Below are positions 1 through 64,000 of a stretch of 64,000 nt of DNA, one piece after another; positions within the stretch are counted from its first letter, which is position 1; each line of letters starts with the position of its first letter. The notes under the pieces were generated by a model that had not been told where the DNA came from, searched no databases, and was given only the letters and a program-made list of their open reading frames with translations. The position numbers were made by a program, and so were the translations under genes. This stretch comes from a phage. The stretch is taken from the sequence record PZ496581.1; one strand, 5' to 3'.

Positions 1-558
1 TTCAGACGAAAGGTTGATAGCAAACGTATCGATAAGTGCTAACAACAATGTAGTGGACATCGTCGGAGCTAAAGAGTTCTCGTCAACTTCTACCGCGATA
101 CCGGTGCAGAACGTATAATCAAAAAGAGCTTCGTATTCTTGTGGAATGTCAGGGTTACAATGTAACAGAATCTGTTTAACCTGAGGACGAATCATACGAA
201 GATGTTTAGCAACACCTATCATTTCTTCAGTCTTACCAGAACGACTGATGTGAACTAATACATCATTAGGTGCAATAAATCCTGCGTCACCATGAGAATA
301 ATGCCCGGTGTTCAAATACATGCTAGGAATACCTAGTGAAGCAAAAGTCTCGGAAGCTTTAGTTGCGATATTAGCATTCTTACCAACACCTGTAATAATT
401 ACCCGGCTTTCATAATTACTAAGTCCAGGGCGTCGAAGAGTTTCTAGAATAGCATTATAACGAGCAGGGTTTTGACTAATTACTTTAGCCATAGTGGCAA
501 GAGATGAAGCTTGTTTTACGATTGCGTCAATAGCGATAGTAATAGGAGTAGTTTTCAT
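1..558 (-). CDS. SIS-domain sugar-phosphate isomerase (KpsF/GutQ arabinose-5-phosphate isomerase-like); 3' end cut by window edge
   Basis: ATG at 556-558 on minus strand; translation MKTTPITIAID...VIITGVGKNANIA...HGDAGFI...SRSGKTEE...APTMSTT carries SIS-fold motifs. Confidence 0.65.
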   Translation of the reverse strand, partial: MKTTPITIAIDAIVKQASSLATMAKVISQNPARYNAILETLRRPGLSNYESRVIITGVGKNANIATKASETFASLGIPSMYLNTGHYSHGDAGFIAPNDVLVHISRSGKTEEMIGVAKHLRMIRPQVKQILLHCNPDIPQEYEALFDYTFCTGIAVEVDENSLAPTMSTTLLLALIDTFAINLSSE

Positions 559-598
559 ATTTCTCTCATTTAATTAGTTGGCCGTCCTTGGCATTATA

Positions 599-3310
599 TC
601 AAAAATCAAACATATCGAACAGAGATGCTTTCTTCTCGTAATCGAGTTTAGCTGCTGATGTGAATCCTTCAAGTGGTTTAATAAATGTCTTCTCAAGGAG
701 AACAGTGTAGTCCATCCAATGAAGTACATCGTCTTTAATTAAATCTGTGATTTCAGTACCAGAAGGCCATGCGATACATTTATCACCGAATGGGTTTCCT
801 TCACGTAAAGGCAGAACATATACTTTTTCACCTTCTACAACTTGCGGTGCATCGATATTACCTTTGATAGCCCGGTTATACGTCAGAATTCCACGAATAT
901 GGAACGGGCATTTGGGACCAGGGAATCCACCGACGTCATATTTAGCAATGTTATTCGCAGAAGATACCGACGCGATGCTAATATAATTCAACTGACGGAA
1001 TTCTTTTTCAAACTCTTTAAAATATTCTTGTAATGATTCTTCACCTTCCTGAAGCATACGACGAATACATTCCTTAAGAGCTTTCTGTACTGCTTTAGGA
1101 GTCGAAGATTTCTGTGTTTCGAGACCCATGATTTTAAGCTTAGGTTCAGCGTATCTGGTTCCTTCCATATCCCATACATTCAAGGCATAACGTTTCTTAC
1201 CTGTCCAAAATCCGCCAATACCTTTAGAACCAAGCGGAGGCCCAGCGATAGCTTCTCGGTCCATGAACATTAAGTGTTGTTTATTGTTCATGTATTCACA
1301 CATTTCACGGAAACCTCTATCAATAGCTGGTTCCATACGTTCACGTGCAAACTTATCTAAGAAGTCTACCCAATGGTTGGTATCACGGAATTTAGATTCA
1401 CCAACCTTATCGATAATTTTATCGGCAGATACGTAAATAGAGTCTGTATCACCATAAAGAACGAAAGCTTCACCTTCTGTACCACAAACTTCATTCAGAT
1501 ATTCATTAACTTTACGTTCAATCCACTGTAAAGCCATTTGTCCGAATGTTGTGATTGCAGTAGCATTACGCAAATCATAATAACGGAACCAAACGTTTCC
1601 AAGTGCACCATAAAGTGAGTTGATGAGCAATTTACGGTTAATTTGTGCAGTCATACCTGCAACTTCAGTACGTTGAGCTCTAAACAACATTTCATTAAGA
1701 GATTTAGCAGACAACTTTTTAATCTTTTCTTTAATCTCATCGCTGAAGTCGAAACGATAATCAACATCTAATGGTTCGTCAACAGAAAGATTAGGATTAT
1801 GCAATGCCTCTTTAATTATTTCACCATTACGTTGAGCTGCAAGCATGTAACCTTTATGTTCTTTACGTTGATTAAAGACCTTAGTGATTTCAGTTGGAAC
1901 TACACCATCACGGTCTTTATAATACATCATGCCGTTAGGAGAACAACTGTACACATCTGAAGGACGTTCAGCGATTGCGTTAATATAATCATGCAATGGA
2001 GCTACTTTAAACGTTCCTGCTATTGTTTCCGGGCTAATATTCACTTGGCGAATAATACTTGGATACAGAGATGTAAGGTCGAAACTCATTACATATTTGT
2101 ATCGATTTGGAATAGGTTCCTTAACAAAAGCGCCAGGATAAGGTTGAACCGGGTGAGAACGACCTTGTGGAATCACCTTGTTCTGTTCTTTAAGGCTATT
2201 AAAAATAATAGCATCCCATGTTTTAATTGGGCCAAACACAGATTGAATCTGTATCTTAGCATAATAACCCATGTCCAAACTCAAGTTGATGAACTGACGC
2301 TTAGCATCAATTTGCAATACACGATACACATCGATAATGTTATAAGAAATATATCGTTGGTGATTGCTTTCACGAAGTTTAGAAATAGGGCCGTCATATT
2401 TCAGTTTACCAACGTTCAATTCAAATTCTGAAATGTAATCCAGAGAATACGATGGTTGATTGGTAAAAGAGAATTTTTTGTAAAGGTCAATGTAATCAAG
2501 AACAGAGATACCGAACAATGTAATGATTTCACGAGAACCATACATGTTTTCGATAACTTTAACACGAGTTTTACGATGTGGTGATAAACGTTTCGCAGTA
2601 GATTCGCCAAAAATATTCTTGATTCGGTTATACACATATGGAATATCGAATGACTCAACGTTCCATCCAGTCAAAATGACAGGAGTTTTCTGTTGCCAGA
2701 AGTTGAGATATTCCATCAACAATTCTTTTTCGTTATCGAACGGTATATAAATGATTTTATCGATAATTTCGGATGGAACTTCATCACCACCTTGTTCTTG
2801 AAGCTTAGCCGCAATTTCGATAGACCATTCTTCTACATTACCATACGGAGAATTCAATAGATCAAATACGTAGAACCTGTCGTCAATTGAGTCATAATGG
2901 GTGATAGCATCAATCGGATGTTTTGCTTGTGATGGCTCAGGGAACCCATCCGGAGATGTTACTTCGATGTCGAAGTTAGCCACACGAATTTTTGTATGGT
3001 CGTATTTGATTTCATAGTTATAAGTGTCAGACAAATACGCCAATTTGAAATCGTCCATACCAAGTGCTTCAAGTCCGATATCTTCCATGCGTTTAATCCA
3101 TTGGGAGGCATCACGCATATTAGCGAACAACTTACGAGTACACGGCTTACCGTAGATATCGAAATATTTCGTAGCCTGACTTTCTGGACAATGAGCAAAC
3201 AGTGATGGTTTATATTCTACTTCACGAGTACGTTCACGGCCATTAGAATCGATGTAACGTTCAAAAATTGAATCACCAATCTGTTCAACCGTTAAGTAAA
3301 ATTCTTTCAT
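599..3310 (-). CDS. 43: DNA polymerase, family B (gp43)
   Basis: 903-aa ORF with exo motif FDIEV and polymerase motifs SLYPS and YGDTDS; length and N-terminus as recalled for RB69 gp43. Confidence 0.97.
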   Translation of the reverse strand: MKEFYLTVEQIGDSIFERYIDSNGRERTREVEYKPSLFAHCPESQATKYFDIYGKPCTRKLFANMRDASQWIKRMEDIGLEALGMDDFKLAYLSDTYNYEIKYDHTKIRVANFDIEVTSPDGFPEPSQAKHPIDAITHYDSIDDRFYVFDLLNSPYGNVEEWSIEIAAKLQEQGGDEVPSEIIDKIIYIPFDNEKELLMEYLNFWQQKTPVILTGWNVESFDIPYVYNRIKNIFGESTAKRLSPHRKTRVKVIENMYGSREIITLFGISVLDYIDLYKKFSFTNQPSYSLDYISEFELNVGKLKYDGPISKLRESNHQRYISYNIIDVYRVLQIDAKRQFINLSLDMGYYAKIQIQSVFGPIKTWDAIIFNSLKEQNKVIPQGRSHPVQPYPGAFVKEPIPNRYKYVMSFDLTSLYPSIIRQVNISPETIAGTFKVAPLHDYINAIAERPSDVYSCSPNGMMYYKDRDGVVPTEITKVFNQRKEHKGYMLAAQRNGEIIKEALHNPNLSVDEPLDVDYRFDFSDEIKEKIKKLSAKSLNEMLFRAQRTEVAGMTAQINRKLLINSLYGALGNVWFRYYDLRNATAITTFGQMALQWIERKVNEYLNEVCGTEGEAFVLYGDTDSIYVSADKIIDKVGESKFRDTNHWVDFLDKFARERMEPAIDRGFREMCEYMNNKQHLMFMDREAIAGPPLGSKGIGGFWTGKKRYALNVWDMEGTRYAEPKLKIMGLETQKSSTPKAVQKALKECIRRMLQEGEESLQEYFKEFEKEFRQLNYISIASVSSANNIAKYDVGGFPGPKCPFHIRGILTYNRAIKGNIDAPQVVEGEKVYVLPLREGNPFGDKCIAWPSGTEITDLIKDDVLHWMDYTVLLEKTFIKPLEGFTSAAKLDYEKKASLFDMFDF

Positions 3311-3319
3311 TTAATTTCC

Positions 3320-3340
3320 TTTAGACGAGTTATTGTCTTT
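3320..3340 (-). promoter_or_regulatory. gp43 translational-operator-like hairpin 5' of the gene 43 ribosome-binding site
   Basis: mRNA-sense AGAC-AAUAACUC-GUCU hairpin then AAAGGAAAUUAAAUG; loop matches the T4 operator loop as recalled. Confidence 0.45.
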
Positions 3341-3368
3341 TGTTTGTTGATGAACTTATTATACTCCA

Positions 3369-3388
3369 AATGGGACCGAAGTCCCATT
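3369..3388 (-). other. stable RNA hairpin with UUCG tetraloop immediately 3' of regA
   Basis: AAUGGGAC-UUCG-GUCCCAUU on minus-strand RNA; near-identical copies at 23870-23885 and 37568-37589. Confidence 0.5.
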
Positions 3389-3391
3389 GCT

Positions 3392-3760
3392 TTAATTACC
3401 AATTGTATATTTTGCTTTCAAAGTCCAGTCATCTTTCTGTTTAAAAGAGATAACACGGAAGTTATTAGTCAGGCCAAACAGATCTTCACGAGCAGAGTCT
3501 TCAATAACAATCAAGCCCCAGTCTTCAAGCAACTGAGCAATCGAATCACGTCGCTGATAGTCTTCACCATCAATATCAACCTGACGTCCGTCCATACGCA
3601 GCATTTCTTTAAAGTGGACGATGTAATATTTACCTTGCTTTTGGAGGATATGACAGGACTGATAAAGAACTTTATCCTTGTTATTAGCGATGCCCATACG
3701 GGTCAGAGTCTCTTTGACTTTCAGAAAATCTTCGGGGTTCTTCAATTTAATTTCGATCAT
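3392..3760 (-). CDS. regA: translational repressor RegA
   Basis: ORF begins MIEIKLKNPEDFLKVKETLTRMGIANNKDKVLYQSCHILQK at the internal Met, matching T4 RegA. Confidence 0.93.
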   Translation of the reverse strand: MIEIKLKNPEDFLKVKETLTRMGIANNKDKVLYQSCHILQKQGKYYIVHFKEMLRMDGRQVDIDGEDYQRRDSIAQLLEDWGLIVIEDSAREDLFGLTNNFRVISFKQKDDWTLKAKYTIGN

Positions 3761-3762
3761 TT

Positions 3763-4326
3763 TTACCATTCCAATGCTAATTTTTTAAATTGTTTTTGTT
3801 CTTTCACATTTTTTGTAACTTCTTTGAGAAACTCATCAGTGACCATGGCCTTCAGTTCTTTAAGGACTATTGGCAACTTGTTATTTTTTTCAAGGAGCCG
3901 CTTATACTCGGTAGCATCATTCATGTTGATTGTGTAATGTTTCATCAACAGTTTGATAACTAGTAACTCTGAAGTGTCTTCGACTAGTTTAGCCCATTTA
4001 GAGAATCGTCGGCCACGTGGAATTGCCGCCATCATATAGTTGAAGTGCGCTTCATCACTTAATTCAGAACCGACTAAGTTCATCATGTAAACGGCTGGCA
4101 TACATTCTGGGAACTGGGATAATGAGTTCTCAACCATAAATTTTGAGTAGTCGACCTGAGCAATTGACATAGATTTCTTTTCATTAATAGCATTAATGAT
4201 TTTAAAGAATTCATTCTCAGGTTTTTCTTTAAACATGTCAGCACATTTTTGAATCGCATCAGCGTCGTTAGACTTCCATGCAATTTGGTGCTCGTTAAGT
4301 TGGACGTCATCATCAAATAAGTTCAT
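3763..4326 (-). CDS. 62: clamp loader small subunit gp62
   Basis: 187-aa ORF, T4 gp62-like, ends ...[13 protein letters not shown]; placed between regA and 44. Confidence 0.92.
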
Positions 4327-4327
4327 A

Positions 4328-5290
4328 TTATTTCCAAGTCAGTTCGCAGGTCAGTTGAAGAAGCATATACATAACATGTAATTCAATATTACTTGCTAAT
4401 CCATGAAACTTATTATTTTCGCCTGCAATTTCATAAAGCGAAATAATACTTTTACCTGGTGCAACTTTGTCATAACACTCAGAAACTAATTTATCGATGA
4501 ACCATGAATAATCAGCGGCATATTTTGGAGCTAACGCACGAAGCTGTTTGATATCTTTATTTTTCATTGCTTCTATGACATCATCTACCGTGCCACGATC
4601 ATTGGTTACAATCGACAAAATACCTGCATCAAGAACACCTTTAGACGAGTACTGGTCTAATTGACCAATTGTACGTCGAAAGTCCGGGAAGTTCTTTTTA
4701 ACCAGAGCTGCAACAACTTTCATATCAGCGATTTCGATATTTTCATTCTTACAGATTTCAACCATACGATGAATCATTTTCTTCATCATTGAGATTTTAT
4801 CTTCTTCGGTTGGACGTCCGAATTCGATAACTCGACAACGACTACGTAATGGTTCAATAATTCCATCGATGTTGTTGGCAGTAATAATAATAGAACAGTT
4901 ACTAGAGAATTCTTCCATGAATGTACGAAGGTGACGTTGTGATTCGGCGAGGCCACTACGGTCAAATTCATCAATAACAATAACTTTAGGTTTGCCTTCC
5001 ATTGAGACTGAACGAGCGAATGCAGTTAACGGACCACGCACAAAATCAATCTTACAATCAGAACCGTTGACGAACATCATTTCGGCATTGATATCATTAC
5101 ATAATGCTTTTGCTACGGTTGTTTTACCTGTACCAGGAGAAGGAGAGTGCAAAATAATATGAGGAAGTTTTCCTTTAGATACTAAAGACTTGAATGTTTC
5201 ATGGTCATACGCGGGCAGAATACATTCGTCAATGGAAGAAGGACGATATTTCTGTTCTAGAATGTGTTCTTTGGAATTGATAGTAATCAT
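4328..5290 (-). CDS. 44: clamp loader ATPase gp44
   Basis: 320 aa with Walker [11 protein letters not shown] and Walker B VIVIDEFD. Confidence 0.95.
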
Positions 5291-5365
5291 GTAATTTTCC
5301 TCATTATCATTAAACTGGAGGATTTCTCCTCCATAATCGTATCACAATAAACGTAAAGCTTTGAC

Positions 5366-6052
5366 TTAGAAGTCGTGAGTAGAATCGGCTTCCATCGCAA
5401 TAACATAACTTACTTGAGAGCTTTCAAACTTGGCTGCAACTTTATCACCAGCTCCCCACAACATTACTTTATAGTTACCTGGCTGGATTTTCATATTAGC
5501 CATATTGATTACGAAGTTAAAGTTGTTAGAACCATCATAATCGGTAAGAGTTAAAGAATACTTAGGACGAGTTAGTCCAGAATCTTCAACTTTATTATAG
5601 CCATTGATAACAATTTTACCATCTTTATTTGTAATAGCAATTGTATCAATCTGAAGACCACGTGAAACTCGAAGCAATTGTTGAAGGTCTTCAACTTTAA
5701 TTTCAGTAATCACAGAAGCCACTGGGAATTGAATTGGCTTATTAGGAAAAACAATGGTGCTCTTGTCGGCAGCAGGCCAATAAACTGTGGAACGTGTATC
5801 TGCAATTTTAATATTGCCATCAGTGTGCATTGAAATTTCAGCATCATCAGACACTAGACTCAAAATGCTTAAGAAGCTATTCAAATCATAAAGTGCTACG
5901 TCAAAATCAATTTCATCAGAGATATTTGCTTCCGCATAAGTGGTGCCATTAACTGCACGAGTCATAATAAATTTACCTTGACTCAGCAGAATGCCAGAGT
6001 TAATAGAGGCAAAGTTTTTCAGAATAGCGATAGTATCTTTAGACAGTTTCAT
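5366..6052 (-). CDS. 45: sliding clamp gp45
   Basis: MKLSKDTIAILKNFASINSGILL... matches T4 gp45; start taken at internal Met of the ORF. Confidence 0.94.
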   Translation of the reverse strand: MKLSKDTIAILKNFASINSGILLSQGKFIMTRAVNGTTYAEANISDEIDFDVALYDLNSFLSILSLVSDDAEISMHTDGNIKIADTRSTVYWPAADKSTIVFPNKPIQFPVASVITEIKVEDLQQLLRVSRGLQIDTIAITNKDGKIVINGYNKVEDSGLTRPKYSLTLTDYDGSNNFNFVINMANMKIQPGNYKVMLWGAGDKVAAKFESSQVSYVIAMEADSTHDF

Positions 6053-6094
6053 TTTATTTCCTTTCAAGACAATTCAAAGTTTATAACAAATTTA

Positions 6095-6511
6095 TTATGC
6101 AGCAACCATCTGCTTTTTAATAGCTTCAGGCAGTGATTCAATATATTCTGGAATTTTAGAAGCAACAATTTCGCCAGCTGCAATTAGTTGTTCGTCGGCA
6201 TCAACACAGTAGAAATCTTCTAGACGCTCAGAACCATCTTTATCAAGAACGATTTTTCCGCCGGCTTCAATAGAATCTTTATAGTGCTTACGCATCAGAT
6301 GAATCCACATATCAGATACATCGTTATCAATAAAACCATAAATCATAAAACGAGTTTCTTGTGGCAAAGATTGGAGTTTTTTAGCACTTGCGTCATCACA
6401 ATGCAGGACCCATGCTTTACGAACACGATTATGGTTATGTGGGTTAGCGTCAGTACGGATAGAAGTAACTTTCAGATCAGCAGCAGTGAAACCTTTAGCA
6501 GTAGTAAACAT
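6095..6511 (-). CDS. rpbA: RpbA-like RNA polymerase-binding protein
   Basis: 138-aa ORF in the T4 rpbA position between 45 and 46. Confidence 0.5.
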   Translation of the reverse strand: MFTTAKGFTAADLKVTSIRTDANPHNHNRVRKAWVLHCDDASAKKLQSLPQETRFMIYGFIDNDVSDMWIHLMRKHYKDSIEAGGKIVLDKDGSERLEDFYCVDADEQLIAAGEIVASKIPEYIESLPEAIKKQMVAA

Positions 6512-6523
6512 ATTATTTCTCTC

Positions 6524-6724
6524 TTATTCGTAGAAGTCGGTAACTGTCCATGCAGAATTGCGATTAGACGTTATTTTATTATACTCATCTTTAAAAGCAG
6601 ATTTGAGCATTTGTTCAGTAACAATATGTTCTTCACCTGAAAACGTATTGGTCAAAACATATTTTTTAATTTCAGGGGCAACTAGAAGATGTTGTCCGGT
6701 TGAATACTCCATGTTGTTCTCCAT
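6524..6724 (-). CDS. hypothetical protein (45.2 position)
   Basis: 66-aa ORF tightly packed between rpbA and 46. Confidence 0.5.
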   Translation of the reverse strand: MENNMEYSTGQHLLVAPEIKKYVLTNTFSGEEHIVTEQMLKSAFKDEYNKITSNRNSAWTVTDFYE

Positions 6725-6766
6725 TTAATTTGATGTGGTCATTATAACCACATCGTGTTAAAGCGT

Positions 6767-8455
6767 TTATGAAACAGTCATTACCGTAAATCGTCCAACT
6801 TTGCTCATTTGAAGATGTTGTCCATAACGTTGAGGGTCATGGTCTCGATGAGAGATAATGAACACGTTAGTATTTTGTAAACTTCCAAGAATAGTATCTA
6901 TAGCCTTAACAGCTTCAGAATCTACAGCGCCGTCAAAAACCTCATCAAGAATCAACGTGTTGATTTTAACACCAGAGACCTTTTCAGCAATATCTCGCCA
7001 TGTAAACAACAATGCGATATCGATACGCGCTTTTTCGCCTTGACTAAATGAAGCATAACTAAAATCTTCACGGCCACGTGATTTTATAGATTCATTGAAT
7101 TCTTCGTCAATAGAAAACACGTAATCAGCTTCCATGATTTTAAGATAATGGTTAATCTGCTTGTTGAACAGAGGCACATATTTTTTAATGATAGCACCTT
7201 TAATACCAGAATCTTTTAACATATCTGTGATAATACCACGATGGTATTTTTCAAGAACGATATCTGATTTTGTTTTAATGATTTTATCAAGTTCTTTTTG
7301 AAGCAAAGCTATCTCATCGGCATGGTCGATAAATTCAGCCGAGGCTTGTTCTATTGCAGCTTTAACTTTCTTAGCTTTATCAATAGTGGCAATCATTGCT
7401 TGTTTCTTGGTACGAATATCAGATGCAAGGTCCTGTTTAGTCTTAACATTAGCTCTATATTCGTCCACTAGGACACTCAGATTATCTCTGTGACATGTAA
7501 GTTGCTCGAATGAGTGATTACATTCGTGAAGCTTATCGGTAATCTTAGAGACAATAGGATCACCCTGGTGCAACTGTGATGCACAAGTAGGACATGTACC
7601 ACCATCATGATACATCTTAATAACTTTGTTATATGAGTCAATTTTAGATTTAATCAAGAATGCTTCTTGTCCGATCTTGTTGAACGCCTCAGTAGGGTCT
7701 TCGTCAAGAACGATATTAAGTAGACGCTCGTTAGCTTCTTCAATTTCTGCTTTTAATGAACGAGCTTCTTTGGCTAGGTCGTCATACATATTCTGTAGAC
7801 GCGCTACATTATCACCAGATAATTTCTTTTGACGTTCGATATTCTCGTTATAAATCTTAATTTGTTGGATAACACCATCTTTCTTGGCATCGAGAACTTG
7901 TCCCTGGGAATTAAGTTCTCGAACTTGAGACTTATTGATTTTATCCATTTCAGCGAGTGTGCCGACTTCTAAAAGGTCTTCGACAAGTTTTCTACGAGCA
8001 GGGGTGCTAAGAGCCATGAAAGGGGTATACCCTGCCGTCCCAAGCACAACGATTTGTTTAAAAGACGCGTATGACATTCCGATGCTACGTTCAAATTCTT
8101 CTTGGAAGTCACGACTGCTGGCAGATTCATCAAGACGAACACCGTCAACGGAGATTTCGAAAATATTGGGCTTTTGGCCACGTCTAATGAAGTATTTTTT
8201 ATCATCGAATTCCATCCAAAGCTCAACTAAGAGCTCTTTCTTGTTCGTGCTATTAATGATTTGTCCTTTCTTAACATCACGAAATGGTTTACCGAAAAGT
8301 CCGAAAGTAATGGCTTCTAACATCGTAGATTTACCACCGCCATTTTTACCAGTGATTAATGTCTTTTGGACTTTATCTAATTGGATATCAATAGGATTCC
8401 CACCTACCGACATGATGTTTTGATAACGAACACGATTTAATTTAAATGATTTCAT
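6767..8455 (-). CDS. 46: recombination endonuclease subunit gp46 (SbcC/Rad50-like)
   Basis: 562 aa, Walker A GKNGGGKST, long coiled coil, C-terminal LILDEVFDG; matches T4 gp46. Confidence 0.95.
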   Translation of the reverse strand: MKSFKLNRVRYQNIMSVGGNPIDIQLDKVQKTLITGKNGGGKSTMLEAITFGLFGKPFRDVKKGQIINSTNKKELLVELWMEFDDKKYFIRRGQKPNIFEISVDGVRLDESASSRDFQEEFERSIGMSYASFKQIVVLGTAGYTPFMALSTPARRKLVEDLLEVGTLAEMDKINKSQVRELNSQGQVLDAKKDGVIQQIKIYNENIERQKKLSGDNVARLQNMYDDLAKEARSLKAEIEEANERLLNIVLDEDPTEAFNKIGQEAFLIKSKIDSYNKVIKMYHDGGTCPTCASQLHQGDPIVSKITDKLHECNHSFEQLTCHRDNLSVLVDEYRANVKTKQDLASDIRTKKQAMIATIDKAKKVKAAIEQASAEFIDHADEIALLQKELDKIIKTKSDIVLEKYHRGIITDMLKDSGIKGAIIKKYVPLFNKQINHYLKIMEADYVFSIDEEFNESIKSRGREDFSYASFSQGEKARIDIALLFTWRDIAEKVSGVKINTLILDEVFDGAVDSEAVKAIDTILGSLQNTNVFIISHRDHDPQRYGQHLQMSKVGRFTVMTVS

Positions 8456-8706
8456 ATGTATTCTCTTCGAATGAAGTCCTCTACATATTTTAACATGTCA
8501 TCTCTATCAGCAAAATATTCATCTAGTTCCGCATACATAACAACACCTGGTGCATACTCACAGGTAACATACATTGTTCCAAAGAAACGAGGAGTTGATT
8601 CCTCGTAATTCTCAGTCCATTCAACGATACCAATATAACCGTCACCAATACTAAATTCATGACGATGGATTTCATAATCAGTCTTCGTCATTATACGCAT
8701 CCTCAA
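8452..8706 (-). CDS. hypothetical protein (46.1 position)
   Basis: 84-aa ORF overlapping the gp46 start by 4 nt. Confidence 0.5.
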   Translation of the reverse strand: MRMRIMTKTDYEIHRHEFSIGDGYIGIVEWTENYEESTPRFFGTMYVTCEYAPGVVMYAELDEYFADRDDMLKYVEDFIRREYI

Positions 8707-8935
8707 TACACGCTTCAGCCATTTTAAGAATAGAGCCGGGAGTATCGTTGTCCATTATATTAAAGCTAAATTCAATAGCCCAGTCGGTGCAGACATGAAC
8801 TGCTTTAACTTCATTGCCTTCAACGCGTAATGGCTCAATCCAATACTTGATGGTGTTCTCGAATCCATCATCATCTTTAACGTCTATTTCAACTTCAAGC
8901 CCGAGCCCAGCATTGTTAAATTCATCTAAAGTCAT
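8678..8935 (-). CDS. hypothetical protein (46.2 position)
   Basis: 85-aa acidic ORF between 46.1 and 47. Confidence 0.5.
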   Translation of the reverse strand: MTLDEFNNAGLGLEVEIDVKDDDGFENTIKYWIEPLRVEGNEVKAVHVCTDWAIEFSFNIMDNDTPGSILKMAEACIEDAYNDED

Positions 8936-9951
8936 TGTGTTGCCTCAATATAAAGTTCGTTGGAATATTTGACCAGCGCTTCTCTGTCTTCGTCTGAGAT
9001 ATCTGGAATCGCGTCAATATATTCTTTAATGATATCTTGAAGTGATTTAATCTCGATTTCCTGGTCATCATCAGATTCAACACTGTTATCAACTTTAGAA
9101 ACCATACGAAGAGAGTGAACTACTTTTTCAAGTTCAGATTCAAACTTAGTCAACTCTGAATCAATTTCTGATACTATAACACGTACGGCTAGATTAGTAT
9201 AATCAGAATAATTAATTTTGCCTTTAAACGGATAAGTGATTCGTCGATGCCATGTTGTTTCATTAGGAATAAATTCCATACGTTCAACATCAGTGTCAAA
9301 TACCCAGAATCCGCGTGGGTCGTTCTCATCGCCTGCAGTAAGGGTCCATGGTGTCCCAATATATTTGACGTTAGCAGCTTCAGAGATTGTGTGGAAGTGG
9401 CCGGACCAGACTTGTTTATAGGTCTTTAAGAAATCAGGTTCAAGCCCATGAGACTTCATTCCTTTATAGAAATAGAAGCCATTTAATTCCCAGTGACCAA
9501 CACAATATGCGGCAGAAGAAGTCTTGATGTGCTCTAAGATTTCACCTGTATTTTCTTCACACATCCATGGAATGATATCAATCAGACATCCGTCAAAATC
9601 TACAGTAGTTGGATGTTCGTAAATAGTAAAGTTTTCAAATTGAGTTAACAATTCAGAAACAGTGTTAGGTGTTATTGTATTCTTAAACGCCATGTCATGG
9701 TTTCCTATCGTGACATGAACGTGAATGCCTGCTTTAGAAATCATATCAACGATTTCACGATTGAATTCCATTGTACGATGTGTTATTGCTTTACGGACGT
9801 CAAACCAATCGCCGTACTGAATCCAAGTTTTAATCCCGTGTTTCTTAGAGTATTCAATTGCTTGACGAATACCATCACGTTGAATATCTTGAATCCATGG
9901 GTCGTCTTGTTTGACTCCGATATGGAAGTCGCCTAAGTGCAAAATTTTCAT
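8932..9951 (-). CDS. 47: recombination endonuclease subunit gp47 (SbcD/Mre11-like)
   Basis: 339 aa with phosphoesterase motifs LHLGDFH and GNHD. Confidence 0.95.
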   Translation of the reverse strand: MKILHLGDFHIGVKQDDPWIQDIQRDGIRQAIEYSKKHGIKTWIQYGDWFDVRKAITHRTMEFNREIVDMISKAGIHVHVTIGNHDMAFKNTITPNTVSELLTQFENFTIYEHPTTVDFDGCLIDIIPWMCEENTGEILEHIKTSSAAYCVGHWELNGFYFYKGMKSHGLEPDFLKTYKQVWSGHFHTISEAANVKYIGTPWTLTAGDENDPRGFWVFDTDVERMEFIPNETTWHRRITYPFKGKINYSDYTNLAVRVIVSEIDSELTKFESELEKVVHSLRMVSKVDNSVESDDDQEIEIKSLQDIIKEYIDAIPDISDEDREALVKYSNELYIEATQ

Positions 9952-9994
9952 ATTATTTCCTCATTAGTTAATTCATTCTATCATCCGTTTATAA

Positions 9995-10022
9995 AGCAAA
10001 AAAGGAACTCCGAAGAGTTCCT
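9995..10022 (-). terminator. intrinsic terminator
   Basis: GGAACUC-UUCG-GAGUUCC hairpin followed by a U6 tract on minus-strand RNA. Confidence 0.55.
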
Positions 10023-10192
10023 ATCCACATAGTACACCGTACAGAGGCTCATTTGAACTTTTAAATCGAATGGGCTTGTACGTAATAGTTCCTTCGGCTT
10101 TAGCTTTATCATAAGACTCTTTAAAACGTCTCATTCTTTCTGCTTTGCCTTTACGGATTTTATCGAAATTTTCAGAAGTCGGGATGTTCGTC
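10022..10192 (-). CDS. hypothetical small protein (57 aa, below ORF-track cutoff)
   Basis: ATG with GAGAGGTG SD; MTNIPTSENFDKIRKGKAERMRRF...; manual translation. Confidence 0.35.
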
Positions 10193-10233
10193 ATGCATAA
10201 GCACCTCTCAGAAAATGCCTAAATCAATTTCTC

Positions 10234-10455
10234 TCATCGTTTCCACCATTTCTTAACTTGAAATGAATCGACCCACACGAGTTGTTTTGGGTCTGCCTTT
10301 ACAATAGGCGGACAAATTTCTGTAATAGAACCGTCGTGATATTCCTTTTCAGAAATTTTAACACAAAGAGGACCTCCCAATTTAAGGGTGAACCCTGCGT
10401 TCAGCTTCAGACGTTTAAACTTTGTTTGAACTAGCGCCATTAATGATGTCCTCAA
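10234..10455 (-). CDS. hypothetical protein
   Basis: 73-aa ORF in tight minus-strand array. Confidence 0.4.
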   Translation of the reverse strand: MRTSLMALVQTKFKRLKLNAGFTLKLGGPLCVKISEKEYHDGSITEICPPIVKADPKQLVWVDSFQVKKWWKR

Positions 10456-10738
10456 TAGCCTGACGAGTAGTAACCCACTGGATTTTAATTAACTTGTCAT
10501 TATATGGTTGTCGTAGAATATCCCGAGATTTCTTAATAGCATATTCGTAAGCTTCGAAGTTGTTTTGAATTGCTGCTTCTTGAGCATGAGCATAAAGACG
10601 GTTTAGTTCAAAACGATTCTTTTTAAGAATCTTTTCGGATTTTTTACGTGCTTCAGCTTCATTTTTCTTTTGGATTTCTTGTAGCATTTTAGCTACTGCA
10701 TCTTCTGCTTCTTTATTTTCAATAATCTCGGTAGTCAT
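10415..10738 (-). CDS. hypothetical protein
   Basis: 107-aa ORF, charged helical composition. Confidence 0.5.
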   Translation of the reverse strand: MTTEIIENKEAEDAVAKMLQEIQKKNEAEARKKSEKILKKNRFELNRLYAHAQEAAIQNNFEAYEYAIKKSRDILRQPYNDKLIKIQWVTTRQAIEDIINGASSNKV

Positions 10739-10739
10739 A

Positions 10740-10955
10740 TTATCTCATTAAATTAAAATAAAAACGTCCATCCTCTTCAATACAGAACTCGTACTCAACC
10801 GGAGTCCCATTTATCGAAAATGACACGTCATGTGGGTTCAAAGGGTCGATGTCAAAATTAATTTTAAATTCTCGACCCAACAGTTTTACCAAATAAGGGA
10901 TTGCTTCGTCAAAAGGTTCTTCTAAGTAGTTAGAGATGTCAATTGTCATCCTCAT
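10740..10955 (-). CDS. hypothetical protein
   Basis: ORF 10740-11033; upstream part overlaps gene 55, so an internal Met near 10949-10955 is the likelier start. Confidence 0.45.
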
Positions 10956-11514
10956 ATAAAAAATCCAAACTAGGCGAATCGCTAACAACTTCCTTCTTTT
11001 CAGCCCCAGGAGCTTTATAAGCGGATTCTTCATAATGCGTCATTTTATCGTAGATGTCTTGAATAAACGTTTCATCTACCAACGCTACCATATCATCGTC
11101 ATGACTGTCGTAGACATTATGAACGAAGTAACTATATTTCTTTGCAACTTCCTTACGTTCTTTTTTGATACGTTGGACAAAAGCATTAAAACAAGCTCGA
11201 GTTATGTATGCATGTGGGTTATTGTACTTAGTTTCGTCGAAATTATGAAGTCCCTTAATAGAGGCTTCAATCCCATCTGCAATCATCTCCTGTTTCCAAG
11301 ACTGGGTATATCCTGAAAAGTTGAAACGTTTGGACAGGCCTTCGGCGATAAGCATAATTGCTAAACCGATGGTATCATTCTGACGAATAATTTTGTTTGG
11401 GTCTTTATTATTTAAGAGCTCCTTTTTCCACTCGATTATAGCGGCGAGAAGCTCTTTATTATTCACATAGTTATTTTTAGGTTTTTGTTCAGTCATAAGT
11501 ACCTCTTGGCTCAA
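10939..11514 (-). CDS. 55: late-transcription sigma factor gp55
   Basis: 191 aa, ...[26 protein letters not shown]...[26 protein letters not shown] matches T4 gp55. Confidence 0.95.
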
Positions 11515-11568
11515 TTCATAGGTCTATTATATCATAATATTTAGAGACCTATCTTAAAGCACGAGATA

Positions 11569-11838
11569 CTATCGGAGCAAACAATAAGCCTGAAACACTT
11601 TTTCCATTAAACGTTTGAACTCATGGATATCGATATAAAGCTCAGTAAGACCGGCATTATAAAGAAAATCTAAAAAGTTCTCATGTGTTTCGTTATAGTC
11701 GCCTTCGTTTAATTGAGATACATGAGTTTCCCAAAAACCAACACCTTTAACGAATGGAAAATACGTGACTTTCATGTATTCGTCAACATAAAATTCGCCC
11801 AGCTTTTCTTCAGTTATACTGATTCGAGTTAATTTCAT
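11569..11838 (-). CDS. hypothetical protein
   Basis: 89-aa ORF. Confidence 0.5.
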   Translation of the reverse strand: MKLTRISITEEKLGEFYVDEYMKVTYFPFVKGVGFWETHVSQLNEGDYNETHENFLDFLYNAGLTELYIDIHEFKRLMEKVFQAYCLLR

Positions 11839-12062
11839 TCTAGTTCCTTTGCTGCTTCAAGAGCAGCATCCAGCGAATCAAATTGGTCAACGAAATCAAT
11901 ATTCAACGCATCGTCAACCGTAGCATATAACCACCATTGTTTGAATTCGTATTCTAGAATAAATCCAGGACCTTCAATCTGAGGAAGACCTAGACTATTT
12001 GTACCAACTTCGTAACCAGCTAGACGCAGGTCATTAATCAAAGTTTCTGTTAATACGCTCAT
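11835..12062 (-). CDS. hypothetical protein
   Basis: 75-aa acidic ORF; 4-nt overlap with neighbour. Confidence 0.5.
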   Translation of the reverse strand: MSVLTETLINDLRLAGYEVGTNSLGLPQIEGPGFILEYEFKQWWLYATVDDALNIDFVDQFDSLDAALEAAKELE

Positions 12063-12391
12063 TTTACCGCCTTAACAATTTTCAGGTCAACGAATTTTTT
12101 CTTACGTTGATTTTTCATACGACGGATAGTCTTTTCAGAGATTTCATGTTTCTGATAAGCTTTAGATTCAACACCAAATGCAGCAACGTCAAATTCAGAA
12201 AGAATATATTGTACTAGAATTTCACGAATAGAATTACGTCCAATTTTCTGGTCGTGTTTTTGCATGATTTCATAAAGACGGAATTCCCACGCGTCAAGAA
12301 CTTGAGGAGTAACAATATTGCCGGATTCCAGAAGAGCAACAACTTTATCGAAAGCGAAAGAATTAACTACGTTTTTGATTTTAGTAGACAT
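12059..12391 (-). CDS. hypothetical protein
   Basis: ORF 12059-12439; internal ATG at 12391 has SD GAGGAAAA and sits downstream of a promoter-hairpin element. Confidence 0.5.
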   Translation of the reverse strand: MSTKIKNVVNSFAFDKVVALLESGNIVTPQVLDAWEFRLYEIMQKHDQKIGRNSIREILVQYILSEFDVAAFGVESKAYQKHEISEKTIRRMKNQRKKKFVDLKIVKAVK

Positions 12392-12414
12392 ATTATTTTC
12401 CTCGGTTATTTTAT

Positions 12415-12457
12415 TATCCAACGAGAGAATTATACTCATCTCTCAAGAGTTTGTATA
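12415..12457 (-). promoter_or_regulatory. early-promoter/stem-loop cassette (PeSL-like)
   Basis: TATAAT flanked by inverted repeat GAGAGA/TCTCTC on the minus strand. Confidence 0.4.
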
Positions 12458-12697
12458 CTATTTTTTAAGCATGAAAAGTAAGTAATTTGTATCACGTGGA
12501 GTAATATCAACACCCATATCAAAGATGCCTTTATAGATTGGGTATTTGTTTTCGGTTGTATCGAAGCTGAAACTATTTCCATCACAACTAACAGTAATAG
12601 CATCTGTTAAAATGTCATACTCAATCCTAACAATTGAATCCCCAATTTTAACGTCGAGGTGTTTTTTGAATTTGATAAAATCTAATTCTTGGGCCAC
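12458..12697 (-). CDS. hypothetical protein
   Basis: 79-aa ORF, GTG start with GAGGA SD. Confidence 0.5.
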   Translation of the reverse strand: MAQELDFIKFKKHLDVKIGDSIVRIEYDILTDAITVSCDGNSFSFDTTENKYPIYKGIFDMGVDITPRDTNYLLFMLKK

Positions 12698-12710
12698 GAT
12701 ATTTTCCTCA

Positions 12711-12760
12711 TTTTAAGACGATAGGAAGATAATAACATGTCTTCCTATCGTTGTACATTA
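12711..12760 (-). promoter_or_regulatory. early-promoter/stem-loop cassette (PeSL-like)
   Basis: 10-bp inverted repeat GATAGGAAGA/TCTTCCTATC bracketing a TATTAT -10 on the minus strand. Confidence 0.4.
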
Positions 12761-12961
12761 TTAACCGAACTTTTTAGCGCCTTTCCAGCCTTCGTACATA
12801 ACTGCACAAGTCAGTAGTACAGCGTGCTGGCATTCTTTGTATTTGTAAATCCAGAACCAGCGTAAGAAGTCTTCGTCCTCAACACCGTTGAGTTTCATGT
12901 TGGCGAAGAATTCAGCTCGTTCTTCGCGAAGTTTTTGAGATAACATAGATTCAGGATTCAT
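12761..12961 (-). CDS. hypothetical protein
   Basis: 66-aa ORF. Confidence 0.45.
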   Translation of the reverse strand: MNPESMLSQKLREERAEFFANMKLNGVEDEDFLRWFWIYKYKECQHAVLLTCAVMYEGWKGAKKFG

Positions 12962-13185
12962 TTTATATTCCAGACCCCATTTTCATCGATGAACTTAATC
13001 CAGTCATTTACAGACCATTTAGTTGTATCACCCTTTGGATTAACATTTAAAGTATATAATCCCTGCTTAAAAAGCATTCGTTTGATATTCATAATTTCCT
13101 CAACTGTAACGATAACATTCGTTAGCTTTACGTTTGGCTTCAGTATGAGAAGTATTATAATCATAATCTTCTTTACTGTAAACAT
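12958..13185 (-). CDS. hypothetical protein
   Basis: 75-aa ORF with N-terminal hydrophobic segment. Confidence 0.45.
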   Translation of the reverse strand: MFTVKKIMIIILLILKPNVKLTNVIVTVEEIMNIKRMLFKQGLYTLNVNPKGDTTKWSVNDWIKFIDENGVWNIK

Positions 13186-13393
13186 CTTTTTTCAACTTAC
13201 GAACTTCTTTGCGGAGTTGTCGATTCATTTCATTCTTGACTTCAGAATCAACGCCTTTCATACGTTTCCATTTATCTGAGCGGAAAATGTTTTCAACCAT
13301 GTCTTTGTGGCTAACACCGTCAGGAGCTTTACGTTTACCAAAATAGTCATAATCGCGAACTTTCAAATCTTTACGACGATACGTTTTACCCAT
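13100..13393 (-). CDS. hypothetical Lys/Arg-rich basic protein
   Basis: ORF 13100-13420; ATG at 13393 has GAGG SD; MGKTYRRKDLKVRDYDYFGKRK... Confidence 0.45.
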   Translation of the reverse strand: MGKTYRRKDLKVRDYDYFGKRKAPDGVSHKDMVENIFRSDKWKRMKGVDSEVKNEMNRQLRKEVRKLKKDVYSKEDYDYNTSHTEAKRKANECYRYS

Positions 13394-13444
13394 AAGTACC
13401 TCAGAGGTTGATTGATACAACGCGTTTGATAAAATTCACTTCAC

Positions 13445-13771
13445 TTACTGAAAGGTCTCTTTAAGACCGATTGATTCTAAACGCTGAATAAAAGTCAACA
13501 TTGGGATATAGTCCCAATGTGTTTTAGACGTTTGATAAGTACGGACGCCATTAGCAATTTCAACGTTCAAATCGGAAATGGTAATGAATATCGGACGTTC
13601 GTTATTTACATTAAGAGATAGAACAACTTTCTTCGAATTCAGACTAATCATTTTATTTTCCTCTATAGTAGATGGTTTAATCTTAACACGTCTATTGAGG
13701 ATGTAAACTGTTTTATGAAAATATTTTCGATTTGAGAGGGGCACAAGGAGATAGTGAAGTGAAGATTCCAA
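13445..13771 (-). CDS. hypothetical protein
   Basis: 108-aa ORF. Confidence 0.5.
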   Translation of the reverse strand: MESSLHYLLVPLSNRKYFHKTVYILNRRVKIKPSTIEENKMISLNSKKVVLSLNVNNERPIFITISDLNVEIANGVRTYQTSKTHWDYIPMLTFIQRLESIGLKETFQ

Positions 13772-13816
13772 TGGATTATATTAGAAATGGGATAAAGAAG
13801 ACCAGGCGGCACCTGG

Positions 13817-14125
13817 TCAATCTTCTATGATATCAGAGTCATATCCTAATGAAATCAAGGACTTTTTAAACTCTGCAATATTCTTTTGTTTCTTATCATT
13901 TAAAAATATGACAGGATAACGAATATTAAGTGAAGTGAATCCTGCACGTTTAGCAAGAGATACGATTAAAGGACGGTCATATTCAATCTTACCATTATTA
14001 GTGAGGACTTTATAAAATGTATAAGGAGCATTGAGCTCCTTTAAAAGTTTTGTAACAGTATAACATCCTGGACAACGTCCTACTTCTTCAGGGATGCCAT
14101 AAATTTCAATCTTGTTGTGTTCCAC
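13817..14125 (-). CDS. nrdH: glutaredoxin-like redoxin NrdH
   Basis: 102 aa with CPGC redox motif near N-terminus; GTG start with AAGGA SD; adjacent to nrdG/nrdD. Confidence 0.75.
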   Translation of the reverse strand: MEHNKIEIYGIPEEVGRCPGCYTVTKLLKELNAPYTFYKVLTNNGKIEYDRPLIVSLAKRAGFTSLNIRYPVIFLNDKKQKNIAEFKKSLISLGYDSDIIED

Positions 14126-14129
14126 AATT

Positions 14130-14338
14130 ATTCCTTGCCAAGAACAGAATTCAGTTTATTAGTAATTTTGTCCAAACGTTCATTGAATTCGCTGGAGGAT
14201 AAACCCTTTTCCGGAGAAATTAAACTAATCACGAAAAATACAACAGTAAAAGGAATAAGAAAATAGCTCCAACTGCCATAAACAAAAAGAATGTTACAGT
14301 TGTAAGAAAATCAGCTAAACCTTTACGAAATTTATACA
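14130..14338 (-). CDS. small membrane protein, apparent frameshift in a T5 run
   Basis: ATG at 14338: MYKFRKGLADFLTTVTFFLFMAVGAIFLFLLLLYF then stop; continues in another frame as ISLISPEKGLSSSEFNERLDKITNKLNSVLGKE. Confidence 0.3.
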
Positions 14339-14449
14339 TATTTACCCTTAATTAACTAAGCATTGATAAGCACTAAACTATATTGGGAATAAAATTCTGG
14401 ACCAAAATGAAAAATCATATCATTTATAGTATCCATAATATAATTCAAT

Positions 14450-14920
14450 TTAATCATGTTTCCACACCCCATCGGTATTTGTCCAAAGTCGCTGATTATC
14501 TGATCCTCGCCACAGCTTTTTAGTCGGAAGATTTTTCTCATACTTCCCATCAATAATAACATCAACATATTTAAGCATTTCTAGCTGTTTAATATCTTCA
14601 AACTTATATCCTGTCCACAACCAAATGCTTTTATTTGGATAAAGATTTTTTACTGTTTGAGCAATGCAATGAATAACATCTCGATTATCAGGATAGAGAG
14701 GGTCACCTCCGGTTATAGTCAATCCTTCTATATAATCATTATTCAAACATTCAATTAATTGTTCTAGTGTCTCTCCGGTGAATGGAATACCATTTCTAGC
14801 ATTCCATGTTGATTTATTATAACACCCTTCGCATTTATGCAAACAACCTGTAACGAAAAGAACGACCCTGCAACCAGGGCCATTCACAAAATCGCAAGGA
14901 TAAAATCTATCATAATTCAT
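14450..14920 (-). CDS. nrdG: anaerobic ribonucleotide reductase activase NrdG (radical SAM)
   Basis: 156 aa with CLHKCEGC radical-SAM cysteine motif. Confidence 0.93.
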   Translation of the reverse strand: MNYDRFYPCDFVNGPGCRVVLFVTGCLHKCEGCYNKSTWNARNGIPFTGETLEQLIECLNNDYIEGLTITGGDPLYPDNRDVIHCIAQTVKNLYPNKSIWLWTGYKFEDIKQLEMLKYVDVIIDGKYEKNLPTKKLWRGSDNQRLWTNTDGVWKHD

Positions 14921-16734
14921 TGGTGTTTAACCCTATGCATGATTTCTTTATTTTTACCGAGATTAAATCCGCGTTCGTTAGGATTTCCCAAATAACCGCA
15001 TGTTCTTCTTATGGTGTTCATCTTTTTAGGATCAGTTTCTCCACAAACTGAACAAACAAATCCGTTTTCAGTAGGAGTCATTTCATGGGTACTTCCGCAT
15101 GTAAAACATTTATCTACTGGCATATTAACACCAAAATAATCTAAATGTTGTGCAGCATAATCCCATACGGCCTCAAGACCTTTTAAGTTATTTTTCATAT
15201 CAGGAAGTTCAACATAAGAAATGTGACCACCTGTCGCAATGAAATGATATGGCGCTTCATGAGAAATCTTTTCAAACGGAGTAATATTTTCTTCTACTGA
15301 AACATGGAAACTATTAGTGTACCAGCCTTTATCAGTGACATCCTTTACACTTCCATATTTTTCTGTATCAAGTTTACAGAAGCGATAACAAAGGTTTTCA
15401 GCAGGAGTAGAATACAAACTAAAAGCAAACCCAGTTCTTTCAGTCCACTGTTTAAGATGAGCATTCATTTTAGTTAAAATTTCTTGCCCAATATCACGAC
15501 CGACAAGAATATTCAATTCGTGAATACCAATGTATCCTAGGGACACTGAACTTCTACCGTTTTTAAATAACTCAATTATATCGTCATCAGGTTTAAGACG
15601 AACCCCGAATGCACCTTCTTGGTAAAGAATAGGAGCAACAGTCGCTTTAACTCCTTTTAAGGAACTAATTCTACACATCAAAGCTTCAAAACATAAATCC
15701 ATTCGTTCATTGAATAATTCAACAAATTTCTGTTCGTTAAATTGCGTTCCAATATAAGAATCTAACGCGATGCGAGGAAGATTCAATGTTACAACACCAA
15801 GATTATTGCGACCATCAAGAATTTCATTACCGGTTGAATCTTTCCATACACTCAAGAAACTACGGCAACCCATTGGAGAAACAGGAACTGAAGAACCGGT
15901 AATAGCTTTATTATTCTTAACCGAAATAATGTCAGGATACATTCTTTTGCTTGCACATTCTAACGCAAGTTGTTTAATATCATAGTTTGGATCATCTTTA
16001 TAAAGATTAACACCTTCTTCAACAAACATAACAAGCTTAGGGAAAATAGGAGTTATCCCATCACGACCAAGACCTTTAATACGATTTTTCAGAATTGCTT
16101 TCTGAATCATTCGTTCAGTCCAGTCAGTTCCCGTACCAAATGTAATTGTTACAAAAGGAGTTTGTCCGTTTGAACTAAAGAGAGTATTTACTTCATACTC
16201 ATAAGCTTGAAATGCGTCATAGACATCTTTTTCTGTTTTGGATTGAGCATAATTCAACGCATCAGCGATTTGCCATTTTTCTGCATCCTCAATATGTTTT
16301 GCATAGGTGCGTTTAACATAAGGAGAAAGTACTTTATCTACATTCGCAAATGTAGTTCCGCCATACTGGTGTGAAGCAACCTGTGCGGTAATTTGTGCCA
16401 TAATTGCAGTAGCAACGCCAATTGATTTAGGAGTTTCAATCTGTGCATTACCTAGCTTAAATCCATTCTCAAGCATCCCCTTTAAATCGACTAAACAGCA
16501 ATTGGTAAACGGAAGAGCAGGAGAATAATCAATATCATGCATGTGAATGATTCCGCTTTCATGCGCATTCATAATAAAAGACGGGACCATATTTTTGGCA
16601 ATGTGCTTAGACACAATACCAGCCATAAGGTCCCGTTGAGTTGGAAAAACACGAGAATCTTTATTAGCATTCTCGTTCAAAAGATCTTTATTAGTTTTAT
16701 AAATTAATCCTTCAATTTCTTTTTCAATTTTCAT
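14917..16734 (-). CDS. nrdD: anaerobic ribonucleoside-triphosphate reductase NrdD
   Basis: 605-aa uninterrupted ORF; C-terminal glycyl-radical motif RTCGYLG and Zn-ribbon cysteines. Confidence 0.96.
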   Translation of the reverse strand: MKIEKEIEGLIYKTNKDLLNENANKDSRVFPTQRDLMAGIVSKHIAKNMVPSFIMNAHESGIIHMHDIDYSPALPFTNCCLVDLKGMLENGFKLGNAQIETPKSIGVATAIMAQITAQVASHQYGGTTFANVDKVLSPYVKRTYAKHIEDAEKWQIADALNYAQSKTEKDVYDAFQAYEYEVNTLFSSNGQTPFVTITFGTGTDWTERMIQKAILKNRIKGLGRDGITPIFPKLVMFVEEGVNLYKDDPNYDIKQLALECASKRMYPDIISVKNNKAITGSSVPVSPMGCRSFLSVWKDSTGNEILDGRNNLGVVTLNLPRIALDSYIGTQFNEQKFVELFNERMDLCFEALMCRISSLKGVKATVAPILYQEGAFGVRLKPDDDIIELFKNGRSSVSLGYIGIHELNILVGRDIGQEILTKMNAHLKQWTERTGFAFSLYSTPAENLCYRFCKLDTEKYGSVKDVTDKGWYTNSFHVSVEENITPFEKISHEAPYHFIATGGHISYVELPDMKNNLKGLEAVWDYAAQHLDYFGVNMPVDKCFTCGSTHEMTPTENGFVCSVCGETDPKKMNTIRRTCGYLGNPNERGFNLGKNKEIMHRVKHQ

Positions 16735-17204
16735 TTTAAACTCTTTCTAAGTTGCTTCTTAAATGAAGCTATTAACTGTGTTTTGGTGTCAGATTCATTA
16801 TATTCAAATCCTCTTTGAAGCATCTCAGCCATCATTTCCTCTTTACCTAGTCTTGAGAACTCTTTAGTTTTGTCTGGAACAAAATTAGGATGGATATTAT
16901 TATCAGAATAATCTTGTTTCAAATAAGCAAGAAGAGCTTCAAGCCATTCGAGGTAGTCGACATCACGTCCTTTAAGACCGGAACGGTTGAACTTATGCTT
17001 CATTTGACCTTCTGCTGCGTTGCACAGATTACAGAGTAATCCACGAACTCTACCGGCTTTTGGCCCGTTTAATTCGTGGTCGTGGTCAAGATGGTTACCT
17101 TGAACATCAGGGTCTAATTCACGGTGGCAAATAGGACACTTACCGTTCTGTGCATCATAAAATTTTTGTTTTTCTTCTTTATATTTTGCGCCTGATAATA
17201 ACAT
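16731..17204 (-). CDS. 49: endonuclease VII (Holliday junction resolvase gp49)
   Basis: 157 aa, CPICHRELD...HLDHDH... matches T4 endonuclease VII. Confidence 0.93.
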   Translation of the reverse strand: MLLSGAKYKEEKQKFYDAQNGKCPICHRELDPDVQGNHLDHDHELNGPKAGRVRGLLCNLCNAAEGQMKHKFNRSGLKGRDVDYLEWLEALLAYLKQDYSDNNIHPNFVPDKTKEFSRLGKEEMMAEMLQRGFEYNESDTKTQLIASFKKQLRKSLK

Positions 17205-17239
17205 GATAAACCCTTACCTTAAATAGATAAGGGTATTTA

Positions 17240-17665
17240 TTAACTTAAACGTCTTTCTAAATATTCAATGTATTCTGCGGCTGCTTGCATCAGGTTACCT
17301 TCATAGCCGTCGTTATTTTCTTGTCCGGCTAATTTAGCTAATGCATAAGAAATTCGTTCACCTTCGAATTCACCAAGTTTACTACCTAGCACATCCGCAA
17401 TATCAGCCGAATCAATTTCTTCGAGTTCATCTATTGAATGTGATTCCCAGAAGCACCAAAGAGAAGTATCACGGTCATAGATGCAAAGTTTCTCACCTGT
17501 GTTCAACATCACTTCGATAATGCCATGGTCGCCATAACCATCTTCGGTCGTAGTACCAATTACCTTGATGATCGTATCTTTCTTTAATTCAGGAAACTTG
17601 ACTTGTAGTTCTTCATCTTCTTTAACAATCTTGAACCACTTACCACGTGTGTCAGAAATATTCAT
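17240..17665 (-). CDS. hypothetical acidic protein (T4 pin position)
   Basis: 141-aa ORF downstream of gene 49; no motif recognised. Confidence 0.5.
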   Translation of the reverse strand: MNISDTRGKWFKIVKEDEELQVKFPELKKDTIIKVIGTTTEDGYGDHGIIEVMLNTGEKLCIYDRDTSLWCFWESHSIDELEEIDSADIADVLGSKLGEFEGERISYALAKLAGQENNDGYEGNLMQAAAEYIEYLERRLS

Positions 17666-17666
17666 A

Positions 17667-17864
17667 TCAATATCCTCTATAAAAGTTGCGATGCGTGCGT
17701 TTCGCTTTGCGAAGCTGACGTTTAGTTGGTCGAACCGTAAATGGTCGTCCGGAGAAAAAATTTGGTTCAGTTTTAATCAACACATACCAATCGTGTTCGC
17801 CACTTTTTAATAAACGGTATAACAATTTAACTTGCATAATAATCTCTTCCCATTTCCAAATCAA
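17667..17864 (-). CDS. hypothetical protein
   Basis: 65-aa basic ORF. Confidence 0.4.
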   Translation of the reverse strand: MIWKWEEIIMQVKLLYRLLKSGEHDWYVLIKTEPNFFSGRPFTVRPTKRQLRKAKRTHRNFYRGY

Positions 17865-17965
17865 TCATATCGTTTACTGTAGGTTCATCATAACACGTTT
17901 CTTCGTCGTTGTAAACTGTTTCGACGTCTGGCTCGACAGTTTCCCATCGAGCCGAATACCATGGT

Positions 17966-18175
17966 TTAACCCCGGAGTTTATTGAGCTCTTCATAATCAA
18001 TCCAGGATTCTAGTCCGGACGGCAAAGCTGATTCAATTTCCCAAAGAAGCTCTTCAATTTTCTGAAGACGATCTAATTCTTCAACAGGAATAGTAACCAT
18101 TGATGGAGCTCTTGCTGCACTAATATCGTAAATCATATTTACCCCAGTTTGACCATGCAATCGCCATATTTCCAT
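17966..18175 (-). CDS. hypothetical protein
   Basis: 69-aa ORF. Confidence 0.45.
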   Translation of the reverse strand: MEIWRLHGQTGVNMIYDISAARAPSMVTIPVEELDRLQKIEELLWEIESALPSGLESWIDYEELNKLRG

Positions 18176-18354
18176 TTAGAAATAGACTTTTCGCCATTAG
18201 AATAATAAACTTCGAGTTTAGCACGATTATTTTTAATTTGAATAACCTTGGCTGTCATCAAAGTTCCATACCCATAGTAAACTGCAACTTCATCACCTAC
18301 ATATACCGCGTTTCCACGGTAGTCATGGATATAATCAGTTCCTTCAAGCATCAT
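18139..18354 (-). CDS. hypothetical protein
   Basis: 71-aa ORF. Confidence 0.45.
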   Translation of the reverse strand: MMLEGTDYIHDYRGNAVYVGDEVAVYYGYGTLMTAKVIQIKNNRAKLEVYYSNGEKSISKWKYGDCMVKLG

Positions 18355-18614
18355 TTAAAATATTCTCGCAGTTGATCAAATCCACCAATGTGACTTCCGT
18401 CAGGAGCAAACACTTGAGGCATAGTCAATCCGACTTGTGATTCACGTCCAAGCTTAACCAGAAGCTCAGCAATTTTCTCATCATCAAAAACACCTTTTTC
18501 TGGCATAACATTAATGAATTCGAATGGCTGTTTCTTAACAGTCAGCAATCGTTTCGCGTTATCACAGAAAACGCAACGGTGAATAGTAGAGTCATACCCG
18601 TACACTTTAAACAT
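18351..18614 (-). CDS. nrdC: thioredoxin/glutaredoxin NrdC
   Basis: MFKVYGYDSTIHRCVFCDNAKRLL...GGFDQLREYFK, CxxC motif, matches T4 NrdC. Confidence 0.93.
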   Translation of the reverse strand: MFKVYGYDSTIHRCVFCDNAKRLLTVKKQPFEFINVMPEKGVFDDEKIAELLVKLGRESQVGLTMPQVFAPDGSHIGGFDQLREYFK

Positions 18615-19020
18615 TATTTTTCCTTTCATCGATTAAATATGCAACACCAAATACAATACATGTAATAAAACCTGTGATACAGATAGAAACCAACAACACT
18701 GTACCAAAGAACCAAATCAGGTTATCTTTAGTAGTTTGTTTGATATCCATCTCACGAATTTCTATAGCTATCGTATCACCTTTATTCAGAAGCGTATAAA
18801 ACGACGGTGATACACGCCTGTCAAAAACTCGTCCTTGCTCATCTTTATAGACTGCAATAAATTCTAATTTAGAATATTTTCCTGTAGATTGACCTGAAAT
18901 TAATTCCACTACCTCCACAGGAATTACTTTAGTTTCCATGTAAGTATTCTGGCTGTTCCAAATGAATGGAATGATGGCAAAAACTAAAGCTGCAATAAAA
19001 CAACGAAGGCTATATCTCAT
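18607..19020 (-). CDS. hypothetical membrane protein
   Basis: 137 aa with predicted TM segments at both ends. Confidence 0.5.
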   Translation of the reverse strand: MRYSLRCFIAALVFAIIPFIWNSQNTYMETKVIPVEVVELISGQSTGKYSKLEFIAVYKDEQGRVFDRRVSPSFYTLLNKGDTIAIEIREMDIKQTTKDNLIWFFGTVLLVSICITGFITCIVFGVAYLIDERKNNV

Positions 19021-19325
19021 TATAATGTTCTCTCAAATTTGTGGAAGCATTTACGGCATTTCAATTTCAAGTTATCAGTGGTCCAGTTAACCAGTTGGAC
19101 TTGGATAGTTCCACATTCTGGGCATGGATGTTTTGCTGCCGATTTGGCAGCATTTTCACGTCGTTCAACCATTTTCATTATTTCGTTCCATGCTGGAGGA
19201 ACGAACTCTTCTTCACTATGAATTTTATCTCGCTGAACAAATTCAATCTTTGAACTATCATCAATAAACTTAACTAAGCCATGATTAGTGTTCATATCAA
19301 TATCCTCTAAAAGACGTAGTTTCAT
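19020..19325 (-). CDS. hypothetical zinc-ribbon protein
   Basis: 101 aa with CPECG...CRKC cysteine pairs. Confidence 0.5.
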   Translation of the reverse strand: MKLRLLEDIDMNTNHGLVKFIDDSSKIEFVQRDKIHSEEEFVPPAWNEIMKMVERRENAAKSAAKHPCPECGTIQVQLVNWTTDNLKLKCRKCFHKFERTL

Positions 19326-20275
19326 TATAAAACCTCAATGGCATTTCGTAAACCATCCGCTTTTGCATTAAGAGCTTTTAATGATTTAGTTTGTTCTGCA
19401 ATCTGGGCTTCGACTTCTTTCAGACGAGATTTGAGATATTCGCGTTCTTCTCTTAAGTTATCAACTTTTTCTACTTTAGGTTCTTTAATAGGCTTAGGTT
19501 TATACGTATTAGGGTTCTTCAGCTTAATTTGAATACGAGAACTGAATAACATTGAACCGTTATCTTCGGTTTCACTATGCATTTCTACCACGTCCATGAT
19601 TCTTAACATCATGCGAAGTTTATAAGACAGCGAACGAATGGTTTTATTGTGCTTCTTAATTTCTTCAGCTTTCATGGTGCCGAGATTACGTGAGTAGTAA
19701 TAAGGAACCTGAATATCAATTGATAATGATGCGGTACCATTACCAGTTGGTTTGAATACTGCAGTAACCCAATCTTTAACATGAACTTTATTTGTACGAT
19801 CATCGCCACCTGTGAATAATTTACAAGAATGTTTAAAAAGCATATTCACTTGGTTATTGAATTCACAAGCAAATTTATCAGCAAATTTAGTTTCAGGAAT
19901 GGTAGTTAACCAATCAGCCAAATGAGTCTTTTTAACATCATTAACAATAGTGAATTCAACCAAATCGGTTTTAGATGTCACAGATTTAATAAAGCTCGGC
20001 TTCATAAAGTTTTTAATGTTATCGCGAGCTACAGTAGAAGATAATAAACGAGAACGTTTGAACCATTGAAGCAACGTCCCTAACGAATGAGAATACGCAT
20101 TTTGAGTATCTTTACAGATATGATTTTCTTGGCCTATGTATGTACCAAAATCGCGAAGAATACCACTTACTACATCTCGGTGTGGAACATCAAATCCTAA
20201 TGAACCAGAAGCACGTTGGGCATGAACGTTAGCGATAAGACCTGCAAAGTATTCAATGTAATGTGAACGTGTCAT
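19325..20275 (-). CDS. hypothetical protein with C-terminal coiled coil
   Basis: 316-aa ORF; heptad-rich C-terminus; preceded by promoter/hairpin cassette. Confidence 0.6.
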   Translation of the reverse strand: MTRSHYIEYFAGLIANVHAQRASGSLGFDVPHRDVVSGILRDFGTYIGQENHICKDTQNAYSHSLGTLLQWFKRSRLLSSTVARDNIKNFMKPSFIKSVTSKTDLVEFTIVNDVKKTHLADWLTTIPETKFADKFACEFNNQVNMLFKHSCKLFTGGDDRTNKVHVKDWVTAVFKPTGNGTASLSIDIQVPYYYSRNLGTMKAEEIKKHNKTIRSLSYKLRMMLRIMDVVEMHSETEDNGSMLFSSRIQIKLKNPNTYKPKPIKEPKVEKVDNLREEREYLKSRLKEVEAQIAEQTKSLKALNAKADGLRNAIEVL

Positions 20276-20298
20276 AATATTTTCCTCTCGTTAAGATA

Positions 20299-20337
20299 AA
20301 TTCATTATACTCCAACCATCCTTGGTTGTAAACTATT
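20299..20337 (-). promoter_or_regulatory. promoter/stem-loop cassette, copy A
   Basis: minus-strand GTTTAC-CAACCA-AGGA-UGGUUG-GAGTATAAT; core 27-mer repeated at 21319-21360. Confidence 0.45.
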
Positions 20338-21297
20338 TTATGATTTTAATGCATTCATTGCGTTAAAAAGTTTAGAATACTGCAACTGGAGATTCGTTAC
20401 AACACTTTGAGCATCACGAAGCTTAGCTTGTGCTTTGTCAAGTTCAACGGATAGTTGGTCTACAGTGGCCTTGATTTGATTGTAATGGTAATCTTCGGCC
20501 GGAAGAAGGTCATTAGAAACATTTAGTTTTACTGCAGACAGTTTGCACACATTTGGCAAACCTTTAAACATTGATTTACCCGAAGTAGAATATGCACCTA
20601 GAACTTCAGCATTGCCAGTTGGGGTTGCAGTAATTGACGCTTCGAACGTTGCATTTTCCTTTTTAAGATTTTGATAGTATTCAGAGTCTTTGTGCCACCA
20701 TGACGCAGGAACCTTTTTACCAATAGATACACGAGCCTGGATAGCGATATGGCCCTTATTCTTGATAGGGTCGATAATATTAAGCTCACGAGAATAAATT
20801 GCTTTAATCTGGTGGATATTATCACCTAAAACTTCCAACGCTTGGTGGAATACACGAGCAACGTTATCATTCTTAGGTTTATACGTAAGAGTGAACTCGT
20901 TCTCACTGATAACCATGATTTCCAACTTATCGTAAGTATATTTCAAATGTTTCATGTTAATTGCTTGAGGACGAATACGAGAAGCAATGGCCATCAGATT
21001 GTTAAGGTTATTCCGGAACTGCTTAGCGAAATATTGTCCTTCACCGCCAATACAAAAATTACGAAGTTTCTGTTTGGCTAATAAACGGCTGAACTCACCA
21101 TTTTTAATGAACTCTTTAACGGGTGTGTTAGTAACGCATTCAAATTGAGTAAACTTACGAGAATTAATCCCATAATATGAACAGATTTCCTCAATCTCTT
21201 CAGGAGTCTTTACAGGCATACGGATAGGATTAGGACCTGGGGTATATGCGTTCGAGGTAAATTCTTTGATAAGTTCTCTACGTGTAATAGAAGCCAT
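20338..21297 (-). CDS. hypothetical protein with C-terminal coiled coil
   Basis: 319-aa ORF; same architecture and same upstream cassette as 19325-20275. Confidence 0.6.
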   Translation of the reverse strand: MASITRRELIKEFTSNAYTPGPNPIRMPVKTPEEIEEICSYYGINSRKFTQFECVTNTPVKEFIKNGEFSRLLAKQKLRNFCIGGEGQYFAKQFRNNLNNLMAIASRIRPQAINMKHLKYTYDKLEIMVISENEFTLTYKPKNDNVARVFHQALEVLGDNIHQIKAIYSRELNIIDPIKNKGHIAIQARVSIGKKVPASWWHKDSEYYQNLKKENATFEASITATPTGNAEVLGAYSTSGKSMFKGLPNVCKLSAVKLNVSNDLLPAEDYHYNQIKATVDQLSVELDKAQAKLRDAQSVVTNLQLQYSKLFNAMNALKS

Positions 21298-21318
21298 TTT
21301 GTGTTCCTCATGTTGAAA

Positions 21319-21360
21319 AATTTATTATACTCCAACCATCCTTGGTTGTACATCATTCCT
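21319..21360 (-). promoter_or_regulatory. promoter/stem-loop cassette, copy B
   Basis: ATTATACTCCAACCATCCTTGGTTGTA identical to copy A. Confidence 0.45.
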
Positions 21361-21423
21361 TAAGAAGTTTTACTACTTGAATAAGATTAGCTCGTTCTGT
21401 TTTATTTTTACCATTTAAGCCTG

Positions 21424-21717
21424 CTAATCGTGAGATTTCATCGTCAGAACGTTAAGTTTATTCAGCGCGCTGAAGATTCCATCAGCCATTGATTTTCCAT
21501 AACCTTTACACGCTTTAATAAGTGCTCGCGGCAGATTAGTATAGATTTCAGACGGCATATGAAAATCAAATTTACTAGTCAGTAATTGATGAACTTGGAT
21601 AGCAATTTGCTCATAATTAAGTGCTCTGCGATCGTTATGGTCTTTAAACCACACTTTAATCTGTGAAGCACATAAACCGTTAATTTCATGTTTTACCGCA
21701 TCAGATGTAATGCTCAT
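21424..21717 (-). CDS. hypothetical protein
   Basis: 97-aa ORF. Confidence 0.5.
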   Translation of the reverse strand: MSITSDAVKHEINGLCASQIKVWFKDHNDRRALNYEQIAIQVHQLLTSKFDFHMPSEIYTNLPRALIKACKGYGKSMADGIFSALNKLNVLTMKSHD

Positions 21718-21779
21718 AACTATTTCCTCAGATTGAATTGGAACTCAAAACCATTATAACCCGTCCTTGGGTAAAGCGT

Positions 21780-22307
21780 TTATGCGTGAACCGTCTTTAA
21801 ACGTTCTTCAAATTTCCGAAGAGTACTAATACGTTCTGCTTTCTGTTTTGTATAGTTTGCAATACGTTCTGAAGTGAGAGCGTATCGTTCGTTTACTGTT
21901 TCTTTCATGAAGTCAGGGATTTCACGAGAAGCTTTAATTTCATCAAACTTATCGAGTACTGCCTGGTCTTCAGCAATTAAATTTTCGTACATCTCGATAT
22001 CTTTCTTGATGAAGTCGATATCTTCCTGGGTTACTTTGGATAAACGAGATGCTTTATCCTTTTTGTACTGCTCGTTAGTTTCACGAGACCAGAATAATGT
22101 ACGTTTTTTGTTAGTGTTTTTGTAGACTTCCACAATTCCAACTGAATCGATGATAACAATCCAATTCCAGCGAGATTTGAAAATCTGACCTCCGTCCACG
22201 ATAATCTCATTACCATAAGCAATGTCATTAAAGAACTTACTTTGTGCTTCAGATTTAAATTTACCGTCGTTATAATTTACCAGGTTGAAAATATCTTTAG
22301 CGTTCAT
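21780..22307 (-). CDS. hypothetical protein
   Basis: 175-aa ORF. Confidence 0.55.
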   Translation of the reverse strand: MNAKDIFNLVNYNDGKFKSEAQSKFFNDIAYGNEIIVDGGQIFKSRWNWIVIIDSVGIVEVYKNTNKKRTLFWSRETNEQYKKDKASRLSKVTQEDIDFIKKDIEMYENLIAEDQAVLDKFDEIKASREIPDFMKETVNERYALTSERIANYTKQKAERISTLRKFEERLKTVHA

Positions 22308-22365
22308 GTTTTACCTCCAGTAGTTGATAGGTCTATAATAACATAACCATAGACCTTGTAAACAG

Positions 22366-22653
22366 CTAAAAGAAACTTTTTTCGGTATTTTTTCCACTGA
22401 ACCAAACAGACTTCGGTATTTTCTGTAATTTTTCAGATTTAAGTTTCTCTTCCTTCTCTTTCTTATATACATCCTTGTCGTACTGGAGCATCTCTATGGC
22501 ATTCTTTTGCAAACGATCTAAGGTAATTAAGGCTTTAGTTTTTCCTTTCAAGGAAGAGTCCTGGCGAACCTCCTCGCTATATTGCATTGTAGAACTAACC
22601 ATACGATGAGCATAGAGTTCGACTGCGGCTTTAATTTTTTGCATAAAATCCAT
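22366..22653 (-). CDS. hypothetical protein
   Basis: 95-aa ORF; overlapping 22548-22754 ORF is an alternative frame. Confidence 0.4.
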   Translation of the reverse strand: MDFMQKIKAAVELYAHRMVSSTMQYSEEVRQDSSLKGKTKALITLDRLQKNAIEMLQYDKDVYKKEKEEKLKSEKLQKIPKSVWFSGKNTEKSFF

Positions 22654-22791
22654 AACATATCCTCTTTGATTTGTACATCATTATTTTTAAATATTTCTAT
22701 GCCCTCAGTAGGTTCCTGGTGTCCTTCTTTGAGGTAAGCCATATGATTATTCATCTTTATAGCTTTTGTTACCTCAGAACTTCCTATAAGC

Positions 22792-23793
22792 TTATTTCAG
22801 TAAAGTTACTTCAGAGATTTCCTCCCAACCATCTTTATCAGTTGAAATAAAATCTGCTACATAAAGAGCCGTACGTAATGATACATTGCGAAGACGAGAT
22901 ACGTTAGCCTTCATCCAGGACAATGCTTTATACGTTTCTGCATCCGTCAGACCACGTTTCTGCATCATGTCAGTAGATAATATTACATCTTCAACTCGAA
23001 CCATAATCTCTTCATTAGAGTGTACTCCAAGGTCGAGATACACTGAACGAGATACTAAAGCTTGAAGGTGTGGAGCAAGTTTCGAACCCCGTTCTAACTC
23101 TTTATCGATATCAACGTTTGTAATGAAAACGATAGTACCTTCAAACACAAATTCTTTATCAATACCCTTATCATCGAGATAAGATGACGCAGTGCTCCAA
23201 CAAACTTTGCGTTTATCTCCGGTATCTAATGCTGCTTTAAGAAGGTTCAAGATATCCATATCCGAGAATACGTCAACGTCATCGATTAAGAGAACGCTGT
23301 CTGCATCACGGTTGAGCCAAAGTTGTTCGTAAAGGCCAATACCAGAGATTTTACCATTAATGCTTTTGTATTTGATGAAACCATTATCATTAGCATTATT
23401 AAGTGCTTTATCCAGAGAATACGTCTTACCAATACCAGCTGCACCTGAAATAATGAGTGAACGAATTTTGCCATCGATAATGCCATTCGTCATCATGTTC
23501 ATTACTTTAAAGCGTTTGTTGATACGAGTTTTCATATCTTCAGTGCTTTCAACAACTGCAACTGGTGATGTCTCAACTCCTTCCATTACGATGTCTGATT
23601 TGAAGACCCATACTCCACGTTCAGAACCATCAATCATAACGAAAATTTTACCATCACCTAAGTGGGAACATTCAGGATTAAGCTTTGCTGGGAACCAGGT
23701 CTTTGTGGCAACATAAGAACCAGAGATTTCGTTATTACGATAGATACCTTTTTTGATTTGAACGTTGAACATTTTATTCTCCAATTTACTCAT
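22792..23793 (-). CDS. P-loop ATPase (AAA-like) with ~100-aa N-terminal domain
   Basis: Walker A GAAGIGKT, Walker B VLLIDDVD; likelier start is the second Met (GGAGAAUAAA-AUG) near 23772. Confidence 0.65.
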   Translation of the reverse strand: MSKLENKMFNVQIKKGIYRNNEISGSYVATKTWFPAKLNPECSHLGDGKIFVMIDGSERGVWVFKSDIVMEGVETSPVAVVESTEDMKTRINKRFKVMNMMTNGIIDGKIRSLIISGAAGIGKTYSLDKALNNANDNGFIKYKSINGKISGIGLYEQLWLNRDADSVLLIDDVDVFSDMDILNLLKAALDTGDKRKVCWSTASSYLDDKGIDKEFVFEGTIVFITNVDIDKELERGSKLAPHLQALVSRSVYLDLGVHSNEEIMVRVEDVILSTDMMQKRGLTDAETYKALSWMKANVSRLRNVSLRTALYVADFISTDKDGWEEISEVTLLK

Positions 23794-23869
23794 TTCGTTT
23801 CGATAGGTCTATAATAACATATCCTAAAAGCATGTACACTACTTTTTAAAAATATTTTAACCCCCTAAA

Positions 23870-23885
23870 GGGACCCGAAGGTCCC
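23870..23885 (-). other. UUCG-tetraloop RNA hairpin
   Basis: GGGACC-UUCG-GGUCCC on minus-strand RNA. Confidence 0.45.
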
Positions 23886-23946
23886 CACATTTACTTATCG
23901 CACTTAGCAACATAATTAGGCATATCACAGAATACAGAGCGAGTAA

Positions 23947-24156
23947 CTACTCGGCCCTTTGACCATGCTTCAGTTGCTTGTCCGGCCGTGCTATTAATAT
24001 AGCTTGATTTAAGTTCTCAATACCCTGAGAATGTGATGCATTTACCGAACCATTGGAAGGCCCAGAAGACTGGTTACCACCAGCTCCTGCACCTGTGGTA
24101 GCACCAACAGAGAATGCCATCATTACTGCGAATAAACCAATTACTAATTTTTTCAT
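23947..24156 (-). CDS. small secreted protein (signal peptide, Gly/Ser/Asn-rich)
   Basis: MKKLVIGLFAVMMAFSVGA signal peptide; TATAAATA late-promoter motif ~33 nt upstream; C-terminal frame uncertain. Confidence 0.45.
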   Translation of the reverse strand: MKKLVIGLFAVMMAFSVGATTGAGAGGNQSSGPSNGSVNASHSQGIENLNQAILIARPDKQLKHGQRAE

Positions 24157-24187
24157 ATTTACCTCAAGTTAAGGGTTATTTATCTAT

Positions 24188-25174
24188 TTATTTATAGTAA
24201 GAATTATGATTTTCGAGATAGACTTGCTCAAGGAAATCATCCCAGAAACTCATATCTACTTTTTGTTGCATACCGTTCTTAGCGGCTTGTTCTGACGCAT
24301 GTTCAACTTGGTCAACGATATCTTCTAGGAATTCTTGTACAGTTTTAAACGTATGTTTACCAAGCTTAACATCGAGAATAAATGGAGCATCCTGAAGTGG
24401 GTAAACCAGGTCGCCGGTTTTGTAAATTTCCAATAATTGAAGTCCACCACGACATGCATGACTCAATGCTTTCCAGTCAATACCTTCGTTGGCTTCCGCC
24501 TTACGAGCACGTTCACCGTAGTTCTCTTCCAGTTTAACCAGGATGGCATTGAACTCTTTATTGGTTAACGTATCTTGGAATTTACGATCTAACAGATTAT
24601 AGAATGTTTGCTTACCTGTTTTCTCGTTTTCGGTTTCAACCCACGAAGCAAATTCACCTACAGGCAGAACATTCTTCATATGTGATAAACGAATTACTGC
24701 ACCGTTATCAAAGTATTGTCCCCATTCATTAGAACGTTTAAGGGCTTGACGAAGAACAGCCAGTCGAGAACCCTTGACGCCGTATTTAGAAGCTTGCTTA
24801 CGGACATACCCTAAATAAGATTTCATGTTAGTGGTATAGAAACGAGACCTGTTATCTTGAATATACTTCCATACATCAGGCAAATCAGATTTAACTACTA
24901 GACTTTGTGGAGTGTGAAGCATATCTAATGCGACGGTTTCACCATCCGCGGCTAGTTTAAAGAAATATTTGAGACTATACAACTCATGGTCCACGTCGTC
25001 TTTTGTGTTCTTAGAAGATGTGTTATTCGTGTTCTTGCTCATGTGTTCTTTAACGTTACCGGTCAAGATATCACGAGCATGAGGGACATAAATTTCTTTA
25101 AAATCGACGTCAGATTCAGGAGTAGACGTTCCATAAAGGTGGCTACCAAAGTAAGCCTTAACAATAGTTTTCAT
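24188..25174 (-). CDS. nucleotidyltransferase-fold protein (Pol-beta superfamily-like)
   Basis: 328 aa; N-terminal FGSHLYGTSTPESDVDF plus downstream acidic residue in VALDMLH fit the G[GS]-x9-13-DxD + D pattern. Confidence 0.5.
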   Translation of the reverse strand: MKTIVKAYFGSHLYGTSTPESDVDFKEIYVPHARDILTGNVKEHMSKNTNNTSSKNTKDDVDHELYSLKYFFKLAADGETVALDMLHTPQSLVVKSDLPDVWKYIQDNRSRFYTTNMKSYLGYVRKQASKYGVKGSRLAVLRQALKRSNEWGQYFDNGAVIRLSHMKNVLPVGEFASWVETENEKTGKQTFYNLLDRKFQDTLTNKEFNAILVKLEENYGERARKAEANEGIDWKALSHACRGGLQLLEIYKTGDLVYPLQDAPFILDVKLGKHTFKTVQEFLEDIVDQVEHASEQAAKNGMQQKVDMSFWDDFLEQVYLENHNSYYK

Positions 25175-25940
25175 TATTCACTTTCCTTTCATAATCTTCA
25201 ATGAACTGTAATATTAAGCGTTGGTAATTTGATTTAGGATAACCCATTTTACTAATATGGGTTCCGAAAGCCCCACGCTTAGGTCGATTCAATTTAATCC
25301 AAAGTTCGTAAAGCATATCATAATCTTCCCAGTGTTTACCAGTTCGTTGTCTAGCTTTAGACGCTTCAGACTGTCTCTTTTTAGTTTCTGGATTATCTAG
25401 GGCCTTTTTAACAGCTCTTGAATGCCGTTCTTTAACATCATCTCTCTTAAAGGCCTCTTTGATAGCAGTAGATATTTTTGCTTTAACTTCAGGTCTATTC
25501 TGTGCCTCTATTTGAGAATCTGACATTTTAGCCTTTATCTCAGGGAGGCTCATGGTCGCTGAACGCTTATCACGATATTCTTGTGATTCCCATATATCTT
25601 TCATTCTATTAGAGTGAATTTCTGAAAACTTTTCCCTTACGTCTTTATAGCCTCTTGAGGTTAATTTAAGATTTCGTCCTAAAGCATCTTCGCCTAAATT
25701 ATAGAACGCCCAGTAAGCGTAAATCAATCCGTCGGAGTTTGGGTGAATTTTTGATAATAACCAATGAGCGATAAAATGTTCCCTGGCAGTCAATAAAACT
25801 TTATTACTCGGGTCATCACTCCCTCCAATACATGAAGGGATTATGTGATGGGATTCAGTATAATAATTCAACTCAGACTTATCACTGCCTCTAAGTTTTC
25901 CTCGTTGAATTATTGCATCATAACATTTGATATAATTCAT
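25158..25940 (-). CDS. HNH homing endonuclease (MobD-like)
   Basis: 260 aa; ESHHIIPSCIGGSDDPSNKVLLTAREHFIAHW HNH motif; basic Lys/Arg-rich C-terminus. Confidence 0.7.
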   Translation of the reverse strand: MNYIKCYDAIIQRGKLRGSDKSELNYYTESHHIIPSCIGGSDDPSNKVLLTAREHFIAHWLLSKIHPNSDGLIYAYWAFYNLGEDALGRNLKLTSRGYKDVREKFSEIHSNRMKDIWESQEYRDKRSATMSLPEIKAKMSDSQIEAQNRPEVKAKISTAIKEAFKRDDVKERHSRAVKKALDNPETKKRQSEASKARQRTGKHWEDYDMLYELWIKLNRPKRGAFGTHISKMGYPKSNYQRLILQFIEDYERKVNNENYC

Positions 25941-26413
25941 TTGCCTGACTTGTATTCAAGAGTAGGACACACTTTAGCTTTACGAGCTTTTAAAAATTCA
26001 ACGATAATCGATTTCTTGGGTTGAATAGGCGCAAGTCCATTTTTAATTCGTTCTTGGTTTTGTGCAATGAGCTCAATTTCTTTATAATATTTTCTGTCGT
26101 TATATTTGTCTAACAACCAAGACGGACCAATTACCAACCCGGTAGCAATAAAAGCCATGACTGCTACAATTAAAATGCCTACACCAATTGAGGCTGGAAC
26201 TAATGTCCATAGACTGCTAAAAACAAAGAATTTAGTTAAAATTTCCTGGCCAATGATTGTGACTGCTGCTAAAATCGCAAATCCAATAATTGAAGCAGCC
26301 AATACCGGGATTAGCGTTTTCCAAAAATAAGCACACAACGTTTTCGGACGATTCCATGTACTATTAAACGCGGCATAAATTTTAAAGTGCCAAGAGTTTT
26401 CATTGATAATCAT
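25937..26413 (-). CDS. hypothetical membrane protein
   Basis: 158 aa with 3-4 predicted TM helices. Confidence 0.55.
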   Translation of the reverse strand: MIINENSWHFKIYAAFNSTWNRPKTLCAYFWKTLIPVLAASIIGFAILAAVTIIGQEILTKFFVFSSLWTLVPASIGVGILIVAVMAFIATGLVIGPSWLLDKYNDRKYYKEIELIAQNQERIKNGLAPIQPKKSIIVEFLKARKAKVCPTLEYKSGK

Positions 26414-26422
26414 AATAATTCC

Positions 26423-26953
26423 TTATTTCAAAGTTGGGATAATAGAATCGAGATAAGCTTTAAGAGCAACTGCCTCATCTTTGTCTAATGTAATGATATG
26501 TTGACGAAGGTCATCAATTTGGCGAATAACTACGACATCACCATCTTCATAAGAAGGATTAACGCCTAGGACTGTTGTATAGTCAGGGCGGTCCTGATTT
26601 GTAATAAAAGCATTACGGCATTTAGCCCATTGAAGTTTGGCCTTTTTGGCTGTTTCAGATTCCATTAATTCTTTCACCTTAGTGACGAATGTTTTCCAAT
26701 TATTAATAGAAAAACATTCGTCTTCAGTTTCGATATTGGCCGCGTTGTAAAGACCAGGATAAAAACGAACTTGGAGGTCTTCACCAATGTTAATTACCTC
26801 TCGACGACGTCCAGACGGATTGAGTTTCAAAATCTTGTCCAGTTCCATAGGAAGAATAGCAGCATCATCTTCTTGTGTCAGAACATACACATAACCACGT
26901 TTTTCGATACATAAATCACCGAACAACTCGGTTGTTTCAATTACAGTTTTCAT
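26423..26953 (-). CDS. hypothetical protein
   Basis: ORF 26423-26965 uses a TTG; ATG at 26953 (MKTVIETT...) is the likelier start. Confidence 0.55.
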   Translation of the reverse strand: MKTVIETTELFGDLCIEKRGYVYVLTQEDDAAILPMELDKILKLNPSGRRREVINIGEDLQVRFYPGLYNAANIETEDECFSINNWKTFVTKVKELMESETAKKAKLQWAKCRNAFITNQDRPDYTTVLGVNPSYEDGDVVVIRQIDDLRQHIITLDKDEAVALKAYLDSIIPTLK

Positions 26954-26954
26954 A

Positions 26955-27135
26955 TTATTCACCAATTAAAGTTTCAACAAAATTCACCAAAGCATTCTGG
27001 CAAGCGTCAACCTGATTTTCATAAAAATCTCCGTTATCATTTACCGCATGATAAGCTACATCATTCAAATCTGAATCAGCTTCACGTAAGTCACGGATAA
27101 GGTCCATCAATTTATTAGCTTGTTCACGGGTCATT
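26955..27135 (-). CDS. hypothetical small acidic protein (59 aa, below ORF-track cutoff)
   Basis: manual translation MTREQANKLMDLIRDLREADSDLNDVAYHAVNDNGDFYENQVDACQNALVNFVETLIGE. Confidence 0.35.
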
Positions 27136-27242
27136 TTACCATACTCGTTTCAATAAGATTCACTATGCCGTTTACCATGTTATAAGTAAACATCGGATAA
27201 TTGTATTGTACTACAACATAAGCGATAAGCAAAAGTTTCATT

Positions 27243-27298
27243 TTGTTCTCCGTTTGTTTTGATAGGACTACTATAACATAGTCCTACCAAGATGTAAA
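27243..27298 (-). promoter_or_regulatory. early-promoter/stem-loop cassette (PeSL-like)
   Basis: GTTTAC ... GATAGGACTA-TGTTA-TAGTCCTATC around a TATAGT -10; ~48-bp near-identical copy at 41368-41416. Confidence 0.45.
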
Positions 27299-27532
27299 CT
27301 ACCGATTGTGTTTTAAATGTTGATAAAGTTCTTCAACTTGTTTAGGGTCCAAAACAATTAAGTCATTTTCTTGACGAAGATAAATCCATCCCTTATCCCC
27401 AGGGCCATTTTTACAAAACATCACCACCATATCATCATCTTCAGCGCTTTCAGGTAAAAGTTCAAGTACACCGTCTTCAGATTTTCCAGTATAATCGTAA
27501 AGCATAATATCCTCACATAATCTCGTTAACAT
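27299..27532 (-). CDS. hypothetical protein
   Basis: 77-aa ORF. Confidence 0.5.
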   Translation of the reverse strand: MLTRLCEDIMLYDYTGKSEDGVLELLPESAEDDDMVVMFCKNGPGDKGWIYLRQENDLIVLDPKQVEELYQHLKHNR

Positions 27533-27691
27533 ACATTTGCAATTCGGTGTGGGCTTCGGCCATCTTTTTCATAGCTCTGTTAATGTCGATGTCTCCATCT
27601 TCGCAACCATGAGCATTTTCCCAATCAGATACCGCATTAGCGTACTCTTCAATCAAAAACATTAACTTAGAAATTTTTTCTTTACGTGACA
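27513..27691 (-). CDS. hypothetical protein
   Basis: ORF 27513-27761 starts on TTG; ATG at 27691 with GAGGAG SD gives a 59-aa product. Confidence 0.45.
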
Positions 27692-27759
27692 TAACGTTCT
27701 CCTCTAGTAAGTAAGGACTACTATAACACAACCTGAGGAGAAGTAAACTGATAGATGCC

Positions 27760-27790
27760 AAAAAGCCCCAACCTTTCGGAAGGGGCTAGT
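27760..27790 (-). terminator. intrinsic terminator downstream of rI
   Basis: GCCCC-UUCC-GAAA-GGUU-GGGGC hairpin (GNRA loop) plus U5 on minus RNA; identical copy at 38263-38293. Confidence 0.6.
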
Positions 27791-27793
27791 AAA

Positions 27794-28096
27794 TTAGATA
27801 GATGTAGGCTCTAATTTTATTTTCATGAACTCGGCAAATTGTCTGGCAGTTTTTATGCCTTGTTCATGACATTCAAATGCATCATCACAGGGGCTATTTT
27901 TGTAATGCTTTGCCATATACTTATAGAATTTTTCAGAATTCTCGACATTTTGAATTTCAAACAAAGTATATACGTTTTTAATCCCTGATTCCATAAAGTT
28001 ACCAAAATATGGGTCGATATATGCAGTACCAACGATAGGAGTTGTTGCTGCAAAAAACCCCAGCATCGCCATGACAGCTATCGCTCTTAAGGACAT
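27794..28096 (-). CDS. rI: lysis-inhibition regulator RI (antiholin)
   Basis: 100 aa; signal-anchor then [20 protein letters not shown]...[13 protein letters not shown] matches T4 RI. Confidence 0.85.
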
Positions 28097-28347
28097 ATAG
28101 GCCTCCTGTTAATTTTGGCCAGTATTATTTTTCGCCTTTGGACGGCCTTAACATCTGCGAGGTATTTTTCCAGCTTGCGCTTGCGTGTATAATCAGCTTT
28201 AGAACCAGTTTGACGGATATCCTCGTTTAAATGAGAAATAGAATGTCCTAATTCTCTTCGGATTTCATCCAATTGGGTTACAGTAAGATTACGAAGTTGT
28301 CTTTCGTTTAATTGCTGCATATATACCTCTTGGTTAGATATTAGTAT

Positions 28348-28929
28348 TTATAACAACCCTGTCAAATCGTTCCAATGCTTCCGGCATAATGACACATATC
28401 TATCGGTATCACCAATTTCAATTTGACTGCCATCTGTAATTGGAAGTCCGTCTTCCGTGACTCTAGCTACCATTGTGGCCTTTTTACCACAATGACAGAC
28501 ACCTTTAAGTTCAACAAGCTTATCGGCAATAGCCATTAATGCTTGAGAACCTTCAAATAGATTACCTTTAAAATCTGTTCGTAGTCCATATGCCATTACC
28601 GGCACATTGTATACGTCAACAATACGACTAAGTTGATACACCTTTTCAGTAGTTAAGAACTGAGCTTCGTCAACAAATACACAGTGAATATCCTTTTGTG
28701 CTGCAGCCCATTTATAGAATTCAAAGATATCCATGTCTTTTGTAATTATATTGGCATCCTGACGAATACCAATACGAGAGACTATTTCACCTTTTGAATC
28801 GCGAGTATCAATAGCCGGTTTAAGAACTAATACACCCATGCCACGTTCTTTATAGTTATGTGCGGCAGTAAGTAATGAAGCAGACTTACCAGCGTTAATA
28901 GCGGCATAGGTAAAAATTAAACTAGCCAT
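28348..28929 (-). CDS. tk: thymidine kinase
   Basis: 193 aa; P-loop AAINAGKSASLL and C-terminal CxxC...C Zn site. Confidence 0.93.
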   Translation of the reverse strand: MASLIFTYAAINAGKSASLLTAAHNYKERGMGVLVLKPAIDTRDSKGEIVSRIGIRQDANIITKDMDIFEFYKWAAAQKDIHCVFVDEAQFLTTEKVYQLSRIVDVYNVPVMAYGLRTDFKGNLFEGSQALMAIADKLVELKGVCHCGKKATMVARVTEDGLPITDGSQIEIGDTDRYVSLCRKHWNDLTGLL

Positions 28930-28938
28930 AAGAGTCCC

Positions 28939-29121
28939 TTATAGTGAATTCACGTAGTCAATGAGTTCTTGTTCTTTCCTGTCAAATGATTCCAACAATG
29001 CTTGATATCCTTCGTCCGTCAAAGGAGCATATTCATCATACGCATTGGTGGCTGCTTGCTCATCCAATAGGTCATGGATAAGTTCGAACAGTTTAGTTTT
29101 CTCTTCTTTAGTCAATTTCAT
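28939..29121 (-). CDS. hypothetical acidic protein
   Basis: 60-aa ORF. Confidence 0.45.
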   Translation of the reverse strand: MKLTKEEKTKLFELIHDLLDEQAATNAYDEYAPLTDEGYQALLESFDRKEQELIDYVNSL

Positions 29122-29345
29122 TTAGGTTCACCTTCTTTAACGAAATCTGGGTAAGGGTAAAATCCTGAGTAAAACCCTTCACCTTTATGATTGCTACAAC
29201 CTTTGTTCGAACAGTAACACCAATAATCAAAATCACAAGCCATTTCGTCATTGCATAAAGCAAAAACTACAGGCCATTCGCATTTTTCGCATTTAGCACC
29301 TGTAAGAATTTTTGTTTGACTCATAGCCATGTCACCTTTAAGCAA
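29118..29345 (-). CDS. hypothetical Cys-rich protein
   Basis: 75 aa with 9 cysteines (CEKCEW...CNDEMAC...CYCSNKGC). Confidence 0.5.
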   Translation of the reverse strand: MLKGDMAMSQTKILTGAKCEKCEWPVVFALCNDEMACDFDYWCYCSNKGCSNHKGEGFYSGFYPYPDFVKEGEPK

Positions 29346-29548
29346 TATTCTTCTACATGTTGTTTACGGCCTTTCTTATCAATAAAGGTATATTCAACGA
29401 ATGTTCCGATGTAGTCTTTATCTACATCATGTGGACTATTAATTGGACATTTGGTACGACAAATGCGTTCCCATTGACGAATAATTACTGCCTTATTCTT
29501 TGGGTCATATGGATGTGGATAATGTATATTCATAATAACGGTTCCCAA
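29321..29548 (-). CDS. hypothetical protein
   Basis: 75-aa ORF. Confidence 0.45.
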   Translation of the reverse strand: MGTVIMNIHYPHPYDPKNKAVIIRQWERICRTKCPINSPHDVDKDYIGTFVEYTFIDKKGRKQHVEEYCLKVTWL

Positions 29549-30027
29549 TCAACAATCACAATTTCTAGTTTAGTGGAATACGTATCTAAAATCTCTTCGA
29601 TGACATCCCAGTTTCCACCACCAATACCTGCACCAATTCTTGGCATATAAATTACAGGCTTTGTTATCTTATTCTTTCCGAATTCATTTAATTCTATTAT
29701 ACAATTCATTAAAGCAGAGTACTCAAAATTAGGTCCAGGCTCAAACTGTGTATAAAGATTAAAGCAATAAGCTTTATGGGTCTTAAAATATTTTTCATAA
29801 ACCGAATAAGTCCCGAGTTTAGACTCGTCTCCGAATTCTGTTTGAAGTTTATCGGCTTCCAGAATTTTTGGATAAGCCTTTGCTAATTGTCCTGCCACAC
29901 CAGCGCCCATTGTATGAAAACAATTACATCCATGAGCAATATTATTACCTTTAGAAAACAGGGCGACAATATCGCCCTTGATATAGTTTTTAATCACTTG
30001 CTGCAAGTCCTCTAGTATAAGAGTCAA
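29530..30027 (-). CDS. macro-domain-like protein (putative ADP-ribose binding/processing)
   Basis: 165 aa; GCNCFHTMGAGVAGQL and YMPRIGAGIGGGNW resemble macro-domain Gly-rich loops. Confidence 0.45.
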   Translation of the reverse strand: MTLILEDLQQVIKNYIKGDIVALFSKGNNIAHGCNCFHTMGAGVAGQLAKAYPKILEADKLQTEFGDESKLGTYSVYEKYFKTHKAYCFNLYTQFEPGPNFEYSALMNCIIELNEFGKNKITKPVIYMPRIGAGIGGGNWDVIEEILDTYSTKLEIVIVDWEPLL

Positions 30028-30337
30028 CTAGACGGTCCACCATAGAATTGCATGCTGCCTTATCTTTAGGTTCCGCCACCGAGCATTCTAATATTTGCCA
30101 TTTTTTATAGTATCTTTTAATTAAGGTAGACGCCTTGAACCTACTAGACGCCCCATCTTTTTCTCCGTCTTTATACGCATATAACAATTTTTGTGAAAAA
30201 TCTACTTTACACTCTTGACTTTTACCACAGTAATCAGACGCCGTTCTGTTTGTATACTCCGTTACATCAGTATATGTAGTATTAGCAAGAGCGTTAAATG
30301 AAACCAAGCCAACTATTAAAGCCAACATTTTGGTCAT
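29990..30337 (-). CDS. secreted Cys-containing protein
   Basis: 115 aa; signal peptide MTKMLALIVGLVSFNALA; four cysteines. Confidence 0.55.
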   Translation of the reverse strand: MTKMLALIVGLVSFNALANTTYTDVTEYTNRTASDYCGKSQECKVDFSQKLLYAYKDGEKDGASSRFKASTLIKRYYKKWQILECSVAEPKDKAACNSMVDRLVDSYTRGLAASD

Positions 30338-30876
30338 TCTTTTATTTCCAGTAGTTTATTTGATTTAAGGTAATTAGCCTTTTCTAGGACTTCAGAAGCA
30401 TATTTACTTCCAGCACTTGTCTTCCATCCCGCATTATATGAGGATATAGCTTTTCTTATATCCCCATTATGTATATTTAACCAATAAGAAAATTCGATAT
30501 AAGCCCATCTGGCTGAATTAGACCGCTTAGATAGCATTTTCTTAATTTGGGCATCAGTCATATTATAACCAAGCTGGTTAATTCTTGCCCTCATTGTTGG
30601 TAGATAGTTTTGGAACATTCCATACGCATGGTGACCTTTCTTATCTTTAAGATTAATACCGGCAGATGATTCTTGCCATAGTATTGCGGCCATTATGTAT
30701 CCAAGTCCTTTCTTATGCATATTTTCATGCGTTTTAAATTTTCCGTCCTTAGAAAACTGTTCCCCAAACTGATAAGCATAATTCAAGTTATCGAGTTGGA
30801 CATTACTAAAAGTATGCTCGGAGCTATGTGCTGATAATGAAAGAGCAAATAGACCAGCGAGTAGTGCTTTTCTCAT
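30334..30876 (-). CDS. periplasmic lytic transglycosylase (SLT domain)
   Basis: 180 aa; signal peptide MRKALLAGLFALSLSAHS; SLT motifs WQESS, YGMFQ, SYNAG. Confidence 0.7.
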   Translation of the reverse strand: MRKALLAGLFALSLSAHSSEHTFSNVQLDNLNYAYQFGEQFSKDGKFKTHENMHKKGLGYIMAAILWQESSAGINLKDKKGHHAYGMFQNYLPTMRARINQLGYNMTDAQIKKMLSKRSNSARWAYIEFSYWLNIHNGDIRKAISSYNAGWKTSAGSKYASEVLEKANYLKSNKLLEIKE

Positions 30877-30884
30877 GTTTACCT

Positions 30885-31343
30885 CTAGATTTTAATCACT
30901 GCTTTAGAAGCTTTTCCCGGTAGTCGTTTACTGTTAATAATAGCCATTCTACATTGAAGAGTCTTCATTTTGAATGCCGGATTTTCGCGACAAACTGTAA
31001 GTCCTAACCAAAGATTTCCATCAGTTATTTCTAAACGGCCTGGGCGATATTCGACACCTTCGACAAAATCTTCATCAACATCTGGACGTGCCGGCATTGA
31101 TAAAAATTCTGCAACTTCTTTAACATGATTTTTTACTTTACGAAATAATTCAAAAACGTAATTCTCATCTATTTCTCTCTGGATGGCACGATCTAAGAGA
31201 TGTTGAGAATACTTGATATGAAAGCCTGGTAGTCCAAGAGACTTTGCAGCATCTTTTATACTGGCATTTATTTTGCGGAACTCCGTTTCAAAGATTCGAC
31301 GGAGTTTATTACGGCGGATAAAAACGTCTGAATTGATAGTCAT
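30885..31343 (-). CDS. regB: endoribonuclease RegB
   Basis: 152 aa, MTINSDVFIRRNKLRR...EYRPGRLEITDGNLWLG...INSKRLPGKASKAVIKI matches T4 RegB. Confidence 0.93.
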   Translation of the reverse strand: MTINSDVFIRRNKLRRIFETEFRKINASIKDAAKSLGLPGFHIKYSQHLLDRAIQREIDENYVFELFRKVKNHVKEVAEFLSMPARPDVDEDFVEGVEYRPGRLEITDGNLWLGLTVCRENPAFKMKTLQCRMAIINSKRLPGKASKAVIKI

Positions 31344-31405
31344 TTTGATTTCTCCTCTAGTTGACAGATCTATAGTAACACAACTAGAGGAGAAGTAAAC
31401 TACTT
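31344..31405 (-). promoter_or_regulatory. regB promoter with SD-sequestering inverted repeat
   Basis: GTTTAC-N17-TACTAT; 14-nt arm TTCTCCTCTAGTTG in the spacer is complementary to CAACTAGAGGAGAA covering the regB SD. Confidence 0.45.
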
Positions 31406-31620
31406 TATTGATAAAATGGAGTTAAAGCCCAAGATTCTTTAGATACCATATTGGCGAAATGCCTCATCTCTTCGATTTGGCGACGACGCTGGTCAGCATA
31501 GTCTTCTTCGCCTTCTTCCTTACAATCTTAAAGGTCTTCTTCAAGATACTTTAAGTATTCACTACAAATTTTGTTGACCTTTTCTTGGAAGTCCAATAAC
31601 CCAGTAATAGTAGAAGCCAT
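31406..31620 (-). CDS. small ORF interrupted by an in-frame TAA (30 codons + 40 codons)
   Basis: MASTITGLLDFQEKVNKICSEYLKYLEEDL-stop-DCKEEGEEDYADQRRRQIEEMRHFANMVSKESWALTPFYQ, single frame. Confidence 0.3.
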
Positions 31621-31865
31621 TAGTATTTTTCCTCAGGCTGAAATACTGCGCGGCAAGCCCACATACTAGCTTCCTTTAGACGCTCTTTAGCACAGTTAAG
31701 TTGGGACAAAGCCGTCAGAGCTTCAGGAGTATTTGCTGATAATGCTTCTTCTGCCAGGGCGTCCAGAATAAGTCCTAAACGAACTTCAGCATCTTTGATA
31801 GCATTCACTTTGCCGATTTTGTCATCGGTGTGTGGTTTGTAACCTTTAATATCTTCAATCGACAT
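31620..31865 (-). CDS. hypothetical protein
   Basis: ORF 31620-32033; internal Met (MSIEDIKGYKPHTDDKIGK...) is the likelier start. Confidence 0.45.
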   Translation of the reverse strand: MSIEDIKGYKPHTDDKIGKVNAIKDAEVRLGLILDALAEEALSANTPEALTALSQLNCAKERLKEASMWACRAVFQPEEKY

Positions 31866-32079
31866 AAGGAATTTCCTCATCGGTGGCAAGGTCATATTCG
31901 ACCAATTGGATAGGCTCATTAATACCATATCCACGTACAGTGATATCAGTTGTCGGATAGTTTCCAGTAATATCACCCATTCTAAATGATTCAATGAATG
32001 ATTGCTCGCCTGAGCAACTAAACCAGGCGGCAAAACATTTTAAAACATCTTCAGACCCTTCTATAATCAATTTAGCCAT
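31855..32079 (-). CDS. hypothetical acidic protein
   Basis: 74-aa ORF. Confidence 0.45.
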   Translation of the reverse strand: MAKLIIEGSEDVLKCFAAWFSCSGEQSFIESFRMGDITGNYPTTDITVRGYGINEPIQLVEYDLATDEEIPYVD

Positions 32080-32442
32080 TATAGACTCTCAGTAAAGGTA
32101 CGAGCGATAACGTCGCGCTGCTGTTCTGGAGTCAGAGAGTTAAAGCGAACTGCATAACCGGATACACGGATGGTCAGCTGCGGATATTTTTCCGGATGCT
32201 TAACTGCATCTTCCAGAGTTTCGCGACGCAGAACGTTAACGTTCAGGTGTTGACCACCTTCAATTTTAACTTTAGGTTGATGTTCAATTTCAATTTCACG
32301 GGCATGCAAACCGTAGAAAATTTCCGGGTCTACAATAGCGTCCTTCTTTAAAAGTCTTAGAGACAATAATCCGGGCTTGAGTACCGTCTTCAAAATAAAT
32401 AGTGCCTTTATGTGCACCTTCAAGAATTTGATATGCTTTCAT
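32079..32442 (-). CDS. GrcA/YfiD-like autonomous glycyl-radical cofactor, apparent 1-nt frameshift
   Basis: C-terminus ...[59 protein letters not shown]; ATG at 32442 opens another frame (MKAYQILEG...[12 protein letters not shown]). Confidence 0.6.
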
Positions 32443-32448
32443 ATAACC

Positions 32449-32730
32449 TCAATTAGAAAATAAATTTATCCAAGATTTTTCTTTAATCAAAAATGGGTCG
32501 GAATTAAACGCCATTAAACTTTGAGTGATTAATCCCTTAAATGGCCCATCAATAAATTCCATTTTGAAATGCGGAATACTAGTCATCAACCGTGCATTAG
32601 GAGCAGTACAAAGAACCTGCTGCCCTGCGAACGGGCCTTTAGTCAAACGGTATCGTTTAGGTTTAAAATGGTAAATCTCGTAATTTTCTACAAGGGCCCT
32701 TTTATTGCATACTGGGCTGTTATAACACAA
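32449..32730 (-). CDS. hypothetical protein
   Basis: 93-aa ORF. Confidence 0.5.
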   Translation of the reverse strand: MCYNSPVCNKRALVENYEIYHFKPKRYRLTKGPFAGQQVLCTAPNARLMTSIPHFKMEFIDGPFKGLITQSLMAFNSDPFLIKEKSWINLFSN

Positions 32731-32755
32731 TATTCAAAAACTTCAATAGTGGTCA

Positions 32756-33295
32756 TCATTGCATTCCAATCACAAAAAATTGAGGACGAGCATTACCACC
32801 GATGCAATATTTGCTTTTGCAGCAGTGCTGTAATGTTTTAATGTGGACATTGTAAATCTTATCCATATCAGGAGCTTTAATAGGCTCGTCAATTATATAC
32901 AGAATACGAGAAAGCGTTAATCCACGGAATTTAGAACCTTCATTGCCAATAAAACTACGAACAGAATCAGTAAATAAACGGAATCGAATATCATCGCTAG
33001 AATAACGAGAAAATTCTTTTTCAATGTTGCCAGCAGAAATTTTAGCATAAGCTGAAGTATTAGAAAGAACAATAACTGTTCCGCCATCATACAGCCAATT
33101 AGCAGCAAAGTTAGTCACAGCAATTGATTTACCTGATTGTCGGCCACCGTCTAAACGAAGTGTACAGTACTGCTTGAGTACGTCTTCAAATGGTGGGACA
33201 TAACCGTTCTTACAAATTTCTTCTACTCTAGCATCAGAATGGTGTGTAAAAGCATTCATCAGGGATAGATAAGGACCAGTTAAAAATGTTCTCAT
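32756..33295 (-). CDS. hypothetical P-loop NTPase
   Basis: 179 aa; Walker A GGRQSGKS, Walker-B-like LYIIDE. Confidence 0.55.
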   Translation of the reverse strand: MRTFLTGPYLSLMNAFTHHSDARVEEICKNGYVPPFEDVLKQYCTLRLDGGRQSGKSIAVTNFAANWLYDGGTVIVLSNTSAYAKISAGNIEKEFSRYSSDDIRFRLFTDSVRSFIGNEGSKFRGLTLSRILYIIDEPIKAPDMDKIYNVHIKTLQHCCKSKYCIGGNARPQFFVIGMQ

Positions 33296-33467
33296 TTAGT
33301 TTCTCTTTTAGGTTGGGCCATTCCGTGGCACATGTTAGGTCCTTCGACTCGCTATGTAAACCCATTACCGCATTGCGCTCGACCTTATTACAGGTTGGAA
33401 AAGGTACATCACTCAGAGGACTCGACGTTCATAAGGAGAGGTTGCGTTTCCCTTTATTAGGCAAGAA

Positions 33468-33797
33468 TTATACTCTAGGCTTTTGAGCTTGTTTGGTATT
33501 GGATTCCCATGCGGCTTTGGTAATTTTGTTAGCGGCATAACCAAAGGCATTAGATAGAACACCTTTAGAGTTGAATACATCCAATCCAATAAGTACACCG
33601 GCTGTGTTAAATTTAGGAGCAAAGTACGCATTAGTTTTAGAAAGAGCTTTTTTCAATTCAGGGTCTTGAACCAAGCCATCAAAAACGCCTTTACTATTTA
33701 CTTTATATGTTACTTTGGGATTTTTACCTTCTTCGATAGCAGCTTTCTGTTCCGCAGATAATGTAACTTCAGTGATAAACTCCTGATATGTTTTCAA
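33468..33797 (-). CDS. internal-protein-like, capsid-targeting N-terminus
   Basis: MKTYQEFITE N-terminus resembles the T4 IP capsid-targeting sequence. Confidence 0.6.
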   Translation of the reverse strand: MKTYQEFITEVTLSAEQKAAIEEGKNPKVTYKVNSKGVFDGLVQDPELKKALSKTNAYFAPKFNTAGVLIGLDVFNSKGVLSNAFGYAANKITKAAWESNTKQAQKPRV

Positions 33798-33822
33798 TTT
33801 GTTCCTATTGTTTTAATTTATG

Positions 33823-34137
33823 TTATTCTTTAGGGAAGTTTTTAGAGTATGCATCATAAAGTTTATTACCAATACGACGGAAGACTTTAGCTGCAAAACG
33901 GTTTTCAGGGTTTTTAATCATGATTTGCATCATGTAAGTTCCTGCATCCGAAAGAGCTTCTTCATAATACCCATTAATTTCTTTAAGAGTCCTACGTTTA
34001 CCACCAGGACCATCAACAGTAATTTTCCATTTACCTGTAGAAGTGCGGCTCGGTGGCTCAACTTGTTCAATCCAAATATAACCACCTTCAACGCGTTGGT
34101 TGGCGGATTCTGCAATAAATTCTTTATACGTTTTCAT
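33823..34137 (-). CDS. internal-protein-like, capsid-targeting N-terminus
   Basis: MKTYKEFIAE N-terminus; GTTTAC-N18-TATAAT promoter upstream. Confidence 0.6.
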   Translation of the reverse strand: MKTYKEFIAESANQRVEGGYIWIEQVEPPSRTSTGKWKITVDGPGGKRRTLKEINGYYEEALSDAGTYMMQIMIKNPENRFAAKVFRRIGNKLYDAYSKNFPKE

Positions 34138-34200
34138 TTTTGTTTCCTTGTTTGTTTTGATAGAGTAATTATACCATATTAATACTTAAGCGTAAACCGT

Positions 34201-34461
34201 TTAAGCTTTACCGCCAGAAATAATTCCGAAGTTGTTAAAATCATATCCAATATCGTCAACATCTACTTTAGGACTTGCTACAACATAAGCAATTTCACTA
34301 CGTTTTGCATAGGTGTTGATTTCTTTACCATTGCCACCTAAGAAAGAATACCCATTACGTTTTAATGAGCCAAAGTCTTCCGCATCACCAATGAAAGCTT
34401 TAACTTTAAATTTAGGGTCTTTGGTATCTGCTTCAACGATAAATTCTTGATACATTTTCAT
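34201..34461 (-). CDS. internal-protein-like, capsid-targeting N-terminus
   Basis: MKMYQEFIVE N-terminus. Confidence 0.55.
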   Translation of the reverse strand: MKMYQEFIVEADTKDPKFKVKAFIGDAEDFGSLKRNGYSFLGGNGKEINTYAKRSEIAYVVASPKVDVDDIGYDFNNFGIISGGKA

Positions 34462-34467
34462 TTTTCC

Positions 34468-34881
34468 TTAGTAAATTGATTTACCATAGTATTTGTACCA
34501 AGTCGGACGTTGAGCAATTTTTTCATCTAAGCGTGCTTGACTTATCGCAATGGACGCTTCGGGCGGGACATAATTATTACGAAATTCGGCAGGGATGTCG
34601 GAAATATCCTGGACTGTCGTGTCCTTGATTTTGAAACCACGTTTCAAACATTCAGCGATTAGCTCGATTTGACGTAAACGTAAAAATTCGAGTTTGTCGT
34701 AAAAGAATGTTACGTGACCTGTGCCTAAGATAAATGTTGGAGAGATTTTAAAATCCTTTACACGTTTACCGTTTTGAACATGTTTACGGACTGCACCAAA
34801 TACGCGTGGTAATTCACGATACTCAGCCATAAGATGTTGGTCGGTCAGTTCAGAAACAAGTGTTAAATTGATACGGGTCAT
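34468..34881 (-). CDS. denV: endonuclease V (pyrimidine-dimer DNA glycosylase)
   Basis: [12 protein letters not shown]...[18 protein letters not shown]... matches T4 DenV. Confidence 0.94.
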
Positions 34882-34893
34882 AATTTCCTCCAA

Positions 34894-34939
34894 GTAGTTG
34901 ATGAATGTATAGTATCAAAGTCCTTGGAGGAAGTAAACA
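34894..34939 (-). promoter_or_regulatory. denV promoter with SD-sequestering inverted repeat
   Basis: GTTTAC-N18-TACTAT; arm TTCCTCCAAG complementary to CTTGGAGGAA at the denV SD. Confidence 0.4.
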
Positions 34940-35221
34940 CTATTTTTCTGAAGCGCCTGAAATATATTTTTCAAGACGTTGTTTCATCAGCGAGCCGTTC
35001 TTAGCGATTTCTTCCGGTTTATCGCACATACGTAACAAGGCTTCAAGCTTAGCGATATCGCTGGTACGTTCAAATTTGCGAGTATCTATCTTACTAGCAA
35101 GTTCAGAAATACGTGCTAGTAGACTTTCGGCTTCAACCAAAGCTGCACCTAGCTTAGTTGCAAATGTGTCAGTAGCTTCGTTAAGAATAGATTCTGATAA
35201 AAATTCACTATATGTTTTCAT
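34940..35221 (-). CDS. internal-protein-like, capsid-targeting N-terminus
   Basis: [10 protein letters not shown] at internal Met; ATGA overlap with the stop of e. Confidence 0.6.
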
Positions 35222-35706
35222 ATATACGCTTTCCAAGTTCCTGTTTTAAATGTTGAGATTACGCGTTTCGCGCGATTAGGTGTCTGACGATACCATTTAG
35301 ATTGGGCTAGATTTACTGCCGCTTCATCCCAACGTTTCTGTTGAAGCATACGAAGAGAATTAGTAAAACCAGCGACGCCTGCTACACCCATTTGGAAGAC
35401 CATATTGACCAATGCACATCGACGAACCGCATCTAAAGAATCATATACCGGTTTAAGTTTAGCATTACCCAAGATTCCGCGAACGGCTTTATCGACGTCT
35501 TCATTAAATAGCTTTTCAGCCTCATCAAGGGTAATTGTACCGTTGCATTTACGTCCGATCATTCTGTCAAGTTCAGCTTTAGCTACGGCTAAAGACGGGT
35601 TCTTTGTTACTAAATGGCCTATGCCAATCGTCCAAAAGCCTTCAGTGTCTTTGTATAAAGTCAGTCTAAGACCTTCGTCATTACGAAGCATTTCAAATAT
35701 ATTCAT
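35218..35706 (-). CDS. e: endolysin (T4 lysozyme)
   Basis: [31 protein letters not shown]... with catalytic Glu/Asp; matches T4 e. Confidence 0.96.
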
Positions 35707-35740
35707 AATACCTCCCACGTTTATAGGAGGTATTTATTAC

Positions 35741-36199
35741 TTATAGGAGGGTAGTGAGCACCTTATATAATGATTTGCCCATTACATATTCCCATTGAGA
35801 AGGTTTAATTAAAGCGAATGCATCAAATTCAGGAATCTGTCGTCCGTCTGGGAATGTATGATAGGAATTACAAACACTGTTTCTGAATTGCTCGTGCTCT
35901 ACAGGGATGGTATATAGGAACAGATGAATATTCTTATTGTCTGAGTAATGATGTTCACCTAGGTCTTTCAGGAAGGCAGGGTCATATTGTGTAAACCCAG
36001 TTTCTTCTTCGCATTCACGAATAGCGGCTTCAATAGGAGATTCACCCGGCTCGACACGTCCTTTAGGAATATCCCACCGATGAGCTAAAGAACCTTTAGG
36101 ACGAGAACCAGTTACACGCCCCATGAATAATTCTTTATCTTCGGTAAGGAAAATAATACCGGCTGATAGTTCTTTCACTTTATTTTTCTTACTCATCAT
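35741..36199 (-). CDS. nudE: Nudix hydrolase
   Basis: 152 aa with Nudix box GRVEPGESPIEAAIRECEEETG. Confidence 0.9.
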   Translation of the reverse strand: MMSKKNKVKELSAGIIFLTEDKELFMGRVTGSRPKGSLAHRWDIPKGRVEPGESPIEAAIRECEEETGFTQYDPAFLKDLGEHHYSDNKNIHLFLYTIPVEHEQFRNSVCNSYHTFPDGRQIPEFDAFALIKPSQWEYVMGKSLYKVLTTLL

Positions 36200-36440
36200 C
36201 TCGGTCCCATGATTTGGCCATTAATTCGGACATAAATTCTTCAATGCGCGTTTCTTTAGATGGACTTTCACTATTAGAGACCGCAAGTTTGTAATCTGCA
36301 ATAGGACAGAACATATCAAGGTCCATATTAAGGTCGTCTTTGATTTTTTCTTCTGACACATCTTTATCGTATGTGTACAGATAACTATCACATGATTCTG
36401 ATTTAATGTAAATTGCTATACTCATCTCAAATTCCTGCAT
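36189..36440 (-). CDS. hypothetical protein
   Basis: 83-aa ORF. Confidence 0.5.
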   Translation of the reverse strand: MQEFEMSIAIYIKSESCDSYLYTYDKDVSEEKIKDDLNMDLDMFCPIADYKLAVSNSESPSKETRIEEFMSELMAKSWDRDDE

Positions 36441-36913
36441 TCGGTAATAAAACGTTCAACTTCATTATTCTTGGCTTTTATCTTGTCTTTATGTTCTTGT
36501 AAACTACTTTTAATAAGATTAATAATGATGGCGACAGTGCCGCCGCCAATGATGCCACCAATAATACTTACGATAGTAGATGCTAATAAGATAGCAATAA
36601 TATCAACAAAACCGAAAGAACTCACCTTAGTACTAAAAAACCATACCGATGGTACAAATATAATCCATCCTGCTATCCATTGGCACTTATTGAAAAACTT
36701 TTCAAGATCAGCTTGAGTTGTTCGTATTACTTCATCGATAGGTTGATAACCGTTAATGTATCTGTTCACGATAATACCTGCTGGCTGGTCGATTTTAAAT
36801 TCTTGGCAAATACGTTTAACTAAGTAGGATGGACATCCTGTCCAATCTACTGAATAGTATGAAATACCTTTATTGCCGTCGTCTATATTAGACCAATATG
36901 TTTTGTTAATCAT
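36422..36913 (-). CDS. hypothetical membrane protein
   Basis: 163 aa with Gly-rich TM helices (IIGGIIGGGTVAII). Confidence 0.55.
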   Translation of the reverse strand: MINKTYWSNIDDGNKGISYYSVDWTGCPSYLVKRICQEFKIDQPAGIIVNRYINGYQPIDEVIRTTQADLEKFFNKCQWIAGWIIFVPSVWFFSTKVSSFGFVDIIAILLASTIVSIIGGIIGGGTVAIIINLIKSSLQEHKDKIKAKNNEVERFITECRNLR

Positions 36914-37482
36914 TACCAGCCTTCCATAGGGAATTCCAGATAAACTTGAGCGTTGACACGAATTTCATTGGTAATCTTTTTAACTCGGTCTGTATTACGA
37001 GATACACGTCCGAACCAACGCCATCCATTACTAATTGCACGAGAACCAGTGTGCCATGTTTGCCAATCAAACTGAAGAAGAGTACGGTCCGGAGCTTCCC
37101 ATTTCTCTAGTTCACCTTTTTCAATTTTTTCGAGGACTTCTTTGTGCCACTGACGATAGATAAGTTCGCCATCAGAAGTTTTAACATCTACAACCCAATC
37201 GCCATCTTTCTCTTCAACCTGTGGTTTATCCCAAGAAATACTAATATATGATTCACTGTCAATAGAAGTCGCCGGGTTTTTCTTTACTGTAAGACCTTCA
37301 CTTTCCAGCCATTCAATAGTATTTGCGCATAACTCAGAAGAACACCTCATCGGAAACCGGCAAGATTTTTCACCTTTAGCTGCGGTGTTATACATCTTTT
37401 CTAAAATACGCTTTTGCACGTTTTTAAAAATAGTTTCAGCCGATTCTTCAGATTTTTTATTCAGTTCAGTATAAAGACTCAT
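36913..37482 (-). CDS. hypothetical protein
   Basis: 189-aa ORF; GTTTAC-N17-TACTAT promoter upstream. Confidence 0.55.
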   Translation of the reverse strand: MSLYTELNKKSEESAETIFKNVQKRILEKMYNTAAKGEKSCRFPMRCSSELCANTIEWLESEGLTVKKNPATSIDSESYISISWDKPQVEEKDGDWVVDVKTSDGELIYRQWHKEVLEKIEKGELEKWEAPDRTLLQFDWQTWHTGSRAISNGWRWFGRVSRNTDRVKKITNEIRVNAQVYLEFPMEGW

Positions 37483-37567
37483 AACATTTTCCTCTGTAGT
37501 TGATAAGTCTATAGTATCACATCTAGGGAAGAAGTAAACAACTTTTTTAGTAAGTTATAGACCCCCT

Positions 37568-37589
37568 AATGGGGACCGAAGTCCCCATT
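37568..37589 (-). other. UUCG-tetraloop RNA hairpin
   Basis: AAUGGGGAC-UUCG-GUCCCCAUU directly after the stop of the 37592-38218 gene. Confidence 0.5.
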
Positions 37590-37591
37590 CT

Positions 37592-38218
37592 TTACTTACG
37601 AGTTTTTGCATACTGAGCAGCGTCAGCAGCCAAACGACCTGCTTGTCGAAGTTTTTCTTTAATCTCATCATGAAGTGGTTGAGTATACTTCAAACCTTCG
37701 ATAGTCAAATAAAGACGATAAAGGTCTGGGGTATCAAGGTTGTTGATATGTTGGCCATTACGAAGAATATTGAATTCACGAACGAGTGAAGATGTATCAG
37801 ATTCAATATCACGAACAAGCGAAGATAGTTGTTTATATTTTTTTTCCAGGCTAGAAGTATCAAACTTAAGAGCAGGAGCTTTAGGAGTTGCTTTTACTTC
37901 CGGCTTAGGCTCAGGTTTTGCTATTGCTTTAGGGGACGCAGGTTTAGGAATGGTAGGAGCAGGTTTTACTTTAGGCGAACCCGATTTAGCAGAAACACCA
38001 CCACTAACAATATCTTTGAATGCTTTAGAAGCTCTGTAATATTCTTTTTGGCTGGAAGTGTCGATACCGTACATGGCTTGAACGTTTTTGAAAAACTCTG
38101 TACTAGTTTTTGTACCAGAAATAGCATCGTAAGCAGCTTGCCATTTCTCTTTTGTCATACGTACACCGGCTTCGGTGATTACTTCCGTTTCGGCTAAAAA
38201 TTCATTAAAAGTATACAT
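37592..38218 (-). CDS. internal-protein-like, capsid-targeting N-terminus and Pro/Lys-rich linker
   Basis: 208 aa; MYTFNEFLAE N-terminus; PKVKPAPTIPKPASPKAIAKPEPKPEVKATPKAP low-complexity tract; TATAAATA late motif upstream. Confidence 0.6.
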   Translation of the reverse strand: MYTFNEFLAETEVITEAGVRMTKEKWQAAYDAISGTKTSTEFFKNVQAMYGIDTSSQKEYYRASKAFKDIVSGGVSAKSGSPKVKPAPTIPKPASPKAIAKPEPKPEVKATPKAPALKFDTSSLEKKYKQLSSLVRDIESDTSSLVREFNILRNGQHINNLDTPDLYRLYLTIEGLKYTQPLHDEIKEKLRQAGRLAADAAQYAKTRK

Positions 38219-38262
38219 TGATGGTCCTTAGAAAGTAGGTTTATTGTTTACTATATTTATAC

Positions 38263-38293
38263 AAAAAAGCCCCAACCTTTCGGAAGGGGCTAT
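38263..38293 (-). terminator. intrinsic terminator (duplicate of 27760-27790)
   Basis: same GCCCC...GAAA...GGGGC hairpin plus U tract on minus RNA. Confidence 0.6.
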
Positions 38294-38593
38294 ATACCTT
38301 GTCGGGTTCCCACCTGCTAAGGCAAGTGTTTGTACGAAACGCCGGGATTCGAACCCGGTTATTAAGCAGTTGACGCTACTCAATATTTTTAAAAGGCCAT
38401 ATCTCGACCATATCCGAACGTTCCGTCAAAAACGCTACTCGGCTTACGGCAAAGATATTTCCTCGAATCGATAATTCTGTGCGCCGTTTCTGCTGTGATG
38501 TAAGGGGATATTAACGAATCATAAAGATTTATTAAGACCAGTCCTTACTCAGGGAACATCAGTCCGACGACTTGCCGGTAGCGACCCGGCTTC
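38294..38593 (-). ncRNA. tRNA-like structured RNA region (possible small stable RNA)
   Basis: no ORF; minus-strand CCGGGTTCGAATCCCGG T-arm; GAAACG ~170 nt upstream can pair the 3' CGTTTC; terminator downstream. Confidence 0.35.
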
Positions 38594-38939
38594 TTATTTT
38601 GGCATATCATCAATTTGCTCTCGACGCCGACGCCATAGATTAATCGCTTCATAAACACATTCAGCATTTGGTATATGACGACAATAGTATAGTGATTCGC
38701 GTTTCTGGAACCGATGTTGTAATGGAATTTCGTTTAAAAGGTCTTTACGGTCAAAGTATTCAAAACTAGTTAACCCTGAACGGTTTTTAAGAAACTTCCA
38801 ATGTCCGAATTCATTTTGAAAATAGACATAATCAGCATGCTGATACAGCGAATTAATTAACCTATCGGAAATAACTGTTTCACGTTCGTTAAAATAAAAC
38901 GTTAAGTCATGAACTACCAGATAAATATTGCCCTTTCAT
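38594..38939 (-). CDS. hypothetical protein with apparent 1-nt frameshift after codon 3
   Basis: ATG at 38939 with GAGGA SD reads MKGQYLSGSS-stop; the other frame is open for 114 codons with no in-frame start codon. Confidence 0.4.
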
Positions 38940-39018
38940 ATTTTCCTCACTTGAAGTTGGTGCCTCTAGAAAGATTTGAACTCTCACCATTAACCTTAGA
39001 ATGATTATATGCTATCCA

Positions 39019-39684
39019 TTACACTATAGAGGCAATTAAATTATTTACAATATCTTCTTTATAAACTTCAGCATAATGAAGTTCATATATTTCCCATCCT
39101 AATGATTTTATAATATCATGGCGTTCTTTATAATAAGGGGCCAAAATCTTTTTCTTAGGATTGGAGTAATGTTGATTTCCATTAACTTCAATAATAATCT
39201 TTTTATCTATTAAAGCGATATCCGTGCAATACGCTCGGTTTTTAACCGGTTGGTATTCTTCAATAAATGAAATTCCGTTTTCTATTAATTTAGATTTCAA
39301 AAATTCACAAGGCACAGATTTAAATTTTGTATTTTTCTTCCAAGGATGTTTATCGGGGTTTTCATTCAACCATTTTTTCCGAGCATTAGATATTTTTATT
39401 CTAGATTCCTCAGAGTGTTCTCTACCTAATGAAGCGGCTGACAATTTTTGTCTAGTCTCTTCCGAAATTACTACAGGAACACCAGTCTTTTTAGATACAA
39501 CATACTGGTTTAAATTACCTGAAGCTATACGTGCTTTATTCATTGCTGCAATGGCTGATTTAGAACTTTCTTTATACAATTCCAATTTAGGGTTGGATTT
39601 ACACCATCTAGTGTGGTTAGCCATCCATCCTTTAGGTTTATTAGAAATATCAAATTCCATATTACAATGTTTACAAATGCTCAT
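39019..39684 (-). CDS. homing-endonuclease-like protein (Zn finger + NUMOD3-like repeats + Vsr/DUF559-like nuclease)
   Basis: N-terminal CKHC...HTRWC; ISEETRQKLS / SEESRIKIS repeats; C-terminal DIALIDKKIIIEVNGNQH...GWEIYELHY. Confidence 0.6.
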   Translation of the reverse strand: MSICKHCNMEFDISNKPKGWMANHTRWCKSNPKLELYKESSKSAIAAMNKARIASGNLNQYVVSKKTGVPVVISEETRQKLSAASLGREHSEESRIKISNARKKWLNENPDKHPWKKNTKFKSVPCEFLKSKLIENGISFIEEYQPVKNRAYCTDIALIDKKIIIEVNGNQHYSNPKKKILAPYYKERHDIIKSLGWEIYELHYAEVYKEDIVNNLIASIV

Positions 39685-39757
39685 TACCAATTATCTCCTA
39701 TAAATATAGGAGTATTTATTATTTGGATAGAGCACTTAATTTACTTCGTTTAAATTA

Positions 39758-39829
39758 CTGGCGCACTTGGACTCGAACCAAGATAAAGGAGTTAACAGCT
39801 CCCCGTAATAACCTTTATACGATGCACCA
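39758..39829 (-). tRNA. tRNA-Asn (anticodon GUU), CCA not encoded
   Basis: manual cloverleaf: 7-bp acceptor, GGGAG/CTCCT anticodon stem, loop CUGUUAA, T-arm CTTGG-TTCGAGT-CCAAG. Confidence 0.6.
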
Positions 39830-39835
39830 TTTGTT

Positions 39836-39910
39836 TGGTGACCCTGGCTGGTTTCGATCCAGCTACCTATCAGTTATGAGCTGACAGCTCTCCCATTGAG
39901 CTACAGGGCC
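39836..39910 (-). tRNA. tRNA with CAU anticodon (Met, or Ile if lysidine-modified), CCA encoded
   Basis: manual cloverleaf: GGCCCTG/CAGGGTC acceptor, D-stem GCTC/GAGC, anticodon loop CUCAUAA, 3' ACCA. Confidence 0.65.
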
Positions 39911-39989
39911 TAAATAACTTTCTATTATGAAAGGCACTTTAGAGCACCTTTGGTAATAGAGGGTACGAATTAATAATAACACATAATTC

Positions 39990-40505
39990 TTAAAGCAAAT
40001 CAATCATTTTAACAGTTGGCAAAACGATTTCTTCTTCAATATAAGCAAATTCAACACATTCAACTACACGCAAGAAATCATAATCATAATATTCAGAAGC
40101 ATGGCCAAGAATATCAATGAGACCTTCTGATACCAAATATCCATTCTCACGGAACAGGTCGAATACACGCGATTCGTCTTCTTCAGATTTATTACCAAGG
40201 TCGACTTCAATATCAAAGACCTTTTTAATGAATTCTGGATAAAGCTGGTCTGAGAACAGTCCTTCAACCAAGTATTCATAGATTAAAAGCGAGCAATCAC
40301 TGAATGGTGTATTACCACAGTAACGTTCAGCTTTAGTGCTAGAATGACGACTCTTAAATTTCTTCAAGAGATATTTAAACTGTTGGAGCTCATGCTCTTC
40401 CACACCAAATAATGTTTTGGTTTTATAGTTGTCGCCGTCATTTTCCGAAGTAGTGACATCAATTACGTAACCCTTAGGAATTGTACTGCCTAAACAAATA
40501 TTCAT
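39990..40505 (-). CDS. hypothetical acidic protein
   Basis: 171-aa ORF. Confidence 0.55.
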   Translation of the reverse strand: MNICLGSTIPKGYVIDVTTSENDGDNYKTKTLFGVEEHELQQFKYLLKKFKSRHSSTKAERYCGNTPFSDCSLLIYEYLVEGLFSDQLYPEFIKKVFDIEVDLGNKSEEDESRVFDLFRENGYLVSEGLIDILGHASEYYDYDFLRVVECVEFAYIEEEIVLPTVKMIDLL

Positions 40506-40509
40506 TTAC

Positions 40510-40800
40510 TCACCGTACCATATTAATGTAATTATATTCAATGCAACGTAATTTCAAAGGATTCTTGAAAATATCATATTCAAGAGGGCCTTTTTCTGTT
40601 TCAATAAAGAAATCAAAGTTAACTGTGTTAAATTTATCATCTTCACAGAGTAATTTAACCTGTGAAGATGAACGGTCGATATAAACCTTTTCAACCTCAA
40701 AGTTAGTCAGAATACCGTAGTCATCGACTAGTGCTTTAGCTGCACGTTGATCGCTTTCATATCCATTCTCAATGGACGATACTTTAGCATAAAGAATCAT
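40510..40800 (-). CDS. hypothetical protein
   Basis: 96-aa ORF. Confidence 0.5.
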   Translation of the reverse strand: MILYAKVSSIENGYESDQRAAKALVDDYGILTNFEVEKVYIDRSSSQVKLLCEDDKFNTVNFDFFIETEKGPLEYDIFKNPLKLRCIEYNYINMVR

Positions 40801-41159
40801 GAATGTTCCACCATTTCAAAGGTATGAGCATCAACAATATGATACCAGTCAAAATTTTCTTCTGCGTTTTTATAAATTTCGCGAAGAGCCTCAACAGTTT
40901 TTCCTGTAGCAACAAGGTCGTCAATACCACCAAGAGGATAACAGTCATAACCAGCAAACAGAAGGAAATTAATAGTTTCTGTAGGTTCTGGATGCAGAAC
41001 ACCGTTATCGTCTACCACTTCAAAGAAAGTGTAAGAAGGAGTACAAGTTTTAATCCAAGCCCATGCTTGAGCTGCTGAATCAAATGGTCTGCGTATCAAA
41101 CGACAATCAGGGTCTTTAGAAGGATTTGCTTCAAAATCCGCATATACGTGATATTTCAT
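40797..41159 (-). CDS. hypothetical protein
   Basis: ORF 40797-41177; internal Met MKYHVYADFEANP... is the likelier start. Confidence 0.5.
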   Translation of the reverse strand: MKYHVYADFEANPSKDPDCRLIRRPFDSAAQAWAWIKTCTPSYTFFEVVDDNGVLHPEPTETINFLLFAGYDCYPLGGIDDLVATGKTVEALREIYKNAEENFDWYHIVDAHTFEMVEHS

Positions 41160-41160
41160 T

Positions 41161-41367
41161 TTACTCACCTTTTGCAATTTTATCCATAACGATAGCGATT
41201 AAGCCGATTAGAAATGCTACTACCAATGAGATAGAGTTTTCAGTTGTTGTCAGTAGTCCACAAATGAATCCTACAAACATCGAAAAACTAAAAGCCATTG
41301 AAGCAATTACTACAGCAACATTACGAATCAGTTCAGCGCGTTTCATTTTATTTCTCCATTTACTCAT
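41161..41367 (-). CDS. hypothetical small membrane protein
   Basis: 68 aa with two hydrophobic helices. Confidence 0.5.
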   Translation of the reverse strand: MSKWRNKMKRAELIRNVAVVIASMAFSFSMFVGFICGLLTTTENSISLVVAFLIGLIAIVMDKIAKGE

Positions 41368-41416
41368 TTGTTTTGATAGGACTACTATAACATAGTCCTA
41401 TCAGCATGTAAACTAC
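41368..41416 (-). promoter_or_regulatory. early-promoter/stem-loop cassette (PeSL-like), near-identical to 27243-27298
   Basis: shared TGTTTTGATAGGACTACTATAACATAGTCCTA on plus strand. Confidence 0.45.
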
Positions 41417-41704
41417 TTACAGAAGAGTTTTTGCAATAATTTTAAGCTGAGCTACAGAAATATGCTTAGCTTTAAACAGTGCAGTCTCTTCAGCCGGAGA
41501 GATAACAATAGTAGCGCCATCTTTCTTGGCAGACCATCCATCCCCTAAGTAAACAGTACCTTTTACTTCTTCGCCGTCAACCAGACTAATCATTGGTTTA
41601 CCCTCACGTCCTTTATTTGCTTTAATAACTTCGGAAGTAAGGGTTGCTTCGGTCAGAGTAGAAACGTTAGCAACAGGTGATATAAATTCTTGATAGGTTT
41701 TCAT
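41417..41704 (-). CDS. internal-protein-like (ipI position)
   Basis: MKTYQEFISP N-terminus; promoter with AGGATGAT/ATCATCCT inverted repeat upstream. Confidence 0.6.
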   Translation of the reverse strand: MKTYQEFISPVANVSTLTEATLTSEVIKANKGREGKPMISLVDGEEVKGTVYLGDGWSAKKDGATIVISPAEETALFKAKHISVAQLKIIAKTLL

Positions 41705-41781
41705 TTTATTTCCTTGAGGTTGTTTATTTGATAGGATGATAGTAACACACCATCATCCTTATGTAAACTGGTTTGTGAAAA

Positions 41782-42467
<686 letters not shown>

Positions 42468-42471
42468 TTTA

Positions 42472-43206
42472 TTACCTTAAGATTGTTTCAATTTTAGAAT
42501 AAAGCTCTTCTAAAGAGCCGTCGTTTGTAATAACTAAATCGCCTTCTTCAATAGGCAACCCAGCTTCTGTAATATGTTTATCAGTGGATTCCGTACCAGA
42601 GCGAACCACATGAATAACTGTAGCACCCATCGCTCTAGCGGTTTCCATTTCATGGACTTGGCGTGTATCGGTTACAACATAGTAATCGAAATCACTTCCA
42701 ATATAATCCATATAATTTAATGCAAAAAGTTTAACCCAATACATACGGTCAAATAAATTAACGACAACATCCGTACCGAGGGCTTGCATAAGACGGCGGA
42801 TTGACCATGTGTCGTTGATATTATTTATAGCTTCACGCAGGGCTTCATACGGTTTAATATCTAGATATGAATACCCACCTTCTAATGATGATAATACTTT
42901 AACATTATTAATTGGTAAATATTGACTTTGTAAATAAATTAGCGCTTCTTCCATTAATTCAATAACATCCAACTTATTGATATTTAATGGTGTTTCACGG
43001 TCGTATCCAACACCTTCAAAGTATTCATATTTCAACTCTGTGAATACATCAGGATCTTCAGCATGTTTACGACCCCAGGCTATTGCTAGAGCGTCTTTAA
43101 TCGGATATGCCAATTGGTATTTTACGGATTTAAAGTTTGAATTGATGTAATCAGCAGTAGTGTCTTTACCACTACGTTTGATGCCACTTAAAAAGATTAG
43201 CTCCAT
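42472..43206 (-). CDS. 1: deoxynucleoside monophosphate kinase gp1
   Basis: 244 aa; P-loop GIKRSGKDTTADYI; T4 gp1-like throughout. Confidence 0.93.
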   Translation of the reverse strand: MELIFLSGIKRSGKDTTADYINSNFKSVKYQLAYPIKDALAIAWGRKHAEDPDVFTELKYEYFEGVGYDRETPLNINKLDVIELMEEALIYLQSQYLPINNVKVLSSLEGGYSYLDIKPYEALREAINNINDTWSIRRLMQALGTDVVVNLFDRMYWVKLFALNYMDYIGSDFDYYVVTDTRQVHEMETARAMGATVIHVVRSGTESTDKHITEAGLPIEEGDLVITNDGSLEELYSKIETILR

Positions 43207-43259
43207 AGGTTTTCCTCATATAATTTATGAGTGATTATAACATACGGAGCTAGAAGCGA

Positions 43260-43850
43260 TTAACGCAAGGAAGGGTGTCTAGAAATGGATTTAGATTCGA
43301 CCGCTTGACGCGGTTGTTGAGATACAATGACTTCACCATCCTTTTCTATCGTCATATACGCATAGTGAATAGTTGCTACGCACGTAACGGCAGGGTCAGA
43401 ATCTTCAGTGTAACTAAATTCAATTTCGCTCAGATCGGAAATCCATGGTTTATAGAAATTTGCCGTCAAAACTACTTCAGTCTTATTGTTGTTTAAAATG
43501 TGCAAAGTAACAAACTCAGGACCATCGGAGTGGGCCGTATTATGTCCGGTTATATAGTTATTAGTGCTGAGCATCCATTTATACATGTTCATCCAGGACG
43601 TCATGTCTTCATCAACTATAAATCGTACAACAAAAGGGTCATATTCAAATGTGGTGCCTGCACGCATTGCACGTCCTAACCCCATTGTGCCTGTCACAGT
43701 TTCAACAACAGGAATTCTCACACCTGGCAATGGAGCCGTTTGGGCATTGAGCACAAAACCTGAAGTTCGTGTACTATCCGGGATATCCACAACAAAGTTT
43801 GTTATATTTGTTTGGTTAAAAATCTGTCTCGTTGGACGAGTCATAAGCAC
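43260..43850 (-). CDS. 3: tail tube terminator / sheath stabiliser gp3
   Basis: ...NFVVDIPDSTRTSGFVLNAQTAPLPGVRIPV... matches T4 gp3; exact start uncertain. Confidence 0.88.
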   Translation of the reverse strand: MLMTRPTRQIFNQTNITNFVVDIPDSTRTSGFVLNAQTAPLPGVRIPVVETVTGTMGLGRAMRAGTTFEYDPFVVRFIVDEDMTSWMNMYKWMLSTNNYITGHNTAHSDGPEFVTLHILNNNKTEVVLTANFYKPWISDLSEIEFSYTEDSDPAVTCVATIHYAYMTIEKDGEVIVSQQPRQAVESKSISRHPSLR

Positions 43851-43946
43851 CTCAAAAACGCTTTAATAAAAATGCAGTATAATGGTTTTAGGTCTCTTCC
43901 ATTAATCTGGTTCAACAGAATATCAGAAGAACGGAAGAGAATAGAA

Positions 43947-44768
43947 TTAAGATTTCCAAACAGTATTCGCAGAGAAACGTTTTCCTTTTGACATAAACTG
44001 CTGAGTAGGTAACATGATTATGTTAGCCCAGTCTTTAGGAGCTATTTCTGTTATTGTTCCTCTAATGTGGCCTGGCAGGTATGCTTTAATCATTTTGTCC
44101 GCACCTTGAAATCCTTTCACCTTGCTCCAGTCTATCTTCAACTTTGTGTTATTAGTAATAGTAGTTGTGCTAGCATATTGCTTCAGCAATTCTTCAAGAA
44201 ACTGTTGACGTGCTTTAGGTGGGATATAGTGCAAGTTTAACCCGTACATCAAATTATGTTTACCTAATCCTAAATAAATAATCAAAGGATATCGGTCCCA
44301 ATACGGCAGAGTATCTTTATGTTTAGCATCATACACGTAAGTATAAATTTTGCCTGGCGTAGGCTTGACTACTTTATGACCTTTTACACTTTTCTTAATT
44401 GTTTCAACAAACCACTTAGATGATTTGTTGTTTACTGCTGCGCCTTCATTTCTAATCTTTTCTCGTATTGAACTGCGAAACGAGTTTATCATCAGAAGTT
44501 GACGTTCTTGCTTATTGAGTTTATTTTTAGGTTTAGATTCAAGCATTTCAATTTTCTGTGCAGTCTTAATAGATGATGCATATCTAGACATTGCAGATGT
44601 AAACGACGAGTATTTTATTCCTTTTGATTCTGCAAATGCTTTTGCAGTGATTCCTTTCTCTTTAGCTTTCTTGTATTCTAATCCTATCTCAATCCATTTT
44701 CTTTCATTCATAGACTGAGCAATCTTAGGGGCTTGTACGCCTTCAGATATAATTTGGAATATGCTCAT
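43947..44768 (-). CDS. 2: DNA end protector gp2
   Basis: 273-aa basic ORF in the T4 gene 2 position and of matching size. Confidence 0.8.
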
Positions 44769-44770
44769 AA

Positions 44771-45220
44771 TTACCCCTTGTATCCGAGTTTTCTAAGACC
44801 ATCTTCGGTTAGAACTCGAAATTTTATATTTCTCTTTTCAGCAACAGCTGAGGCAGCTTTCCATTTGTCACAGTTCACAGACCACGTGTAGATTTCATTC
44901 ATATAACGTTTCTTAGCCGCAGTTGTAAGATTCACCGGTTTAATAGGTGGCTGAGTTTCTTTTTTTGGTTTTATTTCTACAAAGAACTCTTGACCTGATG
45001 CATCTTTCATCCATATGTCCATATAGTATCGACGTTTCTTACCTTCAGCATTACAAAAATATGGAATTACTGCCGTTTCACTACCCCATGCAATAATTTC
45101 TGGATTTTTATCCAACCATTCGAAAAAGAATTTTTCCCAGTTTGAACGATACGTTATTTTGGTATGGTCTCCACGGTATTTTTTTAAATTTTTTGGGACC
45201 CATTTACCAGAGTAGGCCAT
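44771..45220 (-). CDS. 4: head completion protein gp4
   Basis: [36 protein letters not shown]... at internal Met with GGAGGA SD; matches T4 gp4. Confidence 0.9.
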
Positions 45221-45231
45221 GTTGTCCTCCT

Positions 45232-45239
45232 TATAAATA
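45232..45239 (+). promoter_or_regulatory. late promoter (TATAAATA) for gene 53
   Basis: exact TATAAATA on plus strand ~43 nt upstream of the gene 53 ATG, in the divergent 4/53 intergenic region. Confidence 0.6.
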
Positions 45240-45281
45240 GTATTATTATTTATACCAATTTCATATTGGAAGGAGACTATC

Positions 45282-45857
45282 TTGTTATTTACATTCTTCG
45301 ACCCGATAGGATATAGTGCTAAAACAGTTAATAAGAACGCACCTACTATTCCTATGACGGACATATTTCGTAATTATAAAGAGTACTTTAAGCGTGTGGC
45401 TGCCAATTATAGATTACGTTCTTATTACATTAAAGGCTCTCCACGTCCTGAAGAACTAGCAAACATAATTTATGGCAACCCTCAATTATACTGGGTCCTT
45501 TTGATGTGTAATGACAACTATGATCCGTATTATGGTTGGATTACATCTCAGGAAGCAGCGTATCAAGCTTCTATTCAGAAATATGCAAATGCCGGCGGAG
45601 ACCAAATTCTTTATCATATTAACGAGAACCGTGAGAAATTTTACAATTTGGTTTCATATCCAGACGAGCCTTTAGTGTGGTACGATAAAGGTGATGAAGC
45701 TCGTAAGTATCCACAATATAAAGGACCTTTAGCTGCAGTAGATACTTATGAAGCGGCAGTATTAGATAATGAAAAACTTCGTAAAATAAAAATTGTTGCA
45801 AAAGAAGATATAAACTCGTTTATTACTGATTTGATTCGTGAGATGGAGATTGCATAA
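45282..45857 (+). CDS. 53: baseplate wedge protein gp53
   Basis: MLFTFFDPIGYSAKTVNKNAPTIPMTDIFRNYK... matches T4 gp53. Confidence 0.95.
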   Translation: MLFTFFDPIGYSAKTVNKNAPTIPMTDIFRNYKEYFKRVAANYRLRSYYIKGSPRPEELANIIYGNPQLYWVLLMCNDNYDPYYGWITSQEAAYQASIQKYANAGGDQILYHINENREKFYNLVSYPDEPLVWYDKGDEARKYPQYKGPLAAVDTYEAAVLDNEKLRKIKIVAKEDINSFITDLIREMEIA

Positions 45858-47590
45858 TGGAAATGATTAGCAGTAGCCTTAATTGGTTCGTGGGTGTTGT
45901 CGAGGACAGAATGGACCCATTAAAACAAGGGCGAGTTCGAGTTCGAGTCGTTGGTCTTCATCCAGCGCAGAGAGCACAAGGTGACGTACAAGGTATTCCT
46001 ACAGAAAAACTTCCATGGATGACTGTTATTCAACCTATTACGTCTGCATCAATGTCAGGTATTGGCGGTTCTGTTACAGGTCCTGTTGAAGGAACTCGAG
46101 TATATGGTCATTTCTTAGACAAATGGAAAACAAACGGGATTGTACTTGGTACATACGGCGGAATAGTACGTGAAAAGCCTAATAGACTTGAAGGTTTTTC
46201 AGACCCGACAGGCCAGTATCCGCGACGTTTAGGTAATGATACGAACGTATTAAACCAAGGTGGTGAAGCTGGTTATTATTCGAACTCTAACGTAATTCAA
46301 GATAACAACTTGGATTATGGTATAAACCCAGATGATACAGATTTAGCAAATATTCCAGAAGATGATGACCCTAATTTTACAATAACAGAAATGTTACGTC
46401 GTGACGAAGGTCTTCGTGATAAAGTGTATTGGGACCATCTCGGATATCCTACAGTAGGTATTGGACACCTTATCGTAATGGAAAAAACCCGAGATATGTC
46501 TCGAATTAATAAATTGTTATCTGATCAAGTAGGGCGTGAAGTAACAGGAAATCCGGGAACTATTACATTAGAAGAAGCAACAGCGTTATTTGAGAAGGAC
46601 CTTGCTAAGATGCAGAAAGACATTCGTTCTAATTCTAAAGTAGGTCCTGTTTATGCTAAAATGAACAGGTCTCGCCAAATGGCATTAGAAAACATGTGCT
46701 TCCAGATGGGCGTTGGCGGTGTAGCAAAATTCAATACTATGCTTAAAGCAATGGCCGAAGGTGATTGGAAAACTGCATACAAATCTGGGCGCGATTCATT
46801 ATGGTTTCAACAGACTAAAGGACGCGCTTCACGTGTAACAACAATTATTTTAACCGGTAACATGGAATCATATGGTGTTCCTGTTAAAACACCACCTTCA
46901 CCAGGAGTTGGTGCTGATTTAGTTACTAGAAATACCGATCCAGAAGACCCAGCTGGTCCTCCTGTTCCATTAGATTCACGCATCCTTTTTAAAGAACCAG
47001 AATCAAGTTATCGTGGTGAGTACCCATATGTTCATGCTATGGAAACAGAAAGTGGACATATCCAAGAATTTGACGATACTCCAGGTAATGAACGTTATCG
47101 CTTAGTTCATCCAACAGGGTCATATGAGGAAGTTTCTCCGTCTGGGCGTCGTACTCGTAAAACTGTAGAAGACCTTTTTGACATCACTAATGGTGATGGG
47201 AACTTCTTGATTTCTGGCGATAAACTTGTTAACGTTGGTGCTAATGAAATATATTATAACATGGCAGACCGCCTCCATCAAATAGACGGCAATGACACAA
47301 TCTTTATTCGTGGTAACCAATCTAAAACTGTTGAAGGCGATGGAACTCTATACGTTAAGGGTAATATCAAAATAGTTGTTGACGGAAATGCAGATATTCT
47401 TGTTAAAGGTGATGCCAAAACTCAGGTCGAAGGGAATCATGATTACACCGTCAACGGAAACGTTAAATGGACTGTTAATGGTAATGTTGATATGACTGTT
47501 GCCGGTGATTGGGCAGAAACAATGTCTACAATGAGCTCAGTAGCTTCAGGACAATACACCGTTGACGGATCTCGTATTGATATTGGGTAA
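45857..47590 (+). CDS. 5: baseplate hub / tail lysozyme gp5
   Basis: 577 aa; N-terminal OB domain, lysozyme domain (EMLRRDEGLRDKVYWD...GIGH), C-terminal VxGxxxV beta-helix repeats. Confidence 0.97.
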   Translation: MEMISSSLNWFVGVVEDRMDPLKQGRVRVRVVGLHPAQRAQGDVQGIPTEKLPWMTVIQPITSASMSGIGGSVTGPVEGTRVYGHFLDKWKTNGIVLGTYGGIVREKPNRLEGFSDPTGQYPRRLGNDTNVLNQGGEAGYYSNSNVIQDNNLDYGINPDDTDLANIPEDDDPNFTITEMLRRDEGLRDKVYWDHLGYPTVGIGHLIVMEKTRDMSRINKLLSDQVGREVTGNPGTITLEEATALFEKDLAKMQKDIRSNSKVGPVYAKMNRSRQMALENMCFQMGVGGVAKFNTMLKAMAEGDWKTAYKSGRDSLWFQQTKGRASRVTTIILTGNMESYGVPVKTPPSPGVGADLVTRNTDPEDPAGPPVPLDSRILFKEPESSYRGEYPYVHAMETESGHIQEFDDTPGNERYRLVHPTGSYEEVSPSGRRTRKTVEDLFDITNGDGNFLISGDKLVNVGANEIYYNMADRLHQIDGNDTIFIRGNQSKTVEGDGTLYVKGNIKIVVDGNADILVKGDAKTQVEGNHDYTVNGNVKWTVNGNVDMTVAGDWAETMSTMSSVASGQYTVDGSRIDIG

Positions 47591-47594
47591 TATA

Positions 47595-48110
47595 ATGGCA
47601 CAAATACTTCCTTTAAATACCGACTTAGGAGAAGACATGGAAGGGGCGTCTATTGACGTCCTTTTTACTCCACAGTTAGAAACAACCGAAACTTTAGTGT
47701 CAATAAATATAACAGATTATGAACCGACACAAGGCATTACGGTAGATGGTAATCGTTTATATGGAACATATGAAAGTGTGTTTAGCTTTTCTTCGGACGC
47801 ATTGAAATACCGATTAAATGATGATTTTGAAACCGCATCTTCATGGGATGATTTACCAAAAGATGAGTCCACACAGTTATATTTGTGGAGAGCTCCTCAG
47901 AATCTTCGTAAAGTGTTTAGTTATACGGTTGAAATGATTTATAACTACCAAGAAGAAAGTTCATCAGGCGGTTCTAGAAGTGACTCTGGTACAGAACCTC
48001 CACCGGCTCCAGTACAAAAAACTCTTACTAAGGTTTATACAAAAACTATAGTAGGAAATTGGAGCAAATGGGCTCATCAATTACGAAACTATGTTTATGT
48101 GAGGCCGTGA
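47595..48110 (+). CDS. 5.1: gp5.1-like protein
   Basis: ORF 47562-48110; ATG at 47595 (MAQILPLNT) follows the gp5 stop. Confidence 0.7.
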
Positions 48111-48112
48111 AA

Positions 48113-48406
48113 ATGTCTGGCTTAAGTTACGACAAGTGCGTTACAACAGGTCATGAAGCATGGCCTCCTACTGTAATAAATGCTTCCCAATCTAAAGTGT
48201 TCACTGGCGGTATTCCTGTTCTTGTGGCGGGAGACCAAATAACACCTCATACAGAAATTAAAAAACCATACGAGACTCATGGAGGTGTTACTGAACCTCG
48301 TACATCTAAAGTATACGTCACCGGTAAAAAGGCCGTTCAAATGGCTGACCCAATTTCATGCGGGGATACTGTTTCTCAGGCCTCGTCAAAAGTCTTTATA
48401 AAATAG
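48113..48406 (+). CDS. 5.4: PAAR-repeat spike tip protein gp5.4
   Basis: [41 protein letters not shown]... matches T4 gp5.4. Confidence 0.9.
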
Positions 48407-48414
48407 GAATTAAA

Positions 48415-50388
48415 ATGGCAAACACTCCTGTAAATTATCAATTAACCCGAACAGCGAATGCTATTCCCGAGATTTTTATCGGGGGCACATTTGCCGAAAT
48501 CAAACAAAACATTATCGAATGGCTCAATGGACAGAATGAATTTCTTGATTATGATTTTGAAGGTTCACGCTTAAACGTATTATGCGACCTTTTAGCATAT
48601 AACACTCTTTACATCCAACAGTTTAGTAATAGCGCTGTGTATGAAAGTTTTATGCGTACTGCAAACTTGCGTAGTTCTGTTGTACAAGCGGCTCAAGATA
48701 ACGGATATCTGCCTTCATCTAAATCAGCAGCACAAACAGAAATTATGCTCACATGTACGGATGCATTAAATAGAAACTATATCACCATTCCACGTGGCAC
48801 TCGTTTCTTAGCATACGCTAAAGATACTTCTGTTAACCCGTATAACTTTGTTTCTACTGAAGATGTCATTGTAGTTAAAGACAAAAATAACCAATATTTT
48901 CCACGTCTTCGATTAGCTCAAGGACGTATTGTTCGCACTGAATTAACATTTGATAAATTAAAACCTATCATTATTCGTGATAAGAATATTGACCGTAATT
49001 TGGTTAAGTTGTATGTTGACGGAGCAGAATGGATTAACTGGACTCGTAAGTCGATGGTTCACGCTGGTTCTACGTCAACAATCTATTATATGCGTGAAAC
49101 AGTTGACGGGAACACCGAATTTTATTTTGGTGAAGGCGAAATCTCTATTAACACGTCAGAAGGTGCGTTAACGTCTAACTATATTGGTGGCCTTAAACCT
49201 GTTCAGGGTTCTAAAATCGTAATTGAGTATATTTCTACTAATGGCGCAGATGCTAACGGTGCTGTAGGATTTTCTTATGCTGATACATTAGCTAATATCA
49301 CTGTAATCGGTATTAACGAGAACCCTAGCAATAACCCAGACTTTGTTGGGGCCGATGGTGGTGGTGACCCTGAAGATATTGAACGTATCCGCGAATTAGG
49401 CACAATTAAACGCGAAACTCAACAACGTTGTGTAACCGCTTCCGACTATGACACATTCGTCTCTGAGCGGTTTGGTTCTATTATTCAAGCGGTTCAAACA
49501 TTCACAGATTCATCTAAACCAGGGTACGCATATATTGCTGCTAAGCCTAAATCTGGATTGTATTTGACTTCTGTTCAACGTGATGATATCAAAAACTATT
49601 TGAATGATTATAACTTAGGGACTATTACACCTGTTGTTATTTCACCTGATTATTTGTTTATCAAAATGAATATCAAAGTTACGTACGCGTTGAATAAACT
49701 CCAAGAATCAGAACAATATCTTGAAGGGCAAATTATTAATAAAATTGACCGATATTATATTGAAGATGTAGAAATTTTTAACTCATCGTTTGCAAAATCT
49801 AAAATGCTAACTTATGTCGATGATGCAGATATTTCTATTATTGGTTCTTCAGCTACTATTCAAATGGTTCGCGAAGTACAAAACTTCTATAAAACGCCTG
49901 AGGCCGGTATTAAATACAATAATCAGATTAAAGATAGATCGTTGGAATCTAATATATTCTCGTTTGATTCGCACAGACCTAATCCAGAAAATGCAAACGA
50001 AACTATTAAATATGGTGTTCGCATAGTATCTTCTGACCGTAATGACCGTGGCATAGGTCAAGTTATTATTGGTCCATTTGCCGACGGCGATGTTGTTGAA
50101 AACGAAAATATACAACCTTATACAGGTAATGATTTTAATAAACTTACTGTTACTGACGGACGAAACAAATACTATTCAATTGGTGAAGTGAATTATCCTG
50201 CCGATTCGATTTATTGGAACATTGCTAAAATTGACCTCACTTCAGACCGTTTTGAAGTTCAAACAATTGAACTTTATTCCGACCCTGCAGATGATATTAT
50301 TTTTACAAAGGATGGTTCTTTAATCGTATTCGAAAACGACTTACGTCCTCAGTACTTAACTATAGATTTGGAGCCTATTTCACAATGA
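48415..50388 (+). CDS. 6: baseplate wedge protein gp6
   Basis: MANTPVNYQLTRTANAIPEIF... at internal Met; T4 gp6-like throughout. Confidence 0.96.
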   Translation: MANTPVNYQLTRTANAIPEIFIGGTFAEIKQNIIEWLNGQNEFLDYDFEGSRLNVLCDLLAYNTLYIQQFSNSAVYESFMRTANLRSSVVQAAQDNGYLPSSKSAAQTEIMLTCTDALNRNYITIPRGTRFLAYAKDTSVNPYNFVSTEDVIVVKDKNNQYFPRLRLAQGRIVRTELTFDKLKPIIIRDKNIDRNLVKLYVDGAEWINWTRKSMVHAGSTSTIYYMRETVDGNTEFYFGEGEISINTSEGALTSNYIGGLKPVQGSKIVIEYISTNGADANGAVGFSYADTLANITVIGINENPSNNPDFVGADGGGDPEDIERIRELGTIKRETQQRCVTASDYDTFVSERFGSIIQAVQTFTDSSKPGYAYIAAKPKSGLYLTSVQRDDIKNYLNDYNLGTITPVVISPDYLFIKMNIKVTYALNKLQESEQYLEGQIINKIDRYYIEDVEIFNSSFAKSKMLTYVDDADISIIGSSATIQMVREVQNFYKTPEAGIKYNNQIKDRSLESNIFSFDSHRPNPENANETIKYGVRIVSSDRNDRGIGQVIIGPFADGDVVENENIQPYTGNDFNKLTVTDGRNKYYSIGEVNYPADSIYWNIAKIDLTSDRFEVQTIELYSDPADDIIFTKDGSLIVFENDLRPQYLTIDLEPISQ

Positions 50389-53300
50389 CAGTAAAAGCGC
50401 CAGCAGTCACAAGTCTCAGAATATCCAAGTTGTCCGCTAACCAAGTTCAAATACGCTGGGATGACGTTGGTGCTAATTTCTACTATTTTGTAGAAATCGC
50501 TGAGACTAAAACGGCAGACGGGGGAATAATTCCCCCTGCCAGCTACAGATGGATAAATTTAGGATATACTCCTAATAGCAACTGGTTCGAAAGTAGCTTA
50601 GACCCATTAACTTCTTATATTATTCGTGTATCAACTGCCGCCGAAGGCTTCGAGAGATCTGATTGGGTATATACCGAAATATTTGAATCATTTCAGACTA
50701 ACGCGTATACATTTCAACATATGATTGAAATGCAATTGGCTAACACTTTTATTAGAGAAAAATTTACAAATAACAACATGGCTTATGTCGATTTTAATAA
50801 CGACACTATAATGGCAGCTCTAATGAATGAATCGTTCCAATTTAGCCCTGCTTATGCAGATATTTCATCTATTAAAAATTTCATTATTGGCGAAAATGAG
50901 TATCATGAAATTCAAGGTTCGATTCAACAGGTGTGTCATGATATAAACCGTGTTTATTTGATGGAATCCGAAGGAATTCTTTATTTGTTTGAACGGTATC
51001 AGCCTGTGGTTAAAGTCTCTAATGATAAGGGACAAACCTGGAAATTGGTTAAATTGTTTAATGACCGTGTAGGGTACCCTGTATCAAGAACAGTGTATTA
51101 CCAGTCAGATTACACCACGTATGTTCTTGGGTATGATAAATTATTTTACGGCCGTAAATCAACTGACGTTCGTTGGTCTGCTGATGATGTGAGATTTAGT
51201 TCTCAAGATATAACATTTGCTAAAGTTGGTGACCAGTTAAATTTAGGATTTGATGTAGAAATATTTGGTAACTATGCATCATTACCTGCTAACGTATCAC
51301 GTATTGCAGAAGCTATCGTTTGCAATGACGATTATGTATACGTTGCTGCTCGAGATAAAGTTCGTTTTATTAAAACTAGTAATGCCCCTATTGATTCAGA
51401 CCCGTTATCTCCGACATATTCCGAACGTTTGTTTGAACAAGAAACATTTAACATCACAGGTAACCCTAAGGCAGTTTGCTATAAAATGGATTCTGTCGGT
51501 GGTAAAATATTTGCACTGATTATCGGTGAAGTTGTTAATCTTAATGACGACCCGAGGACCACTCCTATTGTTGATTCTGCTGATAAGGGTGTTTACGTTC
51601 TAGACCATGATGCTGGCACATTTAAACGTGTGTTTGGTAATACTGAAGAACGCCGTCGTATTGAACCTGGGTACACCAGTATGTCTACTGATGGTGTTGA
51701 GTTATCTATTTCATCCAGTAATTTTAAATTTTTAGAATCGGATATTGTTGATGACCCAAAAACACAAATCAAGTACGGTTTAATCGGTGCTGTTAAATAT
51801 GAGTATCCTCGCGAATGGTTGGCTGATAAACATTATCATATGATGGCATTTATTTCAACTGAAGACTCTCAATGGGAATCGTTCACTCCTCAACCGATGG
51901 AATACTATGCCGAGCCATTCTTTAGTTATTCTAGAAAGTCTGGTACCCGATGTTGGATTAATAACTCAGACAAGGCCGTTGTAATTTATTCTGATTTACT
52001 TTACACTAAGGTTATTGAGAATCATCCACTTAGTTCTTCAAACCGTGAAGTTCATGAATATTGGAAGGATGGTGACTGTACAATAGTGATGCCTAACGTA
52101 GATTTCACCGGATTTAAAAAATATGCATCCGGCATGATTTTCTATAAATCATCGGGTGAGATTATTTCTTATTATGATTTTAGTTATCGTGTTAGAGATA
52201 ATGTTTCTATAATTTGGAAGCCTACTAATATATTCTTAACAGCATCGTTACAAAACCAAGAAAAAGATACCACATGGACTCCTGTAGAAGAGAACGGTAT
52301 TGCAGACCCAGATTTACGACCATTGCTCACTACAATGATGCCAGAGTCTTATCTTTTAGACAATACAAACTTCGAAGCATTCTGCGAGGCTTATATTCAG
52401 TATCTTTCTGACGGTTATGGGACTCATTATAACAACCTTTTAAATCTTATTAAAAATCAATATCCGCGCGAAGAACATGCGTGGGAATACTTATGGTCTG
52501 AGATTTATAAACGAAACATTTACTTAAACGCCGAAAAACGCGATTTAGTGTCTCGTTTCTTTGAATCAAGAAGTTATGACTTCTATTCAACTAAAGGAAC
52601 TGAAGCATCATATAAATTCTTGTTTAAAGTGCTCTATAACGAAGATGTTGAAATTGAAATTGAATCTAGTTCCGGGACCGAATATGATATCATCATTGAA
52701 TCTGATTCGTTGACAGAAGATTTGGTCGGACAAACCATATACACTGCTACAGGACGTTGTAATGTGACGTATATCGAGAGAAGTTACTCTAAAGGTAAAT
52801 TACAATGGACTGTAACAATTCACAACCTCTTAGGACGTTTAATCCAAGGACAGGAAGTTAAAGCTGAAAGACTCCCTGGTTTTGAAGGTGAAATTGTTCG
52901 TGGTATTAAAGGTAAAGAGCTTTCTCAGAACAACATCGATTACATAAATCGTGGTAGAGCATACTACGTAATGAAGATTAAATCTAAACTTCCATCATCT
53001 CGTTGGAAATCAGACGTATTACGTTTTGTTCATCCGGTTGGATTTGGATTTATCGCAATTACCCTTCTCACAATGTTTATTAACACCGGATTAACACTTA
53101 AACATGTTGAAACCATTATTAATAAATACAAAAACTATAAGTGGGATTCTGGATTACCGACTAAATATGCAGACCGAGTGGCTAAATTAGACCCACAAGG
53201 AAATGTTGAGTTTAACCCTATTACAGGTGAAGCGATATATGAAATAGGCCCTATGGCTGGACAAGATTATCCATTGCCTGAAGATTATAACGCTGAAAAC

Positions 53301-53480
53301 AATAACTCCATATTTCAAGGTCAACTTCCATCGGAACGACGTAAACTGATGAGCCCATTATTTGATGCGTCCGGAACAACATTCTCTAGATTTAGAGATT
53401 TGGTTGAACAACGGTTAATCGATAATGTAGGAAATCCAAGAGACCCCGTGAATCCACCACAGGTTAAATTAGATGAATGA
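50385..53480 (+). CDS. 7: baseplate wedge protein gp7
   Basis: 1031-aa ORF, size and position as T4 gp7. Confidence 0.95.
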   Translation: MTVKAPAVTSLRISKLSANQVQIRWDDVGANFYYFVEIAETKTADGGIIPPASYRWINLGYTPNSNWFESSLDPLTSYIIRVSTAAEGFERSDWVYTEIFESFQTNAYTFQHMIEMQLANTFIREKFTNNNMAYVDFNNDTIMAALMNESFQFSPAYADISSIKNFIIGENEYHEIQGSIQQVCHDINRVYLMESEGILYLFERYQPVVKVSNDKGQTWKLVKLFNDRVGYPVSRTVYYQSDYTTYVLGYDKLFYGRKSTDVRWSADDVRFSSQDITFAKVGDQLNLGFDVEIFGNYASLPANVSRIAEAIVCNDDYVYVAARDKVRFIKTSNAPIDSDPLSPTYSERLFEQETFNITGNPKAVCYKMDSVGGKIFALIIGEVVNLNDDPRTTPIVDSADKGVYVLDHDAGTFKRVFGNTEERRRIEPGYTSMSTDGVELSISSSNFKFLESDIVDDPKTQIKYGLIGAVKYEYPREWLADKHYHMMAFISTEDSQWESFTPQPMEYYAEPFFSYSRKSGTRCWINNSDKAVVIYSDLLYTKVIENHPLSSSNREVHEYWKDGDCTIVMPNVDFTGFKKYASGMIFYKSSGEIISYYDFSYRVRDNVSIIWKPTNIFLTASLQNQEKDTTWTPVEENGIADPDLRPLLTTMMPESYLLDNTNFEAFCEAYIQYLSDGYGTHYNNLLNLIKNQYPREEHAWEYLWSEIYKRNIYLNAEKRDLVSRFFESRSYDFYSTKGTEASYKFLFKVLYNEDVEIEIESSSGTEYDIIIESDSLTEDLVGQTIYTATGRCNVTYIERSYSKGKLQWTVTIHNLLGRLIQGQEVKAERLPGFEGEIVRGIKGKELSQNNIDYINRGRAYYVMKIKSKLPSSRWKSDVLRFVHPVGFGFIAITLLTMFINTGLTLKHVETIINKYKNYKWDSGLPTKYADRVAKLDPQGNVEFNPITGEAIYEIGPMAGQDYPLPEDYNAENNNSIFQGQLPSERRKLMSPLFDASGTTFSRFRDLVEQRLIDNVGNPRDPVNPPQVKLDE

Positions 53481-54477
53481 TTCAAGTGTTATCTATCGTG
53501 CAATAGTTACATCAAAATTTAGAACAGAGAAAATGCTGAATTTTTACAATTCAGTTGGGGATGGAGACGATAAGAACTCCATTTATATTACATTTGGGCG
53601 TTCAGAGCCTTGGGCGTCAAATGAAAATGAGGTGGGCTTCGCCCCACCTTATCCTACAGATTCTGTTCTTGGTGTTACTGATATGTGGACCCATATGATG
53701 GGCACCGTTAAAGTTTTACCTTCAATGTTAGATTCTGTTATTCCTAGACGTGATTGGGGAGATGTGCGATATCCAGACCCTTACACGTTTAGAATTAACG
53801 ATATAGTCGCATGTAATACTGCTCCGTACAACGCGACAGAAGTTGGAGCCGGTTGGTTAATTTACCGTTGTTTAGATGTCCCTGACGTAGGGCTCTGTTC
53901 AATAGAATCTTTAGATAATAAAGATGAATGTCTTAAATTAGGTGGTAAATGGACTCCGTCTGTTCGTTCTATGTCTCCTCCTGAAGGCAGAGGCGATGCT
54001 AATGGGGTTATCGAAACCGGTGATGGATATATTTGGGAATATCTTTATGAGATTCCTGCCGATGTGTCAATTAACCGTTGCACTAATGAATATCTTGTAG
54101 TTCCATGGCCGGAAGAAATTAAAGAAGACCCCACCCGTTGGGGATATGAAAATAACTTAACTTGGCAACAAGATGACTACGGCTTGATTTACCGTGTTAA
54201 AGCCAATACGATGCGGTTTAAAGCATATTTTGATTCTGTTTATTTCCCTGAGGCAGCTTTGCCTGGTAACAAGGGTTTTAGACAGATATCAATTATCGCA
54301 AACCCGTTAGAAGCTAAGAAAAATCCAAATGACCCTAATGTTAAAGCAGAAAAGGATTATTACGACCCTAGAGACCTGCAGCGTCATTCTGGTGAAATGA
54401 TTTATATGGAAAACCGACCACCTGTTATTATGGCAATGGACCAAACAGAAGAAATTAACATTTTGTTTATGTTTTAA
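53473..54477 (+). CDS. 8: baseplate wedge protein gp8
   Basis: 334-aa ORF, same length as T4 gp8. Confidence 0.95.
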   Translation: MNDSSVIYRAIVTSKFRTEKMLNFYNSVGDGDDKNSIYITFGRSEPWASNENEVGFAPPYPTDSVLGVTDMWTHMMGTVKVLPSMLDSVIPRRDWGDVRYPDPYTFRINDIVACNTAPYNATEVGAGWLIYRCLDVPDVGLCSIESLDNKDECLKLGGKWTPSVRSMSPPEGRGDANGVIETGDGYIWEYLYEIPADVSINRCTNEYLVVPWPEEIKEDPTRWGYENNLTWQQDDYGLIYRVKANTMRFKAYFDSVYFPEAALPGNKGFRQISIIANPLEAKKNPNDPNVKAEKDYYDPRDLQRHSGEMIYMENRPPVIMAMDQTEEINILFMF

Positions 54478-54480
54478 TTA

Positions 54481-54505
54481 GGGAGCCTTCGGGCTCCCAT
54501 TTTTG
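54481..54505 (+). terminator. intrinsic terminator after gene 8
   Basis: GGGAGCC-UUCG-GGCUCCC hairpin followed by U5. Confidence 0.65.
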
Positions 54506-54509
54506 TATC

Positions 54510-54517
54510 TATAAATA
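54510..54517 (+). promoter_or_regulatory. late promoter (TATAAATA) for gene 9
   Basis: exact TATAAATA ~33 nt upstream of the gene 9 ATG. Confidence 0.6.
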
Positions 54518-54549
54518 GAATATAATATCGGACAACAAAAGGCAGAATT

Positions 54550-55422
54550 ATGGCATTTTTTAAGCAAACTCCTAAACAATTAATCGATACCGGCGAAATT
54601 GGTAATGCCTCAACAGGTGATATCTTATTCGACGGTGGTAATAAAATAAATGACGATATCAACGCTATTTACAATGCATTTGGCGATCAACGTAAAATGG
54701 CCGTAGCAGATGGAACCGGACCTACAGGTCAAACTATTCATGCCACAGGTTATTATCAAAAAGGAAAGGCGGTCGATTATCAAACTCCTATTAAACCAGG
54801 CACTATGCATGATATTGATGCTTCTGATGGCGGTGTGATTGTTATTATTGACCGTCCTGAATTAGGTGACTCTGTAGAATTCATAAACTCTAATGGGTCT
54901 ATTTCTGTTAACAATCCTTTAAGTATCCAACTAACCGATGGTTCAATTAAAGGTGTTCTTAATAATCTTGTTATTTCCATCCCTTATACCCATGTTGTTC
55001 TTCGTTGTGTTGAACTTAATGGGACAACTTCAGTATGGAATTATTCTACTGATAGCATGTTTGGGCAGAAAGAATCTCCTGTCGATGGTACTTGGAGTCT
55101 TACAGGAAACACAGTTTCTATTCCTCTGTTTTATCGCACAGATTATAACACGGCTAAATTGCTTGTTACATGCCAATCCGCTGACGGTAGAAAAATAAAA
55201 ACATGCGAAATAAATATTCTAATAGATACAATTAACTCAGAAGTTCTTTCTACCGAATTTGCAGTAATGCGAGTTGGTAATGTAGATGAAACCGACGAGA
55301 TTGCTAATATTAGCTTTAGTATTATTAACAACTTTGCTACTATGACGATTACATCCGATATTATTGGATTACGTTCAGCAGTTAAAATTATCTCAACTCA
55401 GAAAATTGGGGTCGCTCAATAA
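54550..55422 (+). CDS. 9: baseplate wedge / long-tail-fibre socket protein gp9
   Basis: 290-aa ORF, T4 gp9-like. Confidence 0.94.
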   Translation: MAFFKQTPKQLIDTGEIGNASTGDILFDGGNKINDDINAIYNAFGDQRKMAVADGTGPTGQTIHATGYYQKGKAVDYQTPIKPGTMHDIDASDGGVIVIIDRPELGDSVEFINSNGSISVNNPLSIQLTDGSIKGVLNNLVISIPYTHVVLRCVELNGTTSVWNYSTDSMFGQKESPVDGTWSLTGNTVSIPLFYRTDYNTAKLLVTCQSADGRKIKTCEINILIDTINSEVLSTEFAVMRVGNVDETDEIANISFSIINNFATMTITSDIIGLRSAVKIISTQKIGVAQ

Positions 55423-57227
55423 TGAAACAAAATATTAAAATTGGTAACGTCGTTGATGACGGACAAGGCGATTACCTTCGTCGAGGTGGTGAAAAAATAA
55501 ATGAGAACTTTGACGAAATCTATTATGAATTAGGTGATGGTGAAGTTCCTTATGCCGCTGGCGCATGGAAGACTTATGATGCGGCTGATGGTCTTAATCT
55601 TAAGGCTGCTTGGGGTAAATCTTATGCAATTAATACTACTTCTGGGCGAGTTTCGGTAAATCTTCCTAAAGGGACAATTGCAGACTATAATAAAGTTATT
55701 CGTGCTCGTGACGTATTTGCAACTTGGAACATTAACCCTGTTACTTTAATTCCGGCAAACGGAGACACGATTAAAGGTTCTTCATCTCCGGTAGAAATTA
55801 ACGTTCAGTTCTCTGATTTAGAATTAGTTTATTGTGCTCCTGGACGTTGGGAATACATCAAGAACAAACAAATTGACAAAATAGTTAGCTCTGACATTAG
55901 TAATGTTGCTCGTAGAGAATATCTGGTTGAAACCCAAGGTCAGACTGATTTCATGGATGTTTTTAACGGGACCTCTTATAACGTTAACAACATTCGCGTA
56001 AAACATCGTGGCAACGAATTGTATTATGGTGATGTATTCAGTGATAATAGTGATTTTGGTTCTCCAGGCGCTAATCCTGGTGAACTGGTTGCACTTGATG
56101 GATTTAATATTAGATTACGCCAACCATGTAATGTTGGAGACACTGTACAAATTGAGACATTCTTAGATGGTGTTTCTCAGTGGCGTAGTTCATATACTCG
56201 TCGCCAAGTTCGCATTTTAGATAGTAAATTGACTGCTAAAAAGTCTATTGACGGAAGTATTTACGTCACTGATTTGAGTACATTCAGGTCTATTCCATTT
56301 ACAGCATTTGGTATTAATCCTACGGAACCACCTAACCCGAATTCTTTAGAAGTTCGCTTCAATGGTATTCTCCAAGAATTAGCTGGTACTGTTGGAACTC
56401 CTATTTTCCGTTGTGAAGGCGTGGATGCTGATTCTGAAGAGTCATGCGCTAATCTCGGTGGGACATGGACTCAATCGTATACAGATTACGCGATTGAATA
56501 TACTGATAATATCCCTAGCGCAATTCTGTTTGACCGTCAATTTGAAGACCAAGACATTATTACCATCACATGGTTTAATAACGATTTAGGAACTCTTCTT
56601 GAAATGGAAGAAATCCTTGATGTCGCTGACGAGAAATATGTTTCTCAAGGGTCTAACATTGAAATTACTGGTGACGTTGCATTAACCGATTTCGATAAAA
56701 TTGGATGGCCTAATGTAGAACCTGTTCCTAAGTATGAACGTGAATTCTCGACTATCTCAGCAATATTTGATACAATTTATCCTGTCGGGACTATTTACGA
56801 AAATGCGGTTAACCCTAATAATCCGGCCACTTATTTAGGTTTTGGTTCGTGGAAAATTTGGGGACAAGGCAAAGTATTAGCAGGTTGGAATGACGACGCG
56901 TCGGATCCTAATTTTGCATTAAATAATAATGACCTTGACGTCAATGGTAACCCTACTCATACCGCAGGTGGTACCGTTGGTGTAACAACCATCACATTAG
57001 AAAATGCTGATTTACCAGCTACACAAACCGATGAAAAGATTCTTATTTCTGATGATAATGGTACAGTAATTATAGGCGGTTGCCAATATGACCCGGATGC
57101 AGAAGGTCCTATTTACACTAAATATCGTGAAGACCATGCAAAGACTAATGGATCTCATGTTCCAGCGCGTTCTATAACTAATATTCAGCCATCTATAACT
57201 GTATACCGTTGGGTAAGGATTGCATAA
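55422..57227 (+). CDS. 10: baseplate wedge / short-tail-fibre attachment protein gp10
   Basis: 601-aa ORF, T4 gp10-like. Confidence 0.95.
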
Positions 57228-57886
57228 TGACTGTACTTAATACAAAGGCGGGAGTTATTTCCCGTCATGCTGATTTTTTGAATTACAGAAAAAATCCAGC
57301 TCAAATTGATGTTTTAAACAACCAAGCTGTAGGTTCCGTGACTATTTCTCAGTTAGCTCGCGGTTTTTATGATGCTAACGTAGAATCTGCAATAAATGAT
57401 GTCCATAATATGGCACGAGCTGATATTGGTACTGTTGTCACAAACACTTCAGGCGTATCGCCTGAAGGTACAGCACAAGTTGATTATTGGACTTTTTCTG
57501 GTGATGTTCTCGACGATACTTTGGCCCCTGGAACGCCAGTCGTTATTAACGTATTTGGACTTGCTGTTAAAGCAACAATTGGTATGACTGATAACGAATT
57601 AACTGCGCAAGTTCGTATAGCTTTACAAGAAGCCATTGCTAATCAAATCGCTATTTCTTCTTATAAAGACCATCCGTCTGAAGGTAATAAACTTCAGGTG
57701 ACATATTTAGATAACCAACGTCATGTGTTGCCAACATATGCTTCGTTTGGTGTAACAATTTCGCAAGAAATTTTGTCTGAAGCAAAATCCGGATACGGAA
57801 CATGGAATTTATTGGGTGCCCAAACGGTTACTCTTGATAACCATAGTACTCCTACCGTTTTCTACCACTTTGTGAGAGCCTCATGA
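57227..57886 (+). CDS. 11: baseplate wedge protein gp11
   Basis: ATG overlaps the gp10 stop (TAATG); [18 protein letters not shown]... matches T4 gp11. Confidence 0.94.
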
Positions 57887-59466
57887 GTAATAACAATACA
57901 TACCAACACGTTTCAAACGAATCCATTTACGTTGAATTCGACCCTACGGGGTCGAATTTTCCAGACACGGTCACTAATGTCCAAGCCGCATTAGCTGCTA
58001 TTTCTCCTTCAGGTGTTAATGGTGTACCGGAAGCAACAACTACTACACCTGGAATTATTCAAATAGCTACTCCACAGGAAGTTATTGATGGATTAGATAA
58101 TAGTAAAGCTGTTACTCCGGCAACACTGAATGCTCGTCTACAATATCCTAATGCAACCGAAACTCAATATGGCTTAACTCGTTATGCTACTGAAGCCGAA
58201 GCAGTAACCGGAGTAATTGACGATGCATCAATTACTCCGCTTAAATTGAATCAAAAAATAGACAATGTATTTCAGACAAAAGTGTCAACAGAAGCAACAA
58301 ATGGTGTAATTAAAATTTCAACTTCTGCTGCGGCATTAGCTGGTTCTGACGATACAACGGCAATGACCCCGTTAAAAACACAACAATTAGCAATTAAACT
58401 TATTTCACAAATTGCTCCAAATAATAGTGACGCCACCGAATCTATTACCGGTGTTGTTCGTTTGGCTACAGTTGCTCAAGCACAACAAGGCACCCTGCGT
58501 GAAGGCTATGCAATTTCACCTTATACCTTTATGAATTCAGTAGCATCAGAAACTAATAAAGGTGTCGTTAAACTAGGGACACAGACTGAAGTAAATAGTA
58601 ACAACTCTTCAGTTGTAGTGACCGGCGCAACATTAAACGGGCGTGGGGCTACAACTTCTTTACGTGGAGTTGTTCGTTTAACTACACAAGCGGGTAGCCA
58701 ATCAGGCGGTGATGGTTCTTCTGCCCTTGCTTGGAATGCTGATGTTATCCACCAACGAGGCGGACAAACTATTAATGGCACGCTTCGCATTAATAATACG
58801 TTGACGGTTGGTTCTGGTGGAGCTAATATAACTGGTAATGTCAATATGACTGGTGGTTATATTCAAGGCAATCGTATTGTGACTCAAAATGAATTAGACC
58901 GAATTCTTCCAGTTGGCGCTATTACAATGTGGGCTGCAGATAGTTTACCGAGTTCTGATTGGCGCTTCTGCCACGGTGGGACCGTTTCTGCTTCAGAATG
59001 TCCGGTATATGCTTCTAGAATTGGGACACGATATGGTGGTAGTTCTTCTAACCCAGGCTTGCCTGATATGCGTGGTTTATTTGTTCGCGGCTCAGGTCGT
59101 GGTAACCATTTAACTAACCCTAATGTTAATGGTAATGACCAATTCGGTAAGCCTCGTCTGGCGGTAGGTTGTACCGGTGGATATGTCGGTGAAGTGCAAA
59201 AACAACAGATGTCATATCATAAGCATGCTGGTGGTTTTGGTGAACATGACGATTCCGGTGCATTTGGTAATACTCGTCGTTCAAACTTTGTTGGTACTCG
59301 TAAAGGACTTGACTGGGATAACCGTTCATATTTTACTAACGAAGGATATGAAATTGATCCAGCGTCTCAGCGTAACTCTAAATATACCATGAATCGTCCA
59401 GAATTAATTGGAAATGAAACTCGTCCATGGAATATTTCTTTAAACTATATCATTAAGGTAAAATAA
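57883..59466 (+). CDS. 12: short tail fibre gp12
   Basis: 527 aa, same length as T4 gp12; N-terminal [21 protein letters not shown]. Confidence 0.96.
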
Positions 59467-60914
59467 TGGCTGATATAACTCTGGTAGATTTACCATATGT
59501 TGACGGCCCGCCAGACGCGGGTCAGAGTCGTATTGAATGGATTAAAAACGATGAAGAAATAACAGGTGCTGACACAAAATACGGTTCTGAAGGTGTAATG
59601 AACCGTCCTATTGTTGAAGTTCAACGTAACGTAGAAGCGTTAGATGTTAATATTAAAACTATAGCATCTTCTTTGAATACGGCCAATGAAGATATCAAAG
59701 TTATTCAAGGTATTTTAGATGTTTCTGGGGATGTTGATGCTCTTGCACAGATAGGCCAGAACACCCAAGATATCGATGTCATTAAAGTCACAGTTCAAAC
59801 CCATGCCAGTGAATTGAATGATTTGAATGAACATATTGATGCGAATACTGATGATATTGGTGTTTATAATCAGGAAACAGATTCAGTTTATAGAACGGTT
59901 CGTAATGACCTGCTTTGGATTAAAAATGAATTAGGACAATATACTGGTCAAGATATTAATGGGGTTCCTACTCCAGGAAATGATAGCACTGGTATGAAAC
60001 GCCGTATTATGACTAATAGCTCCGTAATCGTTGACCACGGTGTTCGTTTAACTGATTTAGAAACTAAATTTGCTGATTCTGACGTCGGCTCTTTAACTCT
60101 TGAAGTTGAACACTTGCGCGAAGAAATGGGACCTCGCACTTCTTTCACTACTCCAGTGTTTAGTCGTCTTTCCAGTATTGATTTAACTTTGTCGCGTCAA
60201 AATGCTGACTTGGATGGCATTAAACAGTCTATTGGGTATCCTAATACGACTTCTATTATTACTACAACTAATGCGAATAGTTCAGCAATAAACGTCATTA
60301 ATCTTGAGCTCAATCAATCCGGTGGTATTAAACCTCGTTTGACTACGGTAGAAACTGCCATCGGCGCTGATGATTTGCCTACTACAATCCAAGGACGTAT
60401 TAAACTCAATACTGATGCTATCGGAGCATTGAACACTGTTGTCGGCTCTGATTCTTCGTCAGGATTGCGTTTTAATGTGTCATGGTTAAATAACGTAGTC
60501 GGTGTTGACGCTTCAGGTGGGAAACCGGAACCAGACGGCTCTTTGCTTTATCGTACTCGAGAGCTTGAAGGAACTATCGGTGGGCTGAGTAATGACATTC
60601 AGAACATTCAAACTGATGTTGGGACTAATTCCACAGGAATTAAGGGTTCTGTAAACACATTAAATACTCTTATAAATGGCACCAACCCAAATGGTTCGAC
60701 TGTTGAAGAACGCGGTATACTGCCTACAGTTAAAAGTCATGATACGACAATTAATGGTTTAACTTCTAGAATTGCTACTCTTGAAACTGATTTGGCCGCT
60801 GCAGAAGCTGAAATCCAAACTCTTAAGGACGCTGGATATATTGAAGATGCTCCTTCAGACGGTAAATTCTATGTTCGCAAAGACGGTGCATGGGTTGAAC
60901 TTCCTACAGCTTAA
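59466..60914 (+). CDS. wac: fibritin (whisker antigen control)
   Basis: 482-aa coiled coil ending in foldon GYIEDAPSDGKFYVRKDGAWVELPTA. Confidence 0.95.
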   Translation: MADITLVDLPYVDGPPDAGQSRIEWIKNDEEITGADTKYGSEGVMNRPIVEVQRNVEALDVNIKTIASSLNTANEDIKVIQGILDVSGDVDALAQIGQNTQDIDVIKVTVQTHASELNDLNEHIDANTDDIGVYNQETDSVYRTVRNDLLWIKNELGQYTGQDINGVPTPGNDSTGMKRRIMTNSSVIVDHGVRLTDLETKFADSDVGSLTLEVEHLREEMGPRTSFTTPVFSRLSSIDLTLSRQNADLDGIKQSIGYPNTTSIITTTNANSSAINVINLELNQSGGIKPRLTTVETAIGADDLPTTIQGRIKLNTDAIGALNTVVGSDSSSGLRFNVSWLNNVVGVDASGGKPEPDGSLLYRTRELEGTIGGLSNDIQNIQTDVGTNSTGIKGSVNTLNTLINGTNPNGSTVEERGILPTVKSHDTTINGLTSRIATLETDLAAAEAEIQTLKDAGYIEDAPSDGKFYVRKDGAWVELPTA

Positions 60915-60920
60915 TGAAAA

Positions 60921-60934
60921 GGGCCTTCGGGCCC
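60921..60934 (+). other. RNA hairpin after wac
   Basis: GGGCC-UUCG-GGCCC; no clear U tract. Confidence 0.4.
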
Positions 60935-60946
60935 TAAAGGATTTAT

Positions 60947-61873
60947 ATGTCAGGTTATAATGCACAAAACCCTAAAGAATTAAAGGACGTAATATTACGT
61001 CGTTTAGGCGCTCCTATTGTAAATGTTGAATTAACTACAGACCAAATTTATGATTGTATTTCACGAGCGTTAGAACTTTATGGCGAATACCATTTTGACG
61101 GGTTGAATAAAGGTTTCCATGTATTTTTTGTTGATGACGAAGAAAAATACCGTCACGGCGTATTTGATATGCGTGGTTCTAACGTATTTGCTGTAACAAG
61201 AATTATAAGAACAAACGTTGGCTCTATTACTTCAATGGATGGTAATGCAACTTATCCATGGTTCACTGATTTCCTTTTAGGAATGGCTGGTGTTTCAGGT
61301 GGTATGGGTAGTAATTGTGGTAAATTCTACGGCCCGAACGCTTTTGGCGCTGACCTCGGGTATTATTCTCAATTAGTATCTTATATGGGTATGCTTCAAG
61401 ATATGATTGCTCCTATTCCGGATTTTTGGTTTAACTCTGCAAACGAGCAATTAAAAGTAATGGGTAACTTTAGACAGAAAGATGTCATTATCGTTGAATC
61501 GTACGTTCGCTCTTATATCGAGACCCATAAGATGGTAGGAAATACAGTAGGGTACGGTCAGGTTGGTCCTCGTGATTCATGGTCTATTTCTGAACGTTAT
61601 GATAATCCAGACCATAATTTGGTCGGACGTCGAGTTGGTGAAGATCCTGCAACTAAACAAGGCGCATATAACAACCGATGGGTTAAAGATTATGCAACTG
61701 CATTAGCTAAAGAGCTTAATGGACAAATTCTTGCTAAACATCAAGGTATGATGTTACCGGGTGGCGTCACTGTTGATGGTGTTCGATTAATTGAAGAAGC
61801 TCGTTTAGAGAAAGAAGCTTTACGAGAAGAGTTATATTTACTGGACCCTCCTGCAGGTATTTTGGTAGGTTAA
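60947..61873 (+). CDS. 13: neck protein gp13
   Basis: [30 protein letters not shown]... matches T4 gp13. Confidence 0.95.
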
Positions 61874-61874
61874 T

Positions 61875-62639
61875 ATGGCAACTTATGATAAAAATCTTTT
61901 CGCCAAGCTAGAAAATCGTGGTGGGTATTCTCAGACAAATGAGACTGAAATCCTCAATCCATTTGTCAATTTTAATAACTATGAGAATAGTCAGACATTA
62001 GCCGACGTTCTAGTGGCAGAAAGCATACAGATGCGCGGTATTGAATGTTTTTATGTTCCACGTGAATATGTTGCTGTGGACCTTATCTTTGGTGAGGACC
62101 TTAAAAATAAATTTACTAAAGCATGGAAATTTGCTGCATATCTGAACTCTTTTGAAGGTTATGAAGGAGCGAAATCGTTCTTCAGCAACTTCGGAATGCA
62201 AGTTCAAGACGAAGTTACATTATCTATTAACCCGGGTCTTTTCAAACACCAGGTCAACAATCAGGAGCCTAAGGAAGGTGATTTAATATACTTCCCAATG
62301 GACAACAGTTTGTTTGAGATTAACTGGGTTGAACCATATGACCCATTCTATCAAGTAGGTAAAAATGCGATTCGTAAAATTACTGCAGGCAAGTTTATTT
62401 ACTCTGGCGAAGAAATCAATCCGGTGCTTCAGAAAAATGAAGGTATCAATATACCTGAATTTAGTGACTTGGAACTTAACCCTGTTAGAAATCTTGACGG
62501 TATCCATGACATTAATATCGATGAATATTCTGAAGTTGAGCAAATCAATTCAGAGGCAAGTGAATACGTTGAACCGTACGTAGTAGTTAACAACCGTGGT
62601 AGACAAAATTCACCATTTGACGATGGGTTTATGAATTAA
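61875..62639 (+). CDS. 14: neck protein gp14
   Basis: 254-aa ORF, T4 gp14-like. Confidence 0.93.
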
Positions 62640-62662
62640 TAAATAGATAAGATAAAGCAAAC

Positions 62663-62680
62663 ACCGGTCGAAAGGCCGGT
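62663..62680 (+). other. RNA hairpin with GAAA tetraloop between 14 and 15
   Basis: ACCGGUC-GAAA-GGCCGGU. Confidence 0.4.
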
Positions 62681-62691
62681 TAGGAGAAATG

Positions 62692-63513
62692 ATGTTTGGC
62701 TATTTTTACAACTCGTCGTTCAGGCGATATATCACAATGATGGGCGATTTGTTTTCAAATATCCAAGTTAACCGTCAATTGTCTACAGGCAATAAATTAA
62801 TTAGAGTTCCTATTACGTATGCATCTAAAGAGCACTTTATGATGAAACTTAATAAATGGACCTCTATAAACTCACAAGAAGATGTGGCTAAAGTCGAAAC
62901 TATTCTACCACGTATAAATCTCCAAATGGTAGATTTCGTTTATAACCCGACGTTTAAAACGAATATATTGAATAACTCTCTTTTGAGTAAATCGACTAAG
63001 GATATTGTAGACCAATACAACCCATCACCAATTAAAATGATTTTTGAACTGAGCATCTTTACTCGTTATGAAGATGATATGTTCCAAATCGTTGAGCAAA
63101 TTATTCCATATTTTCAGCCGCATTTTAATACGACTATGATTGAGCAATATGGGCAGGATATTCCATTTGAAAGGGATATTAAAGTCGTATGGATGGCAGC
63201 AGCAATGGATGAACAAATAGACGGTGATAATTTATCCCGTCGACGTTTAGAGTGGTCATTAACATTTGAAGTAAATGGATGGATGTATCCTCCGGTAGGC
63301 GCAGCTGAAGGCCTTATTAAAACGACTTATCTTGATTTTCATGCTAATGAACGAGACCTTCAAACAGCCGCCAGTGTTTTTGAATCAGTTGATACAGAAA
63401 TTAAACCGAGAGACGTTGAAGCACAAGATTGGAATGGTGAAGTTGAACAAACTTATACTCATGATATTCCAATCCCGACTCCACCAACCCCTCCTGGTCC
63501 TAGAAAACAATAA
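62692..63513 (+). CDS. 15: tail sheath stabiliser / connector gp15
   Basis: MFGYFYNSSFRRYITMMGDLFSNIQ... from the second Met; matches T4 gp15. Confidence 0.95.
   Translation: MFGYFYNSSFRRYITMMGDLFSNIQVNRQLSTGNKLIRVPITYASKEHFMMKLNKWTSINSQEDVAKVETILPRINLQMVDFVYNPTFKTNILNNSLLSKSTKDIVDQYNPSPIKMIFELSIFTRYEDDMFQIVEQIIPYFQPHFNTTMIEQYGQDIPFERDIKVVWMAAAMDEQIDGDNLSRRRLEWSLTFEVNGWMYPPVGAAEGLIKTTYLDFHANERDLQTAASVFESVDTEIKPRDVEAQDWNGEVEQTYTHDIPIPTPPTPPGPRKQ

Positions 63514-64000
<487 letters not shown>

Follow-up and report, generated by a model that had tools for sequence, protein, structure and literature searches.

In the glucosylation of hydroxymethylcytosine (hmC) by phage T4, the modified dCMP is made by a ThyA-superfamily enzyme, and the sugar is added to the replicated DNA by glycosyltransferases. 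The sugar nucleotide is UDP-glucose from the host, and genes for sugar activation are not needed. The T4 gene order is 43, imm.1, imm, 42, beta-gt, segA, uvsX in one region and 47, 47.1, alpha-gt (1203 bp), mobB, a-gt.2 to a-gt.5, 55 in another.

In RB69, the sugar is arabinose. Thomas et al. (2018; PMC6024577) found this sugar in RB69 DNA, described the modified base as arabinosyl-hmC, and suggested even then that UDP-arabinose is produced by ORF055c and ORF53_52c. Lee et al. (NAR 2026; PMC13326640) have since identified the RB69 base by MS/MS and NMR as beta-D-Araf-(1-3)-alpha-D-Araf-5-hydroxy-2'-deoxycytidine. Mono- and di-arabinofuranosyl-5-hydroxycytosine were detected by LC-MS/MS, NMR, and 18O2 labeling, and the sugar was identified as D-arabinofuranose by NMR and GC-MS (PMC13326640). 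The RB69 ThyA homologue, gp48, uses O2 and a flavin to make 5-hydroxy-dCMP, with no hydroxymethylation; the pathway starts from D-arabinose 5-phosphate (A5P), and gp55 was proposed, as a prediction, to turn ribulose-5-P into arabinose-5-P (PMC13326640). According to He et al. (2026), as far as that work is cited in PMC13326640, A5P is phosphorylated at C1 by a bifunctional enzyme of the AfhE type, which afterwards also uridylylates Ara-1-P, and the 5-phosphate is removed by a HAD phosphatase of the AfhF type. The Durham Collection paper (PMC13390438) described 5-ara-dC and 5-ara-ara-dC in another Mosigvirus and considered the hydroxymethyl assignment for RB69 erroneous. Arabinosylated 5-hydroxy-dC has now been found in the virion DNA of RB69, Mosigvirus NP, and Bas46/47 (PMC13326640, PMC13390438). 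The isomerase gene of this pathway and its proposed role are thus already known: the role was proposed in 2018 and refined in 2025-2026, and the gene is routinely annotated in GenBank.

The DNA analyzed here (the window) is a stretch of 64,000 nucleotides of phage sequence (PZ496581.1). Over positions 1-3400 it was 98.5% identical to Escherichia virus vB_Eco_mar005P1 and 97-98% identical to dozens of RB69-like phages, which identifies its source, by sequence, as an RB69-like phage of the Mosigvirus type. An initial annotation of its left end had called a KpsF/GutQ-like SIS isomerase and had linked it to a phage that places a pentose on hmC. That interpretation was partly supported overall; it was largely right, and dated with respect to the acceptor base.

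An arabinose-5-phosphate isomerase gene next to gene 43

The minus-strand frame at the left end of the window (Table 1) opens with an ATG at 558-556 and continues for 186 codons, with zero stops, past the left window end. The last 25 codons, including that of the HPGG histidine, fall to the left of position 1. The gene lies downstream of gene 43, from which it is separated by a spacer of 40 nt. At the DNA level, positions 1-640 matched Shigella phage JK45 with 100% identity and RB69 with 90.5% identity, and the protein was 100% identical to JK45 gp049 and 96% identical to RB69 gp55 (ORF055c, NP_861745.1). There was no sign of recent transfer in the base composition of the gene (GC, 40%, compared to 36-39% nearby).

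Table 1. Coordinates of the features discussed in the text
Feature	Sequence	Coordinates	Strand	Remarks
SIS-domain arabinose-5-phosphate isomerase (API), CBS-less	Window	1..558	minus	186/211 codons; translation, Pfam, NCBIfam, and PDB matches
Putative Shine-Dalgarno-like GAGAG	Window	563..567	minus	-9 to -5 from the ATG at 558; read from sequence; kept in RB69
TGATATAAT, extended -10-like motif, candidate weak promoter	Window	593..601	minus	35 nt upstream of the API start codon
Gene 43, DNA polymerase, 903 aa	Window	599..3310	minus	All close database matches so annotated
Gene 47	Window	8932-9951		
Gene 47-gene 55 interval	Window	9952..10938	minus	Only a-gt.2 to a-gt.5 homologues
Gene 55	Window	10939-11514		
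U32 gene	JK45 locus	5451-6611	minus	
U32 gene	RB69 locus	8493-9662	minus	
U32 gene	EcS1, retrieved locus sequence	9891-11066	plus	
U32 gene	KLB31, retrieved locus sequence	6983-8158	plus	
U32 gene	F48, retrieved locus sequence	7001-8161	plus	
U32 gene	Thanatos-2, retrieved locus sequence	7001-8137	plus	
CM_2 ORF	EcS1, retrieved locus sequence	11063-11407	plus	
CM_2 ORF	KLB31, retrieved locus sequence	8155-8394	plus	
CM_2 ORF	F48, retrieved locus sequence	8158-8403	plus	
CM_2 ORF	Thanatos-2, retrieved locus sequence	8134-8391	plus	

The call of a KpsF/GutQ-like SIS isomerase was borne out by the Pfam, NCBIfam, and PDB matches. The Pfam SIS model (PF01380) matched with an E value of 6e-10 (39.4 bits; cutoff, 25). 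The best NCBIfam models were KpsF/GutQ (TIGR00393; E, 2e-21) and KdsD (E, 2e-20), in both cases over the SIS half only and with scores short of the full-length cutoff, and they led all other SIS families (E of 1e-6 or worse) by more than 7 orders of magnitude. The TIGR00393 match covered model positions 2-129 of 268, and its score of 76.7 bits was below the full-length cutoff of 203.7 because the CBS half is missing. A PDB search with the full-length JK45 orthologue (211 aa; identical at all 186 residues encoded in the window) returned APIs as the best relatives throughout: Bacteroides fragilis 3ETN (E, 1e-24; residues 48-206), 5UQI (E, 2e-22), and the SIS domain of E. coli KdsD, 2XHZ (E, 2e-18). 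AlphaFold2 run without an alignment on the 186-aa fragment gave an unusable model (mean pLDDT, 39.6).

E. coli KdsD and GutQ have the same SIS catalytic core and residues as the phage protein and presumably catalyze the same interconversion of ribulose 5-phosphate (Ru5P) and A5P; unlike the phage protein, they are 321-328 aa long and carry two C-terminal CBS domains. Full-length phage orthologues are 211 aa long and stop right after the SIS domain, with no tandem C-terminal CBS domains. The single-domain API 3ETN and the 198-aa phosphosugar isomerase 5UQI are likewise ~200 aa long, with SIS only and no CBS pair, and their motifs GxGK, HGD, SxSG(K/E)TxE, E, and HxGG all aligned in the phage protein. 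With its length of ~200 aa, N-terminal helical segment, C-terminal HxGG, and an API as closest solved relative, the phage protein groups on sequence features with the single-domain APIs of the 3ETN/5UQI type rather than with KdsD/GutQ proper. Identity to 3ETN and 5UQI is roughly 30-35%, and the bacterial enzymes feed Kdo or capsule synthesis, whereas the phage enzyme is predicted to feed UDP-arabinofuranose synthesis for DNA.

The catalytic residues of KdsD are reported to be K59, H88, E111, E152, and H193 (Gourlay et al. 2010). In the PDB-match alignments the first four correspond to phage K60, H89, E112, and E157. The equivalent of H193 is H198, in the sequence FHPGG; it lies outside the window and is present in the JK45, RB69, EcS1, and Acj61 orthologues. 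All five positions were invariant in Mosigvirus, in Kagamiyamavirus EcS1 (75% identical), and in Acinetobacter Lasallevirus Acj61 (57% identical), and K60, H89, E112, and E157 were invariant in four phage lineages. Loss of the isomerase catalytic residues had been named in the initial annotation as an argument against its reading; in the alignments, K60, H89, E112, and E157 were kept. We infer that the phage API itself would catalyze the interconversion of Ru5P and A5P.

Two other functions for the SIS domain were weighed against this evidence. The protein might be an isomerase acting on another substrate, for example another ketose phosphate, with the A5P for DNA coming solely from host KdsD/GutQ. 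The missed full-length NCBIfam cutoff could be taken in this sense, as could the existence of modules that have no API gene (see below). However, the absent CBS half explains the low score, all API catalytic positions are kept, the best PDB matches are all APIs, and other SIS families match far less well; a different substrate therefore appears improbable. The least probable reading considered was that of a noncatalytic SIS protein that senses or regulates sugar phosphates. SIS domains do occur in RpiR/MurR regulators, to which weak matches (E, 1e-4 to 1e-3) were found, but the 211-aa protein has no HTH or other effector domain, and the catalytic Lys, His, and Glu are invariant across lineages that are only 57% identical.

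Transcription of the API gene

The initial annotation gave the API gene a TATAAT promoter of its own. The minus strand does contain this hexamer, at 598-593, with TG in front of it, and the TGA within TGATATAAT is the stop codon of gene 43. However, no -35 hexamer, T4-early GTTTAC, or MotA box was found upstream of TGATATAAT, and a scan of positions 1-1500 for sigma-70 consensus promoters did not call the site. The motif TGNTATAAT occurs 9 times in the window compared to 5.4 expected, and 9 of 100 shuffles reached 9, so that the motif alone is not beyond chance. Its retention in RB69, where the stretch is only ~90% identical, counts for a promoter, as does its distance of 35 nt from the ATG, which resembles that at three other intergenic TGNTATAAT sites; its lack of conservation in EcS1 counts against.

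Those three sites, all on the minus strand, are at 11526-11534, 34168-34176, and 43234-43242, and each precedes a minus-strand start codon (11496 for gene 55, 34137, and 43206) by 28-31 nt. The site at 34176 has a T4-early-type GTTTAC -35-like hexamer. The three are likely to be real early promoters and serve as a comparison for the motif at 601-593.

No terminator-like site or stable RNA structure was found in the 40-nt spacer between gene 43 and the API gene by terminator scan or RNA folding (z, 0.52). The sole terminator-like match in the scan of positions 1-1500, at 336-323, was inside the API open reading frame and at chance level. With no terminator or RNA structure in the spacer, read-through from gene 43 is no less likely than a separate promoter, and gene 43 is probably the cotranscription partner of the API gene.

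The arabinosylation module and a predicted route to UDP-arabinofuranose

The companion genes of the API gene lie beyond the left edge of the window and are known from near-identical genomes, such as that of JK45 (100% identical over window positions 1-640). In these genomes the genes are just to the left of the API gene, where the rest of the pathway had been presumed to be. Leftward from the API gene, JK45 and RB69 have a 47-aa ORF, a 561-aa NTP-transferase/kinase, a 128-aa HAD-type "capsule biosynthesis phosphatase," and a 386-aa Peptidase_U32 protein, followed by a 79-aa ORF, a 238-aa ThyA homologue, a 299-aa putative arabinosyltransferase, a 182-aa kinase, and uvsX. A module with the API gene first after gene 43 is also present in EcS1, Klebsiella phage KLB31, and Acinetobacter phage Acj61; the order conserved from E. 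coli phages to Acinetobacter phages is gene 43, API, NTP-transferase/kinase, HAD phosphatase, ThyA homologue, glycosyltransferase, and kinase. The API gene of the window is orthologous to RB69 gp55 and lies directly downstream of gene 43, both features of the arabinosyl-5-hydroxycytosine module. There is no substantive difference from RB69 gp55 and its orthologues (JK45, Bas46/47, and the Afh pathway of HY126), which occupy the same site below gene 43 with the same module to the left.

The module occupies the same genomic neighborhood as the T4 genes for hmC glucosylation. The API gene stands downstream of gene 43 in place of T4 imm.1/imm, as had been noted from the window, and beta-gt is absent from JK45 and RB69 at its T4 locus, which is outside the window. 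Neither an alpha-glucosyltransferase gene nor mobB is present between genes 47 and 55 of the window, also in agreement with the initial annotation; this interval of ~990 bp contains only four ORFs of 57-107 aa (DUF5486, no match, DUF2654, and DUF5491). In contrast to T4, the phage must make its own NDP-arabinose, and the presence of the API, kinase/NTP-transferase, and phosphatase genes is explained by this requirement.

The difference from T4 extends to the base. The JK45 ThyA homologue was 99% identical to RB69 gp48 and ~97% identical to PDB entries 9IQC, 9IR2, and 9IQU, and in place of the RSADI of thymidylate synthases it has RSQNC, the D169N signature of 5hodCMP synthases. By analogy with the phages whose DNA has been analyzed, it is 5-hydroxycytosine and not hmC that accepts the sugar in this phage type. 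Of the earlier proposal of a pentose on hmC, the pentose, D-arabinose, was correct and the base was not (PMC13326640, PMC13390438).

Considered together, the gene order and the family matches make it very probable that the Straboviridae DNA-arabinosylation module begins with this ORF and that the ORF encodes a small, probably oligomeric, SIS-only D-arabinose-5-phosphate isomerase that feeds it. The enzyme would convert D-ribulose 5-phosphate, an intermediate of the host pentose-phosphate pathway, to A5P. The kinase domain of the bifunctional enzyme (RB69 gp52:53, HY126 AfhE) would convert A5P to arabinofuranose-1,5-bisphosphate, the HAD phosphatase (gp51, AfhF) would yield arabinofuranose-1-phosphate, and the nucleotidyltransferase domain of the bifunctional enzyme would produce UDP-arabinofuranose. 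The DNA glycosyltransferases gp46:47 and gp3 would then move the sugar to 5-hydroxycytosine of replicated phage DNA, with mono- and di-arabinosyl-5hoC as the expected end product, blocking restriction enzymes. Because C5 bears the phosphate, the furanose is the only ring form open to A5P. With C1 phosphorylated and the 5-phosphate then removed, the pathway would lead through Araf-1-P to UDP-Araf with no mutase required, and this route may account for the furanose form of the DNA sugar.

Alternatively, the phage might carry the isomerase as an auxiliary metabolic gene that serves the host envelope, for Kdo/LPS or capsule upkeep rather than DNA modification, as its closest characterized homologues (KdsD, GutQ, KpsF, and 3ETN) act in Kdo and capsule pathways. 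However, the gene always heads a cytosine-modification module, beside genes for a nucleotidyltransferase/kinase, HAD phosphatase, 5hodCMP synthase, and DNA glycosyltransferase; genes for KdsA, KdsB, and KdsC are absent nearby; and the DNA of these phages contains D-arabinose (PMC13326640). An envelope function is thus very improbable.

The GC content of the window (37.4%) corresponds to ~63,000 cytosines in a 168-kb genome. Assuming one or two arabinoses per cytosine and a burst of 100-200, demand would be roughly 10^7 arabinose units per infected cell within one latent period. The host already makes A5P via KdsD and GutQ, which counts against a role for a phage API. The phage API would lift the A5P supply above the output of the host KdsD/GutQ, and an enzyme lacking the CBS domains and expressed with the replication genes would meet the arabinose demand.

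The API gene was found by tblastn in 276 phage records, in many of which it is annotated "arabinose 5-phosphate isomerase" and in some of which it is annotated as hypothetical. The carriers were Escherichia/Shigella Mosigvirus and phages of Acinetobacter, Serratia, Enterobacter, Yersinia, Erwinia, Edwardsiella, and Pectobacterium, with a few distant matches. Klebsiella phage records included at most 3 with the API gene and 26 with the U32 gene.

In Klebsiella phage F48 (Marfavirus) and Shewanella phage Thanatos-2, the region from gene 43 to uvsX lacks a SIS/API gene. Their modules retain the NTP-transferase/kinase, ThyA homologue, glycosyltransferase-like ORF, U32 protein, and chorismate mutase. 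Since these modules are without it, the API is not indispensable to the pathway, and it is best seen as a putative optional flux booster that, having no CBS domains, would be unregulated.

The API gene in the window was recognized correctly, but both the gene and its proposed role were known before, so that it carries little weight as a discovery; its practical use is in diagnosis. An API gene that immediately follows gene 43 and the absence of alpha-gt can together serve as a marker of T4-like phages with arabinosylated 5-hydroxycytosine. Phages with this marker are predicted to resist many type II restriction enzymes and to be sensitive to type IV enzymes of the GmrSD/BrxU type, which is relevant to the choice or engineering of phages.

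A U32 protein in the module, and minor observations on related records

The U32 protein of the module (JK45 gp045, 386 aa; RB69 counterpart, gp50), which is encoded outside the window, provides a side lead. RB69 gp50 was labeled only "sugar or heterocycle reductase" by Lee et al. (PMC13326640). Members of the U32 family include RlhA, which acts in the formation of 5-hydroxycytidine 2501 in 23S rRNA; TrhP, for 5-hydroxyuridine 34 in tRNA; and UbiU/UbiV, all of which are O2-independent hydroxylases with prephenate as the oxygen donor (PMC5727448, PMC6599085, PMC10990095). Among the papers covered by a literature search, none links a U32 protein to phage 5-hydroxycytosine; such a link may have been described before, by He et al. 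2026 (Nat Chem Biol) or by Mahler et al. 2025 (Cell Host Microbe).

Profile comparison (hhalign) of the phage protein with E. coli UbiU, UbiV, RlhA, and TrhP gave a probability of 90% (E, 1.6e-6), and a PDB sequence search with the phage protein returned no match. Phage C203, C209, and C233 aligned with C169, C176, and C193 of UbiU. The latter are reportedly the Fe-S ligands of UbiU (Pelosi et al. 2019). The phage U32 protein was present in 222 phage records, always with at least 82% identity, and the named hosts were all enterobacteria or Shewanella. None of the 222 records was from an Acinetobacter phage, though 57 Acinetobacter phage records carry the API gene and the remainder of the module occurs in such phages; Acinetobacter is a strict aerobe.

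In EcS1, KLB31, F48, and Thanatos-2, the ORF directly after the U32 gene encodes a Pfam CM_2 chorismate mutase (32.8-46.2 bits; cutoff, 27). Chorismate mutase makes prephenate. The U32 gene was followed by a chorismate mutase gene in four of the five lineages examined; in Mosigvirus, the 79-aa ORF in the same slot (JK45 gp044, 5215-5454, minus strand; RB69 ORF049c, 8257-8496, minus strand) is unrelated and had no Pfam match. It is possible, although we regard this reading as doubtful, that the module has two routes to 5-hydroxycytosine, one through the O2- and flavin-dependent ThyA homologue and one through an O2-independent, prephenate-dependent U32 hydroxylase that would permit hypermodification under anoxia in the gut. 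If true, the U32 route would let gut phages hypermodify their DNA where O2 is absent.

Two minor observations concern the records of related phages. In the RB69 reference (NC_004928), two ORFs stand for the glycosyltransferase (ORF046/047) and another two for the NTP-transferase/kinase (ORF052/053), each gene being split. The split regions, at 6598-7498 and 10095-11781 of the RB69 locus, correspond to 3557-4456 and 7056-8741 of the JK45 locus, where each is a single ORF (299 and 561 aa, respectively). The splits have been attributed to sequencing errors (PMC13326640), with which the single ORFs of JK45 agree. The taxonomy line of the JK45 record (NC_054940.1) reads Tequatrovirus, yet JK45 is 98.4% identical to the window over 3.4 kb and has a Mosigvirus-type arabinosylation module in place of gene 42, beta-gt, and alpha-gt. 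Judged by its sequence, the Tequatrovirus label appears to be wrong.

Follow-up and report, generated by a model that had tools for sequence, protein, structure and literature searches.

Two adjacent minus-strand genes in a phage DNA are, we estimate with roughly 75% confidence, two unrelated early accessory genes, an nrdC.3 orthologue and a distant nrdC.5 homologue, each packaged as a PeSL cassette. PeSLs are intergenic elements of hyperplastic regions that combine a sigma-70-like promoter with a stem-loop (Arbiol et al. 2010, PMC2839356), the stem-loop lying mostly between the -35 and -10 hexamers or overlapping the -10 (PMC2839356). The two cassettes are fresh examples of this known architecture; the observation holds up, but most of it can already be accounted for. 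They lie in the nrdC hyperplastic region of a Mosigvirus, an RB69-like T-even phage; the DNA of the window (the whole 64,000-nucleotide stretch analysed, from record PZ496581.1) is 97% identical to Mosigvirus genomes.

Two genes preceded by the same promoter and hairpin module

The original prediction described a tandem pair of reading frames of almost equal length, both ending in long heptad-repeat helices and both preceded by the same 27-mer. The pair was confirmed: gene A (19325-20275) and gene B (20338-21297) are both on the minus strand and encode proteins of 316 and 319 amino acids. The identical 27-mer, TACAACCAAGGATGGTTGGAGTATAAT, was found upstream of each gene, with two exact copies in the window (20304-20330 and 21324-21350, both minus strand) and 0.00 expected in shuffled sequences. 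It is separated from the ATG by 28 nt in gene A and 26 nt in gene B. The Shine-Dalgarno sequences, read from the sequence, are GAGAGG for gene A (20273-20289 including the ATG, minus strand) and GAGG for gene B (21295-21311 including the ATG, minus strand).

Folding and a promoter scan delimited a PeSL-type module in front of each gene. The gene A module (20304-20332, minus strand) contains a -35 hexamer TTTACA (20327-20332), a 17-nt spacer, the hairpin CAACCA-AGGA-TGGTTG (20313-20328) and a -10 hexamer TATAAT (20304-20309). In the gene B module (21324-21352, minus strand) the -35 hexamer is TGTACA (21347-21352) and the -10 hexamer TATAAT (21324-21329), with spacer and hairpin (21333-21348) identical to those of A. 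As sigma-70-like promoters, TTTACA-17-TATAAT matches at 11 of 12 positions, the best score in the surrounding 8 kb, and TGTACA-17-TATAAT at 10 of 12, which is joint second. The site equivalent to the gene A module in the sister genome NBG1 carries the annotation 'promoter'. Both modules are intergenic, lying between the upstream stop codon and the downstream Shine-Dalgarno sequence and ATG in a hyperplastic region of non-essential genes, and in both the stem-loop is inside the promoter spacer.

The hairpin originally read from the sequence, CAACCA-AGGA-UGGUUG, is also what minimum-energy folding predicts (-6.9 kcal/mol, z about -2.1). Its stem of 6 bp (three of the six are GC pairs) and loop of 4 nt fall within the spacer, followed by the tail GAGUAUAAU. 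The terminator scan did not flag the module hairpin, which has an AT-rich stem and no U-tract; at -6.9 kcal/mol, a simple intrinsic-terminator role is therefore doubtful. The suggestion that the two genes are co-regulated is plausible at the level of promoter class, because A and B carry the same early-promoter module.

The 27-mer is not the generic early promoter, the possibility that would have undermined the idea of a special module. About 11 strong early-promoter-like sites were found on the early strand of the window and the 27-mer is present at only two. In NBG1 the 27-mer is found unchanged in front of three genes (the neighbour of dexA, nrdC.3 and nrdC.5), and diverged versions of the hairpin (n=3) precede nrdC.6, an orf near 30.x and the RNA ligase gene; the other early promoters have in common only TTTACA-N17-(G/A)AGTATAAT. 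These repeated copies are associated with indels between relatives, which in comparison with T4 involve nrdC.4, the nrdC.5 promoter and nrdC.7.

The module had also been placed upstream of gene 43. The 11-mer TGGAGTATAAT is indeed present there (3358-3368, minus strand) with a hairpin before it, but the hairpin is a different one and the module is not shared. The gene 43 site (3352-3387, minus strand) consists of a GC-rich hairpin with a UUCG loop, AUGGGAC-UUCG-GUCCCAU (3370-3387, -11.7 kcal/mol), and then TGGAGTATAAT. The 11-mer alone was not significantly enriched (5 sites with at most one mismatch, against 1.97 expected). Judged by its sequence, the gene 43 site shares just the generic -10 context with the module.

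Identity and kinship of the two genes

Gene A encodes an orthologue of T4 NrdC.3 (PF26897/phrog_1435). Its product is 56% identical to NrdC.3 over 316 amino acids, a full-length match (E 2e-119), and matches phrog_1435 with E 2e-105. All homologues are listed under PF26897; no model in the local Pfam copy matched gene A. This NrdC.3/NrdC.4 family is restricted to Tequatrovirus and Mosigvirus. An exhaustive HMM search with the profile of A, covering 1.84 billion representatives, returned NrdC.3 and NrdC.4 types only, and NrdC.4 is the sole remote relative of A.

Gene B belongs to DUF7235 (PF23882), which it matches over its full length (residues 15-318, E 6e-121, 404 bits against a cut-off of 30). 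It is a distant homologue of T4 NrdC.5 (25% identity, E 1e-11), itself a DUF7235 protein (E 5e-126), and a close relative of RB69 'nrdC.5'; 60 columns of the DUF7235 alignment are invariant in both subtypes. T4 nrdC.5, described as an early gene, enables the phage to infect dsr1-bearing cells again (Srikant et al. 2022, PMC9391042). Dsr1 is a sirtuin defence, and T4 NrdC.5, which counters it, is the sole DUF7235 member with a published role (PMC9391042). The original statement that the functions of both genes are unknown is thus outdated for the family of B. By homology, we consider a counter-defence role like that of NrdC.5, which is anti-Dsr1 in T4, the most likely one for B; that particular activity may not be conserved in B, because the identity is so low. 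The putative role of A is most likely that of another host-interaction or counter-defence factor. A PADLOC search gave nothing meaningful.

Heptad analysis bore out the long C-terminal helices (about 45 amino acids) in both proteins. The best 42-residue heptad window is at the extreme C-terminus in each case, with hydrophobic occupancy of 0.83 (A) and 1.00 (B) at positions a and d and about 0.2 elsewhere; 2 of 200 shuffles did as well for A and 1 of 200 for B. Heptad analysis and AlphaFold2 together placed the helix at about residues 270-316 of A (19328-19468, minus strand) and 270-319 of B (20341-20490, minus strand), the AlphaFold2 helices themselves spanning 275-315 (pLDDT 75-91) and 266-318 respectively. 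Both proteins are likely to form oligomers via this C-terminal coiled coil.

Beyond the coiled coil the two proteins show no detectable sequence or profile similarity. BLASTP of A against B gave E = 3.3 with no similarity outside the coiled coil, profile-profile alignment (hhalign) gave a probability of about 2%, and the proteins fall in different Pfam and PHROG families. The exhaustive search with the A profile found no B-like protein, and hhalign among all four family profiles linked a single pair, NrdC.3 and NrdC.4. AlphaFold2 models built from shallow alignments had mean pLDDT values of 49.6 (A) and 39.4 (B), only the C-terminal helices being moderately confident; Foldseek searches of BFVD with these low-pLDDT models recovered each protein's own family alone (TM about 0.28), and sequence searches of the PDB with A and B gave no matches. 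By the sequence and profile comparisons, A and B are not detectable paralogues and appear to be unrelated, non-essential early accessory genes. The idea that they were duplicated or acquired as cassettes holds to the extent that each gene has its own promoter and hairpin cassette, but the genes do not appear to be duplicates of each other.

Gene order and cassette turnover

The order of genes and modules in T4 is nrdC.5-[module]-nrdC.4-[module]-nrdC.3, and in the present phage nrdC.5-[module]-nrdC.3. In T4 a module is missing in front of nrdC.5, and the position of nrdC.7 differs between the two phages. A homologue of nrdC.2 comes after gene A, as it does after nrdC.3 in T4. The NrdC.4 paralogue is absent from the present phage and its close relatives and present in T4-type genomes. 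The third gene of the array is a truncated NrdC.6 homologue (21424-21717, minus strand), a 97-amino-acid remnant that alignment with NBG1 attributes to an out-of-frame deletion of about 630 bp. The fragment matches positions 1-88 of the 303 in phrog_2257; the intact version is 29% identical to T4 NrdC.6 (E 4e-20). Upstream of it lies a diverged module (21751-21772, minus strand), with a hairpin ACCC-AAGGAC-GGGT abutting TATAAT and no -35 hexamer; the T4 orthologue of this module lies in front of nrdC.7. The comparison between T4 and the present phage indicates gain and loss in cassette-sized units.

We also considered whether the gene A module could have arisen by recombination, its left half coming from one of the T4 modules that flank nrdC.4 and its right half from the other. 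This was not supported: the left half matched the two at 31/46 and 26/45 positions, and the right half at 36/50 and 36/50. A natural NrdC.5::NrdC.3 chimera was found in public data.

Promoter and terminator activities have been measured for the PeSL elements of RB49 and phi1 (PMC2839356), and PeSLs have been extended to T4 and PST (Comeau et al. 2014, PMC4122927). By analogy with those of RB49 and phi1, promoter and attenuator activity is assumed for the present modules. On infection, host RNA polymerase with sigma-70 would start a new transcript at each module, and transcripts reading through from the upstream gene would carry the hairpin, which could attenuate, process or mark them. With a fresh start at each module and a hairpin on the read-through RNA, each gene would therefore be an insulated expression unit. 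The repeated modules could in addition provide short homologies for the gain, loss or exchange of cassettes. T-even accessory genes would thus be kept as insulated, exchangeable units, in an array that is visibly in flux, one of its members having been freshly deleted in the present phage. For annotation, two 'hypothetical proteins' can be named as an NrdC.3 orthologue and a DUF7235/NrdC.5-type candidate counter-defence protein, and the repeat can be labelled as a PeSL-type early promoter cassette.

Covariation of the hairpin and alternative explanations

The hairpin was compared across 14 distinct modules, a set partly picked for hairpin formation, in which the search pattern left just the three outermost pairs unconstrained. 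Pairing was found in 89% of cells compared with 64% in shuffles (0/500), and double-sided stem changes numbered 22 against 6.9 expected (0/500); controls in which the register was slid gave pairing of only 17-42%. The loop and its two closing pairs, CAAGGA(U/C)G, are invariant in all T-even modules, and the outer stem pairs covary. The compensatory stems are CAACCA/TGGTTG, CATCCA/TGGATG, CTTCCA/TGGAGG, AGCCA/TGGCT, TGCCACA/TGTGGTA and TTATACCA/TGGTATAA. Among the IMG/VR matches listed for CCAAGGATGG-N0-8-TATAAT most were chance occurrences in coding DNA; the same listing added to the stem variants known from T-even modules and included a few promoter hairpins that are unrelated to them.

It could be argued that the identity of the 27-mers reflects promoter constraint or recent gene conversion only, the inverted repeat having no function in itself. 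Concerted evolution, or recombination among the modules, could account for three identical copies in one genome, and the thermodynamics of the hairpin are modest (z about -2). However, compensatory stem changes separate both paralogous and orthologous modules, G-U wobbles are found in the sense orientation only, and promoters of the form TTGACA-[stem]-RGGA-[stem']-TATAAT, differing in their stems, occur three times on an unrelated jumbo-phage contig, so that we regard a functionless repeat as highly improbable. The pattern of substitutions argues that the hairpin is under selection. A different history would derive A, B, NrdC.4 and NrdC.6 from a single gene and its promoter by ancient tandem duplication, followed by divergence beyond sequence recognition. 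T4 nrdC.3 to nrdC.6 are four consecutive genes for proteins of 275-340 amino acids, each ending in a C-terminal heptad helix or running on into one out of frame (the T4 NrdC.6 frame stops early, at 275 amino acids, and its homologues have 295-331). NrdC.3 and NrdC.4 are true paralogues, both in phrog_1435 (hhalign probability 90.6%, E 1e-6), the modules upstream of these genes are clearly related, and phrog_26858 weakly matches NrdC.4 over residues 64-316 and NrdC.5/B in the coiled coil alone. Such an origin nevertheless seems unlikely, given that neither BLASTP nor hhalign relates A to B outside the coiled coil and that the A profile reached NrdC.3/NrdC.4 types alone; the AlphaFold2 models of A and B are too poor for comparison.

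Two proteins might recognise the stem-loop on read-through RNA. The short hairpin, whose loop displays GGA, is a candidate binding site for the host global regulator CsrA, which would then bridge it to the GGA of the downstream Shine-Dalgarno sequence or be titrated by abundant early RNA. The CANGGANG form of the CsrA consensus comes from the RsmE literature. The modules have CAAGGAUG in the loop and closing pairs, within a CANGGANG/ACARGGAUGU context, and this core is the part that every T-even module keeps unchanged as the outer pairs covary. The window contains more CANGGANG hairpins than shuffled sequences do (10, compared with 2.3 +/- 1.7), a fourth intergenic one lying at about 590 on the minus strand. 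By sequence reading, a second GGA is in the Shine-Dalgarno sequence 36 nt downstream, a spacing within the span that a CsrA dimer can bridge. The module loop fits both the CsrB repeat CAGGA(U/A/C)G and the SELEX consensus RUACARGGAUGU, whose ligands present GGA in an AC/GU-closed hexaloop on stems of about 4 bp (PMC7652899), and the T4 nrdC.4 module reads ACAAGGAUGU, 10/10 to the core ACARGGAUGU. CsrA bridging at glgC has been described without a distance range (PMC7652899). CsrB belongs to a small number of host RNAs that remain stable when T4 infects the cell (PMC9697503), which also favours CsrA. Against it, the support is a motif match, and a GGA-rich loop can equally look like a Shine-Dalgarno sequence or a RegB site; the hairpin is missing from transcripts begun at the module's own promoter; most modules have CCA in place of the ACA that is 100% conserved in SELEX; and the literature searched gave no link between CsrA and T4 RNA and no prior description of the loop in T4 early promoters. 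We treat CsrA binding as a rather unlikely possibility. The stem-loop might instead be a candidate processing site for the phage endoribonuclease RegB, which would cleave early read-through RNA between one cassette and the next. This enzyme acts on GGAG/U in the intergenic parts of early genes; alone it recognises GGA, and it cleaves well if GGA is unpaired and the fourth nucleotide constrained (PMC3014915). In the predicted fold GGA is in the loop and the next U is the first paired base, GGAG directly follows the hairpin (UGGUUGGAGUAUAAU), and the window contains a regB gene (30885-31343, PF10715 E 3e-69). However, some modules have GGAC instead of GGAG/U, the 3' context GGAGUAUAAUGAA only partly matches the strong-site consensus GGAGRAYARAA, GGAG is absent from the T4 modules in front of nrdC.4 and nrdC.7, and secondary structure is generally protective against RegB (review, PMC3014915), all of which make a RegB site very doubtful. 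Taken together, the hairpin may, at rather long odds, be more than a structural attenuator: a sequence-specific RNA signal, CAAGGA(U/C)G on a covarying stem, that recruits or titrates CsrA on read-through transcripts and perhaps also directs RegB cleavage. If so, T-even early-gene cassettes would be tied to the host Csr network, and RGGA-loop spacer hairpins in unrelated phage contigs would point to a wider phage strategy; a CAAGGAYG loop that bound CsrA or directed RegB would give PeSL stem-loops their first specific molecular partner.

Comparison with known systems

Gene A resembles T4 NrdC.3 in sequence and in having an nrdC.2 homologue next to it, whereas the present phage is unlike T4 in having no NrdC.4 paralogue. 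Gene B shares with T4 NrdC.5 a full-length Pfam family, its position in the nrdC array and a C-terminal heptad helix; it differs in its 25% identity and in having its own promoter module, T4 nrdC.5 following directly after nrdC.6. The module hairpin is like CsrA binding hairpins in the GGA loop of a short hairpin and the CA...UG closing context, but it sits in a phage promoter spacer and so occurs in read-through RNA only; membership of that class is not claimed.

The closest likeness is to the PeSL cassettes, our preferred reading. The present modules agree with them in their hyperplastic intergenic site, the 17-nt spacer and a stem-loop between the -35 and -10 hexamers (the commonest subclass), and also in the flanking stop codon and Shine-Dalgarno sequence, the near-identical copies within a genome and the cassette-sized indels. 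The stems of RB49 and phi1 PeSLs are formed by G-tracts and C-tracts, whereas the present modules have an AT-rich stem with a conserved AAGGA(U/C) loop. The PeSLs of PST and T4 have AGNA...TCNT stems just upstream of the promoter in the published figure (PMC4122927), whereas the present stem-loop is in the spacer.

Genes A and B lie in the nrdC array

Two ORFs of nearly equal length lie in tandem on the minus strand, A at 19325–20275 (316 aa) and B at 20338–21297 (319 aa). In each, the best heptad window is at the extreme C-terminus, with hydrophobic a/d occupancies of 0.83 (A) and 1.00 (B) and about 0.2 at other positions. These heptad scores were equalled by 2/200 shuffles for A and 1/200 for B, and AlphaFold2 predicted long terminal helices at the same windows. 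Both the paired ORFs and the heptad-repeat helices of the original prediction are therefore borne out.

Over its full length A shares 56% identity with T4 NrdC.3 (E 2e-119). B belongs, throughout its length, to DUF7235 (Pfam PF23882, E 6e-121), the family that also includes T4 NrdC.5; B and the T4 protein are 25% identical (E 1e-11). The array is bounded by nrdC (thioredoxin) on one side and by nrdC.8–nrdC.11 homologues on the other, and the region is matched at 95–98% identity by Mosigvirus genomes, NBG1, mobillu and LH01 among them. T4 has four such genes consecutively (nrdC.6, nrdC.5, nrdC.4, nrdC.3) and the window phage three, without nrdC.4. The array genes share an architecture of about 300–340 aa, then a terminal heptad helix of about 45 aa. 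All 654 phage records with an A-family member are T4-like coliphage relatives; the B subtype was found in 142 records. T4 nrdC.5 is the only array member with a published role: supplied in trans, it allowed a T4 deletion mutant to plate again on cells with dsr1, the sirtuin defence gene of ECOR17 (PMC9391042). A literature search found no later mechanistic work on T4 nrdC.5.

The gene adjacent to B on its upstream side is a homologue of T4 NrdC.6, intact in relatives (331 aa). In the window it is a pseudogene (21424–21717, minus strand), in which the out-of-frame loss of about 630 bp has left a 97-aa fragment (junction 21429–21447). The deletion falls at a 10-nt microhomology, CTG(A/T)CGATGA repeats, and the same junction was absent from all 154 related phage records searched. 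NrdC.6 versions in relatives are of 295 or 331 aa; the T4 ORF stops early, at 275 aa, and beyond its stop the conserved coiled-coil segment of the C-terminus, SKAKSEREKLIKIVDLLKS, can be read in another frame as far as the start of nrdC.5 (10000–10070 of the T4 locus, minus strand).

A consensus scan also found a TTTACG-17-TATAAT match (10/12; 19324–19352, minus strand) in the 3′ end of A, which may be a chance match or an internal promoter. Its TATAAT overlaps both the stop codon of A and the start codon (ATG) of the nrdC.2 homologue.

Repeated promoter modules, with duplication of the genes unsupported

A and B were originally proposed to be duplicated cassettes. BLASTP found no similarity between the two proteins (best E = 3.3), profile–profile comparison aligned nothing beyond the terminal coiled coil (probability about 2%), and A and B belong to separate Pfam and PHROG families. 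AlphaFold2 models had low mean pLDDT (A 49.6, B 39.4), and their Foldseek matches were confined to each protein's own family. An A-family profile gave five matches among 1.84 billion representative proteins, four of them NrdC.3 types or fragments; the fifth (336 aa, E 6e-6) was 43% identical to T4 NrdC.4. NrdC.3 and NrdC.4 are genuine remote paralogues: each gives a full-length match to phrog_1435, and hhalign aligns them with each other (90.6% probability, E 1e-6). Duplication is therefore unsupported for genes A and B; their promoter modules are repeats of a single element.

The 64 kb contain exactly two copies of the 27-mer TACAACCAAGGATGGTTGGAGTATAAT, where none is expected by chance. As had been claimed, one copy precedes each gene: 20304–20330 upstream of A and 21324–21350 upstream of B, both exact and on the minus strand. 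The coding strand reads ...AAAATAG TTTACA ACCAAGGATGGTTGGAG TATAAT GAATTTATCTTAACGAGAGGAAAATATT ATG upstream of A and ...GGAATGA TGTACA ACCAAGGATGGTTGGAG TATAAT AAATTTTTCAACATGAGGAACACAAA ATG upstream of B. The 27-mer therefore holds a 17-nt spacer and a perfect –10, preceded by the 3′ part of a –35 hexamer. Scored by a consensus scan across the surrounding 8 kb, the module of A came first (11/12) and that of B joint second (10/12). The spacer wholly contains the inverted repeat CAACCA-AGGA-TGGTTG, the predicted minimum-energy RNA fold (–6.9 kcal/mol, z about –2.1).

The 27-mer is not a generic early promoter: the early strand of the window has about 11 strong sites of early-promoter type, and only two of them carry it. 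The remaining early promoters share with the module only TTTACA-N17-(G/A)AGTATAAT. The original claim that gene 43 is preceded by the shared sequence plus an upstream hairpin is partly right: TGGAGTATAAT is there (3358–3368, minus strand), a match explained by this general context, but the hairpin preceding it is a different, GC-rich stem with a UUCG tetraloop (3370–3387, minus strand). A further minus-strand hairpin 3′ of the gene 43 –10, AGAC-AAUAACUC-GUCU (3323–3338), has a UAAC-containing loop and is similar to the translational operator of gp43 known from T4 and RB69.

The module stem covaries

Our scan of the sister genome NBG1 took in 1–50 kb, 119–169 kb and the window-equivalent part. 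An identical TTTACAACCAAGGATGGTTGGAGTATAAT was also found there upstream of the gene adjoining dexA, and diverged modules before the nrdC.6 homologue (ACCC-AAGGAC-GGGT), an orf near 30.x (ATCC-AAGGAC-GGAT) and the RNA ligase gene (TACCACA-AGGAT-TGTGGTA). T4 modules precede nrdC.3 (AGCCA-AGGA-TGGCT), nrdC.4 (TGCCACA-AGGA-TGTGGTA) and nrdC.7 (TTATACCA-AGGA-TGGTATAA); stems in other T-even contigs include, among the matches listed, CATCCA/TGGATG and CTTCCA/TGGAGG.

In a set of 14 distinct modules, pairing at the six pairs of the stem reached 89%, compared with 64% in shuffles (0/500), the unbiased test being limited to the outer pairs because some modules came from hairpin scanning or from a pattern fixing the inner three pairs. 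Double-sided stem changes numbered 22 in the 14 modules, against 6.9 expected (0/500), and slid-register controls were 17–42% paired. Columns 4–17 and 5–16 were paired in 14/14 sequences, with five and four pair types respectively. Among the matches listed, a jumbo-phage contig (L028, IMG/VR, 363 kb) has three TTGACA-stem-(A/G)GGA-stem′-TATAAT promoters, at about 87, 5079 and 5660, with covarying stems unrelated to one another, and two to three further unrelated contigs (L059, L121, L077) have the AGGA version. The architecture is therefore not confined to T-even phages.

Possible readers of the hairpin

The published interpretation of the stem-loop in PeSLs (promoter-early stem-loop cassettes) is attenuation of transcription coming from upstream. 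In the module the stem is weak and has no U-tract, and our terminator scan did not flag it. The outer pairs vary while CAAGGA(U/C)G, the loop with its two closing pairs, does not, which points to sequence-specific recognition. Two GGA readers would fit. CsrA has the SELEX consensus RUACARGGAUGU, with GGA in a hexaloop, AC/GU closing and short stems, and CsrB repeats are CAGGA(U/A/C)G (PMC7652899). The T4 nrdC.4 module is ACAAGGAUGU, and the window has 10 CANGGANG hairpins against 2.3 ± 1.7 in shuffles, four of them intergenic on the early strand. RegB cleaves early RNA at intergenic GGAG/U sites and alone prefers unpaired GGA with a constrained fourth base (PMC3014915). The window encodes regB (30885–31343, minus strand; PF10715, E 3e-69), and GGAG lies directly 3′ of the hairpin. 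From these motif matches we infer that either protein might read the loop; since RNA started at the promoter of the module itself would not include the hairpin, such a role would be limited to read-through RNA.

A CAAGGACG hairpin (GC-CAAGGACG-GC) lies directly 3′ of a GATATAAT –10-like box at about 575–600 (minus strand), in the interval that separates gene 43 from its neighbour; it is one more promoter-associated copy of the loop motif, in another position relative to the –10.

Comparison with PeSL cassettes

PeSLs were described in RB49/phi1 by Arbiol et al. as repeated intergenic modules of hyperplastic regions, composed of a sigma-70-like early promoter and a stem-loop, with measured promoter and terminator/attenuator activities; their recombination excises or inserts gene cassettes (PMC2839356). 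Comeau et al. extended them to T4/PST and nt-1/KVP40 (PMC4122927).

In the T4-type order, modules separate nrdC.5 from nrdC.4 and nrdC.4 from nrdC.3; in the window phage a single module separates nrdC.5 from nrdC.3. The gene behind the module that comes after nrdC.8 is nrdC.7 in T4 and nrdC.6 in the window phage, whose nrdC.7 homologue adjoins nrdC instead. T4 nrdC.5 directly follows nrdC.6, without a module. In P0033, a 299-aa ORF from public metagenome/genome data, the middle of a T4-type NrdC.5 is fused, at a short NKVN/NNVN similarity, to the C-terminal half of NrdC.3, making a natural chimera by deletion across nrdC.4. These differences, the fusion and the nrdC.6 deletion fit an indel-prone array of the PeSL kind. 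In a T4-type contig (L006, 5910–6942) nrdC.4 is split in two ORFs, and the nrdC.3 module is mutated in both hairpin and –10 (TAGCT, TACAAA), which suggests decay of the nrdC.3 cassette. An origin of the A module by crossover between the two T4 modules flanking nrdC.4 was tested and was unsupported.

The modules of A and B have all the sequence-level features of PeSLs. The tandem pair is real and is explained by known biology, as two PeSL-type early cassettes carrying an NrdC.3 orthologue (A) and an NrdC.5-type DUF7235 gene (B). Relative to these known cassette and gene types, what is new is the conserved-loop detail only.

Follow-up and report, generated by a model that had tools for sequence, protein, structure and literature searches.

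Two groups of elements in T4-type phages come closest to the repeats analysed here. PeSL cassettes combine an AT-rich tract, a sigma70-like early promoter (Pe), a stem-loop in or over that promoter, and a Shine–Dalgarno (SD) sequence with a start codon (Arbiol 2010, PMC2839356; Comeau 2014, PMC4122927), with the consensus TTTACW-N17-TAYWAT and an 'AGNA-loop-TCNT' stem for the T4/PST pair (Comeau 2014, PMC4122927). In the PeSL papers, the stem-loop is a terminator or attenuator, and SD pairing goes unmentioned; in RB49, circles joining two cassettes were assayed by inverse PCR (Arbiol 2010, PMC2839356). The other group comprises ribosome-binding site (RBS) hairpins split by a proximal promoter, described for T4 e, soc, 49, I-TevI/II/III and segB, and for Aeh1 mobE (PMC3014915, PMC2988022). 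In this group, the SD lies in the 3' arm and transcripts from the gene's own promoter lack the 5' arm; the long RNA is silent, and the proximal one is translated. Every split hairpin described so far belongs to a late gene whose promoter is of the gp55 type, TATAAATA (Edgell et al. 2010).

Here, we analysed a window of 64,000 nucleotides (PZ496581.1) that belongs to an RB69-like Mosigvirus and runs from gene 43 to the baseplate genes. Its recurrent repeats are strong T4-type early promoters, each with a built-in hairpin. We consider it likely that these T4-type Pe of an RB69-like phage are PeSL cassettes of ~60 bp, in one class of which (geometry B, below) the stems hide the RBS on read-through RNA. 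In RB69, early promoters were predicted at the orthologous coordinates (Pe:57689, Pe:58138, Pe:61376 and Pe:64934; Nolan et al. 2006, PMC1524935, Additional file 3); these are the same elements, modelled there as promoters only, with hairpins and SD left out of that analysis.

The PeSL reading of the window is correct and already published, and the cassettes themselves are ordinary known biology. Their AGGA...TCCT stems fit AGNA...TCNT, the T4/PST-type promoter consensus is common to both, and both are enriched in variable regions, at indel or replacement junctions. A figure legend places the stem-loops of the PST PeSLs just upstream of the promoter, an arrangement matched in the window only by the 27760-27787 terminator with the 27748 promoter; in most window cassettes, the stem falls within the promoter, as it does in RB49. 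These in-promoter stems lack a U-tract; 27760-27787 is the only canonical terminator. What appears to be undescribed in the reviews consulted is the variant that would occlude the SD at early promoters, which is well supported in silico; literature searches for earlier reports of SD occlusion at early promoters returned nothing relevant.

Early promoters with built-in hairpins

A motif search of the window, which the earlier note had proposed, returned six matches to GTTTAC-N17-TANNNT and 12 to its N18 form where about one of each is expected, that is, 18 against about two, with 15 of them on the minus strand. The 18 cassettes share the consensus aaAata-GTTTAC-...tgTGt-TATaAT-a.acCTATCaa; TGn precedes the -10 in 13, and the upstream 25 nt are 70% A+T. 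An A-rich stretch leads into the GTTTAC -35, which a spacer of 17-18 nt separates from a -10 extended by TGn; CTATCAA then marks the start region. The earlier note had counted at least 12 such sites on the minus strand, and all 13 that it listed exist there, upstream of an SD and a start codon and co-oriented with the genes that follow (regB, denV, internal-protein genes, and genes of the nrdC/mobD/tk regions). Both the motif (-35, spacer, -10 and UP-like tract) and the position and orientation at early-gene orthologues, whose RB69 counterparts had already been predicted as Pe, identify these sites as members of the class; by coordinate offset, the 27299 cassette corresponds to Pe:57689 and the 27748 cassette to Pe:58138. 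GTTTAC is exact at nine of the 13, and the other four carry one or two -35 mismatches (GTATAC at 12415, ATGTAC at 12711 and 21319, GTGTAC at 23808). The start sites given here are predictions from sigma70 geometry; no T4 start-site data set turned up in the literature searched.

Stable hairpins are over-represented in these promoters. Eight of the 18 cassettes fold at -13 kcal/mol or below, compared with 9.7% among 2000 60-mers drawn at random from the same strand (binomial p = 1.4e-4), and the mean hairpin z is -2.0, with eight values below -3. About eight of the 18 are clear PeSL composites, in which a stable stem-loop accompanies the early promoter, the SD and the start codon, a combination that the 34197, 19353, 17916 and 23839 cassettes do not show. 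The 8-14 bp repeat claimed for the listed sites stands at about eight of the 13, bracketing the -10 at 12711, 22321, 27243, 41368 and 41705 and pairing with the SD at 31344, 34894 and 27700; it fails at 12415 (6-bp stem), 20299 and 21319 (6-bp spacer hairpin), 23808 (stemless) and 37483 (weak). An Rfam search of the window found no family for the cassette hairpins, its matches being three tRNAs only.

Table 1. Cassettes of the window, all on the minus strand, with fold energy (kcal/mol) and z; z is against dinucleotide shuffles for regB, denV, 27748, 27299 and 41413.
Cassette	Span	Downstream gene	-35	-10	Pairing elements and other features	SD and start	Energy; z
27299 (flagged; A)	27239..27299	36-aa mobD.2-like ORF 27131-27241	GTTTAC 27294-27299	TATAGT 27270-27275, after TG	5' arm 27278-27290, loop 27272-27277, 3' arm 27259-27271; 13 bp, 2 G-U; predicted +1 near 27263	GGAG 27248-27251; ATG 27239-27241	-18.3; -4.6
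41413 (twin of 27299; A)	41344..41413	trna.4-like ORF	41408-41413	41384-41389	hairpin 41374-41403 (12 bp)	GGAG; probable start ATG 41344-41346	-18.1; -4.5
41768 (A)	41702..41768	internal-protein (ipI-like) gene 41417-41704	41763-41768	TACTAT 41739-41744	5' arm 41748-41759; 3' arm 41733-41744		-16.8; -3.8
22363 (A)	22305..22363	nrdC.8-like gene	22358-22363	TATTAT 22335-22340	22346-22356 with 22329-22339		-13.6; -1.9
12750 (A)	12695..12758		ATGTAC 12753-12758	TATTAT 12729-12734	12740-12751 with 12718-12729; 12 bp around -10	GTG 12695-12697	-16.4; -3.5
regB (B)	31341..31400	regB	31395-31400	TACTAT 31372-31377	5' anti-SD arm TTCTCCTCTAGTTG 31381-31394; 3' arm CAACTAGAGGAGAA 31350-31363; predicted +1 near 31365	SD in 3' arm; ATG 31341-31343	-21.3; -3.9
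denV (B)	34879..34938	denV	34933-34938	TACTAT 34909-34914	5' arm TTCCTCCAAG 34923-34932; 3' arm CTTGGAGGAA 34885-34894; predicted +1 near 34902	SD in 3' arm; ATG 34879-34881	-17.8; -4.2
27748 (terminator + promoter composite; weak B)	27690..27787	59-aa ORF 27513-27692	27743-27748	TATAGT 27720-27725	intrinsic terminator 27760-27787 just after rI; 5' arm TTCTCCTC 27735-27742	GAGGAGAA 27697-27704; ATG 27690-27692	-13.5; -0.9 (alone not significant)
13708 (weak B)	13649..13708		13703-13708		ATCCTC...GAGGAA		-8.3; -1.3
37539 (early promoter)	37485..37539				weak imperfect anti-SD arm TTCTTCC...GAGGAAAA		z -0.6
20333 (C)	20275..20333		20328-20333	TATAAT 20304-20309	6-bp CAACCA/TGGTTG in spacer		z -1.4 (individually not significant)
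12458	12389..12458		GTATAC 12453-12458	TATAAT 12429-12434	GAGAGA 12439-12444 with TCTCTC 12423-12428; only 6 bp		z -0.6 (not significant)
23839	23770..23839		GTGTAC		degenerate 41413-type copy		z +1.1

The hairpins fall into three geometries. In geometry A, represented by the 27299, 41413, 41768, 22363 and 12750 cassettes, the stem brackets the -10, both arms would lie upstream of +1, and a read-through RNA would carry a stable hairpin 10-20 nt past the upstream stop codon. None of 200 dinucleotide shuffles folds as well as the 27299 cassette, and its near identity with the 41413 cassette, pointed out earlier for 27243-27298 and 41368-41416, amounts to 47 of 50 positions (27302-27253 against 41416-41367). 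The T4 orthologue, which precedes mobD.2, has a stem at the same position, but a different one, of 15 bp; at mobD.2, ipI and trna.4 alike, the T4 and window arms are unrelated and the geometry is the same. The 22363 orthologue of T4 instead forms a 13-bp hairpin of -19.4 kcal/mol that sequesters the SD. Own arms pair with each other far better than with those of other cassettes (own-versus-other duplex tests, z = -7.0 and, in a further run, z = -12.7), and such comparative evidence indicates that geometry A is under selection. Among near relatives, the orthologues of the 27299 cassette show single changes only: one pair is G-U, G-C or A-C, a second is U-G or C-A, and none is doubly compensated. 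A search for related loci with the mobD.1-like protein returned a single locus. Because the AT-rich geometry-A stems are followed by CAAAAC instead of a U-run, they are not canonical terminators; what they do is a guess on our part, most likely serving as an attenuator or as a structure that would protect the 3' end of the upstream message.

Geometry C is a small hairpin inside the -35/-10 spacer, as in the 20333 cassette, which has ~30 nt in common with the 21353 cassette (ATGTAC -35; z -1.0, likewise not significant individually). The 23839 cassette retains ~80% identity with the 41413 type along its length and has lost the stem complementarity.

Predicted pairing of the promoter spacer with the Shine–Dalgarno region

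Geometry B places the 5' arm ahead of the start site and pairs it with the SD. We find this geometry at regB and denV, weakly at the 27692 ORF (27748 cassette), and in ~14-21% of such cassettes across T-even relatives. The complementarity that the earlier note had reported at these three loci holds by sequence, with 14 bp at regB (TTCTCCTCTAGTTG / CAACTAGAGGAGAA), 10 bp at denV (TTCCTCCAAG / CTTGGAGGAA) and 8 bp at the 27691 site (TTCTCCTC / GAGGAGAA). Since the 5' arm follows the -35 and ends before the predicted +1, a transcript from the gene's own promoter cannot contain it, and proximal transcripts would start inside the hairpin. In the folding model, the SD of regB and denV sits in a stable helix on RNA initiated upstream: the probability that it is unpaired is 0.00 on read-through RNA versus 0.46 on promoter-proximal RNA for regB, and 0.00 versus 0.60 for denV. 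The corresponding values for the 27748 cassette, the weakest of the three named cases, are 0.14 and 0.53; the terminator ahead of its promoter already limits read-through. Modelled accessibility, arm position and covariation (below) all support the proposal that read-through occludes the SD, and we conclude that the RBS is probably hidden on read-through transcripts in a subset of cassettes including regB and denV. Possible stem-loops before ipIII, ipII, denV and tk are reportedly mentioned in the abstract of Valerie et al. 1986, so the bare existence of the denV stem-loop is probably not new.

The evidence for geometry B is also comparative. Orthologues of regB carry ~10 different arm sequences, every one still complementary, and at regB and denV together, pairing is kept while the arms differ, their extensions including TAGTTG, TTGACTG, TTTATG, TGTAAG, TTTTAGT, ATTTG, CCAAG, CTGTAG and CGTTTG. 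A plain MAFFT alignment of the regB cassettes was dropped, as it put the arms out of register; we aligned 34 geometry-B cassettes anchored only on the SD and anti-SD 4-mers. In this register, 73% of cells are paired versus 56.5% after shuffling (0 of 500 shuffles as good), double-change cells number 115 versus 51, and the covariation score is 0.451 versus 0.155 for shuffled and at most 0.142 for slid partners. The own-versus-other duplex test gave z = -6.5 over 55 cassettes and z = -5.6 over 150 cassettes with the regB/denV-targeted loci excluded. Of 189 non-redundant cassettes, from loci partly ascertained by pattern or gene, 21% have a strong hairpin that sequesters the SD, compared with 4.8% after spacer shuffling (p = 3e-15); outside the regB/denV-targeted loci, 21 of 150 do. 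A loose criterion, which asks only that the minimum-energy fold pair at least three SD nucleotides, gave no enrichment (46.6% versus 44.7% spacer-shuffled) and was dropped in favour of the strong hairpins, which alone carry signal, and of the own-versus-other tests. The folding analysis also picks up the known hairpin of gene e, the split-hairpin example of T4 that is present in the window too. As judged from these sequence comparisons, the A and B arms covary across relatives and geometry B is under selection. Covariation alone cannot point to sense-strand RNA over DNA, because G-U and A-C cells are equally rare (6 versus 5), which made this asymmetry uninformative as a discriminator.

These observations suggest how a geometry-B cassette might operate. 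In order, a cassette comprises an upstream stop codon, an A-rich UP-like tract, GTTTAC, the 17-18 nt spacer, TGn-TAnnnT, CTATCAA, SD and start codon. The spacer, presumably free of sequence constraint from RNA polymerase, would be used to encode one hairpin arm, consisting in geometry B of an anti-SD with a gene-specific extension, whose partner would be the SD region just past the gene's own start site. Because both arms are transcribed only when polymerase enters from an upstream promoter, the hairpin would exist only in read-through RNA, and, if it folds in vivo as modelled, the RBS would be buried on read-through transcripts and open on own-promoter transcripts. Translation of the gene would then depend on its own early promoter and be insulated from upstream and later transcription. 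The benefit would be insulation rather than clear temporal gating, because read-through and own-promoter RNA coincide when the upstream promoter is early. The cassettes would thus work like the split-hairpin family, yet they fall outside it as currently described, because their promoters are early, of the sigma70 type, and the known cases are late; unlike in that family, the 5' arm fills the -35/-10 spacer, and the predicted outcome is expression only from the own early promoter instead of late-only expression.

Gene loss and replacement at cassette boundaries

Relatives of the window phage show gene loss and replacement bounded by cassettes, which, along with the stem consensus, bears out the PeSL resemblance proposed in the earlier note; its observation is, overall, partly confirmed, and its interpretation is supported. 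One related contig (L148) lacks exactly 41414-41761: the junction is the shared GTTTAC -35, the partners are the 41413 and 41768 cassettes, and the 41413 cassette is joined directly to the 57B flank. This deletion gives a clear case from nature of a gene being lost through cassettes, here at the internal-protein locus. In another contig (L146), the internal-protein gene is replaced between 41413 and 41682, and the 27236-27301 cassette alone matches Tequatrovirus genomes (92-94%), where it precedes an unrelated gene. Such positions at the indel and replacement junctions of close relatives are those expected of PeSLs, and because the cassettes have 30-50 nt in common, they probably also serve as crossover points for gene deletion, insertion or swap. 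The 12750 and 12458 cassettes flank a 79-aa ORF absent from T4, with T4 homology blocks ending at 12421 and 12768. Block ends in the T4-versus-window comparison (27299, 31400, 34917 and 12421) are only suggestive, with four boundaries in or at cassettes against ~1.4 expected by a hand estimate at 70-80% identity. Of four indel types that close relatives show at 26.1-28.6 kb, only one adjoins a cassette, and what lies on either side of it is a terminator copy, not a promoter: in phages PTE-Eco05 and LF82-4, a 595-bp insertion stands between two copies of the 27760-27787 terminator. In phages ST0 and WFK, several indels fall within ORFs, away from cassettes. Like the morons of lambdoid phages (promoter–gene–terminator), the cassettes resemble autonomous expression modules with their own regulatory signals; unlike in morons, whose signals are not thought to drive mobility, the shared cassette sequence itself is the crossover site.

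It is tempting, though for the present a tentative step, to regard the cassettes as self-insulating modules in which the spacer anti-SD arm silences the RBS on incoming transcripts, such that shuffled genes would be translated only from their own Pe at whatever site recombination places them.

Alternative explanations and implications

All hairpins might be attenuators or terminators of incoming transcription, the role assigned to PeSL stem-loops, with SD pairing being incidental. One RB49 PeSL stem-loop did reduce lacZ expression about as much as rrnB T1 (Arbiol 2010, PMC2839356), the hairpins begin a median of ~11 nt past the upstream stop codon, and a true terminator precedes the 27748 cassette. 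However, the window stems are not of the terminator type in composition or in what follows them, the geometry-B helices enclose loops of 17-28 nt, unlike terminators, and their 3' arm always has the SD with a covarying gene-specific extension, neither of which a terminator needs; we therefore find this explanation rather doubtful. Translational coupling, in which a ribosome ending the upstream ORF melts the 5' arm and opens the SD, is unlikely in our view. The stop codon of the upstream ORF does lie within -60 to +8 of the -35 in 141 of the 189 cassettes (median 7 nt before it), and the strong geometry-B 5' arms begin a median of 11 nt past the stop, within the reach of a terminating ribosome. 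Nevertheless, with arms of 10-15 nt and a stop-to-arm distance whose interquartile range is 9-27 nt, such a ribosome would mostly open the outer pairs only, and upstream of regB in the window there are only ORFs of 20-30 aa. A role in mRNA decay rather than initiation, where the hairpins would shield GGAG SDs from the RegB endoribonuclease or stabilise cleaved upstream 3' ends, strikes us as similarly improbable. RegB cleaves the GGAG of early SDs, secondary structure inhibits it, the regB mRNA is itself a RegB target, the T4 denV SD is resistant in vivo, and the 27299 SD (GGAGAACAAAA) fits the RegB consensus GGAGRAYARAA in our own comparison; on the other hand, denV resistance has been ascribed to sequence, not structure (Durand 2006), and a buried SD blocks ribosomes with or without RegB.

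That the inverted repeats act as DNA, either as recombinogenic cruciforms or hairpins or as binding sites for an early-promoter shut-off factor, would agree with the strand-neutral pairing, with cassettes being crossover points and with the unknown mechanism of early-promoter shut-off (Hinton 2010). Yet arms that differ among cassettes make a single sequence-specific protein unlikely, the crossover of contig L148 lies in the shared -35 and not in the stem, and it would go unexplained that the SD invariably forms the 3' arm in geometry B, for which reasons we give this possibility little credence. The slightest chance falls to the repeats being mere paralogous promoter copies with stems arising from chance or from self-complementarity of the consensus (AGG...CCT). 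Although CCTATC belongs to the promoter consensus, some cassettes are near-identical and stems are not significant at five of the 13 listed sites, the inner stem positions vary among cassettes and covary, own-versus-other z values reach -12.7 (A) and -5.6 (B), and the slid-partner control was passed, so this reading is already disfavoured.

Compared with what has been published, the analysis adds comparative evidence for a covarying anti-SD arm in a substantial minority of early promoters. If SD occlusion on read-through RNA operates as proposed, translation of regB, denV, T4 nrdC.8 and others would rely solely on the promoter of each gene, extending the 'promoter inside hairpin' control of T4 from late to early genes and offering a possible reason why the RegB nuclease is so tightly controlled. 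It would also explain how dense tandem strong promoters escape cumulative over-expression downstream, and might provide compact, context-independent promoter–RBS parts for phage engineering. More broadly, on the tentative view of self-insulating modules, PeSL-mediated shuffling would be linked to a widespread, previously unlisted translational control in ~15-20% of cassettes, acting on early genes that include those for RegB and the DenV repair enzyme.

Early-promoter cassettes and their hairpins

The 26-29 kb region of the window matches 242 T-even phage records (Megablast), the nearest of which are Mosigvirus, and 26400-28300 is 94.6% identical to RB69 (AY303349). Identity to T4 is only 67-95% and block-wise, with gene order conserved between gene 43 and the baseplate genes. 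The corresponding tRNA region of T4 carries eight tRNA genes together with rnaC and rnaD, whereas the window has three tRNA genes (Rfam). T4 homology breaks off exactly at 31400 and picks up again at 31615; upstream of the regB cassette, 219 bp (31401-31619) hold only ORFs of 20-30 aa where T4 has vs.3, and may represent a decayed or replaced gene.

An earlier note had listed 13 minus-strand sites combining a T4-type early promoter with a stem-loop, and all 13 were found. It was essentially right, with some over-generalisation: most sites have the GTTTAC -35 and the inverted repeat ascribed to them, but the -35 box is imperfect at four and no convincing stem is seen at five. GTTTAC-N17/18-TANNNT has 18 matches in the window, with ~2 expected, and 15 of them lie on the minus strand. 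The 18 aligned candidate cassettes, named here by their -35 coordinate, give the consensus aaAata-GTTTAC-(17/18)-tgTGt-TATaAT-a.acCTATCaa, with TGn in 13 of them and 70% A+T in the 25 nt upstream; at the sequence level, this is the T4 early-promoter architecture of Hinton 2010. Among the RB69 early promoters predicted by Nolan et al. 2006, Pe:57689 and Pe:58138 correspond to window 27299 and 27748 (offset +30376), and Pe:61376 and Pe:64934 also lie at positions orthologous to window cassettes. The two copies described as near-identical (27302-27253 and 41416-41367) agree at 47 of 50 positions.

The inverted repeats go beyond shuffled sequence (mean z -2.0 for the 18 cassettes against dinucleotide shuffles, eight below -3), and folds of <= -13 kcal/mol are found in 8/18 cassettes versus 9.7% of 2000 random same-strand 60-mers (p = 1.4e-4). 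Stable individual folds are seen for the cassettes of 27299 (-18.3 kcal/mol, z -4.6), 41413 (-18.1, z -4.5), denV (-17.8, z -4.2) and regB (-21.3, z -3.9). In geometry A, the arms occupy the spacer and the -10 to +1 region, which places the entire hairpin upstream of the predicted start; in geometry B, a 5' arm immediately 3' of the -35 pairs with the Shine-Dalgarno (SD) region just past the predicted start; geometry C is a small spacer hairpin. Cassettes 34197, 19353 and 17916 have no stem. The stretches 20275-20333 and 21297-21353 have ~30 nt in common (ACAACCAAGGATGGTTGGAGTATAAT), each preceding one of two neighbouring genes (316 and 319 aa).

Features of the window and assignment of cassettes to hairpin geometries
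Feature	Coordinates or cassettes	Strand	Detail
mobD.2-like ORF	27131-27241	minus	36 aa
rI	27794-28096	minus	
tk	28348-28929	minus	
regB	30885-31343	minus	
denV	34468-34881	minus	
tRNA genes	38961-39033, 39758-39829, 39839-39910	minus	
trna.4-like ORF	ends 41161	minus	
Internal-protein gene	41417-41704	minus	ipI-like
Geometry A	27299, 41413, 41768, 22363, 12750; weakly 12458		hairpin around -10
Geometry B	regB, denV, 27748; weakly 13708 and 37539		14, 10 and 8 bp in regB, denV and 27748
Geometry C	20333 and 21353		common 6-bp hairpin within spacer

Hairpins around the -10 and cassette shuffling

Across relatives, duplexes between the spacer and the -10 to +3 region are specific to their own cassette (z = -7.0, and z = -12.7 in a second test). 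Promoter consensus partly accounts for the outer AGG...CCT of geometry A, but inner positions vary yet match (ACTA/TAGT, ATGAT/ATCAT, TCTAT/ATAGA, AAGA/TCTT). Upstream of mobD.2, ipI and trna.4, the T4 and window stems are unrelated, 10-15 bp long and in the same position; among near relatives, the 27299 cassette differs by single changes only. Because these stems are followed by CAAAAC and no U-run, they are not canonical terminators. The hairpin at 27243-27299 may act as an attenuator or protect the 3' end of the upstream message.

The suggested resemblance to the promoter-early stem-loop (PeSL) cassettes of T4-type phages is correct and already published, PeSLs having been defined with the T4/PST group included (Arbiol 2010, Comeau 2014). 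A metagenomic relative (L148, IMGVR_UViG_3300029310_000133) aligns to window 40553-41413 and to 41762-43000, the two matches overlapping by 7 nt, so that exactly 41414-41761 is absent, comprising the internal-protein gene and one cassette, and the junction falls within the GTTTAC common to cassettes 41768 and 41413. Judged from its sequence, this is a clean natural case of cassette-to-cassette deletion between the two -35 hexamers. A 94-96% relative (L146) has other genes, with the same AGGACTA hairpin, in place of the internal-protein gene from 41413 to 41682. In many Tequatrovirus genomes, only the cassette (27236-27301) is matched, at 92-94%, and it stands ahead of an unrelated gene (e.g. 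in phage Ozark); the core TAGGACTATGTTATAGTAGTCCTA stands 5' of at least six different genes. Blocks of T4 homology end at 27299, 31400, 34917 and 12421/12768, the last pair bracketing a 79-aa ORF that T4 lacks. Cassette boundaries were not present at every indel among the relatives compared.

In phages PTE-Eco05 and LF82-4 (L142 1600-2260; L143), two copies of a AGCCCCTTCC...GGTTGGGGCTTTTT terminator flank a 595-bp insertion, which encodes a 185-aa ORF. The window copy of this terminator (27759-27787) lies between rI and cassette 27748, immediately upstream of the latter; the inserted gene has no early promoter and is preceded by a late-promoter-like TATAAATA. The stretch 23770-23839 (GTGTAC -35) is ~80% identical to the 41413 cassette over its full length, including the 5' UTR AAATGAGTAAAT(T)GGAGAA; it has the look of a decaying PeSL, its stem destroyed by a change in the 3' arm and the loss of 1 nt from the 5' arm.

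Predicted sequestration of the Shine-Dalgarno sequence

The proposal that some cassettes hide the downstream SD on read-through RNA is supported at regB and denV by geometry, thermodynamics and strong covariation. When RNA with 120 nt upstream was modelled against RNA from the predicted +1, the probability of an unpaired SD was 0.00 versus 0.46 for regB and 0.00 versus 0.60 for denV. At 27748, a weak case, the pairing is 8 bp and the modelled values are 0.14 versus 0.53, but the fold is only -13.5 kcal/mol (z -0.9). As a positive control, the folding procedure finds the classical gene e late-promoter hairpin (35707-35734). This lysozyme-gene hairpin, AUACCUCCUAUA-AACG-UGGGAGGUAU on the minus strand, lies directly 5' of the ATG (35704-35706), with late-promoter-like TATAA motifs within and upstream of its 5' arm.

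Among regB and denV loci taken from IMG/VR, the regB leaders carry about ten different arm extensions, each with a matching partner: TAGTTG/CAACTA in the window, TTGACTG/CAGTTAA with two G-U pairs in T4, and elsewhere TTTATG/CATAAA, TGTAAG/CTTACA, TTTTAGT/ACTAAAA, ATTTG/CAAAT and CTCTTG/CAAGAG. Those of denV include CCAAG/CTTGG, CTGTAG/CTACAG, CGTTTG/CAAACG and one 14-bp version. Some phages have the 5' arm overlapping the -10 to +1 region, where it again precedes the start site and pairs with the SD. For 34 distinct cassettes, an alignment in register (A3) used the SD 4-mer and its complement as sole anchors, and the extensions therefore had no influence on row choice; 73.2% of its cells are paired versus 56.5% when shuffled (0/500 shuffles), with 115 versus 51 double-change cells and a covariation score of 0.451 versus 0.155 shuffled and 0.08-0.14 with partners slid by 1-3 columns. 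In a duplex test, upstream-of-start segments bind their own leader better than other leaders (z = -6.5, 55 cassettes; z = -5.6, 150 cassettes excluding the regB/denV-targeted loci).

A pattern scan of ~1.5 Mb of T-even DNA yielded 189 non-redundant cassettes, 21% of which have strong SD-sequestering hairpins versus 4.8% with the spacer shuffled (p = 3e-15); under a loose SD-pairing criterion, this census showed no enrichment over spacer shuffles. Without the targeted loci, 21/150 have such hairpins, ahead of many different genes, and in T4 they occur at regB, denV and nrdC.8. These comparisons support extending the predicted SD occlusion to other T-even early promoters, a sizeable minority of them. 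The nrdC.8 promoter has a -10-bracketing hairpin in the window (22305-22363) and a 13-bp SD-sequestering one (-19.4 kcal/mol) in T4 (L001, 53886-53945), indicating that geometry can switch at one locus.

In three giant-phage contigs of about 350-380 kb (L039, L040, L041), a GC-rich terminator-type hairpin, GGGTTGAC-TTCG-GTCAGCCC-TTTTT, lies ~60 nt upstream of denV, with a UUCG tetraloop in L039 and L041 and GAGA in L040. Its 5' arm contains a -35 TTGAC, followed 17-18 nt further on by a TATAAT-like -10, a terminator-promoter composite that differs in design from the window cassettes.

In Arbiol 2010 and Comeau 2014, the PeSL stem-loop is treated as a terminator or attenuator, and SD pairing is not discussed; a search of the accessible literature turned up no account of anti-SD arms within early promoters. 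RegB cuts the SD of its own mRNA, structure blocks this cleavage, and the T4 denV SD is RegB-resistant. Hairpins sequestering the ribosome-binding site are known at e, soc, 49, 25/26, I-TevI-III, segB and mobE (Uzan & Miller 2010, Edgell 2010), all of them late genes (Edgell 2010). The predicted SD occlusion at early promoters is best filed as an early-context variant of this well-known T4 control principle.

Follow-up and report, generated by a model that had tools for sequence, protein, structure and literature searches.

Probably host-derived grcA sequence in the vs.6 gene of an RB69-like T-even phage, and a private insertion that breaks its reading frame

A window of 64,000 nt from phage record PZ496581.1 (the whole stretch of DNA analysed here) contains, on the minus strand at 32079..32442, a copy of the T-even gene vs.6 that is a mosaic of phage-type and host-type DNA. 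Based on the comparison with other phages, the domain-coding part of vs.6 has probably been overwritten from the grcA gene of the host species in lytic T-evens, with Escherichia coli patches in some phages, Klebsiella pneumoniae patches in others, and the same breakpoints in both. In the window the gene additionally carries one extra G that splits its reading frame. The reading in which we place good confidence is that this locus is vs.6, that its 3' part was converted from host grcA and that the extra G is a real loss-of-function mutation.

The gene at this locus is vs.6 from an RB69-like Mosigvirus of the T-even group, i.e., the phage homologue of the E. coli autonomous glycyl radical cofactor GrcA/YfiD and the orthologue of T4 Y06I; the family and function of the gene are already known. 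A megablast search with positions 32000-32520 against 50,697 phage records gave 794 matching records, the best of which were RB69-like Mosigvirus phages at 98.5-99.0%, and nearly all of these align 520 bases to the 521 of the window. The nucleotide identity to RB69 and other Mosigvirus records is ~99% for vs.6 itself and across vs.7-vs.6-vs.5 (gene and flanks). In RB69, vs.6 measures 363 nt (120 aa), lies between vs.7 and vs.5 and bears the RefSeq label 'autonomous glycyl radical cofactor GrcA'; intact copies are also present in FL23, DCP548 and HY126, and the gene order vs.8-vs.7-vs.6-vs.5-vs.4-regB is conserved. T4 Y06I and RB69 vs.6 are orthologues occupying the same position (vs.8-vs.7-vs.6-vs.5), and the RB69 protein shares 94% amino acid identity with the T2-type one. 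Membership of the vs.6 orthologue group was given by the match of RB69 Vs.6 to phrog_1209 (E=1.5e-62) together with the position between vs.7 and vs.5. Unlike the T4 and RB69 genes, the copy in the window has an insertion of 1 nt that splits the ORF (364 nt with a broken frame versus 363 nt, 120 aa and an intact frame in the relatives) and a CCA change that the aligned relatives do not have. Its start codon is the ATG at 32442-32440, which the first-pass annotation, made from the sequence alone, had already credited with a good Shine-Dalgarno sequence; this is read as the GAGG at 32447..32450, overlapping the vs.7 stop codon TGA (32451-32449). On the same strand, ORFs and alignment place vs.5 (74 aa) at 31855..32079, with its start overlapping the vs.6 stop, and vs.7 (phrog_2049) at 32449..32759, where blastn reveals that two private extra nucleotides (TG) at around codon 11 (~32728) break the frame.

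Once a single G is removed, the gene encodes a 120-aa protein identical to those of FL23 and DCP548, and the searches with this repaired protein bear out the GrcA-like nature that had been proposed for it. It matches Pfam Gly_radical (PF01228) with 67 bits (cutoff 22.2), TIGR04365 (IPR011140) with 158.6 bits over residues 18-120, and the NMR structure of YfiD (PDB 6owr) from residue 21 onwards with E=1.8e-42. The 158.6 bits remain below the NCBI equivalog cutoff for GrcA (170) because the N-terminal half is divergent, a half that is nevertheless recognisably GrcA-like as protein, given that the TIGR04365 and YfiD alignments start at residues 18 and 21. The glycyl-radical domain of GrcA/YfiD is present with its RVSGYAV motif and radical glycine, encoded by the GGT codon at 32157..32159 (minus strand; residue G95 after repair, which the sequence and its alignment to YfiD 6owr equate with GrcA G102). 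The models of the shorter proteins GrcA2 and GrcA3 (NF008341 and NF038360; 78-80 aa) match residues 56-120, which are encoded downstream of the frameshift, with scores far under their cutoffs (95.6 versus 145 and 106.6 versus 158). Like E. coli GrcA/YfiD, Vs.6 combines a variable N-terminal half with a structured glycyl-radical domain. Unlike it, Vs.6 is 7 residues shorter, has an N-terminal half with only weak similarity that is random-like as DNA, and is encoded in a phage context without the neighbours ung and eamB.

The host-like tract occupies 32089..32263 of the minus strand, corresponds to the codons for GrcA V67/E68 to T124/E125 and spans nearly the whole structured glycyl-radical domain. 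In the nucleotide alignment to grcA of E. coli K-12 MG1655, the window is identical at 174/175 positions and DCP548 at 175/175, a stronger match than had been guessed when the comparison was first suggested. The sole mismatch is a synonymous one at 32127 (CCA versus CCG), where the window differs from E. coli, RB69, FL23 and DCP548. Identity to the tract is at least 95% in all 5,426 complete E. coli genomes, and the window shares 174/175 positions of the tract with each of 1,249 E. coli records. On the protein side, residues 61-120 are identical to GrcA 68-127 in 60/60 positions, so the exact match of the C-terminal ~60 residues, as initially stated, holds. The first 177 nt of the gene, on the other hand, are 59% identical to grcA, versus 56.5 +/- 3.4% for shuffled sequence; the 5' half is no closer to grcA DNA than shuffles are, in agreement with its earlier description as divergent and phage-like. 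Composition changes in the same direction as had been noticed by eye (higher GC and host-like codons in the 3' half), with GC and GC3 of 0.49 and 0.41 in the last 61 codons versus 0.36 and 0.24 in the 5' part and a mean GC of 0.374 in the window. The change in identity to the host gene is thus abrupt and lies inside one ORF, as in a mosaic, and the edges are sharp on both sides. At the 3' edge (32079..32090), the last three codons are of phage type (GAG AGT CTA versus GAA AGC CTG in the host) and are followed by the TAATG overlap with vs.5; 3/9 of these last coding bases differ from the host, all synonymously. The GAGAG within these last vs.6 codons is likely to be the Shine-Dalgarno sequence of vs.5.

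The source of the patch can be narrowed by comparing the last 186 nt of the gene with different hosts. Identity amounts to 181 positions with E. coli, 178 with a second Escherichia species, 166 with Citrobacter and at most 165 with every other sampled genus of Enterobacterales, and the host genera themselves share 156-172/186 positions of this grcA stretch with each other (8-16% different). By these counts, the patch is specifically E. coli DNA. The same mosaic is present in the aligned RB69, DCP548, FL23 and T2. In T2, a Tequatrovirus, the patch is identical to E. coli at 173/175 positions of the tract, and the 5' half is 89.8% identical to that of the window. As several hundred records of E. 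coli T-even phages match the region at 90% or more, the chimerism is clade-wide among these phages and not special to the window. The tract of FL23 is slightly nearer to a second E. coli allele (173/175) than to the K-12 allele (172/175), which hints weakly at further events.

The host dependence of the patch was evaluated with identity counts on 17 phage and ~35 host sequences. The grcA gene of K. pneumoniae was not among the best 80 of the GTDB sample, and its allele was taken from a metagenome pattern scan comprising 51 loci, with the dominant allele found in 21 contigs. Over 984 nt, this dominant allele and its flanks match one K. pneumoniae record at 100% and another at 99.5%; one of the two is a 5.37-Mb chromosome filed in a plasmid collection. 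The grcA genes of E. coli and K. pneumoniae can be told apart at 21 sites of the 175-nt tract. The window, RB69 and DCP548 carry the E. coli-type base at 21 of these and the K. pneumoniae type at 0, while T2 and FL23 have 20 and 1, respectively. For Klebsiella phage pKp20 the counts are 3 E. coli-type and 17 K. pneumoniae-type sites, and for the 'Salmonella' phage PSE-D1 they are 3 and 16. Synonymous sites therefore match the phages' own host both in the E. coli phages (20-21/21) and in the Klebsiella Jiaodavirus phages (16-17/21). The tracts of pKp20 and PSE-D1 are 100% identical to K. pneumoniae grcA over their first ~100 nt. The 5' half of the Klebsiella Jiaodavirus gene is clearly orthologous to that of the window (~73% nucleotide identity), its tail encodes the LLDAVEH variant of Klebsiella GrcA, and GC3 is 0.59-0.62 in the tails versus 0.24 in the 5' halves of the same genes. 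Across the phage collection, identity to the K. pneumoniae tract reaches 95-98.2% in 106 records, nearly all from Klebsiella phages, but only 80-90% in 527 records, mostly from E. coli phages. The breakpoints are alike in E. coli-type and Klebsiella-type patches. Since the diagnostic sites are mostly synonymous, this pattern cannot stem from purifying selection on the protein, and its host specificity points to the replacement of this segment by host DNA on at least two occasions, with separate gene conversions in at least two phage lineages.

Host tracking is seen for two host species, E. coli and K. pneumoniae. If it were universal, some Salmonella-type tract would be expected; none was found in the phage collection, where the best match was 83.8%, and universal tracking was rejected. 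Tails that are only 73-83% like any sampled host occur in phages of Enterobacter, Citrobacter, Kosakonia, Cronobacter and Aeromonas, as well as in a Klebsiella Slopekvirus phage, the Krischvirus Phi1 and T5-like phages, and some of the diverged tails have a phage-like GC3 (e.g., those of Karamvirus and Winklervirus phages). These tails may be older versions that have since drifted.

To account for these patterns, we propose that vs.6 is an old phage gene whose 5' half evolves fast, this half corresponding to the disordered, PFL-binding N-terminal half of YfiD, and that its 3' domain-coding part would have been overwritten through homologous recombination (gene conversion) with the chromosomal grcA of the host. 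The patch would then derive from E. coli DNA in the E. coli T-evens (174-175/175) and from K. pneumoniae-type DNA in the Klebsiella Jiaodavirus phages. Its 5' edge would be set by a pairing limit: upstream, phage and host DNA are too dissimilar, and homology-dependent exchange would have to stop there. At the 3' end, the phage presumably needs its own last codons for the overlapping start of vs.5, and selection would purge conversions that overwrite the GAGAG. A chimera produced by recombination with the host gene is also what the first-pass annotation had suspected, and the sharp edges, the E. coli specificity and the 21/21 diagnostic sites speak for it. A single ancient capture of grcA, kept similar by extreme purifying selection or codon convergence with no recent or repeated recombination, would fit a domain protein that is nearly invariant across Enterobacterales, and the 73-83% tails of many other phage lineages are consistent with an old gene. 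However, identity reaches synonymous sites and does so in a host-specific manner (21/21 for E. coli, 16-17/21 for K. pneumoniae), the host genera differ by 8-16% in the same stretch, and the GC3 of the Jiaodavirus tails (0.59-0.62) departs from that of their 5' halves (0.24); the host-specific synonymous sites contradict this history, which was rejected and which we consider highly improbable. Host DNA is present in phage lysates and the tract is 99-100% host-identical, so one could also think of an assembly artifact that joined host reads and phage reads in a single contig. Yet the same tract with the same edges recurs in RB69, DCP548, FL23 and T2, the region has matches of 90% or more in several hundred phage records that were sequenced independently, and the tract is in frame with phage-specific codons on both sides. 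The occurrence of the same mosaic in independently sequenced genomes contradicts such an artifact, which was rejected and to which we attach a negligible probability. Conversion from the host gene is thus the origin retained here for the 3' part of vs.6.

The second peculiarity of the locus is the frame break. The first-pass annotation had remarked that the part encoding RVSGYAV is one base out of frame with the 5' ORF, and the cause is one extra G at 32342..32343, where the window has GG and all relatives a single G (alignment, and blastn versus RB69 and HY126). As encoded, the 5' ORF (32296..32442, minus strand, 48 aa) consists of 33 native residues (M1-E33) and 15 out-of-frame residues up to a TGA at 32298-32296, and it had no match in Pfam and NCBIfam searches. 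An ORF reading places the rest of vs.6 (32079..32342; D34 to L120 and the stop codon), including the whole glycyl-radical domain, in the +1 frame, which ends at the TAA at 32081-32079; Pfam Gly_radical also matches the 114-aa mechanical ORF of this downstream frame. At the junction the window reads AAAGAAGGACGC, and RB69, FL23 and DCP548 read AAAGAAGACGC/GACTC/GATGC; in the four-way alignment, AAAGAAGGACGC stands against AAAGAAGAC(G/T)C or AAAGAAGATGC in the others, and this is the sole length difference inside the gene. A single continuous ORF of ~120-127 aa is therefore not encoded in the window and is obtained only after deletion of one G, while the relatives have one: the suggested comparison with T4-type orthologues showed a continuous 363-nt ORF in RB69, FL23 and DCP548 alike. 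With a 70-nt probe centred on the insertion, the +G allele was found in 0/183 related GenBank phage records (best match 69/70 with a gap). Scans for the exact pattern gave 0 matches in metagenome contigs and, at the exact junction, 0 in IMG/VR, the latter being uninformative because the wild-type junction also gave only 2 matches there. Of 1589 phage records with a Vs.6 homologue, 1534 (~97%) have one match that spans 80% or more of the protein, so the intact gene is the norm among phages, and the +G insertion is private to this sequence. The break sits within the phage-type half, ~80 nt before the host-identical patch begins. Frame break and mosaic are thus unrelated, and the chimerism is older than the frameshift and independent of it.

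The expected consequence of the insertion follows from what is known about the protein. In the account given by PMC8683613, which refers to Wagner et al. 2001, the 'spare part' role has been validated by experiment for two proteins, T4 Y06I and E. coli YfiD: PFL-AE installs the glycyl radical on them and oxygen-cleaved pyruvate formate-lyase (PFL) regains activity, a C-terminal domain of the Vs.6 type replacing the cleaved C-terminus of PFL. According to the same source, residues 1-60 of YfiD are disordered and help to bind cleaved PFL, whereas the radical-bearing part, residues 61-127, is a duplicate of the PFL C-terminus; these residues alone are activated four-fold more poorly but still support PFL activity (PMC8683613). 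Under standard decoding the window would yield 33 native and 15 unrelated residues without the radical domain, and the allele is most likely null. In the proposed sequence of events, the single G (32343/32342) would have entered the phage-type half, so that the normal start codon gives rise to no more than 48 residues, and would represent a loss of function in a dispensable accessory gene.

Frameshifted or mis-sequenced was the right pair of alternatives to raise at the outset, and the comparison with the closest available relative, HY126 (~97% identity, 42 kb aligned), favours a real mutation. Relative to HY126, there are 0 frame-breaking indels in 26.3 kb of aligned CDS of at least 130 aa, 8 in 11.6 kb of CDS below 130 aa and 10 in 4.1 kb of intergenic DNA, i.e., every one of the 18 lies in small ORFs or intergenic DNA, at substitution densities that are alike in the three categories (2.2-3.1%). 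With uniform placement, the chance of zero indels in the large CDS would be ~2e-8. No stop or frame change was seen in the window in HY126 CDS of at least 130 aa, and the only large genes without a full-length match are those struck by two clean deletions. Because the indels are confined to small ORFs and spacers, they seem to have been filtered by selection, a pattern that genuine mutations should show and random technical errors should not. The zero in 26.3 kb bounds technical indels at ~1e-4 per nt (<0.04 expected in vs.6), compared with ~7e-4 per nt for real frame-breaking indels in small ORFs; this speaks for an accurate assembly and makes a real, inactivating insertion more probable than a mistake in sequencing. 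The argument from the indel distribution is a statistical one and is not specific to the vs.6 site. Other small genes of the window are disrupted as well: the adjacent vs.7 has its private +2 nt (in 0/155 related records), gp55.8 a private -1 nt, the RB69ORF079c homologue a private +2 nt, and rI.1 a -1 nt near the gene end. These private disruptions fit a phage that is shedding dispensable functions, and can equally be used as a sign of a locally error-prone assembly. An error in the sequence or assembly, in which case the real phage would have an intact 120-aa vs.6 and nothing unusual beyond the clade-wide mosaic, is unlikely but deserves consideration, given that the +G has no counterpart in 183 related records, IMG/VR or metagenomes, that GG for G is a run-length change from 1 to 2 bases and a plausible technical miscall, that vs.6 is intact in ~97% of the 1589 phage records, and that two further private small indels lie within 400 nt. 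It is opposed by the selection signature in the 26.3 kb of larger genes, which are intact where present, and by the low technical rate set against the rate of real indels in small ORFs. Taking the insertion as real, a working protein could still be made by non-standard decoding. A CCC-G, which is a +1-prone quadruplet, is present at 32328-32325 (AGA CCC GGA), and a +1 slip of tRNA-Pro there would restore the frame after six altered residues. Likewise, reinitiation at an in-frame TTG (32309-32307), 9 nt before the premature TGA (32298-32296), would yield a domain-only protein of 77 aa, near the size of the natural GrcA2/GrcA3, whose models (78-80 aa) match residues 56-120; truncated YfiD 61-127 keeps partial activity (PMC8683613). 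Nonetheless, the N-terminal half matters for binding cleaved PFL, and the shift site is not conserved, as 0/183 relatives need recoding. Moreover, the CCC-G follows a rare AGA codon (32331-32325) and by eye has no upstream Shine-Dalgarno-like or structural stimulator, nor does a Shine-Dalgarno sequence precede the TTG, and spontaneous +1 slippage normally occurs at ~1% or less. Conservation lends support to neither route, and we regard recoding as very unlikely. A programmed frameshift was rejected because no relative needs recoding: 0/183 have the extra G and the examined ones are single ORFs.

The extra G, in the preferred reading a real loss of function, is an ordinary event of little general interest: as a private one-base frameshift in an accessory gene that the phage can do without, it bears on annotation alone, where the gene should carry a pseudogene mark. 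The mosaic is the part of wider value, an apparently old, AT-rich phage gene that holds a tract identical to host chromosomal DNA. The closest described phenomenon is the intragenic recombination between host and phage in psbA and psbD of T4-like marine cyanophages (Sullivan et al. 2006, PMC1484495). The two cases seem to share a host-derived metabolic gene, an exchange of segments between host and phage and the resulting mosaic. Unlike psbA, vs.6 belongs to enterobacterial, strictly lytic T-evens that degrade host DNA, and its exchange involves one short, domain-sized tract with fixed edges, apparently in the host-to-phage direction only. An earlier comparative paper from 2006 reported vs.6 as conserved and carrying a Gly_radical domain, and no more (PMC1524935), and our search of the searchable literature on Y06I, vs.6 and phage GrcA retrieved no description of the mosaic or of host tracking, although a prior mention is possible. 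The vs.6 mosaic can be seen as the enterobacterial counterpart of the cyanophage psbA mosaics. Little genetic exchange had been assumed between T-even phages and the chromosome of the host, which they destroy, yet the mosaic suggests that they have gained host DNA through homologous recombination. The patch could serve as a simple marker of the recent host of a T-even lineage; the 'Salmonella' phage PSE-D1, for instance, has a Klebsiella-type patch. If the replacement is recurrent and ongoing, vs.6 would keep a molecular record of the recent host of a phage lineage and would report host-to-phage gene conversion in a natural and easily scored way, and hosts with a synonymously marked grcA would offer a tractable assay for the rates at which such conversion occurs.

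The gene adjoining vs.6 is also broken in frame. This gene, vs.7 (32449-32759, - strand; phrog_2049), carries a 2-nt insertion at ~32728, near codon 11, where the window reads TATTGTGTTATAAC as against TATTGTTATAAC, and the insertion is found in none of the 155 related phage records matching the probe. Elsewhere in the window, small indels relative to both RB69 and HY126, the closest available relative, are located at ~13456, ~14264, ~28125 and ~38933. These affect small ORFs only and comprise a gain of two nucleotides (TC) in the RB69ORF079c homologue, the loss of one A in gp55.8, the loss of one T close to the 3' end of rI.1 and, early in a 114-aa ORF, the gain of one C, each being a slippage-type change in a short repeat.

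Larger segments are missing as well. At ~37169-37175, the window is without ~5.85 kb of accessory ORFs that are present in HY126 (L006; ~30930-36784) and in RB69 (ORF132c to the e.6/frd.3 region). The alignments on either side of the junction share 7 nt, a pattern suggestive of a microhomology-mediated deletion, which would have fused two ORFs. A further internal deletion, of ~620 bp, is observed in nrdC.6 (window ~21438-21451), a protein of 331 aa in both RB69 and HY126, of which only residues 1-93 and 300-331 are left, in different frames.

The K. pneumoniae grcA allele was identified with the help of chromosome records filed as plasmids. Some entries of the plasmid collection (CP125156.1 and several NZ_OL79xxxx / NZ_CP14xxxx records) measure 4-5.4 Mb and are clearly complete chromosomes of K. 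pneumoniae, E. coli and Proteus mirabilis, a pitfall for plasmid statistics.

Sequences related to grcA also occur in other phages. The record of the Klebsiella phage vB_Kpn_AM_K4 (PP355766.1), at 288,685 bp, greatly exceeds the ~166 kb of the Jiaodavirus genomes. Its annotated grcA matches K. pneumoniae grcA at 95.9% from base 1 of the 186-nt probe, and this gene may have been captured separately, in another group of phages. In the Escherichia phage Phi1 (L016, Krischvirus), Vs.6 is longer (138 aa), and the tail of its gene is K. pneumoniae-type at 13 of the 21 diagnostic sites versus E. coli-type at 3, with an identity of ~81%, a pattern that would fit an old conversion in which the donor host resembled Klebsiella or Enterobacter. 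The recorded host of PSE-D1 (L008, ON550260.1) is Salmonella, and its vs.6 tract is K. pneumoniae-type (16/21 diagnostic sites; 169 of 175 nt identical). Judged from this sequence, recent replication of the PSE-D1 lineage in Klebsiella is suggested, and thus the vs.6 tract may serve as a marker of host history.
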